A DNA stretch of 50,083 nucleotides, taken from contig JANMFM010000121.1 in NCBI GenBank assembly GCA_031374125.1, forward strand, positions 1 to 50,083, read 5' to 3'. Under the pieces are notes generated by a model that searched no databases, was not told the origin of the DNA, and worked only from the letters and a program-made list of their open reading frames with translations. Shown one piece after another: positions 1 to 50,083 of this stretch; within the stretch, counting starts at the first letter, position 1, and every line of letters begins with the position of its first letter. The DNA comes from Bdellovibrionales bacterium (GTDB lineage Bacteria > Bdellovibrionota > Bdellovibrionia > Bdellovibrionales > JAEYZS01). A program made the position numbers and the translations under genes.

Positions 1-104
1 CCTCAACTTATTTATCAAAATTAAAAATAGACGCAGAGGATGTGATTTTAAAGAAAAATTCCACTTCCAAGGCCGTCTCCCTTAGAGCTATTGTTTGCCC
101 AATG

Positions 105-137
105 AAAAAAAATTGGGTCCGGAATCCTCGGACTCCA
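105..137 (-). terminator. Orphan intrinsic-terminator-like hairpin followed by a T8 tract when read on the minus strand
   Basis: GC stem GTCCG/CGGAC (117-121 with 129-133, 7-nt loop). The A8 run at 105-112 on the plus strand becomes U8 after the hairpin on a minus-strand transcript. No >=60 aa minus-strand ORF lies upstream of it. Confidence 0.3.
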
Positions 138-452
138 GGCCTCCTGGTGCGCACCAACTGCTTATAATTAAATTTTAATTGGTATTGATCGCTTGGAATT
201 TTTCGCCTTTCTTATCGTAATAACTACATCAAAAAAAATTCGGTTTTGTTGTAAATACTTTATCGAATGTTTACTGAAGACCCGTCATCAAAGAGATGCA
301 AATTTTGATTTACTATAGCAATAGTTAGTATTTAGGAATGCTATTGTATTTATAAATAATTAATGTCTTTGTTAATTAATATAAAATACATATTTTTTTT
401 TAAAATTTTCTCCTATTGCTTATTGCAATAAAAACAGTTTTCGGAGGAAATT

Positions 453-743
453 ATGAAAAAAGTATTTTTAGCGATGGCCGCAATGTTTTCAATTGTTGGT
501 TTATATGAAGTTTCTATTGCTGGTCCAAAATATCGAACTGAATTCATTCAGTGTGGAAGCGAAAATTATAAATATAGAGAGTGTAGTGCTTCTTCGGTTA
601 GAATGGTTATGGAGGCAAGACTCTCTCAGCAACACTCAAAAACTTCATGTCGGAAAGGCAGCACTTGGGGCTACGGACGACAAGGAGTTTGGGTAGATAA
701 GGGCTGCAGAGGAACTTTTGAGGTTTCAGGCGTCTCTCTTTAA
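453..743 (+). CDS. Small secreted Cys-rich protein, DUF3011-like
   Basis: N-terminal signal peptide (MKKVFLAMAAMFSIVGLYEVSIAG). Mature part has the pattern C-x-S..Y.Y.EC....V......S...C..G.TWGY...GVWVDKGCRG.FEV, as I recall it for the DUF3011 family. GGAGG-like RBS (cggaggaaatt) before the ATG. Confidence 0.6.
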   Translation: MKKVFLAMAAMFSIVGLYEVSIAGPKYRTEFIQCGSENYKYRECSASSVRMVMEARLSQQHSKTSCRKGSTWGYGRQGVWVDKGCRGTFEVSGVSL

Positions 744-765
744 CACCGAGGAAATAACTCCATAA

Positions 766-804
766 TAAAAAACCCAAAGTGTACTGAGCACTTTGGGTTT
801 TTTT
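766..804. terminator. Bidirectional rho-independent terminator between the DUF3011-like gene and atpE
   Basis: Perfect 9-bp stem CCCAAAGTG/CACTTTGGG (773-781 with 789-797), 7-nt loop, flanked by an A-run (766-772) and a T7 run (798-804). Confidence 0.8.
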
Positions 805-826
805 ATTTTCTTTTCTATTGATCGTT

Positions 827-1132
827 TTAGAATTTGCCGATCAACATGAAAGCAATAACGAAAGCATAAATCACTAGTGACTCGATTAGAGCAAGACCAA
901 TGATCATTGGTACGAACAATTTACCTTGAGCTGCTGGATTTCTAGCAATACCGTCAAGAGCTGCTTGAGCTGCTTTACCTTGTCCAAGAGCACCACCGAA
1001 AGCAGCAATACCAATTGCAAGAGCTGCAGCAAGACCTAACATTCCTGCGTTTGAAGAGTTAGCTGCAGCTTCTTGAGCAAATGCTGGAAGTGCAAACATA
1101 GAAAGAGCGATAACTGTAAAAATTCTTTTCAT
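827..1132 (-). CDS. atpE: F0F1 ATP synthase subunit c, with a signal-peptide-like N-terminal extension
   Basis: Translation GGALGQGKAAQAALDGIARNP...MIIGLALIESLVIYAFVIAF is a typical c-subunit hairpin with the carboxylate E. I chose the internal ATG at 1130-1132 (MKRIFTV...) because it has AAAAGGAG 8 nt upstream. The longer 141-aa ORF overlaps atpB. Confidence 0.9.
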   Translation of the reverse strand: MKRIFTVIALSMFALPAFAQEAAANSSNAGMLGLAAALAIGIAAFGGALGQGKAAQAALDGIARNPAAQGKLFVPMIIGLALIESLVIYAFVIAFMLIGKF

Positions 1133-1157
1133 TTTATTTTCTCCTTTTAGAAAATGA

Positions 1158-1871
1158 TTAATGATGGTCGTCGTGTGCTGTCGCCATGGATACGTACACC
1201 ATAGATAACAACGTGAAAACAAATGCCTGAACAAAACAAACGAAAAGCCCAAGAAGATAAAATATCACTGGGATTCCGACTGGAACTAGATCTGTGAAAA
1301 TACCAAGAACGGTATGGTCACCAACCATGTTTCCTCTTAAGCGCAAACCCAAACTCATCGGGCGTACTGCGTGTGAAACTAATTCGATTACAAACATCAA
1401 AGGTAATAATAATAAAATCGGAGAAAGATTCAAAGGTAAGTGACCTGTGAATTGCTTAATGTAAGCGCCGCCGTGCTCTCTGATCCCAAGGGCTGTATAA
1501 GCAACAAAAGTGAAAAGGCCAACTGCAAGAGTTGTGTTGAAGTTATCTGTAGCCGGAGTCATTCCCGGAACCAAGCCCATAAGGTTATTCACAAGAATAT
1601 ATAAGAAAATTGCGCCAAACATGGGGACATATTTTTTTCCGTGAGTACCAACTACAGTATCTACAAGTCCATTGATGAATTCTGTTAATACTTCTGCCAG
1701 TGCCTTCACTGAAAATTTATCAGCTGGATCAAATGTAGGATTTTTTTTGTAAGCGATATACGCTATCAGGCTGAAAAGAATTAAAAGGAGAGTTACAAAA
1801 GCTGCTGTTGCAACGTGACTGTAGTGATGTCCAACGCCAGGAATTAATTGCATCCAATTAAAATGTGTCAT
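1158..1871 (-). CDS. atpB: F0F1 ATP synthase subunit a
   Basis: 237-aa polytopic membrane protein with the conserved LSLGLRLRGNM arginine motif. It sits directly upstream of atpE. Confidence 0.92.
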   Translation of the reverse strand: MTHFNWMQLIPGVGHHYSHVATAAFVTLLLILFSLIAYIAYKKNPTFDPADKFSVKALAEVLTEFINGLVDTVVGTHGKKYVPMFGAIFLYILVNNLMGLVPGMTPATDNFNTTLAVGLFTFVAYTALGIREHGGAYIKQFTGHLPLNLSPILLLLPLMFVIELVSHAVRPMSLGLRLRGNMVGDHTVLGIFTDLVPVGIPVIFYLLGLFVCFVQAFVFTLLSMVYVSMATAHDDHH

Positions 1872-1913
1872 TTTAAAATCTCTTTCGTTTCTCCAGAATC
1901 AATCTGGATTTTA

Positions 1914-2273
1914 TTATCTGAGTTCTTCTTTTTTTAGCTGCTTCCAATACAAGATCATTAATCCTGCAATTGATGGAAGAAGTATACTTAGGCCTACAAC
2001 AAACCAAGAAACCATCAAGTATTTTGAGGTCACAAGGAAGTAAAGTCCGAGTCCAAAAATCGTGTATTTAAATATAATGAGGATGAAGCTTAGGGCAACT
2101 GATTTTTTCCTAAAAAGTCTCGATACAATGAAGACCAAAAACATGGTGTTTATCGTGGCAAATGCAGCTCCAGCAAAGAATGAAATTCCTTCCGTTCTAC
2201 CTGCAACCATATGAATAATGATCGTGAAAAGTAAGCTTAATGAAATTTGAAGTGTAAAAAGGGCTTTTAACAT
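1914..2273 (-). CDS. atpI: ATP synthase protein I-like small membrane protein
   Basis: Hydrophobic protein of about 119 aa with four predicted helices, immediately upstream of atpB. Start moved to the ATG at 2271-2273 to remove a 110-nt overlap with the upstream small ORF. Confidence 0.55.
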   Translation of the reverse strand: MLKALFTLQISLSLLFTIIIHMVAGRTEGISFFAGAAFATINTMFLVFIVSRLFRKKSVALSFILIIFKYTIFGLGLYFLVTSKYLMVSWFVVGLSILLPSIAGLMILYWKQLKKEELR

Positions 2274-2277
2274 GTTC

Positions 2278-2472
2278 CTACCGTAAGTTTTTGAAGGCTT
2301 GCATGAGATGAATAACCCAAACGACCAAAGCAAGTACAGCGCCGCAAGCCACACCAATTCCTGACCAGCCCATATGTTGATCAACATAATACCCTGCGTA
2401 AACCAAAGACACTACAAGTGCCACAAGTTCAAACACCAATCCTAAAAATATAAGGTATTCGCGTTTACCCAT
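2278..2472 (-). CDS. AtpZ/AtpR-like small two-helix membrane protein (putative F0F1-ATPase-associated)
   Basis: 64 aa with two hydrophobic helices. It is the first gene of the atpI-atpB-atpE cluster, the position typical of AtpZ/AtpR. Confidence 0.5.
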   Translation of the reverse strand: MGKREYLIFLGLVFELVALVVSLVYAGYYVDQHMGWSGIGVACGAVLALVVWVIHLMQAFKNLR

Positions 2473-2486
2473 TATACACTCCCGTA

Positions 2487-3326
2487 TTATCTTTTTAATC
2501 CAGATGCACCTGGCATAAAAGCTTTTCGTTCTTTGAGTCTTTCGATCTTTGCATCCAAAGCTTCAGGATTTTCTATTTGCGAACGAACAGATTCTAAAAC
2601 TGATACAGCTTGATCTAAAAGTTTTTGTTCTTCGAGTAAAAGTACTTCGTTCATAAAAACCTGATTTCTAAAATATAAATCTTTAAAATTCTCTTTGATT
2701 TCTTTATATGTATTCATTGCATCCGTATATTTTTTGTTAGCCGATTGAATGTCGGCTTTTAAAAGATATCCTTCAAATTTTTCATGATCATCTTTTACTT
2801 CCTTTATGTAGGAATTGAGCTCTATCTCTGCTTGGTAAAAGTTTTTAATGTAGAAATTACTCTTTGCCAGTTTAATTTTTATCTCAGCTCTTCCATCTTT
2901 GAAGTTTGCTTTTGATAGCAGCCTGTTCATTTCATCAATGGCCTGAGGATAAAATCCTTTATCGTAATAAATTTCAGCTAAGCGTTTTTGTGACGCAATT
3001 TGATCTGCTTCTTTGTCTGATTTTTCAATGATGTATTTTAAAAAAAATTCTTCCCGGTCTGCACAAGTTTTTTCTTTGAGGCACAGGCTCGAAGCTTCGA
3101 GCGCGGCTCTTATGGCAACAGAATCTTGCTTGTAAACTTGAATAACTTTTTTATAAAGATCTAGGGCTTCCGTTGCCGTTCTCGCAGATCTTGCGTCTTT
3201 TAGCTCCCCTTCTCCTTTGCGTTCTTCGCAAGAGGTGAGAAGCCCGACGCACCCAACGAAAATTAGGAGGTTTACAATTATTTTATTGAAGTGTTGCAGA
3301 TGAAGGTTCACCTGTATCCGCCTCAT
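2487..3326 (-). CDS. TPR-repeat lipoprotein
   Basis: Lipobox LLTS-C after a hydrophobic segment ([17 protein letters not shown]). The rest is helical and TPR-like (repeated A..Y/ A..L patterns). Start is uncertain: the first in-frame ATG (3324-3326) overlaps the gyrA 3' end by 44 nt. Confidence 0.6.
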
Positions 3327-5766
3327 CTTCTTCGGCGACTTTAGCAACGCTCGAAACGATTTCGCTTTCATTGACGTTAATGAGTTTAACGCCTTGTGTG
3401 TTTCTTCCTAGTAACGAAATGTTGTTGCACTTAATACGGATCACCTGACCCTTGTCTGTCATCAACATCACGTCTTCATTTTCACTCACTAGAATGGTCG
3501 ATATCACATCGCCGACCTTATCACTTGTTTTTTGAGTGATAATACCGACGCCACCGCGACCTTGTGTTCTGTATTCAGAGGTTTCACTACGCTTGCCGTA
3601 GCCTTTTCCTGTCACCATCAAGATATGTTTTTTACAGTCTGGAGTGATGATTTCACAGCCGATCACGTGGTCACCTTTACCAAGCGTAACAGCTTTAACG
3701 CCTCTAGCGGTTCTGCCCATTGGACGTGTTTCTTCCTCGCTAAATCGGATCGACATACCTTCACGTGTTGCCACAAAGATATCGTCTTTTCCAGAGGTCA
3801 CCTGAGCACAAATCAACGAATCATCAAGGTCTGTAGTCAATGCGATAATTCCTGATGGCCTTGGGTTTGAGAAGTTATCGAGAGTTGTTTTCTTGATAAT
3901 CCCGTTTTTAGTAATGAGAACAACAAACTTATCCGCTGTGAATTCCTCAATTGGCAGGATGGCTTGAACTTTTTCGTTCGCCGCCAACTGCACGACATTG
4001 GCAATCGCTTTACCTTTAGATTGTCTGTTTCCGGCTGGAAGTCTATGAACTTTACACCAGTAAACTTTTCCTTTGTCCGTGAATACCAGAAGGGTTGTAT
4101 GGGTGCTGGCAGTGAAAATATTTGTTACGAAATCTTCTTCACGAGTTTCAACGCCTTTTAATCCTTTACCACCACGTCTTTGTGCTCGGTACGTTTCAAC
4201 TGGAATACGCTTGATGTAACCACTGTTTGTGATTGTCACCATAACATTTTCTTGCTGAATCAGATCTTCGTCTTCCATGTCTTCTGATTCTTCTTGTACG
4301 ATTTGAGTTTTTCTTGGATTGCTGTACGATTTTTTAATTTCTTCTAATTCTTGCACGATGATCTTATAGATTTCTTTCACATCGCCAAGAACCATCTTGA
4401 GCCACGTGATTTCTTTTTCGATTTCTGCTACTTCATCAATGATTTTTTGTCTCTCTAAACCAGTTAGTCTTTGAAGTCTCATGTCCAAAATAGCTTGCGC
4501 TTGAATTTCAGAGAATGAGAATTTCGTGATCAATCCAATTTTTGCGCCTTGTGCATCAGGGCTCTTTCTGATTGTCGCAACAACATCATCGATATTGTCG
4601 AGAGCCATTTTTAAACCCATTAAAATATGAATTCTTGCTTCAGCTTTCTTGAGATCAAAGATACACCTTTTTGTTACAACTTCACGTCTGTGATGAACAA
4701 AGGCTTCAAGAGCTTCTTTTAAGTTAAAGACTTTTGGACGAGACCCTTTATCAAGAGCTAAGAGGATAATACCAAATCTTGTTTCCATTTGTGTGAACTT
4801 GTAAAGGCGGTTCATAACTACGCTTGCAGTTTCTCCGCGCTTCACATCGATTACGATTCTCATTCCTTCGCGTGATGATTCATCTCTGATGTCCGAAACA
4901 CCTTCGATTTTTTTATCTCTCACAAGGTCAGCAATCGATTCGATAAGTTTTGATTTGTTCACTTGATATGGAATTTCAGTTACGACGATTCTTTCTCTGT
5001 CTGCGCCGTAAGTTTCAATTTCGGAAACAGCTTTTAGCGTGATCCCTCCGCGACCTGTTTTATAAGCATCTAAAATTCCAGATTTACCAGCAATCACGCC
5101 CGCGGTAGGGAAGTCTGGGCCTTTAATGTGTTGAAGTAGGTCGATCAGATTACAATTTGGATTTTTAATGATTTCAATACAGCCATCAATCACTTCGCCC
5201 AAGTTGTGGGGTGGAATATTTGTAGCCATACCAACCGCGATACCAGAGCTTCCGTTAACAAGAAGATTTGGAAATTTTGCTGGAAGTACTAATGGAATTT
5301 CTAAAGAGTCATCGTAGTTTGGACCGAAAGCTACCGTTTCTTTATCGATATCGTTTAGTAGTTCTTCAGCAAGCTTTGTCATACGGATTTCCGTATACCT
5401 CATCGCCGCTGGGCTATCGCCATCGATAGAACCGAAGTTACCTTGACCATCGATCAACGGATATCTCAAAGAGAAATCCTGCGCCATTCTCACTGCTGTA
5501 TCATAAACTGCTGTATCTCCATGGGGATGGTATTTACCGATCACATCACCAACAACTCTTGCAGATTTTTTGTAAGGCTTGTTGTGATAGTTTCCCATTT
5601 CTTTCATGGCAAAGAGAATTCTTCTGTGAACCGGCTTTAGACCATCTCTCACATCAGGGAGAGCTCTACCAACGATCACACTCATAGAGTACTGAAGGTA
5701 AGCCTCTTTCATTTCCTTGTTGATATCGACGTTAATTATATTTTTATTTTCTGGCTGTTGTTCCAT
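3283..5766 (-). CDS. gyrA: DNA gyrase subunit A
   Basis: Translation carries hallmark GyrA motifs: [30 protein letters not shown] (catalytic Tyr region), and beta-pinwheel repeats in the C-terminal domain. Confidence 0.98.
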
Positions 5767-5795
5767 GCTTTCCTAATTTTCTTACTAAACTTTCT

Positions 5796-8237
<2,442 letters not shown>

Positions 8238-8260
8238 CTATGTCGAAACTCAAATTGTTT

Positions 8261-9394
8261 TTAAAAAACAATGCTTCCATCTTTCACATTCAACACAGAT
8301 ACATCCGAGTTCGATAACTGCTGGCTACTCACCAGTGCGTCGTCAAGGTCTGTGGTTGTCAGGAAAGTCTGCGCTTCGTTCTTGTTTAAAAACGAAATGA
8401 GGAACGATCTTTTTTCCCTATCAAATTCCGATAAAACATCATCGAGAATTAATATAGGATAATAACCATAAATGGCCTTGTGATACAAGATTTGGGTGAA
8501 TTTAAATGCCAAAATAAGCGCTCTCTGCTGCCCCTGCGAACAGTAAAATCTGCTGTCTGAACTACCGTACTCAAAAACAACATCGTGCTTATGAGGACCG
8601 TATAACGAATTTCCGGCGCTCATTTCTATAGCGAGCTTCTCCTCCAGGTCTTTACGCAATGTATTAGATACGAAATCTTTAGAATTTTCGTGTTCTTGAG
8701 ACTTAATCACATAGTTCACAGCTATATCCACATTTTTGCCTGTGATCTCCGTCAACGATTGTTGATTAAGGTTGTGGATATTTTTTAAGAGTGAAATTCG
8801 CAAATTTGAAAGCTCAGTGGCATGTTCAATAAAAACTGGATTGATTCCCATCAAAAGATCTTTAGTTTGGCCCGCGGTCATGCGACCTTGCTTGAATTGT
8901 CTCAAAACATGATTTTTTATTTTCAAAATTTTTCTGAAATTTTGAATGGCTTTAACGTTACCTTCGTTTTCTAAAATGAGGGTTTCGTCTATGAGTGTTC
9001 GTCTGGCTTCGGGCCCGTCTTTTATCGCCGATAAACTTTCTGGAGAGAATAAAATAACAGGAAATGTTTTGAATATTTTTAAGGCGTTGGTTTTTTTTCC
9101 ATTCAGTGTTTGGATTTTAGAATCATTAATTATTCTCGCTTCGAGATCTATTTCTGTTTTATCTGCAAATGCTTTTCCGTAAATCCTTGTTCCTTCTTGA
9201 GAATCATTTTTTACGAGATGTTGTAGATCAGAAGTTCTAAAACTTTTTCCTTTAGATAAAAAATAAATGGATTCAACAAGGTTGGTTTTACCTTGGCCAT
9301 TTAACCCCTTAAATACCACAACATGAGAGTCAAAATTAAGATTTTGCTCTCGGATATTCCTGAAATTATAAAGATTTAAATTTTTTAATTTCAC
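8261..9394 (-). CDS. recF: DNA replication/repair protein RecF
   Basis: Walker A GLNGQGKTNLVESI. SMC-like signature SQGQQRAL and Walker B ILILDDVLSEFD. Canonical position between dnaN and gyrB. GTG start. Confidence 0.94.
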   Translation of the reverse strand: MKLKNLNLYNFRNIREQNLNFDSHVVVFKGLNGQGKTNLVESIYFLSKGKSFRTSDLQHLVKNDSQEGTRIYGKAFADKTEIDLEARIINDSKIQTLNGKKTNALKIFKTFPVILFSPESLSAIKDGPEARRTLIDETLILENEGNVKAIQNFRKILKIKNHVLRQFKQGRMTAGQTKDLLMGINPVFIEHATELSNLRISLLKNIHNLNQQSLTEITGKNVDIAVNYVIKSQEHENSKDFVSNTLRKDLEEKLAIEMSAGNSLYGPHKHDVVFEYGSSDSRFYCSQGQQRALILAFKFTQILYHKAIYGYYPILILDDVLSEFDREKRSFLISFLNKNEAQTFLTTTDLDDALVSSQQLSNSDVSVLNVKDGSIVF

Positions 9395-9430
9395 AATTAT
9401 CTTCTAGAACTCTAAACCAGAGCTTCTGGT

Positions 9431-10573
9431 TTATATTCTCATTGGCATAACAATACACGTGTACTTGTTATCTTGTTTTGGTCTGAATAATCCTGGTGAT
9501 AATTGATCGTTCAATTCAATTTCTACTTCATCTTCGTTAAAGCTATTTAAAATATCTAAAAGATATCTAGCATTGAATCCGATTTTGATTTCTTCACCGT
9601 CATAGCTCACTTGAATTTCTTCTTTTGCGTCTCCAAGTTCTGGGTTATTTGTCGTGATCGACATGACTCCATGAGAAAGAGTTACAGTGATGCCTTTTGA
9701 TTTTTTATTTGAAAGTAATGAAACTCTCTTCAAGCTTTGAATCAATTCATGTCTTGAGGCAACAATATTTCTAGAGAGAGATTTAGGAATAAGTTGTAGG
9801 AAGTTTGGATATTTTCCTTCGATCAAACGAATCATTAGTACAGCAGAATTATTTTTCAAGATCAGTTGTGGGCCTTCCACTGTGAACTCAACATCTTCCA
9901 TTGAAGTTTCTAAAATTTTAGAAATTTCTGAGAGACCTTTTCTAGGAATAATCACACCTTTTTCAAATTTAACTTTTCCGTCTGCTTCAAATCCAGTTTC
10001 TCTGTCTACAAGTGAAAGTCTATGGCCGTCTGTTGCTACCATTCGGTATTGATAAGAATTCCCGTTTTTGATTTGTTCAAAGAATACGCCGTTCAAGTGG
10101 TAACGAGTTTCATCTGTTGAAACACTGTAAATTGTTTTTTCGATCATTTCTTTTAAAGTTGAAGATTTGATTTTTACAAAACTATCAGAAGTGTAAGTTG
10201 GGAACATCGGGTATTCTTCTGGGTTTTTGCCAACCAAGTTGAAAACTGCTTTTCCTTGTTGAACGAATAACCAGTTGTTGTCTTTACTTTTTAATTGAAT
10301 GATTCCATCGTCGTTTAATTCTTTAACGATCTGGAAAAGTTGTTTTGCATCTACGGCTACTTTTCCTGGCTCTGAAACTTTACAAGGGGCCTCATCGGTT
10401 AAACTCACTTCTAAATCCGTAGCGTAAACTTTAAGCGTATCACCTTTTGGTGATTTGTTACTTGCTTCGATAAGTACGTTCACCAGTATTGGCATCGTGT
10501 TTCTTTTCTCCACGATGTTTTGCGTCTTACCAATTATCTCTAAAAGATCTGACTTCTTGATTTTTAATTCCAT
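9431..10573 (-). CDS. dnaN: DNA polymerase III beta sliding clamp
   Basis: 380 aa with three-domain clamp-like sequence ending ...CIVMPMRI, a typical DnaN C-terminus. Located next to dnaA. Confidence 0.96.
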   Translation of the reverse strand: MELKIKKSDLLEIIGKTQNIVEKRNTMPILVNVLIEASNKSPKGDTLKVYATDLEVSLTDEAPCKVSEPGKVAVDAKQLFQIVKELNDDGIIQLKSKDNNWLFVQQGKAVFNLVGKNPEEYPMFPTYTSDSFVKIKSSTLKEMIEKTIYSVSTDETRYHLNGVFFEQIKNGNSYQYRMVATDGHRLSLVDRETGFEADGKVKFEKGVIIPRKGLSEISKILETSMEDVEFTVEGPQLILKNNSAVLMIRLIEGKYPNFLQLIPKSLSRNIVASRHELIQSLKRVSLLSNKKSKGITVTLSHGVMSITTNNPELGDAKEEIQVSYDGEEIKIGFNARYLLDILNSFNEDEVEIELNDQLSPGLFRPKQDNKYTCIVMPMRI

Positions 10574-10875
10574 TTTACTTCCTTGTCTGAAGTTTTTTAA
10601 GCTTTACAGCTCATATAAGTTTTCTTACTTTCTTGCTCTTATATACTATTTTAATATCTATATATAAATATAGTAGTAGTAGTAGGTCCGTTGATAACTG
10701 CAAATCGAACTTAAACTACCAGAAAGATTCAATATTCGACGTGGATAAAGTCCACCATAACAAACACTCAAACTTTCCACTTTTTGTGGACAACTACTCA
10801 TCCCCAACCATTCAACGTGTTATCCACACCGAATGTCCACAATCCACATTCACACTCCTGTGGTATTGTGGATCT
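10574..10875. other. Candidate chromosomal replication origin (oriC) in the dnaN-dnaA spacer
   Basis: AT-rich tract at 10600-10685 includes tatatactattttaatatctatatataaatata and (TAG)5 at 10671-10685. It is followed by a cluster of DnaA-box-like 9-mers (listed in the next feature). Coding strand flips from minus to plus just to the right, at rpmH. Confidence 0.65.
10740..10875. promoter_or_regulatory. DnaA-box cluster
   Basis: Perfect TTATCCACA at 10820-10828. One-mismatch boxes cGTGGATAA at 10740-10748 and TGTGGAcAA at 10785-10793. Two-mismatch boxes aTgTCCACA at 10833-10841, caATCCACA at 10840-10848 and TGTGGATct at 10867-10875 (the last is inside the dnaA 3' end). Confidence 0.7.
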
Positions 10876-12292
10876 TCCTTCTTAAATCTTCGATATCCTT
10901 ATGTAAATCAGAATCTCTTTCCTGTAGATCTTCGATTCTTCGCAACGCACTGATAACCGTTGTGTGATCTCGGCCACCGAATGCTCTGCCGATATCTATT
11001 AATGATTTCTCTAAATAAGTTTTAACTAAGTACATAGCAACTTGTCTTGCTACTACAATAGGCTTCGATCTATTTGCTGATTTGAGATCTGAAATTTTAA
11101 TTTGAAAGTGATCACTCACAAGCTTTTGGATATCCTCAACAGTAAGCTGCTGAGACTCAGAAGAATGACTAGCCAAAATATGCTTAGCCAAATCCAAACT
11201 AATAGGTAAAGCCCTTAATTCTGTAAACATTTTTACTTTATTAAGGTTACCCTCTAGTTCTCTAATAGATCTTTTGGATATTCTTGCAATAAAGTTAACC
11301 ACATCATCAGGAACCGAAAGACCCTTTTTTTCAGCCTTATATCTAAGAATTGCAACCCTAGTTTCTACATCAGGCATTTGAATATCGGCAATTAGACCCC
11401 ATTCAAGACGGGTCCTAATTCTATCTTCTAGACCGGTAATGTCTCTAGGCATGCGATCACTCGCAACCACCACCTGTCTACCGCGATCAAAAAACGCATT
11501 CATGGTATGGAAAAACTCTTCTTGAAAGGCTTCACCGCGACCCAGAACTTGAATATCATCCAAGAGAAGAACATCACAATCGTCGCGATATTTTTTTCTC
11601 AGTTTTGCCATTTCATTACGTCGAATTCCAGAGACGAATTCATTTAAAAAAGCTTCTGTGGAAACATATCTAATTTTTAATTGAGGAAAACTCTCTTGAA
11701 TATGGTTTCCCACGGCATTCAATAGATGCGTTTTACCCATACCGGTAGGCCCACATATAAAAAGAGGATTGTAACCACCACCTGGGTTTTTTGCGACGTT
11801 ATAACAAGCCGCATGGGCAAATTCGTTATTTCTACCTACGACAAATGTGGAGAAGGTGTATTCTGTATTGAGAACTTGCCTTAAAGATTTATTACCTAGA
11901 GCTGAGTATCCAGTATCTTGCTCAACTTGGATAGGAGCTGCTGGGCCCAAATCCATAGGTAATTGATCAGAGTTTTTTGATTCAGACTTCTCTAATTCAG
12001 GGACAACAATCAATTGAACCTGAAAGGGCTTTTGCACTACGGAAGATATTTCTTGGCAAATACGATCTAAAAAGTTGTCTGATATCCAGTTCTTATGAAA
12101 ATCTGTAGGCACACCAAGTTTGAACACAGTACCTTTATGGCTCTCCTCCGTATCGATCAATTCGATAGGACTAAACCAGGTTTCCAAATAAGCATTATTT
12201 GGGTTCTTAACCTTGATATTTTTTTTAACAGATTCCCAAATTTGCGATTCCAAAATTTGCCCCCGCAACAAAGATGCCTTTACAAGCTGCAC
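10850..12292 (-). CDS. dnaA: Chromosomal replication initiator DnaA
   Basis: AAA+ Walker A GPTGMGKTHLL, Walker B LLLDDIQ, and C-terminal DNA-binding signature GGRDHTTV. The listed start is GTG at 12290-12292. An alternative TTG at 12251-12253 (MESQIWESV...) is preceded by GGGGG. Confidence 0.96.
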   Translation of the reverse strand: MQLVKASLLRGQILESQIWESVKKNIKVKNPNNAYLETWFSPIELIDTEESHKGTVFKLGVPTDFHKNWISDNFLDRICQEISSVVQKPFQVQLIVVPELEKSESKNSDQLPMDLGPAAPIQVEQDTGYSALGNKSLRQVLNTEYTFSTFVVGRNNEFAHAACYNVAKNPGGGYNPLFICGPTGMGKTHLLNAVGNHIQESFPQLKIRYVSTEAFLNEFVSGIRRNEMAKLRKKYRDDCDVLLLDDIQVLGRGEAFQEEFFHTMNAFFDRGRQVVVASDRMPRDITGLEDRIRTRLEWGLIADIQMPDVETRVAILRYKAEKKGLSVPDDVVNFIARISKRSIRELEGNLNKVKMFTELRALPISLDLAKHILASHSSESQQLTVEDIQKLVSDHFQIKISDLKSANRSKPIVVARQVAMYLVKTYLEKSLIDIGRAFGGRDHTTVISALRRIEDLQERDSDLHKDIEDLRRKIHNTTGV

Positions 12293-12585
12293 CTTACAAG
12301 TTGCCTAATGTAGTCAAAAACATAAGATGTTGAAAGTTAAAAGTGCCAGGTTAGTGATTCATTGAAACGATATGTGGATTTAGCAATTTTTGCCCTATTG
12401 TACAACGCAATTTATGCATAAAAGTTCAACAACTTGACAGGCAGTATCGCGTCATGGTTTTATCTGCGCTCATTTTGAGTTAAAACCTTAAAACAACTTA
12501 GCTTTAAAATACACAACCTCGAATATGTATTGTATATACTTTCGACTGTTAATTAGCCGGTTCAAAATCCGGCGGAGGAATGAAA

Positions 12586-12735
12586 ATGAAAAGAACGTAT
12601 CAACCAAGTAAAAAGCGCAGAAAAGCAACTCACGGATTCAGAGCGCGTATGGCTACTAAAAGTGGAGCCACAGTGATTAAAAAAAGAAGAGCTAAAGGTA
12701 GAAAGAAACTTACGGTTTCAGGTAGTGGTAAATAA
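12586..12735 (+). CDS. rpmH: 50S ribosomal protein L34
   Basis: Hand translation gives [49 protein letters not shown] (49 aa). GGAGG lies 6 nt upstream. It is below the 60-aa cutoff of the ORF track. Confidence 0.92.
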
Positions 12736-13084
12736 GATTCACACATTACGTCGTAGTAGCGACTTCGAGCTTCTAAAGAAAAAAGGCAAAAGAATATATC
12801 CAAATCCTTGGTTAATTCTAAATTACCTAGAAAATACAGAGAACAACGACAGATTCGGATGGACCATTCCGAATAAAGTGGGCGGCTCTGTGCTTAGAAA
12901 CAGAATTAAAAGATGGTGTAGAGAATATTTTAAATCTCAAACTCTTCACCCAGAAAAACACTACGATGTGAATGTAATTATTAGAGCGAGCAGTGATGCT
13001 AATTACTTCCGAAAAATTAAATTTCAAGACTTCAAAGAAGAGCTCGATAAGGCCACAGGCCTTGCTTTCAAAAAGTATCGATAG
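12725..13084 (+). CDS. rnpA: Ribonuclease P protein component
   Basis: Basic 119-aa protein with the RNR-type motif ([11 protein letters not shown]). GTG start overlaps the rpmH end by 11 nt, as in the conserved rpmH-rnpA arrangement. Confidence 0.87.
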
Positions 13085-13088
13085 TCCT

Positions 13089-13319
13089 TTGCGTTTTCTT
13101 GCGCTTTTTTTGATTCGCTCTTACCAACTCGTGCTTTCTCCGATGCTGGGTGGAGCATGCAGGTTCTATCCCACATGTTCTTGTTATGGCTCGGAGGCTT
13201 TTAAAAACCATGATTCTAAAACAGCATTTATCCTTACATTAAAAAGAGTATTGAAGTGCAGACCCCTCGGACCCTCAGGATTTGATCCTGTGCCCGACAA
13301 ACAAAATGAGGCGCAATAG
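13089..13319 (+). CDS. yidD: Membrane protein insertion efficiency factor YidD
   Basis: Motif LIRSYQLVLSP..GGACRFYPTCSCYGSEAF......LKRVLKCRPLGPSGFDPVP. The long 108-aa ORF overlaps rnpA, so I propose the TTG at 13089 just after the rnpA stop. The exact start is uncertain. Confidence 0.8.
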   Translation: MRFLALFLIRSYQLVLSPMLGGACRFYPTCSCYGSEAFKNHDSKTAFILTLKRVLKCRPLGPSGFDPVPDKQNEAQ

Positions 13320-14924
13320 ATGAACCCACAGAACAGCAACAACAGCTTCTTCGACCAAAAAACACTTCTCGCAATCGTGATCGTGTTCGGATGTATTCTT
13401 GGATGGCAGTATTATCTAACAAAAAAATATCCTCAAACAGAAGCTCAATTAGAGCAAAAAGTTGAAAAAGCACTCGATACAATCCCAACAAAAGATAAAG
13501 ATACAGCAGCGGCTGTGCCAACATCAGATATCGAAGTTACACCTAACAACGAAAATGTTGTGGTGTTTAAAAGCGAGCCATTTAACTTCGAGATTTCCTC
13601 TCGTGGAATGGGGTTAAAAAACATCCAATTAAACCAATTTAAAGAAAGAGATCAAAGCGGTGTAATTATCGCAAAAGGCGGAACAGAAGCTTATCTAGGG
13701 GAAACGAGAATAGACGGGGCGCCTGTTTATTTTAATCTAAGCAAAGTTTCAGAGACAGTCTATAAGGGAACAGGAAAAGCAGGCGAAATCGCAGTTACAA
13801 AAACAATCGAAGTAGACCCAGCAAAATATTCATTAAAAACAACGATAGAAACAAGTTCGGCGCCAAAAGTTTTAGAAACTTTATTGGTTGAAGAGGTTGT
13901 CCAAAACAAATCGAGCTCTTTCCTAATGCCATCTTTTGATTTTGAATCGGTGTTTGTTGCCTACGACACAAAAACAGAAAGAGCGGACATTAAGGCTGAC
14001 GAATCCAAAATATTTGATGAAGACTTTAAGAATGTATCTATAGCGTCTGTAGGAAAACATTACTTCACGTCAGCAATCATTGATAATACAGCAATTGCCC
14101 CAACGTTCTCAGCAAAAGTTGATTTACAAAAATCGATAGCACTTGGAACATTAAAATACGTTCAAGAAAATGGAACAGTAAATAAATTTGAAACAACAAC
14201 ATTTATAGGACCCAAGGAATTAAAATTACTAGAGCAGGTGGACCCAAGGTTGACCGAGACTATCAATTTTGGAATTTTCTCTATCGTAGCAAAGCCAATT
14301 TTAATGCTACTAAAGCTTTTGTATTCTTGGTTTGGTAACTACGGCGTAGCGATCATTATTGTAACCCTTTTTATTAGAATGTTGCTACTTCCGCTCAATG
14401 TTTCTTCTTATAAATCTATGAAGAAGATGCAGGTCATTCAGCCTCAACTTAAAGCTCTCAAAGAAAGATACAAAAAAGATCCGAGACAGCTTCAGGTAGA
14501 AACAATGAATCTTATGAAGAGAGAAAAGGTTAATCCGATCGGCGGATGCCTTCCGATGCTGTTACAGCTTCCGGTTTTCATTGCACTTTATAACGTCCTT
14601 GCACAGAGTATTGAGCTTTATCAAGCGCCGTTTATGCTTTGGATATATGATTTAAGCTTAAAAGACCCTTATTATGTGCTTCCTGTGCTTATGGGGATCA
14701 CTATGTTTATTCAGCAAAAAATCACGCCAACCACAATGGATCCTGCTCAGGCAAAAGCTATGCAGATCATGCCTGTGATTTTTTCTTTAATGATGATTTC
14801 GCTACCCAGTGGACTGACATTATATATATTTGTGAGCACATTATTCGGCATCATTCAGCAATATATGATTATGAAAGAAAAAAAGACGGACGGCGAAGTG
14901 GGCGCTGTAACGAAATTAAACTAA
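13320..14924 (+). CDS. yidC: Membrane protein insertase YidC
   Basis: 534 aa with an N-terminal anchor, a large periplasmic domain and a C-terminal 5-TM core carrying KMQ.IQP....LKE.YKKD and GCLPMLLQLPVF motifs. Confidence 0.94.
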   Translation: MNPQNSNNSFFDQKTLLAIVIVFGCILGWQYYLTKKYPQTEAQLEQKVEKALDTIPTKDKDTAAAVPTSDIEVTPNNENVVVFKSEPFNFEISSRGMGLKNIQLNQFKERDQSGVIIAKGGTEAYLGETRIDGAPVYFNLSKVSETVYKGTGKAGEIAVTKTIEVDPAKYSLKTTIETSSAPKVLETLLVEEVVQNKSSSFLMPSFDFESVFVAYDTKTERADIKADESKIFDEDFKNVSIASVGKHYFTSAIIDNTAIAPTFSAKVDLQKSIALGTLKYVQENGTVNKFETTTFIGPKELKLLEQVDPRLTETINFGIFSIVAKPILMLLKLLYSWFGNYGVAIIIVTLFIRMLLLPLNVSSYKSMKKMQVIQPQLKALKERYKKDPRQLQVETMNLMKREKVNPIGGCLPMLLQLPVFIALYNVLAQSIELYQAPFMLWIYDLSLKDPYYVLPVLMGITMFIQQKITPTTMDPAQAKAMQIMPVIFSLMMISLPSGLTLYIFVSTLFGIIQQYMIMKEKKTDGEVGAVTKLN

Positions 14925-14967
14925 GCCACAGGCTAAATAGATTAGAAAACTCCAGAGGAGGAGCAGA

Positions 14968-15507
14968 ATGGGAATACTTAATAAAATTTTTGGATCTAAA
15001 AAAAGCAGCGCAAATGATGGCGCAATCCAAATCGTTGAAGATACACTAGATGGAATTTTCGGAAGAGCAAACTTCGATTTATCTTATGATTTAAATTCTG
15101 ATGAAGAAGGAAATATCGAAGTAGAAATTTTTGGGAATGATCAAGAAAACTTGATTGATAAAGAAGGTCAACTTTTGGATGCTTTCCAGCTTTATTTAAA
15201 AAGAGTTCTTCAGCACCGATTGCCAGATTTAAAATTAAATGTAAATTGCGATTCCAATGGTTTTAGAAAAGAAGCAAGCGAAGAACTCATTAGACTTGCA
15301 GATAAACTGAAGAAAATCGCCCTTGATAAAAATAAATCTGTATACTTTAGAGCTTTGCCACCCAAAGACAGAAAAGTAATTCACCAATATCTTGCGGAAG
15401 ATGGAAGAGTCAAAAGCAGATCTGTGGGCGAAGGGCATTTTAAAAAAATCAAGATTTATCCAGCTAAAGCGGATAAGCCTGAAGGTTCAAAAAGAGCAGA
15501 TGCTTAA
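14968..15507 (+). CDS. jag: Jag/KhpB-like RNA-binding protein (KH + R3H domains)
   Basis: Conserved position after yidC. The C-terminal R3H-like segment is PPKDRKVIHQYLAEDGRVKSRSVGEG. Strong GGAGG RBS. Confidence 0.8.
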   Translation: MGILNKIFGSKKSSANDGAIQIVEDTLDGIFGRANFDLSYDLNSDEEGNIEVEIFGNDQENLIDKEGQLLDAFQLYLKRVLQHRLPDLKLNVNCDSNGFRKEASEELIRLADKLKKIALDKNKSVYFRALPPKDRKVIHQYLAEDGRVKSRSVGEGHFKKIKIYPAKADKPEGSKRADA

Positions 15508-16873
15508 TTATAAGGTTGAGGACACAATTTGCGCCATTGCAACACCCTCTGGTCACGGCGGGATAAGCGTGGTGCGAATTTGCGGTCCCCGCACGCTTGA
15601 AGTTTCCCGAAAACTAATAAACCTTCCTATAGATATTGAATCTCACAAGGCCTACCTCTTAAGTGTAAATTCGGTGGATCAAACAAAACAAATCGACGAA
15701 GCTTTGGTAACTTATTTTGGCCAAGGTAAATCATATACAAACGATGAAACTTTAGAGATTTCTTGTCACGGCAGCCCAGTCATTGCCGAAGAAATTATTC
15801 AAAACTTGATTCTTGCAGGTTGTAGACTTGCGCAGAAAGGGGAATTCACCTTCAGAGCATTTATGTCTGGAAGAATCGACCTTCTTCAGGCAGAAAGCAT
15901 TTTGACACTCATTCAAAGCGATACAAAGAAAGCAGCAGAAGTCTCTCTAAGGCAACTCAAAGGGGAGCTCAGCGAGAAGGTAAAAGAGATGCAAGACAAA
16001 ATGACTTGGCTTCTTGCGCATCTTGAAGCAAGTATCGACTTTTCGCTTGAAGACCTTCAAACCGTGGATTATGAGACCATCAAAATAAAAACTGAAGAGA
16101 TCTATAAATTAAATAAAAAACTTTTGGATACTTACAAAAAAGGCAAAGTAATTACAGACAGCATGAATGTGGTCCTAGTCGGGGAACCCAATGCAGGAAA
16201 GTCTAGCCTATTCAACCAACTAATCAAAAATGATAAAGCTATCGTTACAGAGATTGCAGGAACAACAAGAGATATCCTGGAAAGCTATGTCATCATTGGC
16301 GGAGTTAAAGTTAAATTTATTGATACAGCAGGACTTCACGATACAAAAGATGCAGTAGAAATTATCGGTATTCAAAAAACCAGGGATCAGCTAAAAGATG
16401 CGGATCATATATTCTACATAGTAGACGCCACTCAAGATAAACCAATATTAGATATAGAAATTCTAGAAAAATACTCAGATAAAATTGTTTTCTTATCAAA
16501 CAAAAAGGACCTTCCAAAATTTAAAGAAAACTTCACACATGTGATCGGAAAAAAAGTGGATAATCAAGTTTTCTTGGTTAGTGCTAAAATTCCTGAGACT
16601 TTAGATGAGGTAGTCCTTTATTTAGAAAATCAGATTAAGCAGGCTTTTCATGAAAGCTCGGCGGTAGTTCTGAAAACCAGACAGTTTGAGTTATTAGATA
16701 AAATGAATCAATGTCTGGAAAGAGCAAAAAATTTATCATCAGAGAATGCATCGAGTGAGTTTACAGCCTTTGAATTGAGAGACGCTTTAGAATGTTGCTT
16801 TGATCTTTTGGGTGAACGCTTAGACGATCAAGTCATGAATAAAGTTTTCCAAGAATTTTGTATCGGCAAGTAA
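15500..16873 (+). CDS. mnmE: tRNA modification GTPase MnmE
   Basis: N-terminal DTICAIATPSG.GGISVVRICG, G-domain GEPNAGKSSLFN / DTAG / NKKD, and C-terminal FCIGK. Start set at the ATG at 15500 (MLNYKVEDTI...), which overlaps the jag stop by 8 nt. Confidence 0.94.
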   Translation: MLNYKVEDTICAIATPSGHGGISVVRICGPRTLEVSRKLINLPIDIESHKAYLLSVNSVDQTKQIDEALVTYFGQGKSYTNDETLEISCHGSPVIAEEIIQNLILAGCRLAQKGEFTFRAFMSGRIDLLQAESILTLIQSDTKKAAEVSLRQLKGELSEKVKEMQDKMTWLLAHLEASIDFSLEDLQTVDYETIKIKTEEIYKLNKKLLDTYKKGKVITDSMNVVLVGEPNAGKSSLFNQLIKNDKAIVTEIAGTTRDILESYVIIGGVKVKFIDTAGLHDTKDAVEIIGIQKTRDQLKDADHIFYIVDATQDKPILDIEILEKYSDKIVFLSNKKDLPKFKENFTHVIGKKVDNQVFLVSAKIPETLDEVVLYLENQIKQAFHESSAVVLKTRQFELLDKMNQCLERAKNLSSENASSEFTAFELRDALECCFDLLGERLDDQVMNKVFQEFCIGK

Positions 16874-16921
16874 TTTACTAAAGCGATACACGCATAGCTA
16901 AATATGCAGATAAGGTAAGAA

Positions 16922-18808
16922 GTGAAAAACCAGTTCGACATTATTGTTGTAGGTGCAGGCCATGCAGGTATTGAGGCAGCCCTGTCTTCCGCTAGATTGG
17001 GCGCAAACACTCTAGTGGTAACGACAAACTTAGAGCGTATTGGTTTTATGAGCTGTAATCCTGCTATTGGTGGACTTGCAAAGGGCCACATGGTGCGAGA
17101 AATTGATGCTCTCGGCGGAGAGATGGGCGTTGCCACGGATGAATCGTGCATTCAATTTAAAAGATTGAACGCTACAAAAGGACCTGCGGTTCGTGGCTCA
17201 CGCGCGCAATGTGATAAAGACCTTTATGTTTCACATATGATTAAGGTTTTCAAAGATCAAAAAAATCTTTCTCTACTTCAAGGCGAAGCAAAATCTTTAA
17301 TAATCTCGGGATCAAAATGTTTGGGAATTAAAATTCAAGATGGATCAGAAATCTTTGCGAAAAAAGTAATCATCACGACAGGTACATTTATGAATGCCGT
17401 CATGCACGTGGGATTAGAACAACAAGCCGGCGGAAGAGTTGGCGACAACGCAACCGTAGGACTATCTGATCAGCTCAAAAGTTTTGGATTCAATGTTTTT
17501 AGATTAAAAACAGGAACTCCCCCTAGGCTTCTTCGCGACTCAATTGATTACTCAGTAATGACCCCGCAACCCGGTGATCAAAAATTCTATCCATTCAGCT
17601 TCAAGAGTGGGAAAAACTATAAACTTCCGCAAGTGGACTGCCATCTTTCACATACAACAGAGCTCACGCACGAAATTATTCGCAAGAACTTAGATAAATC
17701 TCCTATATATTGTGGAATGATTGAGGGTACTGGACCTAGGTACTGTCCAAGCATCGAAGATAAGGTGACACGTTTTGCGGAAAAAATTCGTCATCAAACT
17801 TTTTTAGAGCCAGAAGGTCTTTCGACAGATCATATTTATCTTCAGGGAATTTCGACAAGTTTGCCAGCCGATGTTCAAGATCAGTTTATAAGAACAATTC
17901 GTGGTTTGGAAAATGTTAAGTTTGCTCGTTACGGTTATGCAGTTGAATATGATTTCATCGAACCAACACAAATTCGTCCAACACTAGAAACTCGTGCAAT
18001 CGATAATCTTTATCTTGCAGGACAAATCAACGGAACAAGTGGTTATGAAGAGGCCGCCGCTCAAGGTTTTATGGCCGGAGTGAATGCAGCCCAAAGTCTA
18101 ATGGACAAAGATCCAGTTGTCTTAAGACGTGATCAAGCCTACATCGGAGTACTAATTGATGACCTTGTCACAAAAGGTACGAAAGAACCCTACCGCATGT
18201 TTACTTCGCGCGCGGAACACAGACTCGTACTTCGAGAAGACAACACGACTGATCGCCTCCTGGACCTTGGTAGGGACATCGGATTGATCACTTCGGAAGA
18301 TTTTGATCGCGTATCCTTGATCCGTGAAAAAAGAAATGTTCAAAGAAATTATCTTCGTACGACAGCTATTTACCCAAATAAAGATACAAACGAAAAACTA
18401 ATAGCTCTTGGAACCCAAGAAATTTTGAAGCCAACAACTCTTGACACGCTATTACGCAGAGCAGAAATTTCCATAGAGAAGATTAGCGCTATGGGTCATA
18501 ATTTAGATCTCGACCCAGAAGTTTTAGAACCTGTTGAGATTGAGATTAAATATGAGGGTTACATCAAAAGACAAAAAGAACTTATTGAGCAGTCATCTCG
18601 TTTAGAAACTTATAGATTAGAAGAGAGTATGGATTATTCCAAAGTCAGAGGGCTTTCTGTTGAGGAAATGGAAAAGCTTCTTAAAGTAAAACCTTTAACT
18701 ATTGGGCAGGCGCAAAGAATCAGTGGTGTTAATCCCTCTGCTATTCAAGCAATCTTAATTCATATCAAGGGTCGTAAAAAAATACATCAGCTAGAGACAA
18801 ACAACTAG
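16922..18808 (+). CDS. mnmG: tRNA uridine 5-carboxymethylaminomethyl modification enzyme MnmG (GidA)
   Basis: FAD motif DIIVVGAGHAGIEAA. Also SCNPAIGG.AKGHMVREIDALGG and GPRYCPSIEDK. GTG start. Confidence 0.97.
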   Translation: MKNQFDIIVVGAGHAGIEAALSSARLGANTLVVTTNLERIGFMSCNPAIGGLAKGHMVREIDALGGEMGVATDESCIQFKRLNATKGPAVRGSRAQCDKDLYVSHMIKVFKDQKNLSLLQGEAKSLIISGSKCLGIKIQDGSEIFAKKVIITTGTFMNAVMHVGLEQQAGGRVGDNATVGLSDQLKSFGFNVFRLKTGTPPRLLRDSIDYSVMTPQPGDQKFYPFSFKSGKNYKLPQVDCHLSHTTELTHEIIRKNLDKSPIYCGMIEGTGPRYCPSIEDKVTRFAEKIRHQTFLEPEGLSTDHIYLQGISTSLPADVQDQFIRTIRGLENVKFARYGYAVEYDFIEPTQIRPTLETRAIDNLYLAGQINGTSGYEEAAAQGFMAGVNAAQSLMDKDPVVLRRDQAYIGVLIDDLVTKGTKEPYRMFTSRAEHRLVLREDNTTDRLLDLGRDIGLITSEDFDRVSLIREKRNVQRNYLRTTAIYPNKDTNEKLIALGTQEILKPTTLDTLLRRAEISIEKISAMGHNLDLDPEVLEPVEIEIKYEGYIKRQKELIEQSSRLETYRLEESMDYSKVRGLSVEEMEKLLKVKPLTIGQAQRISGVNPSAIQAILIHIKGRKKIHQLETNN

Positions 18809-18817
18809 GAGTACATT

Positions 18818-19456
18818 ATGGACGTACAATGGAGAATCAGAGATCATTTTCCAAACTTAAGCGACGATGTTCTGAGCACGCTAAGACTTTTTCATATTGA
18901 GCTTATGAGATTCAATCAGACACTAAGCCTGATCTCTACGTTCACAGAAAAGAACGCGGATCTGCTTCATTTTTATGATATTATCAAAGCAAGTGAGTTT
19001 ATTAAAAAGGATAACGTAGAAATAAAAGAAATTTATAACTACAGCTCTGGAAACGGACTCGCGGGTATCATTTTTTCAATTCTTAATCCAACAGTAAAAG
19101 TAAACGTCATAGTTGAAGATCATAGGAAAATAGAGTTCGTTACACATATAGTTGCTAGAGCCCAACTATCGAATGTTCAGATTATGAATCTTAAGCCGGA
19201 GAATCTCTCAATTAAAGGGCCATCTGTAAATATAACTAGAGATTTCTCTAATCTCGCTCGAACATTGCTTTTAGGTAATAAAATTCTTTCTGCAGGAGCT
19301 ACGATATATTCTTTAAAGGGAGCAGATTGGTTTAAAGAATTAACTGCCTTGCCGTCGCAAATAAGTTCCACGTGGAACAATGACATGGCTTTTGAATACG
19401 AGCTTCCAGAGTCTCTAGGGTCAAAAGTAGTTATAAAATCAGTAAAAACATCTTAA
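18818..19456 (+). CDS. rsmG: 16S rRNA (guanine527-N7)-methyltransferase RsmG (GidB), divergent
   Basis: Conserved position after mnmG, and the size is right. The SAM-binding loop is divergent (YSSGNGLAG instead of the usual D.GSGAGFPG). Confidence 0.7.
   Translation: MDVQWRIRDHFPNLSDDVLSTLRLFHIELMRFNQTLSLISTFTEKNADLLHFYDIIKASEFIKKDNVEIKEIYNYSSGNGLAGIIFSILNPTVKVNVIVEDHRKIEFVTHIVARAQLSNVQIMNLKPENLSIKGPSVNITRDFSNLARTLLLGNKILSAGATIYSLKGADWFKELTALPSQISSTWNNDMAFEYELPESLGSKVVIKSVKTS
19364..19379. promoter_or_regulatory. parS-like site (one mismatch) inside the rsmG 3' end
   Basis: aGTTCCACGTGGAACA compared with the palindromic parS consensus TGTTNCACGTGNAACA. The inner 14 bp are a perfect palindrome. 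Confidence 0.65.
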
Positions 19457-19953
19457 TGATGTCCCCCGCCCTCTTTCTTTTCTACTTTTTTAGGTATTTT
19501 CTTACTAGCCAAACCACGCGACCATTGTTTTGAAGTTGTTGCCATCTTTTTTTGGGTTTCGTATTTTTCTTTTATTCCTGTTGGCGGCCAATCTTTGTCT
19601 TTTCCTGCTTTAAAATATTCTAGATATTGTTTTCTTGCATAGATTTGTCTGCTTTCTGCAGAGATCATATGATATTCCATCATTTGTTCTAGTTTTTTTA
19701 TTTCATTTTTTATTCTGTATATATCTTCTCTGGTTAATTTTTTTTGGTAATCGCTATCTACCAATTCCAAATAAGTTTCTTGAAGACCTTTAAGCTCTTT
19801 TGTCTTTGCATCGATTTCTTTTTTCACTCTAGATTCTTCGCTTTTCATATCTTGATAAACGGGATCTCTTAGCTCTGGAGTTTTATCAAGATTATCGCAT
19901 CCCGCTAAAAATAAAAATATAAACAACATATAGTAAAAATTTCTTGTTCTCAT
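19453..19953 (-). CDS. Coiled-coil lipoprotein, unknown function
   Basis: Signal peptide plus lipobox FLAG-C (MLFIFLFLAGCDN). The remainder is charged and helical. Its stop overlaps the rsmG stop (shared TTAA). Confidence 0.6.
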   Translation of the reverse strand: MRTRNFYYMLFIFLFLAGCDNLDKTPELRDPVYQDMKSEESRVKKEIDAKTKELKGLQETYLELVDSDYQKKLTREDIYRIKNEIKKLEQMMEYHMISAESRQIYARKQYLEYFKAGKDKDWPPTGIKEKYETQKKMATTSKQWSRGLASKKIPKKVEKKEGGGHH

Positions 19954-19986
19954 AGGCTATTCTTCGGTAAAACTATAAGAGAACTC

Positions 19987-20008
19987 AAATGTTCCACGTG
20001 GAACATTT
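19987..20008. promoter_or_regulatory. Perfect palindromic parS centromere site upstream of parA
   Basis: 22-bp perfect palindrome AAATGTTCCACGTGGAACATTT. The core TGTTCCACGTGGAACA (19990-20005) matches the parS consensus at every specified position. Confidence 0.85.
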
Positions 20009-20101
20009 TGAATATTCAATATGAGTATCATCATAAGACATGGTGAGTATCCATAGATTTACAAAACAGCTAAGTCGATACGCCTCTGGAAAGGATTCAA
20101 A

Positions 20102-20989
20102 ATGGCAAAAGTTATATGCATAGCAAATCAAAAAGGTGGAGATGGAAAAACAACTACCTCGGTCAATCTCTCCGCAGCACTTGCAGAAATAGGAAGAAGG
20201 GTTTTGTTGGTGGACTTGGATCCTCAAGGCAACGCATCTAGTGGTTTAGGCGTTAAAAGACACGAGAACACGGATAGAAATGTTTATCACGTTCTTATTG
20301 GTGAGAAAAAAGTCGCAGATGTAAGACAAAAGACCAGTGTTCAAAATTTGGATATCATTGTGGCCAACAACGACTTAGTAGGAGCAGAAATTGAACTTGT
20401 TGACGCAGAAGGTCGAGAATTTAGATTAAAGCAGGCACTAAGTCTAGTTCTTGAAGAATATGACTATATATTGATCGACTGCCCTCCTTCATTAGGACTT
20501 TTAACACTAAATGCATTAGCAGCAAGCAATAGTTTTTTGGTTCCACTTCAATGTGAGTACTATGCTCTGGAAGGATTGAGTCAGCTATTGAATACAGCAG
20601 GCTTGGTTAAAAAAAGAATTAATCCAAATCTAAAAATTGAAGGAATTGTTTTAACCATGTTTGATACAAGAAACAATTTGAGCCATCAGGTTGTTACCGA
20701 AATCCAAACACACTTCGGAGATAAGGTTTTTAAATCTATTATACCAAGAAATGTAAGACTGAGCGAGGCCCCATCACACGGAAGGTCCATCATTCATTAC
20801 GATAACAAGTCTGTTGGTGCCTTGAAATATATAGAGCTTGCGCAAGAACTTGATAATCAAGTTTATGGCAGCCGTACAGCTCCAGCGCCACAAATTACAG
20901 AAGAACAATTGCATGAAGCGCAACTAAACAATCATATGATAGAATCAAGCGACCTAACGACAAACGATCAAGGGGAAGTAAATGTCTAA
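20102..20989 (+). CDS. parA: Chromosome partitioning ATPase ParA/Soj
   Basis: Deviant Walker A NQKGGDGKTTT, then LLVDLDPQGN, DYILIDCPPSLG and IPRNVRLSEAPSHG. A non-conserved C-terminal tail of about 40 aa follows. Confidence 0.94.
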   Translation: MAKVICIANQKGGDGKTTTSVNLSAALAEIGRRVLLVDLDPQGNASSGLGVKRHENTDRNVYHVLIGEKKVADVRQKTSVQNLDIIVANNDLVGAEIELVDAEGREFRLKQALSLVLEEYDYILIDCPPSLGLLTLNALAASNSFLVPLQCEYYALEGLSQLLNTAGLVKKRINPNLKIEGIVLTMFDTRNNLSHQVVTEIQTHFGDKVFKSIIPRNVRLSEAPSHGRSIIHYDNKSVGALKYIELAQELDNQVYGSRTAPAPQITEEQLHEAQLNNHMIESSDLTTNDQGEVNV

Positions 20990-21971
20990 TCTAGAAAAAA
21001 ATAATCAATCAAAAGGTTTGGGTAGAGGGCTAGGAAGTTTGTTTGGATCAGAGCTTTCTCAAGACAGCGCCAAGAGCGTGCTTACTGGTTTAAGTGAACA
21101 ATCCAAAATTGAAGAGAAAAAAGTAGAGCCTGTAGTTATCGAGACCCCGGTTCCAATAGTTGTGGCGCCAGTAGCGCGAGTTTCTGACGAAGACAGAATC
21201 TGGCAAATTCCAGTTGAGAAATTAAAAATTAATAATTTTCAGCCGAGAAAACATTTTGATAAAGAAAAAATCACCGAACTTTCTTTATCAATTAAAGAAC
21301 AAGGTATTTTACAACCTATCGTTGCTCGCCGTTCAATTAAGGGTGATTTCGAAATTATTGCAGGCGAAAGAAGATGGAGAGCAGCTCAGGCGGCGGGACT
21401 TTTAGAAGTTCCAGTTATCCTAAAAGATATTGATGATCAAAAATCTTTAGAATTAGCGTTAATTGAAAACATTCAAAGAGAAAATCTAAATGCGATCGAA
21501 GAAGCAGAGGCTTACGAACAATTGGCTCGAGAATTTCACCTTACTCAACAGCAGATTTCTGAAAAAGTTGGTAAGGAAAGAGCAACGGTTGCTAACTCAT
21601 TAAGACTTTTAACTCTGATCCCAGAAGTAAGGAATATGATCATTGCGGGAGAAATCACCGCAGGTCATGCGAAAGCACTGCTTGCGATTACAGATCCAGA
21701 TGCTCAGAAAGCAGTAGCCAAGAAGATCGCCTCAGAAAAACTAACGGTTCGGGCTGCGGAAAAACTCATCAGATCGGCGACCAAAACAAAAGAAGCTCAG
21801 GTTAAGGATGAAACTACTGAGGGCTTAATTTCTCTAATGGGCGAAGACATTCAAAAAACTCTAGGTACAAAGATTAAAATCGATTACACTGATGGTGCTG
21901 GTAAAATCTCTATCTTTTTCTATTCAGATGCAGAGTTTAACCAAATCACAGACAGATTAAAACGCGGGTAA
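20982..21971 (+). CDS. parB: Chromosome partitioning protein ParB/Spo0J
   Basis: N-terminal GLGRGLGSL motif, ParB box FQPRK and GERRWRAA, and an HTH region. Overlaps the parA end by 8 nt. Confidence 0.94.
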   Translation: MSNLEKNNQSKGLGRGLGSLFGSELSQDSAKSVLTGLSEQSKIEEKKVEPVVIETPVPIVVAPVARVSDEDRIWQIPVEKLKINNFQPRKHFDKEKITELSLSIKEQGILQPIVARRSIKGDFEIIAGERRWRAAQAAGLLEVPVILKDIDDQKSLELALIENIQRENLNAIEEAEAYEQLAREFHLTQQQISEKVGKERATVANSLRLLTLIPEVRNMIIAGEITAGHAKALLAITDPDAQKAVAKKIASEKLTVRAAEKLIRSATKTKEAQVKDETTEGLISLMGEDIQKTLGTKIKIDYTDGAGKISIFFYSDAEFNQITDRLKRG

Positions 21972-21987
21972 CCGGTAGGTAAATTTT

Positions 21988-22359
21988 GTGGAAACTTCGT
22001 TGGAACGAGTAAATCATTCTTTGGAGCCGAAAACGTTTGAACACGTGACGGCCCTTATTGATCAGGGAGCCTCATTTGAAGGTCAGCTGACTTTTGAGGG
22101 AACTGTAAGAATTGGTGGTAAATTCAAAGGCGAAATTTTTACGAAAGACACACTTATTATTGATGCTGGCGCCGAAGTGGAAGCGCAGATCGAAGCAGAT
22201 CTGGTTATCATTAGCGGAACCGTGAAAGGCAATATTTTTGCTCGCAGAAGAGTACAAATGTTTCCACCTGCAATTTTCAAAGGCACGGTAACTACGCCGA
22301 GCCTAAAGATTGAAGAAGGCGTTGTGTTCGAAGGCGCAACGCATATGCCCAAATCCTAA
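21988..22359 (+). CDS. Bactofilin-family polymer-forming cytoskeletal protein
   Basis: 123 aa with repetitive beta-helix-type sequence (I..G..FEG.L.FEGTVRIGG.F.GEI......I...A.V.A.I.A..V.ISG.V.GNI) typical of the bactofilin/DUF583 domain. GTG start. Confidence 0.8.
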   Translation: METSLERVNHSLEPKTFEHVTALIDQGASFEGQLTFEGTVRIGGKFKGEIFTKDTLIIDAGAEVEAQIEADLVIISGTVKGNIFARRRVQMFPPAIFKGTVTTPSLKIEEGVVFEGATHMPKS

Positions 22360-22460
22360 GGTCGAACGCTTCATATAGCTCCTAATCCTTGCCATCTATT
22401 TTCTGGGATGTTACTTACGTCTCTCGACCCGCATCTTATATATAGTATTAAGGATATTTA

Positions 22461-22901
22461 ATGGAAATACTCTCCAAACTAGGTATTGATCATACTTTTT
22501 TCTATCAGCTTATAATTTTTTGTATTGCGTACATTGCGTTGACGCGTCTTCTTTTTAAACCTTACTTAAAGGCATATCATAAAAGACTCGAAGTGACTTT
22601 CGGTAACCAAGAAGTTGCAGAAAAGTTAAATGCACAATCTCAAGAACTTCATATTCAGTATGAAAATAAAGCAAAAGAAGTGAACTCAAAAGCACAGTCT
22701 TATTATGAACAAGCACACAAAGAGGCTCAAGCTGTGCAGGCTTCAACAATTGAAAAAGCCAGAAAAGAAGCGGAAGCCCTGGTTCATAAAACTAGACAAG
22801 AAACTTTAGCTGAAGCAGATAAAGCGAGAACAGCATTAAAAAAATTAATTCCTGAACTCAGTCATGACATTCAAAGAAAAGTATTAAGCAGGGAAGTTTA
22901 G
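22461..22901 (+). CDS. F0F1 ATP synthase subunit b' (b-family paralogue)
   Basis: Single N-terminal TM helix followed by a long charged helix rich in A/E/K/Q. It is the first gene of the b'-b-delta-alpha-gamma-beta-epsilon run. Confidence 0.8.
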   Translation: MEILSKLGIDHTFFYQLIIFCIAYIALTRLLFKPYLKAYHKRLEVTFGNQEVAEKLNAQSQELHIQYENKAKEVNSKAQSYYEQAHKEAQAVQASTIEKARKEAEALVHKTRQETLAEADKARTALKKLIPELSHDIQRKVLSREV

Positions 22902-22904
22902 AAA

Positions 22905-23492
22905 ATGAAGTTTATATTATCAACACTCATCATCTTGGTTTCGATGTTAGGTTCGATGTTAGGTTCGATGGCAGCAATGGCCGCTTCCGGTGTGCAAGGA
23001 GAGGAACACGGAGAAATTCCATTTGTTGTTGTTTATCAGGCTATCAATGTCACTCTTTTGGTTGCTCTTCTGTATGGACTAACGAGAAAGAAAGTTAGAG
23101 TTTATTTCACCGCTAGACTTGAAACTCATGAGCAGGCTAAGAAATCAGCTCAAAAAGCCTTTGCGGATGCTCAAGAAAGGCATGCAGAAGTTTCTAAAAA
23201 ACTTCAAGATTTACATGCAGACGAGAGATCTACAATTGAGAAAGCTCAAGCTGAAGCAATGCTTTTAAAATCAAAGTTAATTCAAGAAGCAGAATTGTTA
23301 GCAACAAATATTGTAACAGACGCGAAAAAAACAGCGCAGTACGAATTTGAAAAAGCAAAACAAGATCTTCGTAAGGAAGCTTTTGAAGAAGCTCTTAAGC
23401 TTGCGAGAACAGATATTGAAAAAAATCTGAACGAAAAAGATCAAAAAAATCTTCAAAGACAATTTGTTGATAACATCGGGACGGTACAATGA
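22905..23492 (+). CDS. atpF: F0F1 ATP synthase subunit b
   Basis: N-terminal hydrophobic segments, then a long A/E/K/Q-rich helix. Immediately precedes atpH, with an ATGA overlap. Confidence 0.85.
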   Translation: MKFILSTLIILVSMLGSMLGSMAAMAASGVQGEEHGEIPFVVVYQAINVTLLVALLYGLTRKKVRVYFTARLETHEQAKKSAQKAFADAQERHAEVSKKLQDLHADERSTIEKAQAEAMLLKSKLIQEAELLATNIVTDAKKTAQYEFEKAKQDLRKEAFEEALKLARTDIEKNLNEKDQKNLQRQFVDNIGTVQ

Positions 23493-24031
23493 AAGCAAAC
23501 TCTGAAGTAGCAAAGAGATATGCAAAAGCTTTGTTTGAGGCTCTCGGCGGAACAAAGACAGAACAAGCTCTTAAAGATTTAAGACAAGCTCAAAGTATTT
23601 TGAGCCAAGAAAAACTCAAAGATCTTCTGTCTTCTCCGGTATTGTCTAGAAAAGAAAAAGTTTTGGTCGTTGAGCAATCAATTGCTTCCATGAATCTTGG
23701 AAACGAAGTTCAAAATCTTTTAAAGCTTTTGGCCACAAAAGATAGAATCGGGTCACTAGATGGTGTGGTTTCAAGTTTTGAAACTATTAGCGACGAAAAA
23801 AACAACGTTTTAAGAGGTGTGGTTTCTTCATCTGAAAAACTATCAGATAAAGACAAATCGGAAATTGAAGACGCAATCTCAAAATTCACGGGCAACCAAC
23901 TTCTTTTGGAATATAAGGAAGATCCAAAATTGGTGGGCGGAGTTTTGGCGCAAGTTGGAAGCTACACTTTCGACGGAACACTAGAAACACAGCTAACAAA
24001 ATTAAAAGAACAAGTAAACAGAGCAAATTAA
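23489..24031 (+). CDS. atpH: F0F1 ATP synthase subunit delta (OSCP)
   Basis: 180 aa starting ...VAKRYAKALFE, a typical OSCP/delta N-terminus. Positioned between b and alpha. Confidence 0.9.
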   Translation: MKANSEVAKRYAKALFEALGGTKTEQALKDLRQAQSILSQEKLKDLLSSPVLSRKEKVLVVEQSIASMNLGNEVQNLLKLLATKDRIGSLDGVVSSFETISDEKNNVLRGVVSSSEKLSDKDKSEIEDAISKFTGNQLLLEYKEDPKLVGGVLAQVGSYTFDGTLETQLTKLKEQVNRAN

Positions 24032-24083
24032 TAAGAATGGTTACCAAGAGCAACAGCTCTTGGTGCAACAGGAGTAGATCTAA

Positions 24084-25592
<1,509 letters not shown>

Positions 25593-25617
25593 CCGGATTT
25601 TTCTAAAGGAAATTTAA

Positions 25618-27898
<2,281 letters not shown>

Positions 27899-27914
27899 GA
27901 AAAGGTTCGGTATT

Positions 27915-28322
27915 ATGTTGAAACTGACGGTAGTTACTCCAGAGAAAAAATTAGTTACGGACGTTGAGGTCGATGACCTCCTCGTTCCGGGATATCGCGG
28001 AGAGCTCAATATTCTAACGGGGCATGCTCCTTTGATGACAACGCTTTCTACAGGCGTTGTTCAATTCAAAAGAAAAGGTTCTAACGTAACAGAAAGAATA
28101 GCTGTGAGCTGGGGTTACTGTGAAGTTGCCAACGATGTGGTGAACATCCTTGCTGAAACGGCGGAAGTGCCAGCGGAAATCGATCTTTCAAGAGCGGAAA
28201 ACTCTTTCAAAAATTCTGAGAAAGCACTTTCGGGCGACGTCGGTGGCGATGAGCTTGAAAAGTATAGGCTGAAAAGAGAGAGAGCGCTGGTTCGTATCTC
28301 AGTTGCGCGCATCAATCATTAA
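27915..28322 (+). CDS. atpC: F0F1 ATP synthase subunit epsilon
   Basis: 135 aa. The N-terminal beta-sandwich sequence (L.VVTPEK.......V....VPG..GELNIL.GHAPL) is followed by a helical C-terminus. Confidence 0.93.
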   Translation: MLKLTVVTPEKKLVTDVEVDDLLVPGYRGELNILTGHAPLMTTLSTGVVQFKRKGSNVTERIAVSWGYCEVANDVVNILAETAEVPAEIDLSRAENSFKNSEKALSGDVGGDELEKYRLKRERALVRISVARINH

Positions 28323-28325
28323 TCT

Positions 28326-29027
28326 GTGAAATTAAAATCAAAGTTAACCAAAATTGCGTGGCCTGAAAACAAAGAGTTTATTTATAAACTCTCGGGTCTC
28401 GGCGGTTCTGGAGAGCTAAGTCTTACGTTTGGCGCAATCGCTGATCAATATTCTGTTCACGTCAAGTGCACCGCAAAAGTTTCTATCCTGGCCTCGTTTC
28501 ATTTTGAAGGCTTATCTGTCTGGGAAAAAACAGATGAAGGATTTGATTTTCTGACTTATGAAGAGAAAGATTTCTCAAAAAACATTCATAAAAAATGGGA
28601 AATGCTCGCGGACGGCTTGAATTACATTGAAAACAAAAAAGGCTTAGTTCTAGAGAGAGAAGTTCAGTATTTTAATACTCCAGAAAATATTTCTACGATT
28701 TTTGATCCGATCAGCGCCGCGACAGTGGCACTGATTGAGAATCCAAATCGCGATGTAAATATTTTTGGTAAGCAAAGAATCCTTCAGTTGAAAACACAAA
28801 AACAAGGCAATGAACTCAAAATTGAAACCCTTGAAGGTCTAAATCCAACATGGATGAAGATTCTTTCTGGCTCCCAAATCGTATTGAATGATAAGAATAT
28901 CATTCAAGAAATAGAAATTCCCTCGCCAATTCAAATTGGAAAGCTGAAGATGAAATTTGCAGAAGAAAAATCGGTGAATGAACAATCTATCGCATCAAAA
29001 ATCACTGAATTCAGAAAAGAAAATTAA
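28326..29027 (+). CDS. Hypothetical protein appended to the atp operon
   Basis: 233-aa ORF with a GTG start 3 nt after the atpC stop. I recognise no motif; the sequence looks beta-rich. Confidence 0.5.
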   Translation: MKLKSKLTKIAWPENKEFIYKLSGLGGSGELSLTFGAIADQYSVHVKCTAKVSILASFHFEGLSVWEKTDEGFDFLTYEEKDFSKNIHKKWEMLADGLNYIENKKGLVLEREVQYFNTPENISTIFDPISAATVALIENPNRDVNIFGKQRILQLKTQKQGNELKIETLEGLNPTWMKILSGSQIVLNDKNIIQEIEIPSPIQIGKLKMKFAEEKSVNEQSIASKITEFRKEN

Positions 29028-29028
29028 A

Positions 29029-30744
29029 TCAATCACCAGTCGTTACTTTTGATGAGGAAAGTCCGCGCTCAAGATTTGATTCCATCGTTGAATAGCTATC
29101 CAAATAAGATCCTAAGTAACTTCCTACATCAGCGTGCTTCATTGATAATTGGAGTACATCCAAGAAATCTTTTTCGTTTTTAATTGAGCCCAAATATCTT
29201 GAGTTAAGAATAATTGAGCGTCTTTTTAGCTGGGCAGGCAATGCGTTGGCCACCAGGGTGCTGAATGGACCCGAAACGTTCACGATCACGAGCGAGGATT
29301 TATTTAAAGAACCTGCATGGTTTTTGATGGTGAAGTCTTTAGTGAGAGGTAGAAAATTAGATTTGTGACGGTAAGAAGATTTAAATTTCTTATAAAATTC
29401 ATAATCCGCTGAAACTACGGTGACGTGATTGAGATTTAAAGAATCTTTTTTATCTCCGAGTCTATGAAGTTCTTGATTCATGATTTTTTCAAAAATATTA
29501 TCTACAGGCTCTTTTAGAGTATTGTCTCTAAGTTTTGCGATAATGACTTTTGGATTTGGTTTTGCCAAGGGCTTATTCAAACTCATCGATAGCTTAAGAC
29601 TCAAAATCTTTTTTAGTGAAGAATTGAGTCTTTCCTGAGAGATCTCTCCGCTCTTATAGGCTTTCAGTAAACCTGCATAAGCTTTTCTTTGTGAAAATTT
29701 ATTCCAGGCAACCATAAGCACATCATTTCCTGCCAAGAACGCTTGCACCGCGCGCTCCTCAGGAGTTTTGTAGAATTTTGCTCCGGCCATTTCTACATCG
29801 TCAGTCATAATCAAACCAGAAAATTTAATATTATTTTTAAGAATATTAATTATTGGAGCAGAGAAAGTTGCGGGCTTGAGGCTTGGATCAAGTTCGGGGT
29901 AAACCAAGTGAGTCATCATAACAGCAGAGATGGATTTTTCTTTAGAAAGCTCTTCGTAGGGTTTTATGTATTTAGAAAAAAACTCCTGTTTGGTAACGTT
30001 GTTGTGTACGACGCTTTTATGAGAGTCTTCCTTCATATGTCCTAAACCCGGAAAATGTTTTGCGGTTGAAACAACCCCGGAAGATTGAACGCCTCTTGCA
30101 AATTCATTAGAAATTTTAGCTACATCAATAGGATTATTCCCAAAAGATCTTGTTTGGATAAAAGATATTTTTTCAGGGTCAGACAAATCTAAAACTGGAG
30201 CAAGATTCATGTGAATTCCAAGAACACTTAAAACTTCTCCAACATATTTCCCAATGTTGAATGTACTTTCTAGATCAAAGCTTCGCCCCAGGGCCATGGC
30301 AGTAGGAAGAGAAGGCTTTGTGGGAATTCTCACCACGTCACCACCTTCTTGATCCACGGCCACGAGCATTTGCATTGAAGATGTCTTTAGAGATTGAGTT
30401 TGTACATTGTAAATTAAACTTGCGGTTTGGAGGGGTGTAATAATGTTTTTTCTAAATAGAATTAAAAACCCGGGCTTTATATTTTGAATTCTCTTTTGTA
30501 AATTTGGAGTCATTTGTGATTCAAGAATTCCTATCATCATCAATTGACCTATTTTTTGCTCGGCAGTCATCCTTGCGATTAGTTCGTCCACATTAATTCG
30601 GGGCTCAATAGATTCTTCTTCTATGGTAACATCAGATTGGTCGTTGGTCTTGGTATCTAGTGAAAGGGCTGGTGTGGGCATTGTTGTAATGAACAACACC
30701 AGGTTAATGGCCAGCGATAAGAGAAAGACGTAACTAACTTTCAT
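29029..30744 (-). CDS. Secreted glycoside hydrolase family 3 beta-N-acetylhexosaminidase (NagZ-like) with an extra C-terminal domain
   Basis: Signal peptide. GH3 N-domain motifs KIGQLMMIG, VDQEGGDVVRIP, AKHFPGLGH and IMTDDVEMAGA. At 571 aa it is longer than cytoplasmic NagZ. Confidence 0.85.
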   Translation of the reverse strand: MKVSYVFLLSLAINLVLFITTMPTPALSLDTKTNDQSDVTIEEESIEPRINVDELIARMTAEQKIGQLMMIGILESQMTPNLQKRIQNIKPGFLILFRKNIITPLQTASLIYNVQTQSLKTSSMQMLVAVDQEGGDVVRIPTKPSLPTAMALGRSFDLESTFNIGKYVGEVLSVLGIHMNLAPVLDLSDPEKISFIQTRSFGNNPIDVAKISNEFARGVQSSGVVSTAKHFPGLGHMKEDSHKSVVHNNVTKQEFFSKYIKPYEELSKEKSISAVMMTHLVYPELDPSLKPATFSAPIINILKNNIKFSGLIMTDDVEMAGAKFYKTPEERAVQAFLAGNDVLMVAWNKFSQRKAYAGLLKAYKSGEISQERLNSSLKKILSLKLSMSLNKPLAKPNPKVIIAKLRDNTLKEPVDNIFEKIMNQELHRLGDKKDSLNLNHVTVVSADYEFYKKFKSSYRHKSNFLPLTKDFTIKNHAGSLNKSSLVIVNVSGPFSTLVANALPAQLKRRSIILNSRYLGSIKNEKDFLDVLQLSMKHADVGSYLGSYLDSYSTMESNLERGLSSSKVTTGD

Positions 30745-30808
30745 CTATAATTACATCTTAATGTTCATTTTCTATTCTTATATAAAAAAAGTTATCTATA
30801 ATAGAAAA

Positions 30809-32191
30809 ATGCACCAAGGTCTGACAGCTAAGATTTTAATGAGCACAATATTGTTATTGGCATTTCATGCCATCCCGACACAATGTCTGGCTCAACTCAA
30901 TAACTCCGATGAAATCATTGAAACGATTGAAGACATTCAAATTCAAGACGATAGCGGCTCAAAGAAAAAAGAAGATCATCCCAGCAAGCCCAAATTTGAT
31001 GAAGAGTTTGGAAAGAAGCAGTCTATCCCTAAAGAAGAAATCGAAGAACAAGATATTGCCGCTCCAGAAAAATCAGAATCTGAAGAACAAAAGGCAGATC
31101 GCAAAGAAATAAAGGAAGAGGATAGAAAATCTTACGAAAATGAATTAGAGAAGAATGCTCAAAAAAATAGATTTGAGAGACGCGAAATATCCCCAGAAGA
31201 TCTAAAGCGTTTCGAAGTCGATGCGCCGGCTCAAGAAGTGCCACCACCAGTCGTTGGGTCCCCACAAGAACCACAGCCGGCAGAGCCAATGGATCCTGAA
31301 GAACAAATAGAGCAAGAAGTCACAGACATTCCAGAAGAAAACATTGAGGAAGAAGTAGAATCTGTTTCTACAGAGAGTAGGCCTACAGAAATTACTCCAG
31401 AAGAGCCTGTGGGATCTGCGATTTATTATCCCCCAGAAGAAATCGGGCCAACAATTTCTTATCAAAATGAGAAAAAATTAACAGATGAGCAAATTAAAAA
31501 CCTATCCGAAAAAACAAAAGTGGAAATCGAAGATGATCCTTATGTTGAAGGTACAGTTTCAAAAAGAGTTGGTGATTACTTAAAATCATTTAAAGAAAGA
31601 CGTCCGCCGTGGACATATCAAATTTCTGTCGGAGCAAATCAGTTTGTTCCAATAAATTATGAATCCGATGCCATGGGAACCGCAGAATATTTCGAGGATT
31701 TTTATGATGATTCAGCAGTTCCTTCGCCGGAAATCTCTTTTGAATTCAAAAAGAATTTTTCATGGGCATCAATTGCTATGGGAGTTGTGGCATCGTACTA
31801 CAGCACCTCTATAACGGATTCAGATTTTACGCTCACAATGCCCTCAGTAGAAGTAACGGTATATCTCGACACATTATTTGATGAGCCTTACGTAGTTCCT
31901 TATGGAACTCTTGGTTATACATACATGATGTATGATGAGAAAAACAAAGCATTGGACATCGCATTTAAAGGTGAGACAGACAATGTCTATGCAAGCTTAG
32001 GAATTTTGATTCAGCTGGATTGGCTAGATCCAAACTCAGACACCCTTGCCTATACCGATATGGGAATTGAGAATACATTTCTTTACGTTGAGGGCAGAAC
32101 TTATTTAGATCAAGGATTTATACGCTCCGAAGAGGACCCTGACTTCTCGACCTCAACCCATGTGGCAGGCGGAATAAAACTGGAATTTTAA
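30809..32191 (+). CDS. Secreted protein with a highly acidic E/P-rich N-terminal region and a beta-barrel-like C-terminal domain
   Basis: Signal-like segment ILMSTILLLAFHAIPTQCLAQ. It is followed by about 200 aa of E/D/K/P low complexity. The C-terminal roughly 200 aa have alternating hydrophobic strands and end in ...GGIKLEF, a terminal Phe as in outer-membrane barrels. I chose the ATG at 30809 over 30761. Confidence 0.55.
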   Translation: MHQGLTAKILMSTILLLAFHAIPTQCLAQLNNSDEIIETIEDIQIQDDSGSKKKEDHPSKPKFDEEFGKKQSIPKEEIEEQDIAAPEKSESEEQKADRKEIKEEDRKSYENELEKNAQKNRFERREISPEDLKRFEVDAPAQEVPPPVVGSPQEPQPAEPMDPEEQIEQEVTDIPEENIEEEVESVSTESRPTEITPEEPVGSAIYYPPEEIGPTISYQNEKKLTDEQIKNLSEKTKVEIEDDPYVEGTVSKRVGDYLKSFKERRPPWTYQISVGANQFVPINYESDAMGTAEYFEDFYDDSAVPSPEISFEFKKNFSWASIAMGVVASYYSTSITDSDFTLTMPSVEVTVYLDTLFDEPYVVPYGTLGYTYMMYDEKNKALDIAFKGETDNVYASLGILIQLDWLDPNSDTLAYTDMGIENTFLYVEGRTYLDQGFIRSEEDPDFSTSTHVAGGIKLEF

Positions 32192-32200
32192 ATCTAGAAT

Positions 32201-35200
32201 CTAAGCGTAATTTTTTAAACTATTGAGCTCAGAATAAATTTGTGGCCATGAGATTTCTGTCATTTGGACAATCAATCGACTGTCCGGAGTAATTGAATAT
32301 TTCTTAGGTCTTCCGGTAACAAGCTCAATCATGACGTCAGATTTGATTGGTGTAAAATCAGTGAAGGCTAAAGAAATAGATTTTGCTCCAGTGCTCAAAT
32401 CTCTGATCGCAAGATCCTTACAGTATTTTTTAAGGAGCATCATTCCCATAAGATTCATAACTTGCTCTGGAACTTTTCCGAACTGATCACTCATATCAGC
32501 TTCGAATCTATCCATATCATCAGGGGATTCAATTCGTGAGAGCGCATTGTAATAACCCATTCTGACTCGAATATCAGGAATATAGTCGTGCGGAATAAGA
32601 GCGGGAATTCGTAAATTGATTTCTGGTTCCAAATCATCTTTTTGTGTGTCCTCGCCTCGAGCTTCTTTTAAAGCTTGTTCTAGTAGTTCAATGTAAAGTT
32701 CATAACCTACAGCATTGGCATGACCGGCCTGTTCTTCACCTAAAATATTTCCTGCGCCACGAAGTTCTAAATCGTGATGTGCGATTCTCAAGCCTGAGCC
32801 GAGCTCAGTATTTTCTTGAAGTACTTTCAAGCGCTCTTGTGCAATTGGATCAAGCGCGCCCGATTTGGGAATAACCAAATAGCAATACGCTCTCTCATTA
32901 CTTCTACCCACTCTACCACGCAATTGATAAAGCTGACTTAGGCCAAGAGTATCTGCGCGATCAATGATGATGGTGTTGGCTTTTTGGACGTCCATTCCGG
33001 ACTCAATGATGGTTGTACTAACGAGAACATCAAACTCTTGTTTAAAGAAAGCGATCATTGTTTTTTCTAATTCATCCTCATGCATTTGTCCGTGGGCATA
33101 TCGCAATCGAACATCTGGAACTAATTCTTGAAGTCGCCGAGCAACCTCCGCAATAGATTGGACTCTATTGTGCAAGAAATAAACCTGACCACCACGCTGA
33201 ACTTCATTTTCAATAGCTTTCTTAATAACGGAGTCTTCAAATTTACAAATGAATGTTCTAACAGGAAGGCGATCTTGTGGCGCAGTATTGATTAGGCTGA
33301 GGTCTCTAATTCCCATCAAGCTCATATTAAGAGTTCTTGGAATTGGAGTCGCAGACATAGCAATTGTGTCGACGGCATTTTTAAGCTTCTTAATTTTTTC
33401 TTTATGAGTAACGCCAAACTTATGCTCTTCGTCGACGATCAGGAGTCCAAGATTTTTAAAAACAATGTCTTTACTTAAAACCCGGTGTGTTCCAATAACA
33501 ATGTCAACGCTGCCAGATTTTAATCCCTGGACAACTTCCCGAGCTTTTGCTGTGGGCGTGAATCGAGAAAGCATTTCAATTTTTAATGGCCAACCTTTAA
33601 ATCTTTTTTTAAATGTTTCGAAATGCTGAAAGCTCAAGATCGTTGTCGGCACGAGGACGGCCACCTGTCTCTGATCTTGTGCGCACTTGAAGGCCGCCCG
33701 CATGGCAACTTCTGTTTTACCAAAGCCCACATCGCCGCATATTAGGCGATCCATTGGCGTGTCTTTGTGCATATCATTGAGAATGGAATCAATAGCCTCT
33801 AGCTGATCTGGAGTTTCATCGTAGGCAAAGTGTCCTTCAAAAGTTTTGTAGTCCACGTCTTCGATTTTAAATGGAGGGCGCGTAACTTGTGCTCTTCTTG
33901 CATAGAGAGCTAAAAGTTCTGAAGCGATGTCTTTTAAGTGACTGCGTACTTTTATTTTTGTTTTCTTCCACCCGCTCCCGCCTAATTTATCAATGGCCGC
34001 GCCGCCAGAGAATTTTCTAATCAAGTTGATTCTGTAAACAGGCAGATACAACTTGTCATCACCCTGATACTTAATCTGAATGAATTCACTTTCTACTCCG
34101 CCGACATTCATGGGTTTTAGCCCCTCATAAACGCCCACGCCAAACTCAGAATGCACGATGTAATCGCCGATCTTGAGGTCAGAAAGAATAATGGATTTAG
34201 AGTAGGCCGAAGAATTTTTCTGAGGACGGAGCTTTCTAATCTCTTTTTTTCCAAAGAAATCTTCTTCTCTTAAAAAGGCTAACCCTTCGTTTTCTAAAAT
34301 GACACTTTCAGAAAGTGGTCTCGGAATGATGTCGATGACGTCAGATCTGGACTCGAGCAAACTTGAAAAATCAAAAAAATCTTCCGCATGCAGATAGTGT
34401 GAAAATTCAAATTTATCTAAAAGGATTTTAACTCTTTCGGCTTGGGATTGGGTGTGCGTTGAAATAATAACTTTTCTTTTGCTCTGATGCTGCTCTGAAA
34501 TTTTCTTTTTCAGTTCCTCAAAAATTTCCTGATTCTCGATTCCTCTAATGTTGATCGTCGAGGATTTAAAATAAATCGTATATTCTTGATCACTCTTTTC
34601 TTGGTCGGGCTCGAGGAGCTCAATGGAAGAAAGAGATATTTTTGTAGACCCGGCGGCAGGTTTTAAATTTTCGAATTTTTCATATATCACTTCAGGAGCT
34701 GGAGAAATTGATTCTTCTTTGGAGGCTTCGTAGTCTGATTTTACATCTGAAATGAATTTATCGTACTGTCTGGTGATTTCTAAAGGATCCAGTTGGTAAA
34801 GAGAAATCGCGGAATCAAAATAATCCAGAGGAGAATTAAGATTTTCATAAAAATATGGAGTTAAAAAATCAATTCCATGAAAAAATCTTTTCATCATCAG
34901 GCTTTCATAGATTTGCTCTTTGAATTCCTTAGTAAAGTTTCCAGATTTATATTTTTCGTTCAATTGCTTTAAAACGAGCTCTTGTGTTTTGTCATGAAAT
35001 AGAGTTTCGCGAACAGGAAGAACCACCAGCTCTGTTGTCTGATCCAATGTTCTTTGGGTTTCTTGATTAAAAAACCTCATCGATTCGATACCATCGCCAA
35101 AAAGTTCGATGCGAATTGGGTTTTCATGAGCTGGAGAAAAAATATCGACCAAACCACCTTTTATAGAAAACTGCCCCACATCTTCCACGCGCGGAGAGTT

Positions 35201-35686
35201 TTGATATCCGAGATCGATCAATTTTTTTAAAAAGGCAGGAGAAATTTCGTCGTTTATTTTTAATGTGGTTGTAAATTGATCAACCAATTCCTTGGGCAGC
35301 GTTTTTTGAATTAAATATTGGATTGGAGCAATGAAGACTTCGCCTCCAGTGGAATACTGGGCGCGATAAAGCCAATAAATTCTTTGAGCTATGCTACGAA
35401 AGTTTGGATAAAGACCAGAATAGGGAGAAACATCGAAACCTTCGAGTGTATGAATTTTTATATGTGGATTAAAAAACAAAAGAGCTTGCTCTAAGTCCTG
35501 AGCATGAGCGTCACTGGCAACGATCACCACTTGGGGTTTTTTATGAAGGTCAATGTAGTCCGGGGAGCCAAGAATGCTGGCCAAAGCCACAGTGGATTGA
35601 GAGCCCACAATATGCACAGATGAACCCGCCGCCTTTGCAAAAGTAGTCTCGAGGTCAGATAAAATATTGTGAGGAAATGATTTCAT
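32201..35686 (-). CDS. mfd: Transcription-repair coupling factor Mfd
   Basis: 1161 aa. Helicase motifs LICGDVGFGKTEVA, LIVDEEHKFG and QLRGRVGRS. Also a CarD/RNAP-interaction-like segment (GDYIVHSEFGVGVYEGL). Confidence 0.96.
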   Translation of the reverse strand: MKSFPHNILSDLETTFAKAAGSSVHIVGSQSTVALASILGSPDYIDLHKKPQVVIVASDAHAQDLEQALLFFNPHIKIHTLEGFDVSPYSGLYPNFRSIAQRIYWLYRAQYSTGGEVFIAPIQYLIQKTLPKELVDQFTTTLKINDEISPAFLKKLIDLGYQNSPRVEDVGQFSIKGGLVDIFSPAHENPIRIELFGDGIESMRFFNQETQRTLDQTTELVVLPVRETLFHDKTQELVLKQLNEKYKSGNFTKEFKEQIYESLMMKRFFHGIDFLTPYFYENLNSPLDYFDSAISLYQLDPLEITRQYDKFISDVKSDYEASKEESISPAPEVIYEKFENLKPAAGSTKISLSSIELLEPDQEKSDQEYTIYFKSSTINIRGIENQEIFEELKKKISEQHQSKRKVIISTHTQSQAERVKILLDKFEFSHYLHAEDFFDFSSLLESRSDVIDIIPRPLSESVILENEGLAFLREEDFFGKKEIRKLRPQKNSSAYSKSIILSDLKIGDYIVHSEFGVGVYEGLKPMNVGGVESEFIQIKYQGDDKLYLPVYRINLIRKFSGGAAIDKLGGSGWKKTKIKVRSHLKDIASELLALYARRAQVTRPPFKIEDVDYKTFEGHFAYDETPDQLEAIDSILNDMHKDTPMDRLICGDVGFGKTEVAMRAAFKCAQDQRQVAVLVPTTILSFQHFETFKKRFKGWPLKIEMLSRFTPTAKAREVVQGLKSGSVDIVIGTHRVLSKDIVFKNLGLLIVDEEHKFGVTHKEKIKKLKNAVDTIAMSATPIPRTLNMSLMGIRDLSLINTAPQDRLPVRTFICKFEDSVIKKAIENEVQRGGQVYFLHNRVQSIAEVARRLQELVPDVRLRYAHGQMHEDELEKTMIAFFKQEFDVLVSTTIIESGMDVQKANTIIIDRADTLGLSQLYQLRGRVGRSNERAYCYLVIPKSGALDPIAQERLKVLQENTELGSGLRIAHHDLELRGAGNILGEEQAGHANAVGYELYIELLEQALKEARGEDTQKDDLEPEINLRIPALIPHDYIPDIRVRMGYYNALSRIESPDDMDRFEADMSDQFGKVPEQVMNLMGMMLLKKYCKDLAIRDLSTGAKSISLAFTDFTPIKSDVMIELVTGRPKKYSITPDSRLIVQMTEISWPQIYSELNSLKNYA

Positions 35687-35832
35687 GAGGAGGGCTAGCT
35701 TAATCGAATAAGATGCGGAGGGTCAATTGAAACTGAAAATTTCTTGGTGCTGAAAATAAAGATCCAATTTTCTAAATAATTAGAATATTTTAAAGAGTAT
35801 ACACAAGACCTAAACGGTAAGAGGAAGCAGCC

Positions 35833-36204
35833 ATGTTAGATCAGCTATTGCCGATTATATTTTTATTCATCGTCGTTATCACTTTTGGTGCGGGGATGAT
35901 TGCGCTCACGCAACTTGCAGGATTCAAAGCTCCAAAGAACTCTGTTAAAGACATGCCTTATGAGTGTGGAATTCCCGGGCAAGATCCTGGCACCACAAAG
36001 ATTCCGGTAAAATTTTATCTCACGGCCATCTCATTTATTCTTTTTGATATTGAAGTTGTTTTTCTTTACCCATGGACATTGATTTATATGGAGAACATCA
36101 AAGCATTTGGTGGTTACCTTCTTGGAGCTATGGGCATCTTCATGTGCATTCTTATTGTAGGTTTAATTTACGAATTAAAAGCCGGCGCATTGGAATGGGA
36201 TTAA
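35833..36204 (+). CDS. nuoA: NADH-quinone oxidoreductase subunit A
   Basis: 123 aa with three TM helices and the motif YECG......K.PV.FYL.AI.F.LFD.E..FL.PW. Confidence 0.9.
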   Translation: MLDQLLPIIFLFIVVITFGAGMIALTQLAGFKAPKNSVKDMPYECGIPGQDPGTTKIPVKFYLTAISFILFDIEVVFLYPWTLIYMENIKAFGGYLLGAMGIFMCILIVGLIYELKAGALEWD

Positions 36205-36257
36205 CTTTAGGAAAAAACCGGCAGGATAAAACCGGTAGGATAAAGGCAGAGTAAGTC

Positions 36258-37412
36258 ATGGGAAAAGATATTTTAGAAATTACAATCAATCTCGTAAAAG
36301 TTGCCGTTATCTTTTTGATGATGGTGCAAATGGTACCTCTTTTGGTTTGGCTAGAGAGAAGAGGATCTGCTTTTATCCAAAATAGACTGGGTCCAAATAG
36401 AGTGGGACCTCTGGGTCTTATGCAACTTCTGGCAGATGCGGTAAAGTTTATCTTTAAAGAACAATTCATTCCGGGAAATGCGGTTAAATTTTTATTCTTG
36501 GCAGCACCGGTGATTGCACTTGTTCCGGCAGCACTTGCCTTTGCAGCGATCCCGCTTTCTACGGCGATCAGTATTGATGCCTTTCAAGCGATGGGACAAA
36601 CTTGGGGACCTTACGTTATCAACATGCAATCCGTGAAGATGGAAGTTGGTATTATTTATATTTTGGCGGTTTCCTCTCTGGGAGCCTACGGACTTCTGAT
36701 CGCAGGATGGGGATCTGGAAATAAATATTCATTACTTGGTGCTCTAAGAGCCAGCGCTCAAATGATTTCTTACGAACTGGCACTAGGTCTTTCGATTGTT
36801 GGAATTTTAATGATCTACGGAACATTTGATTTGAATAAAATGATCGACATGCAGGCGGGCCCACTTTCTTTTGTATTTATGGGTAAAGAATTTATCGCTC
36901 CTTCATTCGTTCCCAACTGGGGAATTTTCTTTCAACCTATCGGAGCACTTTTATTTTTCATAGCTGCGTTTGCAGAAAGTAACCGCTTACCATTCGACTT
37001 ACCCGAATCAGAGGGTGAATTGGTTGCCGGATTCCACACAGAGTATGGTGGATTTAAAATGTTATTATTCTTCATGGGCGAATACGGTCACATGATGGTT
37101 TCATCAGGACTTGTAGCAGTATTCTATCTTGGGGGTTATGATATCCCAGGTGTAACTCCACAAATGGTAAATGAATTTTTCACGGCCAACGTTGGTGGCG
37201 GAACTATTGCCAGTGTGCTCACGTCACTAATATTTTTAGGATGTTTTGTTACTAAGGTTGCAATCTTACTTTGGATCTTCATTTGGGTAAGATGGACGCT
37301 GCCAAGATTTAGATATGACACTTTAATGGATTTAGGATGGAGAACATTGCTTCCATGGACACTTGGAAACGCAATCATCACTGCGATAGTATTATACTTC
37401 GCGAAAAGTTAG
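36258..37412 (+). CDS. nuoH: NADH-quinone oxidoreductase subunit H
   Basis: Motifs ERR.SAFIQNRLGPNRVGP.GLMQ..AD..K and AESNR.PFDLPE.E.ELV.GFHTEY. Confidence 0.95.
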   Translation: MGKDILEITINLVKVAVIFLMMVQMVPLLVWLERRGSAFIQNRLGPNRVGPLGLMQLLADAVKFIFKEQFIPGNAVKFLFLAAPVIALVPAALAFAAIPLSTAISIDAFQAMGQTWGPYVINMQSVKMEVGIIYILAVSSLGAYGLLIAGWGSGNKYSLLGALRASAQMISYELALGLSIVGILMIYGTFDLNKMIDMQAGPLSFVFMGKEFIAPSFVPNWGIFFQPIGALLFFIAAFAESNRLPFDLPESEGELVAGFHTEYGGFKMLLFFMGEYGHMMVSSGLVAVFYLGGYDIPGVTPQMVNEFFTANVGGGTIASVLTSLIFLGCFVTKVAILLWIFIWVRWTLPRFRYDTLMDLGWRTLLPWTLGNAIITAIVLYFAKS

Positions 37413-37471
37413 TAAAAGCGCATAAAAATTATTAAATGCGCCTTTAGAAACAACAGGAGAAAGGTTCGGAG

Positions 37472-38002
37472 ATGGAAATAAGTATGATGCCCATAGTATT
37501 TTATGTTTTGAGTGGACTTCTTCTGCTCTCTGGCCTTGGCGTGATTTTAGTAACAAGTCCGATTTACTCTGCGCTTTTTCTGTCGGTTACAATGTTACTC
37601 CTTTCTGCAATGTTCTTTTACCTTGAGGCTTACTTCTTGGCGGCAATTCAACTGATGGTTTATGCCGGCGCAGTAGTCGTACTCTTCGTTATGGTTATTA
37701 TGATGTTTGATTTAAGAAAAGAAAAAGCCGGGTTTTCTGGAAACTGGGCCACGAATGTTGTGAAAGCTTTAATTTCGGCAGTTTCTTTATTTATTCTTTT
37801 AACTCCTGTGATGGTTTTCTTTAATGATTCAAAGCCAGCATGGCTAGAACAGGCTGGACTGCCGACTCAAGATCTTTCTTTGACTCTATTTGCAAGACAC
37901 GTTTTCACATTTGAAGTGATCGGCGTGCTCCTGCTCGTAGTGCTCGTTGGAAGCGTAACGCTTGCTAAATCTAAAGGTGGAACACATGCCAAGCATCATT
38001 AA
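37472..38002 (+). CDS. nuoJ: NADH-quinone oxidoreductase subunit J
   Basis: 176-aa membrane protein with the conserved LMVYAGAVVVLFVMVIMM segment. Positioned between nuoH and nuoK. Confidence 0.88.
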   Translation: MEISMMPIVFYVLSGLLLLSGLGVILVTSPIYSALFLSVTMLLLSAMFFYLEAYFLAAIQLMVYAGAVVVLFVMVIMMFDLRKEKAGFSGNWATNVVKALISAVSLFILLTPVMVFFNDSKPAWLEQAGLPTQDLSLTLFARHVFTFEVIGVLLLVVLVGSVTLAKSKGGTHAKHH

Positions 38003-38306
38003 TCAAATTTCTATCAATCACTTTATTGCTCTCTCCATGATTCTTTTTGTGATCGGGATGGTTGGAGTTTTGGTAAGACGAAACGTTATCGTTATTTTGA
38101 TGAGTATCGAATTGATGTTGAATGCTGTGAATCTTTCGTTCGTTGCATTTGCAAGATACTTTGGCGATGCCAATGGGCAAGTGATCGTGTTTTTTGTTAT
38201 GGCCATTGCCGCGGCAGAAGCTGCGATTGGTCTTGCGATTGCGGTTGCAGTATTTAGAAAGTTCAATGGCGTAGAAATTAAACTGTTTGAGAATTTAAAA
38301 GGCTAG
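37986..38306 (+). CDS. nuoK: NADH-quinone oxidoreductase subunit K
   Basis: About 106 aa with three TM helices and the motif SIELMLNAVNL.FVAF.......GQV..FFVM.IAAAEAAIGLAI. Start set at the ATG at 37986, which overlaps the nuoJ end. Confidence 0.9.
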   Translation: MPSIINQISINHFIALSMILFVIGMVGVLVRRNVIVILMSIELMLNAVNLSFVAFARYFGDANGQVIVFFVMAIAAAEAAIGLAIAVAVFRKFNGVEIKLFENLKG

Positions 38307-38334
38307 CTCCGGGCTAGATGCGAAAAGGGATAAT

Positions 38335-40257
38335 ATGAGTAACTCATTGATTGTAGGCATTCTACTTCTTTCTCCGGTTATAGGTTTTATATTTAACGGT
38401 TTAAGATTTAGAAATCAGCAGGCATACGTAGCGGGCGGAGTCGCGACACTTGCGGCCTTTATTTCTTTTGTTTGCTCGGTGGCAATATTCTTTAGACTTT
38501 TAGATCTTCCTCACGAATCAAGAGAGATTGCAGTTAACTTCTTCACTTGGGTGAATATTGAAAGTGCCAAGATCAATGTTTCATTTATGTTTGATACCAT
38601 CAGTATTTTGATGGCTCTAATTGTAACAGGCGTGGGAACTCTCATTCATTTATTCAGTGTTGGCTATATGTCACACGATGAAAGACCATCAAAGTACTTT
38701 GCATACTTGAATTTGTTTTTATTCAACATGTTGCTATTGATATTGGGTTCAAACTTGATCGTTATGTTTGTTGGATGGGAAGGCGTGGGTCTTTGTTCTT
38801 ATCTCTTGATCGGCTTTTGGTTTAAAGATGTAGAAAAAGCAAATGCCGGAATGAAGGCTTTTATTACCAATAGAATTGGTGATGCGGGACTTCTTCTCGG
38901 GATTTTCATTCTCTTTATGTTATTTGGAACCTTCGAATTTCAAGAGATCAATGCGAGAATGTTGGATGTTGCTGGGATTCCTCTTTCATTGATCACCGCC
39001 GCTTGTTTACTTTTATTTGTAGGTGCTGCAGGTAAATCTGCGCAAGTTCCACTGTACGTTTGGTTACCTGATGCGATGGCAGGTCCAACTCCCGTTTCTG
39101 CTCTTATCCATGCTGCTACGATGGTAACAGCTGGGATTTATATGATCGTAAGACTTAATCCTCTGTTCTTAGCTTCGGAAGCTGCCATGATGGTAGTTGC
39201 TACAATTGGCGCAATCACAGCGGTTTTTGCGGCAAGCATCGGTCTTACTCAATGGGATATCAAAAAAGTTCTCGCCTATTCTACAGTTTCACAATTGGGT
39301 TATATGTTTTTAGCGGCAGGGGTTGGTGCTTACGGAGCAGCAATGTTCCACCTAATGACTCACGCATTCTTTAAAGCTCTTATGTTCTTGGGTTCGGGAT
39401 CTGTGATCCATGCAATGCATGAAGAACAAGACATCAGGAAAATGGGTGGCCTTAAAAAATATTTACCAATCACCCACGCCACCTTCTTTGTGGGGTGGCT
39501 TGCGATCATAGGAACCCCTTTCTTTTCAGGGTTTTTCAGTAAAGATGAAATTTTGTGGATGGCTTGGCATTCTCCAAGAGGCCATTTCTTATATTGGTTG
39601 GCGGGAATTCTTGGCGCAGGAATGACAGCATTCTACATGACAAGATTGATGGCCTTAACTTTCTGGGGAAAATCTAGAGTTCCAAAAGACATTCATCCAC
39701 ACGAATCTTCTCCTGTAATGACAATTCCTCTTATTATTCTGGCGATTTTATCACTGTTAGGTGGATACATTGGAATTCCGCATGTGCTGGGACACCCATT
39801 TCATCTTCCTAATATTCTAGAAGAATGGTTCCATGGAAAAATTCTTCCAATTCCAGGTATTACTCAAGCCAACGCGATTGAAGAAATTCTTTTAATGTTG
39901 ATCTCTGTTTTGGTGGCCGCAGCTTCGGCAACATTAGCGTATATTTTCTATGTTCGAGATCCATCAAAGCCAGCAGTTGTAGTTTCTAAAATCAAAAAAT
40001 TCTACGACATTGTTTACAATAAATACTTTGTTGATGAAATTTATCAAAAGTTTATTTTAAATCCCATCGTTTCGTTGAGTAGAGCGTTGTGGCTTTATAT
40101 GGATGTCGAGTTTATTGATAAAGCGACTTATAAGCTTTCAGGATTTGTGCAGAATTCAGCGGAAGGTTTAAAATCGTTACAAACAGGAAATTTACAAAGA
40201 TATGCACTTTATATTGTTGTTGGGTTCATTGCGATGATCTCGGTGATATTGTTTTAG
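38335..40257 (+). CDS. nuoL: NADH-quinone oxidoreductase subunit L
   Basis: 640-aa antiporter-like subunit with motifs WEGVGLCSYLLIGFW, GKSAQ.PL..WLPDAMAGPTPVSALIHAATMVTAG and a long C-terminal extension. Confidence 0.95.
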   Translation: MSNSLIVGILLLSPVIGFIFNGLRFRNQQAYVAGGVATLAAFISFVCSVAIFFRLLDLPHESREIAVNFFTWVNIESAKINVSFMFDTISILMALIVTGVGTLIHLFSVGYMSHDERPSKYFAYLNLFLFNMLLLILGSNLIVMFVGWEGVGLCSYLLIGFWFKDVEKANAGMKAFITNRIGDAGLLLGIFILFMLFGTFEFQEINARMLDVAGIPLSLITAACLLLFVGAAGKSAQVPLYVWLPDAMAGPTPVSALIHAATMVTAGIYMIVRLNPLFLASEAAMMVVATIGAITAVFAASIGLTQWDIKKVLAYSTVSQLGYMFLAAGVGAYGAAMFHLMTHAFFKALMFLGSGSVIHAMHEEQDIRKMGGLKKYLPITHATFFVGWLAIIGTPFFSGFFSKDEILWMAWHSPRGHFLYWLAGILGAGMTAFYMTRLMALTFWGKSRVPKDIHPHESSPVMTIPLIILAILSLLGGYIGIPHVLGHPFHLPNILEEWFHGKILPIPGITQANAIEEILLMLISVLVAAASATLAYIFYVRDPSKPAVVVSKIKKFYDIVYNKYFVDEIYQKFILNPIVSLSRALWLYMDVEFIDKATYKLSGFVQNSAEGLKSLQTGNLQRYALYIVVGFIAMISVILF

Positions 40258-40312
40258 TCCAATGTGACTTACCGAGAGCCAAGGCTCTCGGTGCTATAGG
40301 AAGAGGTACGAA

Positions 40313-41869
40313 ATGTTTTTGAGTTTATTGATAGCGCTACCAGTGGTATGTGCACTTATAGTTTTTGCTTTACCAGAGAGCAAGGCAAGAATGACCTCTG
40401 TATTTCTCGCGGTCTTGCAATTTTTAGTGAGTTTGAATTTACTCTTTGTTTTTGATACATCGACACCAGCATTACAGCTTGTTGAAAAGTATCCGTGGGT
40501 AGAGAGTTTTGGAATCAATTACTTTGTTGGTATTGATGGAATCTCTGTTTGGCTTGTAATGATGACGGCATTTTTCTTACCAGTTGTGATCTTGGGTAGT
40601 TGGCATGCGATTGAATCTAGAGTAAAAATGTTCCATATCAATTTATTCTTACTCCAAGCGTTTATGTTTGGGACGTTCTTATCTATTGATAGCGTTCTTT
40701 TCTATATATTCTTTGAAGCATCACTTATCCCAATGTACTTAATGATTGGTATCTGGGGGGGGACAAGAAGAATCTATGCAACTATGAAGTTCTTCATCTA
40801 CACAATGGCAGGATCATTACTTATGTTGGTAGCGATCATTGCAATGATGTTGATGACAAAAGCACAGCTAGGAACAATGAGTGCATCACTTCTCGATTTC
40901 TATAAATTAGATATTCCTTTTGTAGCAAATGAGTTCTTAAACAGCCAGACATTGATGTTCTTGGCTTTTTCTTTAGCATTTGCAATCAAAGTTCCGATGT
41001 TTCCGGTGCATACATGGTTGCCTGATGCACACGTTGAAGCTCCAACACCTGGATCTGTGGTATTGGCAGCAATCATGCTTAAAATGGGAACTTATGGATT
41101 CTTGAGATTTGTAATGCCGCTTTTTCCGGAGGCCACTCAGTATTGGGGCTGGGTCTTTATGTTGCTCGGAGTGATGGGAATTATTTATGGCGCGCTGGTG
41201 GCGATGGTTCAGCCTGACATTAAAAAACTTGTGGCTTACTCTTCGGTTTCACATATGGGTTACGTGGTTCTGGGATTATTCGCTCTCAATACATATGGAG
41301 TGACAGGTGCTCTTTATCAAATGTTAAACCACGGAGTGAGCACGGGCGCTCTGTTCTTGATGGTGGGAATGATTTACGAAAGAACACATTCGAGAGAAAT
41401 TAAAAACTACGGCGGGTTGGCTTCGGTAATGCCGATTTATACGATCCTTTTCTTGATCGTCACGATGTCGAGCATTGCGGTTCCCGGCACCAATGGATTT
41501 GTGGGTGAGTTTTTTATTTTGATGGGCAGCTTTATGAAAAATAAAGCTTTAGGCTCTATAGCAGTTCTGGGCGTTGTCCTTGGTGCGGCTTACATGCTGT
41601 GGATGGTGAAGAAAGTATTTTTCGGTCCCAAAGGCGAACTAGTAAAGGGTACCACAGCAGAAACTTCTAATCCGGTACTAAAAGATGTGTCTTTAAGAGA
41701 AGTGGTCGTACTTGCTCCATTGATCGTACTTATTTTCTGGATGGGAATTTTTCCAAATCATTTTTTAAAATATACAAAAACGAGTATTGAATTCTTAATT
41801 GAAAACAAAGCTGACTATAAACTGCATATCCAAGGTGAAGAACAAGCAGTCACAGCAATAGCCGAATAA
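40313..41869 (+). CDS. nuoM: NADH-quinone oxidoreductase subunit M
   Basis: 518-aa antiporter-like subunit with motif FAIKVPMFPVHTWLPDAHVEAPT.GSV.LA. Confidence 0.95.
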   Translation: MFLSLLIALPVVCALIVFALPESKARMTSVFLAVLQFLVSLNLLFVFDTSTPALQLVEKYPWVESFGINYFVGIDGISVWLVMMTAFFLPVVILGSWHAIESRVKMFHINLFLLQAFMFGTFLSIDSVLFYIFFEASLIPMYLMIGIWGGTRRIYATMKFFIYTMAGSLLMLVAIIAMMLMTKAQLGTMSASLLDFYKLDIPFVANEFLNSQTLMFLAFSLAFAIKVPMFPVHTWLPDAHVEAPTPGSVVLAAIMLKMGTYGFLRFVMPLFPEATQYWGWVFMLLGVMGIIYGALVAMVQPDIKKLVAYSSVSHMGYVVLGLFALNTYGVTGALYQMLNHGVSTGALFLMVGMIYERTHSREIKNYGGLASVMPIYTILFLIVTMSSIAVPGTNGFVGEFFILMGSFMKNKALGSIAVLGVVLGAAYMLWMVKKVFFGPKGELVKGTTAETSNPVLKDVSLREVVVLAPLIVLIFWMGIFPNHFLKYTKTSIEFLIENKADYKLHIQGEEQAVTAIAE

Positions 41870-41886
41870 GTTAGGAGTAGGCAAAC

Positions 41887-43341
41887 ATGGGTGTATACAT
41901 ACAAGATATCAGTCTAACAATTCCACTTGTGGTGCTGTTTTTATTGAGCATGGTTCCAGTGGCTGTAAAAGTTATCGGTTGCAATGAAGAGCCAAGGCCA
42001 CTTGTGACTTTCATATTTGGGATTGCGGCGATTGGACTAACAGCTGTTGCTGTGTCATTAAGAGCGACGAATGAAATCACTTTAGCTTTTGAAAACACTG
42101 TAGTCTATAGCCCTCTCATCAAGCTCAGCACCGTATTTTTAATATTGTCAGCTTTGTTTACAGCGCTTTTAGCATACAGACATCCGGCAATTCCGAAGAA
42201 TCAATATTCTGAACACATGTTTTTATTTCTAAACACGTTACTGGGAATGTTTGTCCTAGTTTACTCCCATGATTTGATTTTAACTTTTGTTGGGATCGAA
42301 CTCCTGTCTTTGCCGTTATATGTATTGATCGGCATTGGGGGCAATTCTGTCATTCCAAAAGAATCTTCGTTTAAGTATTTTGTGCTGGGAAGCTTTGCCT
42401 CTGCATTCCTACTTTTTGGTACTGCATTTATTTATGGCGCAACTCAAAGTACAGATATCTCTACAATTCTAGAGAACGGTGAAAAATCCAATCAACTTTA
42501 TCTTACGATGGGTGTGATGATTTTCTTAATTGGATTATTCTTCAAAGTGGCTTTAGTGCCATTCCATGCGTGGTTGCCTGATGTCTATCAAGGGGCACCA
42601 ACACCGATTACAGCATTCATGGCTACATCGGTGAAGATCGTTATTTTTGTTTTCTTGTTAGGATTTGTACCTGTAATTAGGTTGGTTGAGTCACACGCGG
42701 TTATTTATGTTCTTCAATGGGTTGCGATTCTTACGATGTTCTTTGGAAATTTGATTGCGCTAAAACAAAACAATTTCAAAAGAATGCTAGCGTACTCGAG
42801 TATTTCTCATTCAGGATATTTATTCCTAGGTATCATCGCCGCAGTTATTGGTGTGGACGATGCAAGTGTTCATGGAATTATGTATTACCTTCTAACTTAC
42901 TTGTTTATGACATTGGGAGCGTTTGCGATCGTTTGTCTTTATGAAAAATCAGAAGATTCAGAACTAACAATTGATCATCTAAAAGGTTTAGCGAAATCTA
43001 ATCCTTGGTTGGCAGCAGCTTTGAGCATGCTTCTCTTGAGCCTTGCAGGAATTCCTCCCTTCGGCGGATTCTTTGCGAAGTTATTCTTATTCTCAAGCGC
43101 AATTCAGGCAGAACAATTCTGGTTGGTGGTGTGGGCTGTGATCAGTTCAGTGATTGGTGTTTACTACTATTTAAGACCAATTGTTTACATGTACATGAAA
43201 GAAAAAGAAATCCACGAAGAGTTCGTACAAAATCATAGCGCTGGAACCATGGCGACAGTCGTATTTTCTATCGTCATGATCATTCTTCTTGGATTTGCAG
43301 CTCAACCCTTTTTAGCTAAAATCATCCATACCGGAGTTTAG
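41887..43341 (+). CDS. nuoN: NADH-quinone oxidoreductase subunit N
   Basis: 484-aa antiporter-like subunit with motif FKVALVPFH.WLPDVYQGAPTPITAFM. It is the last gene of the cluster. Confidence 0.93.
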   Translation: MGVYIQDISLTIPLVVLFLLSMVPVAVKVIGCNEEPRPLVTFIFGIAAIGLTAVAVSLRATNEITLAFENTVVYSPLIKLSTVFLILSALFTALLAYRHPAIPKNQYSEHMFLFLNTLLGMFVLVYSHDLILTFVGIELLSLPLYVLIGIGGNSVIPKESSFKYFVLGSFASAFLLFGTAFIYGATQSTDISTILENGEKSNQLYLTMGVMIFLIGLFFKVALVPFHAWLPDVYQGAPTPITAFMATSVKIVIFVFLLGFVPVIRLVESHAVIYVLQWVAILTMFFGNLIALKQNNFKRMLAYSSISHSGYLFLGIIAAVIGVDDASVHGIMYYLLTYLFMTLGAFAIVCLYEKSEDSELTIDHLKGLAKSNPWLAAALSMLLLSLAGIPPFGGFFAKLFLFSSAIQAEQFWLVVWAVISSVIGVYYYLRPIVYMYMKEKEIHEEFVQNHSAGTMATVVFSIVMIILLGFAAQPFLAKIIHTGV

Positions 43342-43349
43342 TTAAAAAG

Positions 43350-43374
43350 AAGACCGTGCTAAAGCAGGTCTTTA
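43350..43374 (+). terminator. Weak hairpin after nuoN (possible terminator)
   Basis: AAGACC (43350-43355) pairs with GGTCTT (43367-43372), with an inner 3-bp extension, followed by only TTT. This is weak. Confidence 0.3.
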
Positions 43375-43465
43375 GCCATGTAAAATTTTCATTATAATGA
43401 ATGATATAAAAGTCTCATTTTAAGATTTTATACGTAAGCACATGAAACTACTAACTTATAATTTT

Positions 43466-43533
43466 ATATCATATGATATCAATATTTTATAAATATCATA
43501 TGATATCAATTATAGGTTGATATCATATGATAT
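43466..43533. promoter_or_regulatory. Three phased palindromic operator-like sites upstream of the HipA-family kinase gene
   Basis: The identical perfect 14-bp palindrome ATATCATATGATAT occurs at 43466-43479, 43493-43506 and 43520-43533, spaced exactly 27 bp centre to centre. The last copy ends 3 nt before the ATG at 43537. Confidence 0.7.
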
Positions 43534-43536
43534 TAA

Positions 43537-44457
43537 ATGCAAGATATGCTTATGTTATGTTTGAGATGTAAGCTAGAGATCAGTAAAGAATCACATAGAT
43601 ATGGATTACACCCTAAATGTTTTGTGGCGTGGTTCAAGGTGGATGCATATACAGATTTCTTAAGTTTAACTCAGCGATCCGCTCAAAGCTCATCTCAAAA
43701 AAATCCAAATTATTCTCCCAACAACACATCTTTTTATCATGGAAAATTCAAGAAATATTCTGCTGATCTTGGAACGGATAATTACATATTAAAAATGCGC
43801 ATGGAAAAAGAAGGCCCCGAGCTACCGGAAGTAGAATATTTGTGCAATCAAATTGGAAGTCTGGCTGGCTTACCTGTTGCGGATCATTTTTATATTAATT
43901 TTTATTCAGAGTTAGTGTTTGTCACAAAAGTTTTTATAAAAAAAGGAAGCGCAACCGCCAATCTAGATCCTATACACAAATATCGCCCTGACGATAAACA
44001 TGACTGCGAAACATTAGCGAAGACAATCGAAGAAACAACAAAGCGCCCTTACGATGTGGATGTCTTTTACAGCACCGTACTTTTTGATGCACTGATCGGC
44101 AATAATGACCGCCACGGAGGAAATCTCGCATTTATTGTTACTCCATCGAAGACCGTGCTTTCTCCCATTTATGACAATGTCTCCAATCTTGGATTGTTTG
44201 CAGGGCCTATACTCAATGCAGATTTTCATCCAACAGGTCGCATAGCAACCTTAGAAACTAAAGAGCCTTCAATGAAAGATTACGTCAAAGAGTTAAAGCG
44301 CTTGGGGCAGGGTAGTTTAGTGGAAGAATTTGCAAATAAAGTAAAAGTTCCTAAAATTGAAGAACTCATCGAAAACAGCTACTGCACGCCCCTGATGAAA
44401 GCGGCAATGAAACGTTTGGTTTTAAAAAGACATAAGGAACTCGCAGATGGCCTATAA
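43537..44457 (+). CDS. HipA-family Ser/Thr kinase toxin, core kinase only (HipT-like), with an N-terminal CxxC...HxxC motif
   Basis: HipA_C-type catalytic motif FDALIGNNDRHGGNLAFI, followed by SPIYDNVS (Mg-binding Asp). At 306 aa it lacks the roughly 100-aa HipA N-subdomain. The N-terminus is C8-L-R-C11 ... H25-P-K-C28. Confidence 0.75.
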   Translation: MQDMLMLCLRCKLEISKESHRYGLHPKCFVAWFKVDAYTDFLSLTQRSAQSSSQKNPNYSPNNTSFYHGKFKKYSADLGTDNYILKMRMEKEGPELPEVEYLCNQIGSLAGLPVADHFYINFYSELVFVTKVFIKKGSATANLDPIHKYRPDDKHDCETLAKTIEETTKRPYDVDVFYSTVLFDALIGNNDRHGGNLAFIVTPSKTVLSPIYDNVSNLGLFAGPILNADFHPTGRIATLETKEPSMKDYVKELKRLGQGSLVEEFANKVKVPKIEELIENSYCTPLMKAAMKRLVLKRHKELADGL

Positions 44458-45103
44458 AACTGATTTCAATAACATTGATAAAAATCATCTTCATGTGTTT
44501 GCTGAAAGTCGTAAGAGAAGAATTTTTGTAGGAACTTTGAAGTGGGACGATCTCAAGTCTCAGTTCGAGTTTAAGTATGATTCCAAATATGCTCGTTCGA
44601 AAAAGGCAATCCCTATAGGTAAGGAATTAGATTTATTTAAAAAGACAAATATTTCTAAAAACCTTTTCCCATCATTTGCAGATAGAATTCCAGATCAAGA
44701 TAATCCTGCCTATGAAGACTATTGTTTGGCTCAAGGTATTTCTCTTGAAGAAAAAAACCCCATAATATTATTGGTCTCCATTGGAAGAAAGGGACCTTCT
44801 TCTTTTATATTTGAACCAATTGTTAATAATGAATTTTCCACTTCTGATTTAAAAGCATTTCGAGAGCAATTGGATATTTCCATTCAGGATGTTGCTCTTG
44901 CCTTTGATATGAACTGGCCAACATTACAAAGATTAGAGGCTGGAAAAAAGGTGGAGATGGGAACTCTAAGACGTCTTCAAATTTATTTACAATTTCCGCA
45001 GGTCGCGCTTTGGCAATTATCGTTATCTATTGGGAAATTGCATTCCAATACTTTCAATAGACTATGGCAACATTTTGAAGGCGAAAAGCGTAAGAAAAAA
45101 TAA
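44447..45103 (+). CDS. Fusion of a HipA N-terminal-subdomain-like (HipS-like) domain with a C-terminal XRE-type HTH domain; putative antitoxin/regulator
   Basis: The N-terminal part (VGTLKWDD....FEFKYDSKY.....IPIG..L.........LFPSFADRIPD...........LLVSIGRKGPSSFIFEP) parallels the E. coli HipA N-subdomain pattern (VGELT....TFKY...W....ARPLSLSLPL......FNFFDNLLPD......LLSEIGRDSVGAVTLIP). The C-terminal part LKAFREQLDISIQDVALAFDMNWPTLQRLEAGKK is a classic XRE HTH. The ATG overlaps the kinase stop by 11 nt. Confidence 0.7.
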   Translation: MAYKTDFNNIDKNHLHVFAESRKRRIFVGTLKWDDLKSQFEFKYDSKYARSKKAIPIGKELDLFKKTNISKNLFPSFADRIPDQDNPAYEDYCLAQGISLEEKNPIILLVSIGRKGPSSFIFEPIVNNEFSTSDLKAFREQLDISIQDVALAFDMNWPTLQRLEAGKKVEMGTLRRLQIYLQFPQVALWQLSLSIGKLHSNTFNRLWQHFEGEKRKKK

Positions 45104-45216
45104 TCTTCGTAAGCATTCTTTGGTTCAGTTTTTAATAGGCTTTAAATGCCATTTAACCCAAAATACCCCTATTTTAGGACTTAAAAAATTAAAAATTATA
45201 AGCTACACTAGCATTT

Positions 45217-46094
45217 ATGAAACGTAACGCCCAAAAACATTTAAGAGAATGGTTAAATAGAGCCAATCGCATGCCTCTCATTATCAGGGGCGCTAGGCAA
45301 GTTGGCAAATGAACGCTGGTTAGGCTTTTTTGCGAAGAGGAAGGACTAAATCTTTTAGAATTAAATATTGAGCGTGGAAAGTTAAAGTCAGTAGAAAAAG
45401 ACAACGTGAGTTTATCAGAAGTTCTTGATGAAATTCAGCTCAAAACAAAGAAAAAAATTGAATCGGAAACAATTATTTTTTTGGAGGATATTCAAGAGCA
45501 GCCAAAGCTATTAAAATTTTTAATTTAGATTTTTCAAATGCCGTATGTTCTTTGGCCCAAGAAGAGTATCGCAAATACATCTATATTGGCGGTATGCCCC
45601 AGGCGGTGAAAAATTACGTAGAAGAAAAAAGTCTAGCGAACGTAAGGGCAGTACAAGAGCAAATTATTCAAACATATATTGCTGATTTTCCAAAATACAA
45701 TTCAAAAATAAATTTTGACAGAGCTCAAAGAATTTTTGCAGCTACAATTACTCAGCTTGGTAAAAAATTAATTTATCAAAGATTCGATGCTGAATCAAAA
45801 TCAAGAGAGATAAGAAAAGTCATAGAATTATTAATTGATGCTAGAGTTATTATTCCTTGTACTCATACTAATGGAAATACGATTCCTCTCGCAGGTGAAA
45901 GCGATACTACAGTGCAAAAACTTTACTTCTTAGATGTTGGACTTTCAAACAGTCTTATGAAGTTAGACTTTGAAGCAATAAATAATGAATTCGAACATAA
46001 TTTTAATACAAAATTAATTTCTGGAAAATTATTAAACTTGTCGATCTGGGCTGTAGAGGCTTTGTTTGAGAGCGTTTCCAAGTTTCGAAAATAA
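45217..46094 (+). pseudogene. Decayed AAA+ ATPase (AAA_14 / DUF4143 family) gene
   Basis: The N-terminal reading MKRNAQKHLREWLNRANRMPLIIRGARQVGK is interrupted by an in-frame TGA (45310-45312) exactly where the Walker A Ser/Thr belongs. The frame then continues TLVRLF...IIFLEDIQEQPKLLKFL to a TAG at 45526-45528. The C-terminal DUF4143-like part (YIGGMPQAV...) resumes at 45552 in another frame, and roughly 100 or more residues of the family appear to be missing. Confidence 0.7.
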
Positions 46095-46185
46095 AAAAGG
46101 CAAAAGAAATCTACATAATTCAAATAACATATTTACCTAATTTAGACCTAAACTTACCTAAATTAGGTAAATATCAAGATTAAAG

Positions 46186-47373
46186 TCAAATATCATAGCG
46201 CCTTAAGACTCTTAAGGCGCTTTTGAATCCGATCTTTACGATTCTTTCTAGAATCTCTTTATTGAGAGAAAAGTGATCCACGAAAAACATCTCGTAGTCT
46301 TGAGGATTTGGATGAATATACAGTGTATCCACATCTTTTTTCACGTTCGTTCTTTTCTCTACAATATCTAAAATCTTTTGTCGGTGTTCATCAGGCAGAT
46401 TCGCCTCTTTGAAATAACCATCGATGGCTTTGTAGACTGCCTTCAGGCTATCTTGATATTCCATGTTTTTAAGAATTTTTTGCTCCACTAATTGATAGAG
46501 CGCTTGGTTCAATATTAGAGGAATACCGTATTCATGTAGGCTCCCCATCTTTTCATTATAGTTATAGGGTTGCATAGAATAACTGGCGATCACGAGGTCT
46601 GCGCCATTGTCTGAGGCAACGTGTGTGGAAAGAGTATCTCTAATTTCTCCATCAAAAAAATAAACAGTTTCGTTCTTATCGTTTTTTATTCCGTATGGAC
46701 AATAAACTGGAGGCAGAGACATCGAAGCTGCTGCTGCCTCACTGATAGAGCTTGAATTTATATTCATGATTTTGTCATCGTGGCTGCTAGCTTCGTGGGC
46801 TCCGAAGACAGCTTTGCGCGAACTATTGAGAGCTGTGGCAACGATGAATAGGTTGCTAGCGAGTTCTTTAAAATCATTTGTCGGCAGAACGTGATTTCTT
46901 AAGTATTTTTCTAAACCGCGCGTAGAAAATAATCCATTCAATTTAAATCCATTTTTTAGGAAAGATTCAAATCCGCCCGTCACTAAAGATTTAGTTCTAA
47001 GCTTTGTAGGGATTGCTCTTAAAAATCCTGGAGAATTCAACGCAAAGATATCCCAATAGGTGAGGGGCTTTAGTTTGGGATTTGTTTGAGATATTTTTTT
47101 GATCCCCATTTCAAAGGCTATAATTAAATCTTCTACGGTATACCCTGCTGCAAGAAAGGTACTGATCATTGCTCCGGCACTAGAGCCCACATAAGTATTA
47201 ATTGATAGAGGTTCGGGATTTACGTCATTGTCGGGAAAGTCCTTTTTTAATCCTCCACGGAATTTAAAACCTTTTTCCTCGAGCGCTAGACATACGCCAA
47301 TATGAAAGGCGGCAGCTTTAATGCCACCACCACTTAAAACAAGGGCCACAGATTTCTTGTTTTTGAAACGCAT
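46186..47373 (-). CDS. Patatin-like phospholipase
   Basis: Oxyanion-hole motif LVLSGGGIKAAAFHIG, nucleophile elbow GSSAG (GxSxG), and catalytic Asp motif FFDGEIRD (DG[AE]). Confidence 0.88.
   Translation of the reverse strand: MRFKNKKSVALVLSGGGIKAAAFHIGVCLALEEKGFKFRGGLKKDFPDNDVNPEPLSINTYVGSSAGAMISTFLAAGYTVEDLIIAFEMGIKKISQTNPKLKPLTYWDIFALNSPGFLRAIPTKLRTKSLVTGGFESFLKNGFKLNGLFSTRGLEKYLRNHVLPTNDFKELASNLFIVATALNSSRKAVFGAHEASSHDDKIMNINSSSISEAAAASMSLPPVYCPYGIKNDKNETVYFFDGEIRDTLSTHVASDNGADLVIASYSMQPYNYNEKMGSLHEYGIPLILNQALYQLVEQKILKNMEYQDSLKAVYKAIDGYFKEANLPDEHRQKILDIVEKRTNVKKDVDTLYIHPNPQDYEMFFVDHFSLNKEILERIVKIGFKSALRVLRRYDI
46198..46224 (+). terminator. Plus-strand intrinsic terminator embedded in the 3' end of the convergent patatin gene
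   Basis: Perfect 10-bp stem GCGCCTTAAG/CTTAAGGCGC with a 3-nt loop, followed by TTTT (46221-46224). Confidence 0.5.
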
Positions 47374-47471
47374 CTCTCTAAGGTACCAGGTTCTCCTTAC
47401 GGATGCAACGCGGCCAATCTCCAGGTACCAACCTTAATCTGGCCCTTATCTAGCTTGTTGTGCGCGGTAAA

Positions 47472-47506
47472 ATTACGCAGCATGACCCGGAAAGGGAAGC
47501 TGGTAC
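47472..47506. repeat. Left inverted repeat flanking the HTH gene
   Basis: The 24-nt core TGACCCGGAAAGGGAAGCTGGTAC (47483-47506) is the exact reverse complement of 47997-48020. Pairing extends outward to 35 bp with 2 mismatches. Confidence 0.85.
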
Positions 47507-47552
47507 CTTTTTCTTTGCTTAATTGAGGGGCTGAAGTAGTCTGAGTTTTAGT

Positions 47553-47993
47553 ATGGAACAAGAAAACTGGCTTCCGTTAATTGAATATTCAAACAAGCAT
47601 CAAATTAGCATTTCTACGCTAAGAAGACGCATCAAAGACAACTCGATTCTATTTAAACTGGAAGAGGGAAAATACTTTATCGTTGATGACTCGGTTGAAA
47701 AAGCAACTAGAGGCCGTAAACCCATTGTGATTCCAAACCAAATTACTCAATCTTCAAGCGCAGATTGGACCCTTGATTCACAGCCAAAAGCTGTACAGAA
47801 AAATGAAATTCTAGAAGAACTCAAAAAAGCATATCTTGCGTCACTGCAAAGCAAAGAAGAACAAATCTTTCAACTGAAAGAAGAAGTTTCCGACTTGAAA
47901 ACACTCGTTCGAGTTTTAGAATTCGATAACGAAAGACTCAAAAAAGAACTAGAAAATATCACTGGTTTTTCATCGAGAAAAAATCATTTTTGA
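47553..47993 (+). CDS. Small DNA-binding protein: excisionase/MerR-type HTH plus C-terminal coiled coil
   Basis: The N-terminus LPLIEYSNKHQISISTLRRRIKDNSILFKLEEGKYFI matches the HTH_17/excisionase pattern. The C-terminal 60 aa show heptad-like L/V/I spacing (EEQIFQLKEEVSDLKTLVRVLEFDNERLKKELENI). Confidence 0.65.
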   Translation: MEQENWLPLIEYSNKHQISISTLRRRIKDNSILFKLEEGKYFIVDDSVEKATRGRKPIVIPNQITQSSSADWTLDSQPKAVQKNEILEELKKAYLASLQSKEEQIFQLKEEVSDLKTLVRVLEFDNERLKKELENITGFSSRKNHF

Positions 47994-47996
47994 AAA

Positions 47997-48031
47997 GTAC
48001 CAGCTTCCCTTTCCGGGTCACGATGCGTAAT
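47997..48031. repeat. Right inverted repeat flanking the HTH gene
   Basis: GTACCAGCTTCCCTTTCCGGGTCA (47997-48020) begins 3 nt after the stop codon. The outward extension cgaTGCGTAAT pairs with the left copy. It also forms a local palindrome TGCGTAAT-aa-ATTACGCA (48024-48041). Confidence 0.85.
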
Positions 48032-48076
48032 AAATTACGCAGCACGATTCGGAGAGGAGGCTACCTAGCAAATCCT

Positions 48077-48718
48077 TTACCAGCGCACATCAATATTGAT
48101 TGATCCGGATTGCTGTTCGGAATCCAATTCTACTTTTAAACCCGCATCTGGATTTAAATATTTTTTGAACTGAACATTAACGCTATTGCGGTCACCATCA
48201 TAAATCATTTTGGATTCGATATCTCCTGGTACAGAAATACTCGCAGTTCCTCTAAGAGGATTTGCTTTTACTTTTAAGGAACTAGAATCAGACTTAGAAT
48301 GTTCACCATTATATTCTGTAAAGCAGTTGTTTAGTGGCTCGATAGGGTTATCAATGCAAGGAGCAGTATTATCACTCGAGCTTGTTTCGATCATGTCTTT
48401 TATATTTTTATAAACAGGCAAAGCTTTTAATTCATCTTTCACAAATTTTTTATCATCAAAAATAATAGGAGCATCCTGACTGGCAATTCTTCTATTTATT
48501 TCCTCTTTATATCCATAAGGAGCTTCAATATCTTCGTTGTTGCCTATGTAATTTTTAAAAGCATAAGTGGGAATAAACTTATGAAGTTTTCCGGGAAAAA
48601 AATCTTTATTTGTAATATGCTGAAGTTGTTTTACGGGAAATGAGAAATTTTGAAAGATCGCGAAAAGTACAAACAGTGTGGCGAAACTTAAAAATAAAAA
48701 TATGTCTCTTTTTTTCAT
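48077..48718 (-). CDS. Hypothetical exported/anchored protein
   Basis: 213-aa ORF with an N-terminal hydrophobic segment (IFLFLSFATLFVLFAIF). I recognise no motif. Confidence 0.5.
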   Translation of the reverse strand: MKKRDIFLFLSFATLFVLFAIFQNFSFPVKQLQHITNKDFFPGKLHKFIPTYAFKNYIGNNEDIEAPYGYKEEINRRIASQDAPIIFDDKKFVKDELKALPVYKNIKDMIETSSSDNTAPCIDNPIEPLNNCFTEYNGEHSKSDSSSLKVKANPLRGTASISVPGDIESKMIYDGDRNSVNVQFKKYLNPDAGLKVELDSEQQSGSINIDVRW

Positions 48719-48820
48719 CTATAAAATGTATCGGTATGGAGCAGACTAGACCTTAGTCAAAATTGAAATTATTTATGAAATTAGTTTTCAAAGCAACATT
48801 TTAGGAACAATTGAGCAACA

Positions 48821-48851
48821 GGGTGAGGTTAAAACAAATTTAACCTCACCC
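48821..48851 (-). terminator. Hairpin downstream of lon (probable terminator, no clear U-tract)
   Basis: Perfect 13-bp stem GGGTGAGGTTAAA/TTTAACCTCACCC with a 5-nt loop, 10 nt after the lon stop codon. Confidence 0.5.
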
Positions 48852-48861
48852 TAATCCTGGA

Positions 48862-50083
48862 TTAAGCTGCAGGCGAAGAAGCGATCTTTTCTTTCTTGTG
48901 ACCGCCGCCGCCTGCCTTAGTCGATGTTTTCTTAGCCTTTGTTTTATCTAGGGCAATCGCAATTACATCGTTTAAGTATTTTACTGGAATGAAATTCAAT
49001 TCTTTTCTGAAGTCTTCAGGAATGTCCTTAAGATCTTTCACGTTTGCGAACGGAATGATCACGTCTTTTACTCCAAGTCTGAGGGCTGCAAGAGCTTTTT
49101 CTCGTAAGCCACCGATTGGCAATACTCTGCCTGTGATCGTTACTTCGCCTGTCATCGCCACATCGCCTCTTACCGGCACATCTGTGAACAAGCTGATCAG
49201 TGATGTCGCCATCGTGATACCTGCAGATGGACCGTCTTTAGGAGTCGCTCCCTCAGGTATATGAACGTGGAAATCATAAGTATCAAAAATCTTATCATCA
49301 ATTCCTAATTCTTTCGCGTTGGCTTTTGCGTAAGACATAGCTGCTGTCGCAGATTCCTTCATTACATCGCCCATTTGACCCGTAAGAACTAGTTTTCCTG
49401 TACCTTTCATCTTGATGGCTTCGATAAAGAGAACTTCACCACCCACAGATGTCCAAGCCAAACCGTTTGTTACGCCGATTCTATTTTGATCCATGTCTTC
49501 GTCTCTTTGATAGCGAGCTGGACCCAATAATTCTTCGACAACTTTTGCTGTAATAATTTTTTTCTTCACATTTTGCATGACAACGTCTTTGGCTACTTTT
49601 CTGCAAACACTACCGATCTCTCTTTCTAGATTTCTTAGTCCTGCCTCTCTAGTGTAAGCACTTATTAAGTGAGCAAGGCCTTCATCTGTGAATTCGATAT
49701 TTTCAGCAGTGATACCGTTGGCTTCAATTTGCCTTTCAACAACGTGCTTCTTTGCAATGATCACCTTGTCGTGTTCTGTGTAACCTGAAAGATTGATCAC
49801 TTCCATTCTATCTCTAAGAGCAGCGGGGACATTTTCTAGTACGTTAGAAGTAGCGATGAACATGATATTGCTCAAATCAAAGTCTACATTCAGGTAGTTG
49901 TCTCTAAAAGTTGCATTTTGTTCCGGGTCCAACACCTCGAGCATTGCTGCTGATGGGTCGCCACGGAAATCTGAACCCAATTTATCGATCTCATCGAGCA
50001 CGATCACGGCGTTCTTTGACTTTACTTGCTTTAATGCCTGAACGATTTTTCCAGGCATAGCTCCAACATATGTTCTTCTGTGA
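48862..50083 (-). CDS. lon: ATP-dependent Lon protease, 3' portion (the gene continues past the window end)
   Basis: The translation runs into the window edge as ...HRRTYVGAMPGKIVQALK..., then NAVIVLDEIDKL (Walker B), and the protease domain with PKDGPSAGITMATSL (catalytic Ser) and a downstream Lys region. Confidence 0.95.
   Translation of the reverse strand, partial: HRRTYVGAMPGKIVQALKQVKSKNAVIVLDEIDKLGSDFRGDPSAAMLEVLDPEQNATFRDNYLNVDFDLSNIMFIATSNVLENVPAALRDRMEVINLSGYTEHDKVIIAKKHVVERQIEANGITAENIEFTDEGLAHLISAYTREAGLRNLEREIGSVCRKVAKDVVMQNVKKKIITAKVVEELLGPARYQRDEDMDQNRIGVTNGLAWTSVGGEVLFIEAIKMKGTGKLVLTGQMGDVMKESATAAMSYAKANAKELGIDDKIFDTYDFHVHIPEGATPKDGPSAGITMATSLISLFTDVPVRGDVAMTGEVTITGRVLPIGGLREKALAALRLGVKDVIIPFANVKDLKDIPEDFRKELNFIPVKYLNDVIAIALDKTKAKKTSTKAGGGGHKKEKIASSPAA

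Follow-up and report, generated by a model that had tools for sequence, protein, structure and literature searches.

The window analysed here, a stretch of 50,083 nt from a Bdellovibrionales bacterium, contained two adjacent genes on the plus strand. The first (43537..44457, longest ORF 306 aa) encodes a short Ser/Thr kinase of the HipA family, a putative toxin, and the second (44447..45103, 218 aa) encodes a protein in which a HipS-like domain is fused to a helix-turn-helix (HTH), a putative antitoxin and repressor. Both ORFs had been delimited in this way in the initial annotation, together with the 11 nt by which the end of the kinase ORF overlaps the beginning of the fusion gene (44447..44457, plus strand), and all of this was recovered here. 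The overlap suggests that the two genes are translationally coupled. The closest relatives within Bdellovibrionota displayed the same tblastn offset between both genes, and more distant relatives displayed intergenic gaps of a few to ~50 nt instead of an overlap. M6 (43552) is the probable start of the kinase, which would then have 301 aa; this start is favoured because nearly all homologs begin there, as does the called gene of a relative with a 97 % identical kinase. Two other readings of the gene pair were rejected: a programmed frameshift joining both ORFs, because distant relatives have short gaps and no overlap, and a decayed module or pseudogene, because both ORFs are intact and every conserved residue is present.

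The kinase matched Pfam HipA_C (PF07804) over aa 76-219 (65.7 bits for a cut-off of 30.5, E 6.1e-18). The same Pfam profile search returned no Couple_hipA match for it, which indicates that the HipA N-subdomain is absent from the kinase. This is the combination described earlier from the letters alone, and the quoted motifs were indeed present. The catalytic motif LIGNNDRHGGNL (aa 186-197, 44092..44127, plus strand; D191, H193, N196) aligned with GNeDmHlkN of HipT(Lp), and the Mg-binding motif SPIYDNVS (aa 209-216, 44161..44184, plus strand; D213) aligned with spaYD of the same protein. D191, H193, N196 and D213 displayed no variation across up to 120 relatives, and Y-D-N-x-S of the Mg-binding motif was invariant in the alignments; the kinase is predicted to be active. 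Its AF2 model (pLDDT 90.2, pTM 0.89) found HipT(Lp), CtkA, HipA and HipT(Ec) as best Foldseek matches (E 1e-12 to 1e-8), and a sequence search of PDB gave HipT(Lp) as top match (E 2.5e-16). Homologs of the kinase formed 432 clusters.

From its position relative to the motifs of HipA and HipT, we infer that the region NTSFYHGKFKKYSA (43723..43764, plus strand) is the Gly-rich, ATP-binding loop. It had been called atypical, but it is no defect: NTSF[FY]HGKFKKYSA was an invariant signature of the clade. In alignment A2, residues N63, S65, F66, G69, K70, F71, K73, Y74, S75 and A76 were invariant, and in alignment A4 this was the case for S, F, G, F, K, Y, S and A. The second hallmark is an N-terminal mini-domain CxxC-x13-HxxC (43558..43620, plus strand), a putative zinc site conserved in the same two alignments. 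The initial annotation had pointed to this motif, which was encountered in 69/69 full-length kinases of related loci, so that it is both real and conserved. Among C8, C11, H25 and C28, the histidine and the last cysteine were invariant, and the first two cysteines were at least 90 % conserved. In the kinase model, this CCHC mini-domain reached a pLDDT of 91-96, with the histidine and the last cysteine at the start of a helix, and it probably binds zinc. Its conservation defines a clade of kinases.

The fusion protein (AF2 pLDDT 89.1) is composed of two parts. Residues 1-128 (44447..44830, plus strand) form the HipS-like domain, which matched Couple_hipA (PF13657) over aa 27-117 (33.4 bits, cut-off 22.5) and which Foldseek superposed on HipS(Lp) (7vkb_B and 8ezr_A, TM 0.85-0.87, rmsd ~2 Å) and then on the HipA N-subdomain. 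A sequence-only PDB search with this domain returned neither HipS nor HipA, only spurious matches to densovirus capsids (E 0.02); its relation to HipS structures is therefore visible by fold comparison alone. Residues 130-218 (44834..45100, plus strand) comprise an XRE-type HTH and C-terminal helices. This part displayed PDB profile matches to the PbsX family, CylR2 and PezA, and Foldseek matches to the HTH domains of HigA2 and HipB. Its own HTH_3 score lay below the cut-off (19.3 bits for 23, aa 135-181), as did those of related Pfam models, and PF01381 was recorded for many homologs. The recognition helix was located around PTLQRLEAGK (aa 158-167), of which T159, L160, Q161, R162 and E164 were conserved among relatives. 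Homologs of the fusion protein formed 259 clusters and aligned over nearly their full length, with 50-80 % identity among the 120 matches listed. The first ~125 aa had been assigned to a HipA N-subdomain and the C-terminus to an XRE-type HTH before any search; both assignments held, and the proposal that HipS-like and HipB-like functions are combined in one polypeptide encoded after the kinase is supported by profiles, by structure prediction with Foldseek and by the conserved gene order.

Three exact copies of the 14-mer palindrome ATATCATATGATAT precede the kinase gene, at 43466..43479, 43493..43506 and 43520..43533, the second and third each following 27 nt after the previous one. The end of the third copy is separated by 3 nt from the first ATG in the kinase ORF and by 18 nt from its probable start. 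These were the only exact copies in the 50-kb window, where shuffles led to an expectation of 0.00. The palindromes were conserved by footprint in loci L081 and L001 while the intergenic DNA around them diverged, and palindromes of similar style recurred upstream in most loci. In the 150 nt preceding each of 63 related kinases, the half-site TGATAT/ATATCA was counted 141 times in all, compared with 16.1 ± 4.1 after shuffling (~9-fold enrichment); its density there was 14.4 per kb, and 0.8 per kb in the remainder of the loci. The three palindromes are read as a predicted operator, and a 14-nt palindrome repeated three times at 27-nt spacing is a clean sequence-level prediction that is easily testable. 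Palindromes and recognition helices were compared for covariation by eye only. The predicted operator had been missed by the initial annotation, as had the hundreds of family members and the long relatives with an Avs8-like STAND sensor presented below.

Neither the promoter scan nor the terminator scan gave counts above those of shuffled sequence, and no convincing sigma-70 site was found on the plus strand among the predicted operators. A hairpin just after nuoN (43349..43373, plus strand) folded as RNA at -11.9 kcal/mol (z -3.3 versus shuffles); its T-tract is weak and it was absent from the list of the terminator scan. Tentatively, this hairpin may be the terminator of the nuo operon, in which case the module would be its own transcription unit. 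No stable hairpin was found 3' of the fusion gene.

The fusion gene was present in 147 reference species. Of the 80 loci retained for comparison, 27 belonged to Bdellovibrionota and 17 to Legionellales, the others being distributed among Francisellaceae, Chlamydiota, Holosporales, Elusimicrobia and further taxa; the kinase and HipS-HTH layout is widespread in predatory and intracellular bacteria. Gene order was highly consistent. When loci were found via the fusion gene, 64/75 evaluable cases had a kinase directly 5' of it in the same orientation, with an overlap or a gap of a few nt; when metagenome loci were found via the kinase, a HipS-like ORF directly followed in 76/76. The surroundings were variable. 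No flanking protein cluster was common to more than four or five of the 80 loci, and the largest flanking clusters were antisense ORFs within the module itself. The nuoM, nuoN and patatin genes of the window were shared by none of the loci L001-L080. Since no flanking gene was shared and neighbours differed from those of the window even beside the 97 % identical kinase, the gene pair is an autonomous module. The fusion protein displayed no match in 72,556 plasmids and 50,697 phage genomes, and the kinase displayed none in the viral contigs of IMG/VR.

The concentration of these 80 loci in predatory and intracellular lineages could also be expected if the kinase were a secreted effector acting on host or prey cells, with the HipS-HTH protein as its chaperone and regulator. 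Lpg2370, the closest solved relative, was first catalogued as a Legionella effector (PMC9325769, PMC9758233). Translocation of HipT(Lp) was nevertheless not above the negative control in careful assays (PMC10653801), and the taxa concerned have unrelated secretion systems. The locus gene tables that were inspected and the recurrent flanking genes contained neither signal peptides nor secretion-associated neighbours, and tight operon autoregulation with a pattern of toxin decay is typical of toxin-antitoxin modules. An effector role is accordingly regarded as very improbable.

Loss within the module was asymmetric. The fusion gene was full length in 79/80 loci, and the kinase was reduced to remnants or absent in 11/75 loci found via the fusion gene; no kinase was without its partner (0/76), a difference with a Fisher p of 3e-4 for two locus sets drawn from different collections, in which assembly errors of MAGs could imitate part of the kinase fragmentation. 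Relatives of locus L047 displayed two independent deletions of the kinase in which the operator region and the fusion gene were retained. Because the context varies and the kinase is lost while its partner is kept, the module fits a type II toxin-antitoxin or an abortive-defence system.

The same counts bear on the idea that the pair is a split HipA and no toxin-antitoxin system, the HipS-like domain being a required subunit that completes or activates the kinase, and the whole a non-toxic signalling kinase tethered to DNA or a transcription regulator. Such an arrangement would agree with the structural equivalence of the HipS-like domain to N-subdomain 1 of HipA, which is not inhibitory there, with the constant presence of a HipS-like partner beside the kinase and with the high conservation across phyla, at the identities given above for the matches listed. 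It is at odds with the decay of the kinase alone, as one joint function would let either gene decay first, and with the variable context and patchy spread across phyla, which are more in keeping with an accessory module, selfish or defensive, than with a housekeeping regulator. HipS is moreover the antitoxin in both of the split systems that have been characterised, from E. coli O127 and from L. pneumophila (PMC10627512). A split HipA therefore seems improbable.

We consider it likely that the window pair is a self-contained, kinase-first Hip-type toxin-antitoxin module of two genes, in which the HipS-HTH protein both neutralises the kinase and regulates its own operon. According to this model, the first gene would supply a short Ser/Thr kinase with a small CCHC mini-domain in place of N-subdomain 1 of HipA. 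The HipS-like domain would bind this kinase at the site of the HipA N-subdomain and keep it inactive, by analogy with HipS and HipT. The XRE-type HTH, presumably as a dimer, would bind the three ATATCATATGATAT palindromes upstream of the kinase gene and repress the operon. Loss or displacement of the fusion protein would free the kinase and growth would stop; the freed kinase may phosphorylate an essential translation factor, by analogy with HipA (GltX) and HipT (TrpS).

Comparison with described Hip systems places this module apart from each of them. Like canonical hipBA, it displays a kinase with the HipA_C fold and catalytic motifs, and an HTH protein, in the window a putative repressor, with several palindromes in front of the operon, which in the window are predicted operators (HipB is autoregulatory). 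In contrast to hipBA, the kinase gene comes first, its product is devoid of N-subdomain 1, a HipS-like domain accompanies the HTH in the partner protein, and neutralisation is expected, by analogy, to proceed via that domain and not in the manner of HipB.

With hipBST (E. coli O127:H6 and Legionella pneumophila lpg2368-2370), the module shares a split-off HipS-like domain, predicted here to act on a short kinase, and an HTH protein, predicted here to regulate transcription, and HipS(Lp) and HipT(Lp) are the closest solved structures to the two window proteins. In hipBST, HipS neutralises HipT through direct binding near the Gly-rich loop (PMC10627512). The layouts differ, with two genes in the window, kinase first and HipS and HTH on one polypeptide, against three genes in the order hipB-hipS-hipT. 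Identities in the Foldseek alignments were low (23 % to HipT(Lp) and 17 % to HipS(Lp)), the Gly-rich loop reads SF[FY]HGKFKK against the two-serine loop of E. coli HipT (Ser57/Ser59, PMC10627512), and the CCHC motif is a further distinction of the window kinase. HipT(Lp) is itself described as having diverged in function from the system of E. coli (PMC10653801). Merging of the two regulatory proteins of hipBST into one would physically link neutralisation and autoregulation.

The initial annotation had been cautious about novelty, and with reason: kinase-first layouts with a downstream HipS-like putative antitoxin, hipIN and hipJS, are already in the published catalogue of Hip kinase modules (Gerdes, Baerentsen & Brodersen 2021, PMC8262856). 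There, hipJS has a HipS-like protein downstream of the kinase, as in the window, but its partner is HipS-only and two modules are listed, so that it is set apart by description from a module with a conserved fused HTH. The likeness to hipIN goes further. Both systems encode first a short core kinase devoid of N-subdomain 1, and in both the second protein has two domains, a HipS-like N-terminus and a nucleic-acid-binding C-terminus. That C-terminus is a HIRAN domain in HipN and an XRE-type HTH in the window, which implies sequence-specific operator binding and not recognition of DNA ends. The window kinase also carries an extra CCHC mini-domain of ~45 aa; it appears to be absent from HipI, since the alignment to the PADLOC profile PDC-M03A begins only at residue 80 of the protein, against position 32 of the profile. 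A HipS-HTH fusion was found neither among the ten layouts of PMC8262856 nor in the other literature searched. Within these sources, the layout is not among published Hip layouts and represents an eleventh gene organisation beside the catalogue.

The PADLOC candidate PDC-M03 corresponds to hipIN (HipI kinase and HipN, clade XI). The kinase of the window matched PDC-M03A at E 3e-15, and the fusion protein matched PDC-M03B at E 2e-10 with its N-terminal half only (profile positions 17-126 of 245), these matches of the pair being partial and weak (54 bits). P0389, a HipS-like protein with HIRAN, was among the weakest matches listed by the HipS-domain profile (E 1e-6) and matched PDC-M03B over its full length (positions 1-242, E 7e-79).

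That both proteins match a candidate defence system raises the question of purpose. The main role of the module could be phage defence by abortive infection, and not addiction or persistence: infection would remove or displace HipS-HTH, for example by transcription shut-off or through a phage trigger, and the kinase would stop translation. This differs from the toxin-antitoxin explanation in purpose and not in machinery, and the two are not mutually exclusive. A different pair with a HipA-family kinase, DS-6/HipAD, is a validated phage defence system (PMC13092281), and roles in defence were proposed for hipIN and hipL by Gerdes et al. (PMC8262856). The gap between nuoN and patatin varied between close relatives, and locus L083 adjoined a KilA-N gene and a large helicase/nSTAND3 gene. 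Against this, the 218-aa protein of the window lacks a sensor domain, its flanks (nuo genes, a decayed ATPase gene and the patatin gene) include no recognisable defence gene, and no defence neighbour recurred across the 80 loci. Defence as main role is a serious possibility, yet not the one we favour.

Long relatives also point to phage defence. In these loci, which include L082 and L083, the gene after the kinase encodes a HipS-HTH head to which a further region is attached. This region matched PD-Lambda-4_A (E 2.8e-67 to 1.4e-29) over the C-terminal 700-1500 aa of the long proteins, and it displayed a Walker A motif and weak NB-ARC/NACHT matches. PD-lambda-4 is identical with Avs8, a STAND protein that senses the major capsid proteins of phages (bioRxiv 10.64898/2026.01.04.697583), and it is the likeness of the extension to this sensor that suggests a function in defence. 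The survey of Avs proteins in that preprint made no mention of HipA or HipS, and a kinase effector acting in trans for Avs proteins was not reported in the literature searched. Two differences from Avs8 were apparent: the window protein has no PD-Lambda-4_A-like region, and the N-terminal head of the long relatives is a HipS-HTH adaptor beside a separate kinase gene. At this head position, an integral effector domain is usual in Avs proteins.

A tentative and rather doubtful proposal follows, in which the window pair would represent the simplest form of a hitherto undescribed family of immune modules with a kinase effector. The HipS-HTH adaptor would keep the CCHC Hip kinase inactive; in long relatives, it would head an Avs8-like STAND sensor, and recognition of capsid would free or activate the separate, translation-blocking kinase. 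The short form would respond when the labile HipS-HTH protein is lost in the course of infection. As the long relatives suggest, a Hip kinase may be coupled to an NLR-like phage sensor through a HipS-HTH head, which, if true, would tie toxin-antitoxin kinases to STAND immunity and indicate the purpose of the modules. Members of the family were encountered in cultured Legionella (L. nautarum ATCC 49506 and L. nagasakiensis JCM 15315), which makes experiments possible.

The two open reading frames lay where the initial annotation had placed them, at 43537..44457 (306 aa) and 44447..45103 (218 aa) on the forward strand, with an overlap of 11 nt. The first product, a short HipA-family Ser/Thr kinase, matched Pfam HipA_C at 65.7 bits (curated cut-off 30.5) and was devoid of any Couple_hipA region in the Pfam search. 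Both the catalytic LIGNNDRHGGNL and the Mg-binding SPIYDNVS were found as quoted; residues D191, H193, N196 and D213 were invariant in alignments of up to 120 relatives and their motifs aligned with the Legionella HipT equivalents. For the Gly-rich loop, regarded initially as atypical, alignments revealed that NTSF[FY]HGKFKKYSA is the invariant signature of the kinase's clade. Kinase homologs formed 432 clusters. Since nearly all homologs, as well as the gene call of a relative with a 97%-identical kinase (locus L081), start at the sixth codon, the protein probably begins at 43552 and comprises 301 aa.

The CxxC-x13-HxxC motif noticed within the first ~28 kinase residues proved to be conserved: its histidine and last cysteine were invariant and its first two cysteines at least 90% conserved. 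It was present in 69/69 full-length kinases of related loci, including partners only 32-47% identical, and the region was modelled confidently by AlphaFold2. This CCHC head is a putative zinc-binding mini-domain. AlphaFold2 models of both proteins were built from alignments of 117-120 sequences; that of the kinase (pLDDT 90.2, pTM 0.89) was closest in the PDB to HipT(Lp), followed by CtkA, HipA and E. coli HipT. HipT(Lp) was also the best solved relative by sequence profile (E 2.5e-16).

The N-terminal half of the second product displayed a Couple_hipA match of 33.4 bits at aa 27-117 (cut-off 22.5), while several Cro/C1-type helix-turn-helix (HTH) models matched aa 135-181, all just under their Pfam cut-offs. 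In its AlphaFold2 model (pLDDT 89.1), the N-terminal domain was closest to L. pneumophila HipS (7vkb_B and 8ezr_A; TM 0.85-0.87, rmsd ~2 Å) and second closest to the HipA N-subdomain, and the C-terminal domain matched the HTH domains of HigA2 and HipB. Because the HipA_C and Couple_hipA matches, on which the initial reading depended, both exceeded their cut-offs, this reading of a HipS-like domain joined to an HTH downstream of the kinase was upheld, and the finding is real. Homologs of the fusion protein formed 259 clusters, of which the 120 listed aligned over near full length with 50-80% identity; the recognition helix PTLQRLE.GK was conserved. Databases name the homologs of both proteins only generically.

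When one genome per GTDB species was searched, the fusion gene was detected in 147 species. The best 80 loci were distributed among Bdellovibrionota (27), Legionellales (17), unclassified Gammaproteobacteria (17), unclassified proteobacteria or bacteria (11), Francisellaceae, Chlamydiota and Elusimicrobia (two each), and Holosporales and Verrucomicrobia (one each), and included the cultured Legionella nautarum and L. nagasakiensis. By these raw counts the family was concentrated in intracellular or predatory bacteria, with stray members in Elusimicrobia and Verrucomicrobia. Such clustering in bacteria living inside or preying on cells suggests horizontal exchange of the module in a common niche, e.g. 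amoebae.

The kinase gene was located directly 5' of the fusion gene on the same strand, either overlapping it or separated by a few to ~50 nt. Beyond the pair no flanking gene was conserved: no flanking protein cluster was shared by more than 4-5 of the 80 loci, and none of the window's neighbour genes recurred across them. As gene order was kept and neighbours varied, the pair is an accessory module whose two genes move together; searches of plasmid, phage and viral-contig collections yielded no instance. In L081 the pair occupied the same nuoN-to-patatin gap, a variable spot (window 43342-46185; L081:2174-8853), with other companions, namely a 1133-aa DUF7932 gene and three small ORFs instead of the decayed ATPase gene of the window. 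The latter (45219-46094) is an AAA-type gene with DUF4143, whose N-terminal piece MKRNAQKHLREWLNRANRMPLIIRGARQVGK ends at a stop codon and whose later pieces lie in other frames; only ORF 45552-46094 matched DUF4143 (E 3.9e-10). A patatin-like phospholipase gene (46186-47373, reverse strand; Pfam E 1.4e-18) adjoined the gap in the window and likewise in L081; no evidence was found to support its being part of the module. In another locus (L082:449-10432), the kinase and its giant partner lay inside a nuo operon, flanked by nuoG-like and nuoI-like genes; the two independent nuo associations may be a coincidence.

The two genes were not lost equally. Among loci retrieved via the fusion gene, the latter was full length in 79/80, while the kinase was fragmented in eight and absent in three of the 75 evaluable ones. 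In two close relatives of L047 (L043:5770-6001 and L052:5630-6001, compared with L047:4640-5906), the kinase was deleted with different end points, upstream palindromes and fusion gene being kept, and in L035:3248-5993 it was split by ~1.7 kb of inserted DNA; these three are orphan antitoxin loci. Conversely, searching metagenomes with the kinase yielded 80 loci, and all 76 with enough downstream sequence displayed a HipS-like ORF directly 3' of it. The difference (kinase loss 11/75, partner loss 0/76) was significant (Fisher p = 3e-4), bearing in mind that the two sets came from different collections and that errors in metagenome-assembled genomes may make fragmented kinases look more numerous than they are. 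Kinase loss that is tolerated, together with no kinase seen without its partner, is the pattern predicted for a toxin and its antitoxin. It speaks against a rival reading in which the proteins are mere halves of one harmless enzyme.

The region separating nuoN from the kinase contained the 14-nt palindrome ATATCATATGATAT in three identical copies (43466-43479, 43493-43506 and 43520-43533), whose starts were 27 nt apart. Nowhere else in the 50-kb window did the exact sequence occur (shuffles predict 0.00 copies). In L081 and L001, with kinases 97% and 75% identical, the palindromes were preserved within otherwise divergent intergenic DNA. In the 150 nt 5' of the kinase in 63 related loci, half-site TGATAT/ATATCA occurred 141 times, against 16.1 +/- 4.1 in shuffles. 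Its density was 14.4 per kb upstream of the kinase and 0.8 per kb elsewhere in the loci, the full inverted pair reaching 2.3 versus 0.005 per kb. Other loci harbored related palindromes such as TGATATCTATAGATATCA and GATACTATATAGTATC, often two of them ~27 nt apart. Given the palindromes, the half-site enrichment and the conserved recognition helix, the natural reading is that the fusion protein would repress its own operon through its HTH domain. A sigma-70 scan upstream of the kinase gave no clear promoter. The nuoN gene is followed by a hairpin (dG -11.9, z -3.3), which may insulate the module from the nuo operon. A one-mismatch copy, AGATCATATGATAT, was located far from the module at 19662-19675, inside a reverse-strand ORF (19453..19953); it is probably due to chance, but could be a second binding site.

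The module would be expressed as one autoregulated, translationally coupled transcript yielding the kinase and the HipS-HTH protein, the latter, presumably dimeric, binding the three palindromes through its HTH. Its HipS-like domain would hold the kinase inactive, in the manner of HipS and HipT. By analogy with HipA and HipT, which target GltX and TrpS, respectively (PMC8262856), the substrate of the free kinase would be an essential translation component, whose phosphorylation would stop growth. T64 and S65, beside the Gly-rich loop, are candidate autophosphorylation sites in the light of the same survey (PMC8262856).

Ten Hip kinase organisations were catalogued by Gerdes, Baerentsen and Brodersen in 2021 (PMC8262856). 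In two of them, hipIN (HipS-like plus HIRAN) and hipJS (HipS alone), the kinase gene precedes that of a HipS-like putative antitoxin, so that a toxin-first arrangement in which the N-subdomain is split off is not new. PADLOC candidate defence system PDC-M03 is hipIN. A Couple_hipA plus HIRAN protein (P0389) matched PDC-M03B end to end (7e-79); the window fusion protein matched this profile only at positions 17-126 of 245, and its kinase matched PDC-M03A weakly. The module is thus a hipIN relative, with an XRE-type HTH where that system has HIRAN and with a CCHC head that the kinase appears to have acquired. As judged by description, its partner also differs from the stand-alone HipS of hipJS; it has neither the three genes nor the B-S-T order of hipBST, and lacks the defining features of hipBA. 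No description of a HipS-HTH fusion was found in the openly accessible literature searched; the fusion is thus provisionally considered undescribed, being set apart from hipIN and hipJS (clade XI) by descriptions rather than sequences. The module, intact and belonging to a large conserved family, consists of known parts; absent from the published organisations is the combination of kinase-first order, HipS-repressor fusion, CCHC head and triple palindromic operator.

A profile of the HipS-like domain retrieved 167 relatives from 1.84 billion representative proteins. Many were 200-240 aa long like the window protein, and ~40 of the 150 listed were 400-1700 aa long with the HipS-like domain at their extreme N-terminus. 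An HTH directly followed this domain in eight of ten scanned relatives (338 to 1537 aa), and the sequence past the HTH in those eight gave no Pfam match at E <= 0.001. Side forms were P0314 (379 aa), with Couple_hipA followed by a HEPN domain, and P0260 (255 aa), with Couple_hipA, an HTH and a weak YopX-like tail. The remainder of four tested long proteins matched PADLOC PD-Lambda-4_A (E 2.8e-67 to 1.4e-29), in a region displaying a Walker A motif and weak NB-ARC, NACHT and AAA_16 matches. PD-lambda-4 corresponds to Avs8, a STAND NTPase for which sensing of phage major capsid proteins has been reported (bioRxiv 10.64898/2026.01.04.697583). Each of the four long-variant loci inspected encoded, directly 5' of the long partner (L082:4036-9614, L083:3064-9049, L084:274-2983 and L085:341-2588; 443-1682 aa), a HipA_C kinase of 312-320 aa, again with the CCHC motif. 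The long partners kept the HipS-like head, and the HTH was confirmed in three. These loci look like an undescribed NLR-like sensor coupled to a kinase effector from a separate gene. Domain matches and gene order suggest that the HipS-HTH head serves as an adaptor that can be reused to join a Hip kinase to varied regulatory or sensor modules. A different HipA-family pair, DS-6/HipAD, was validated in phage defence (PMC13092281). The adaptor reading raises the odds that the short form of the window also serves abortive defence, and the tie to Avs8-like sensors stands out as the most promising lead.
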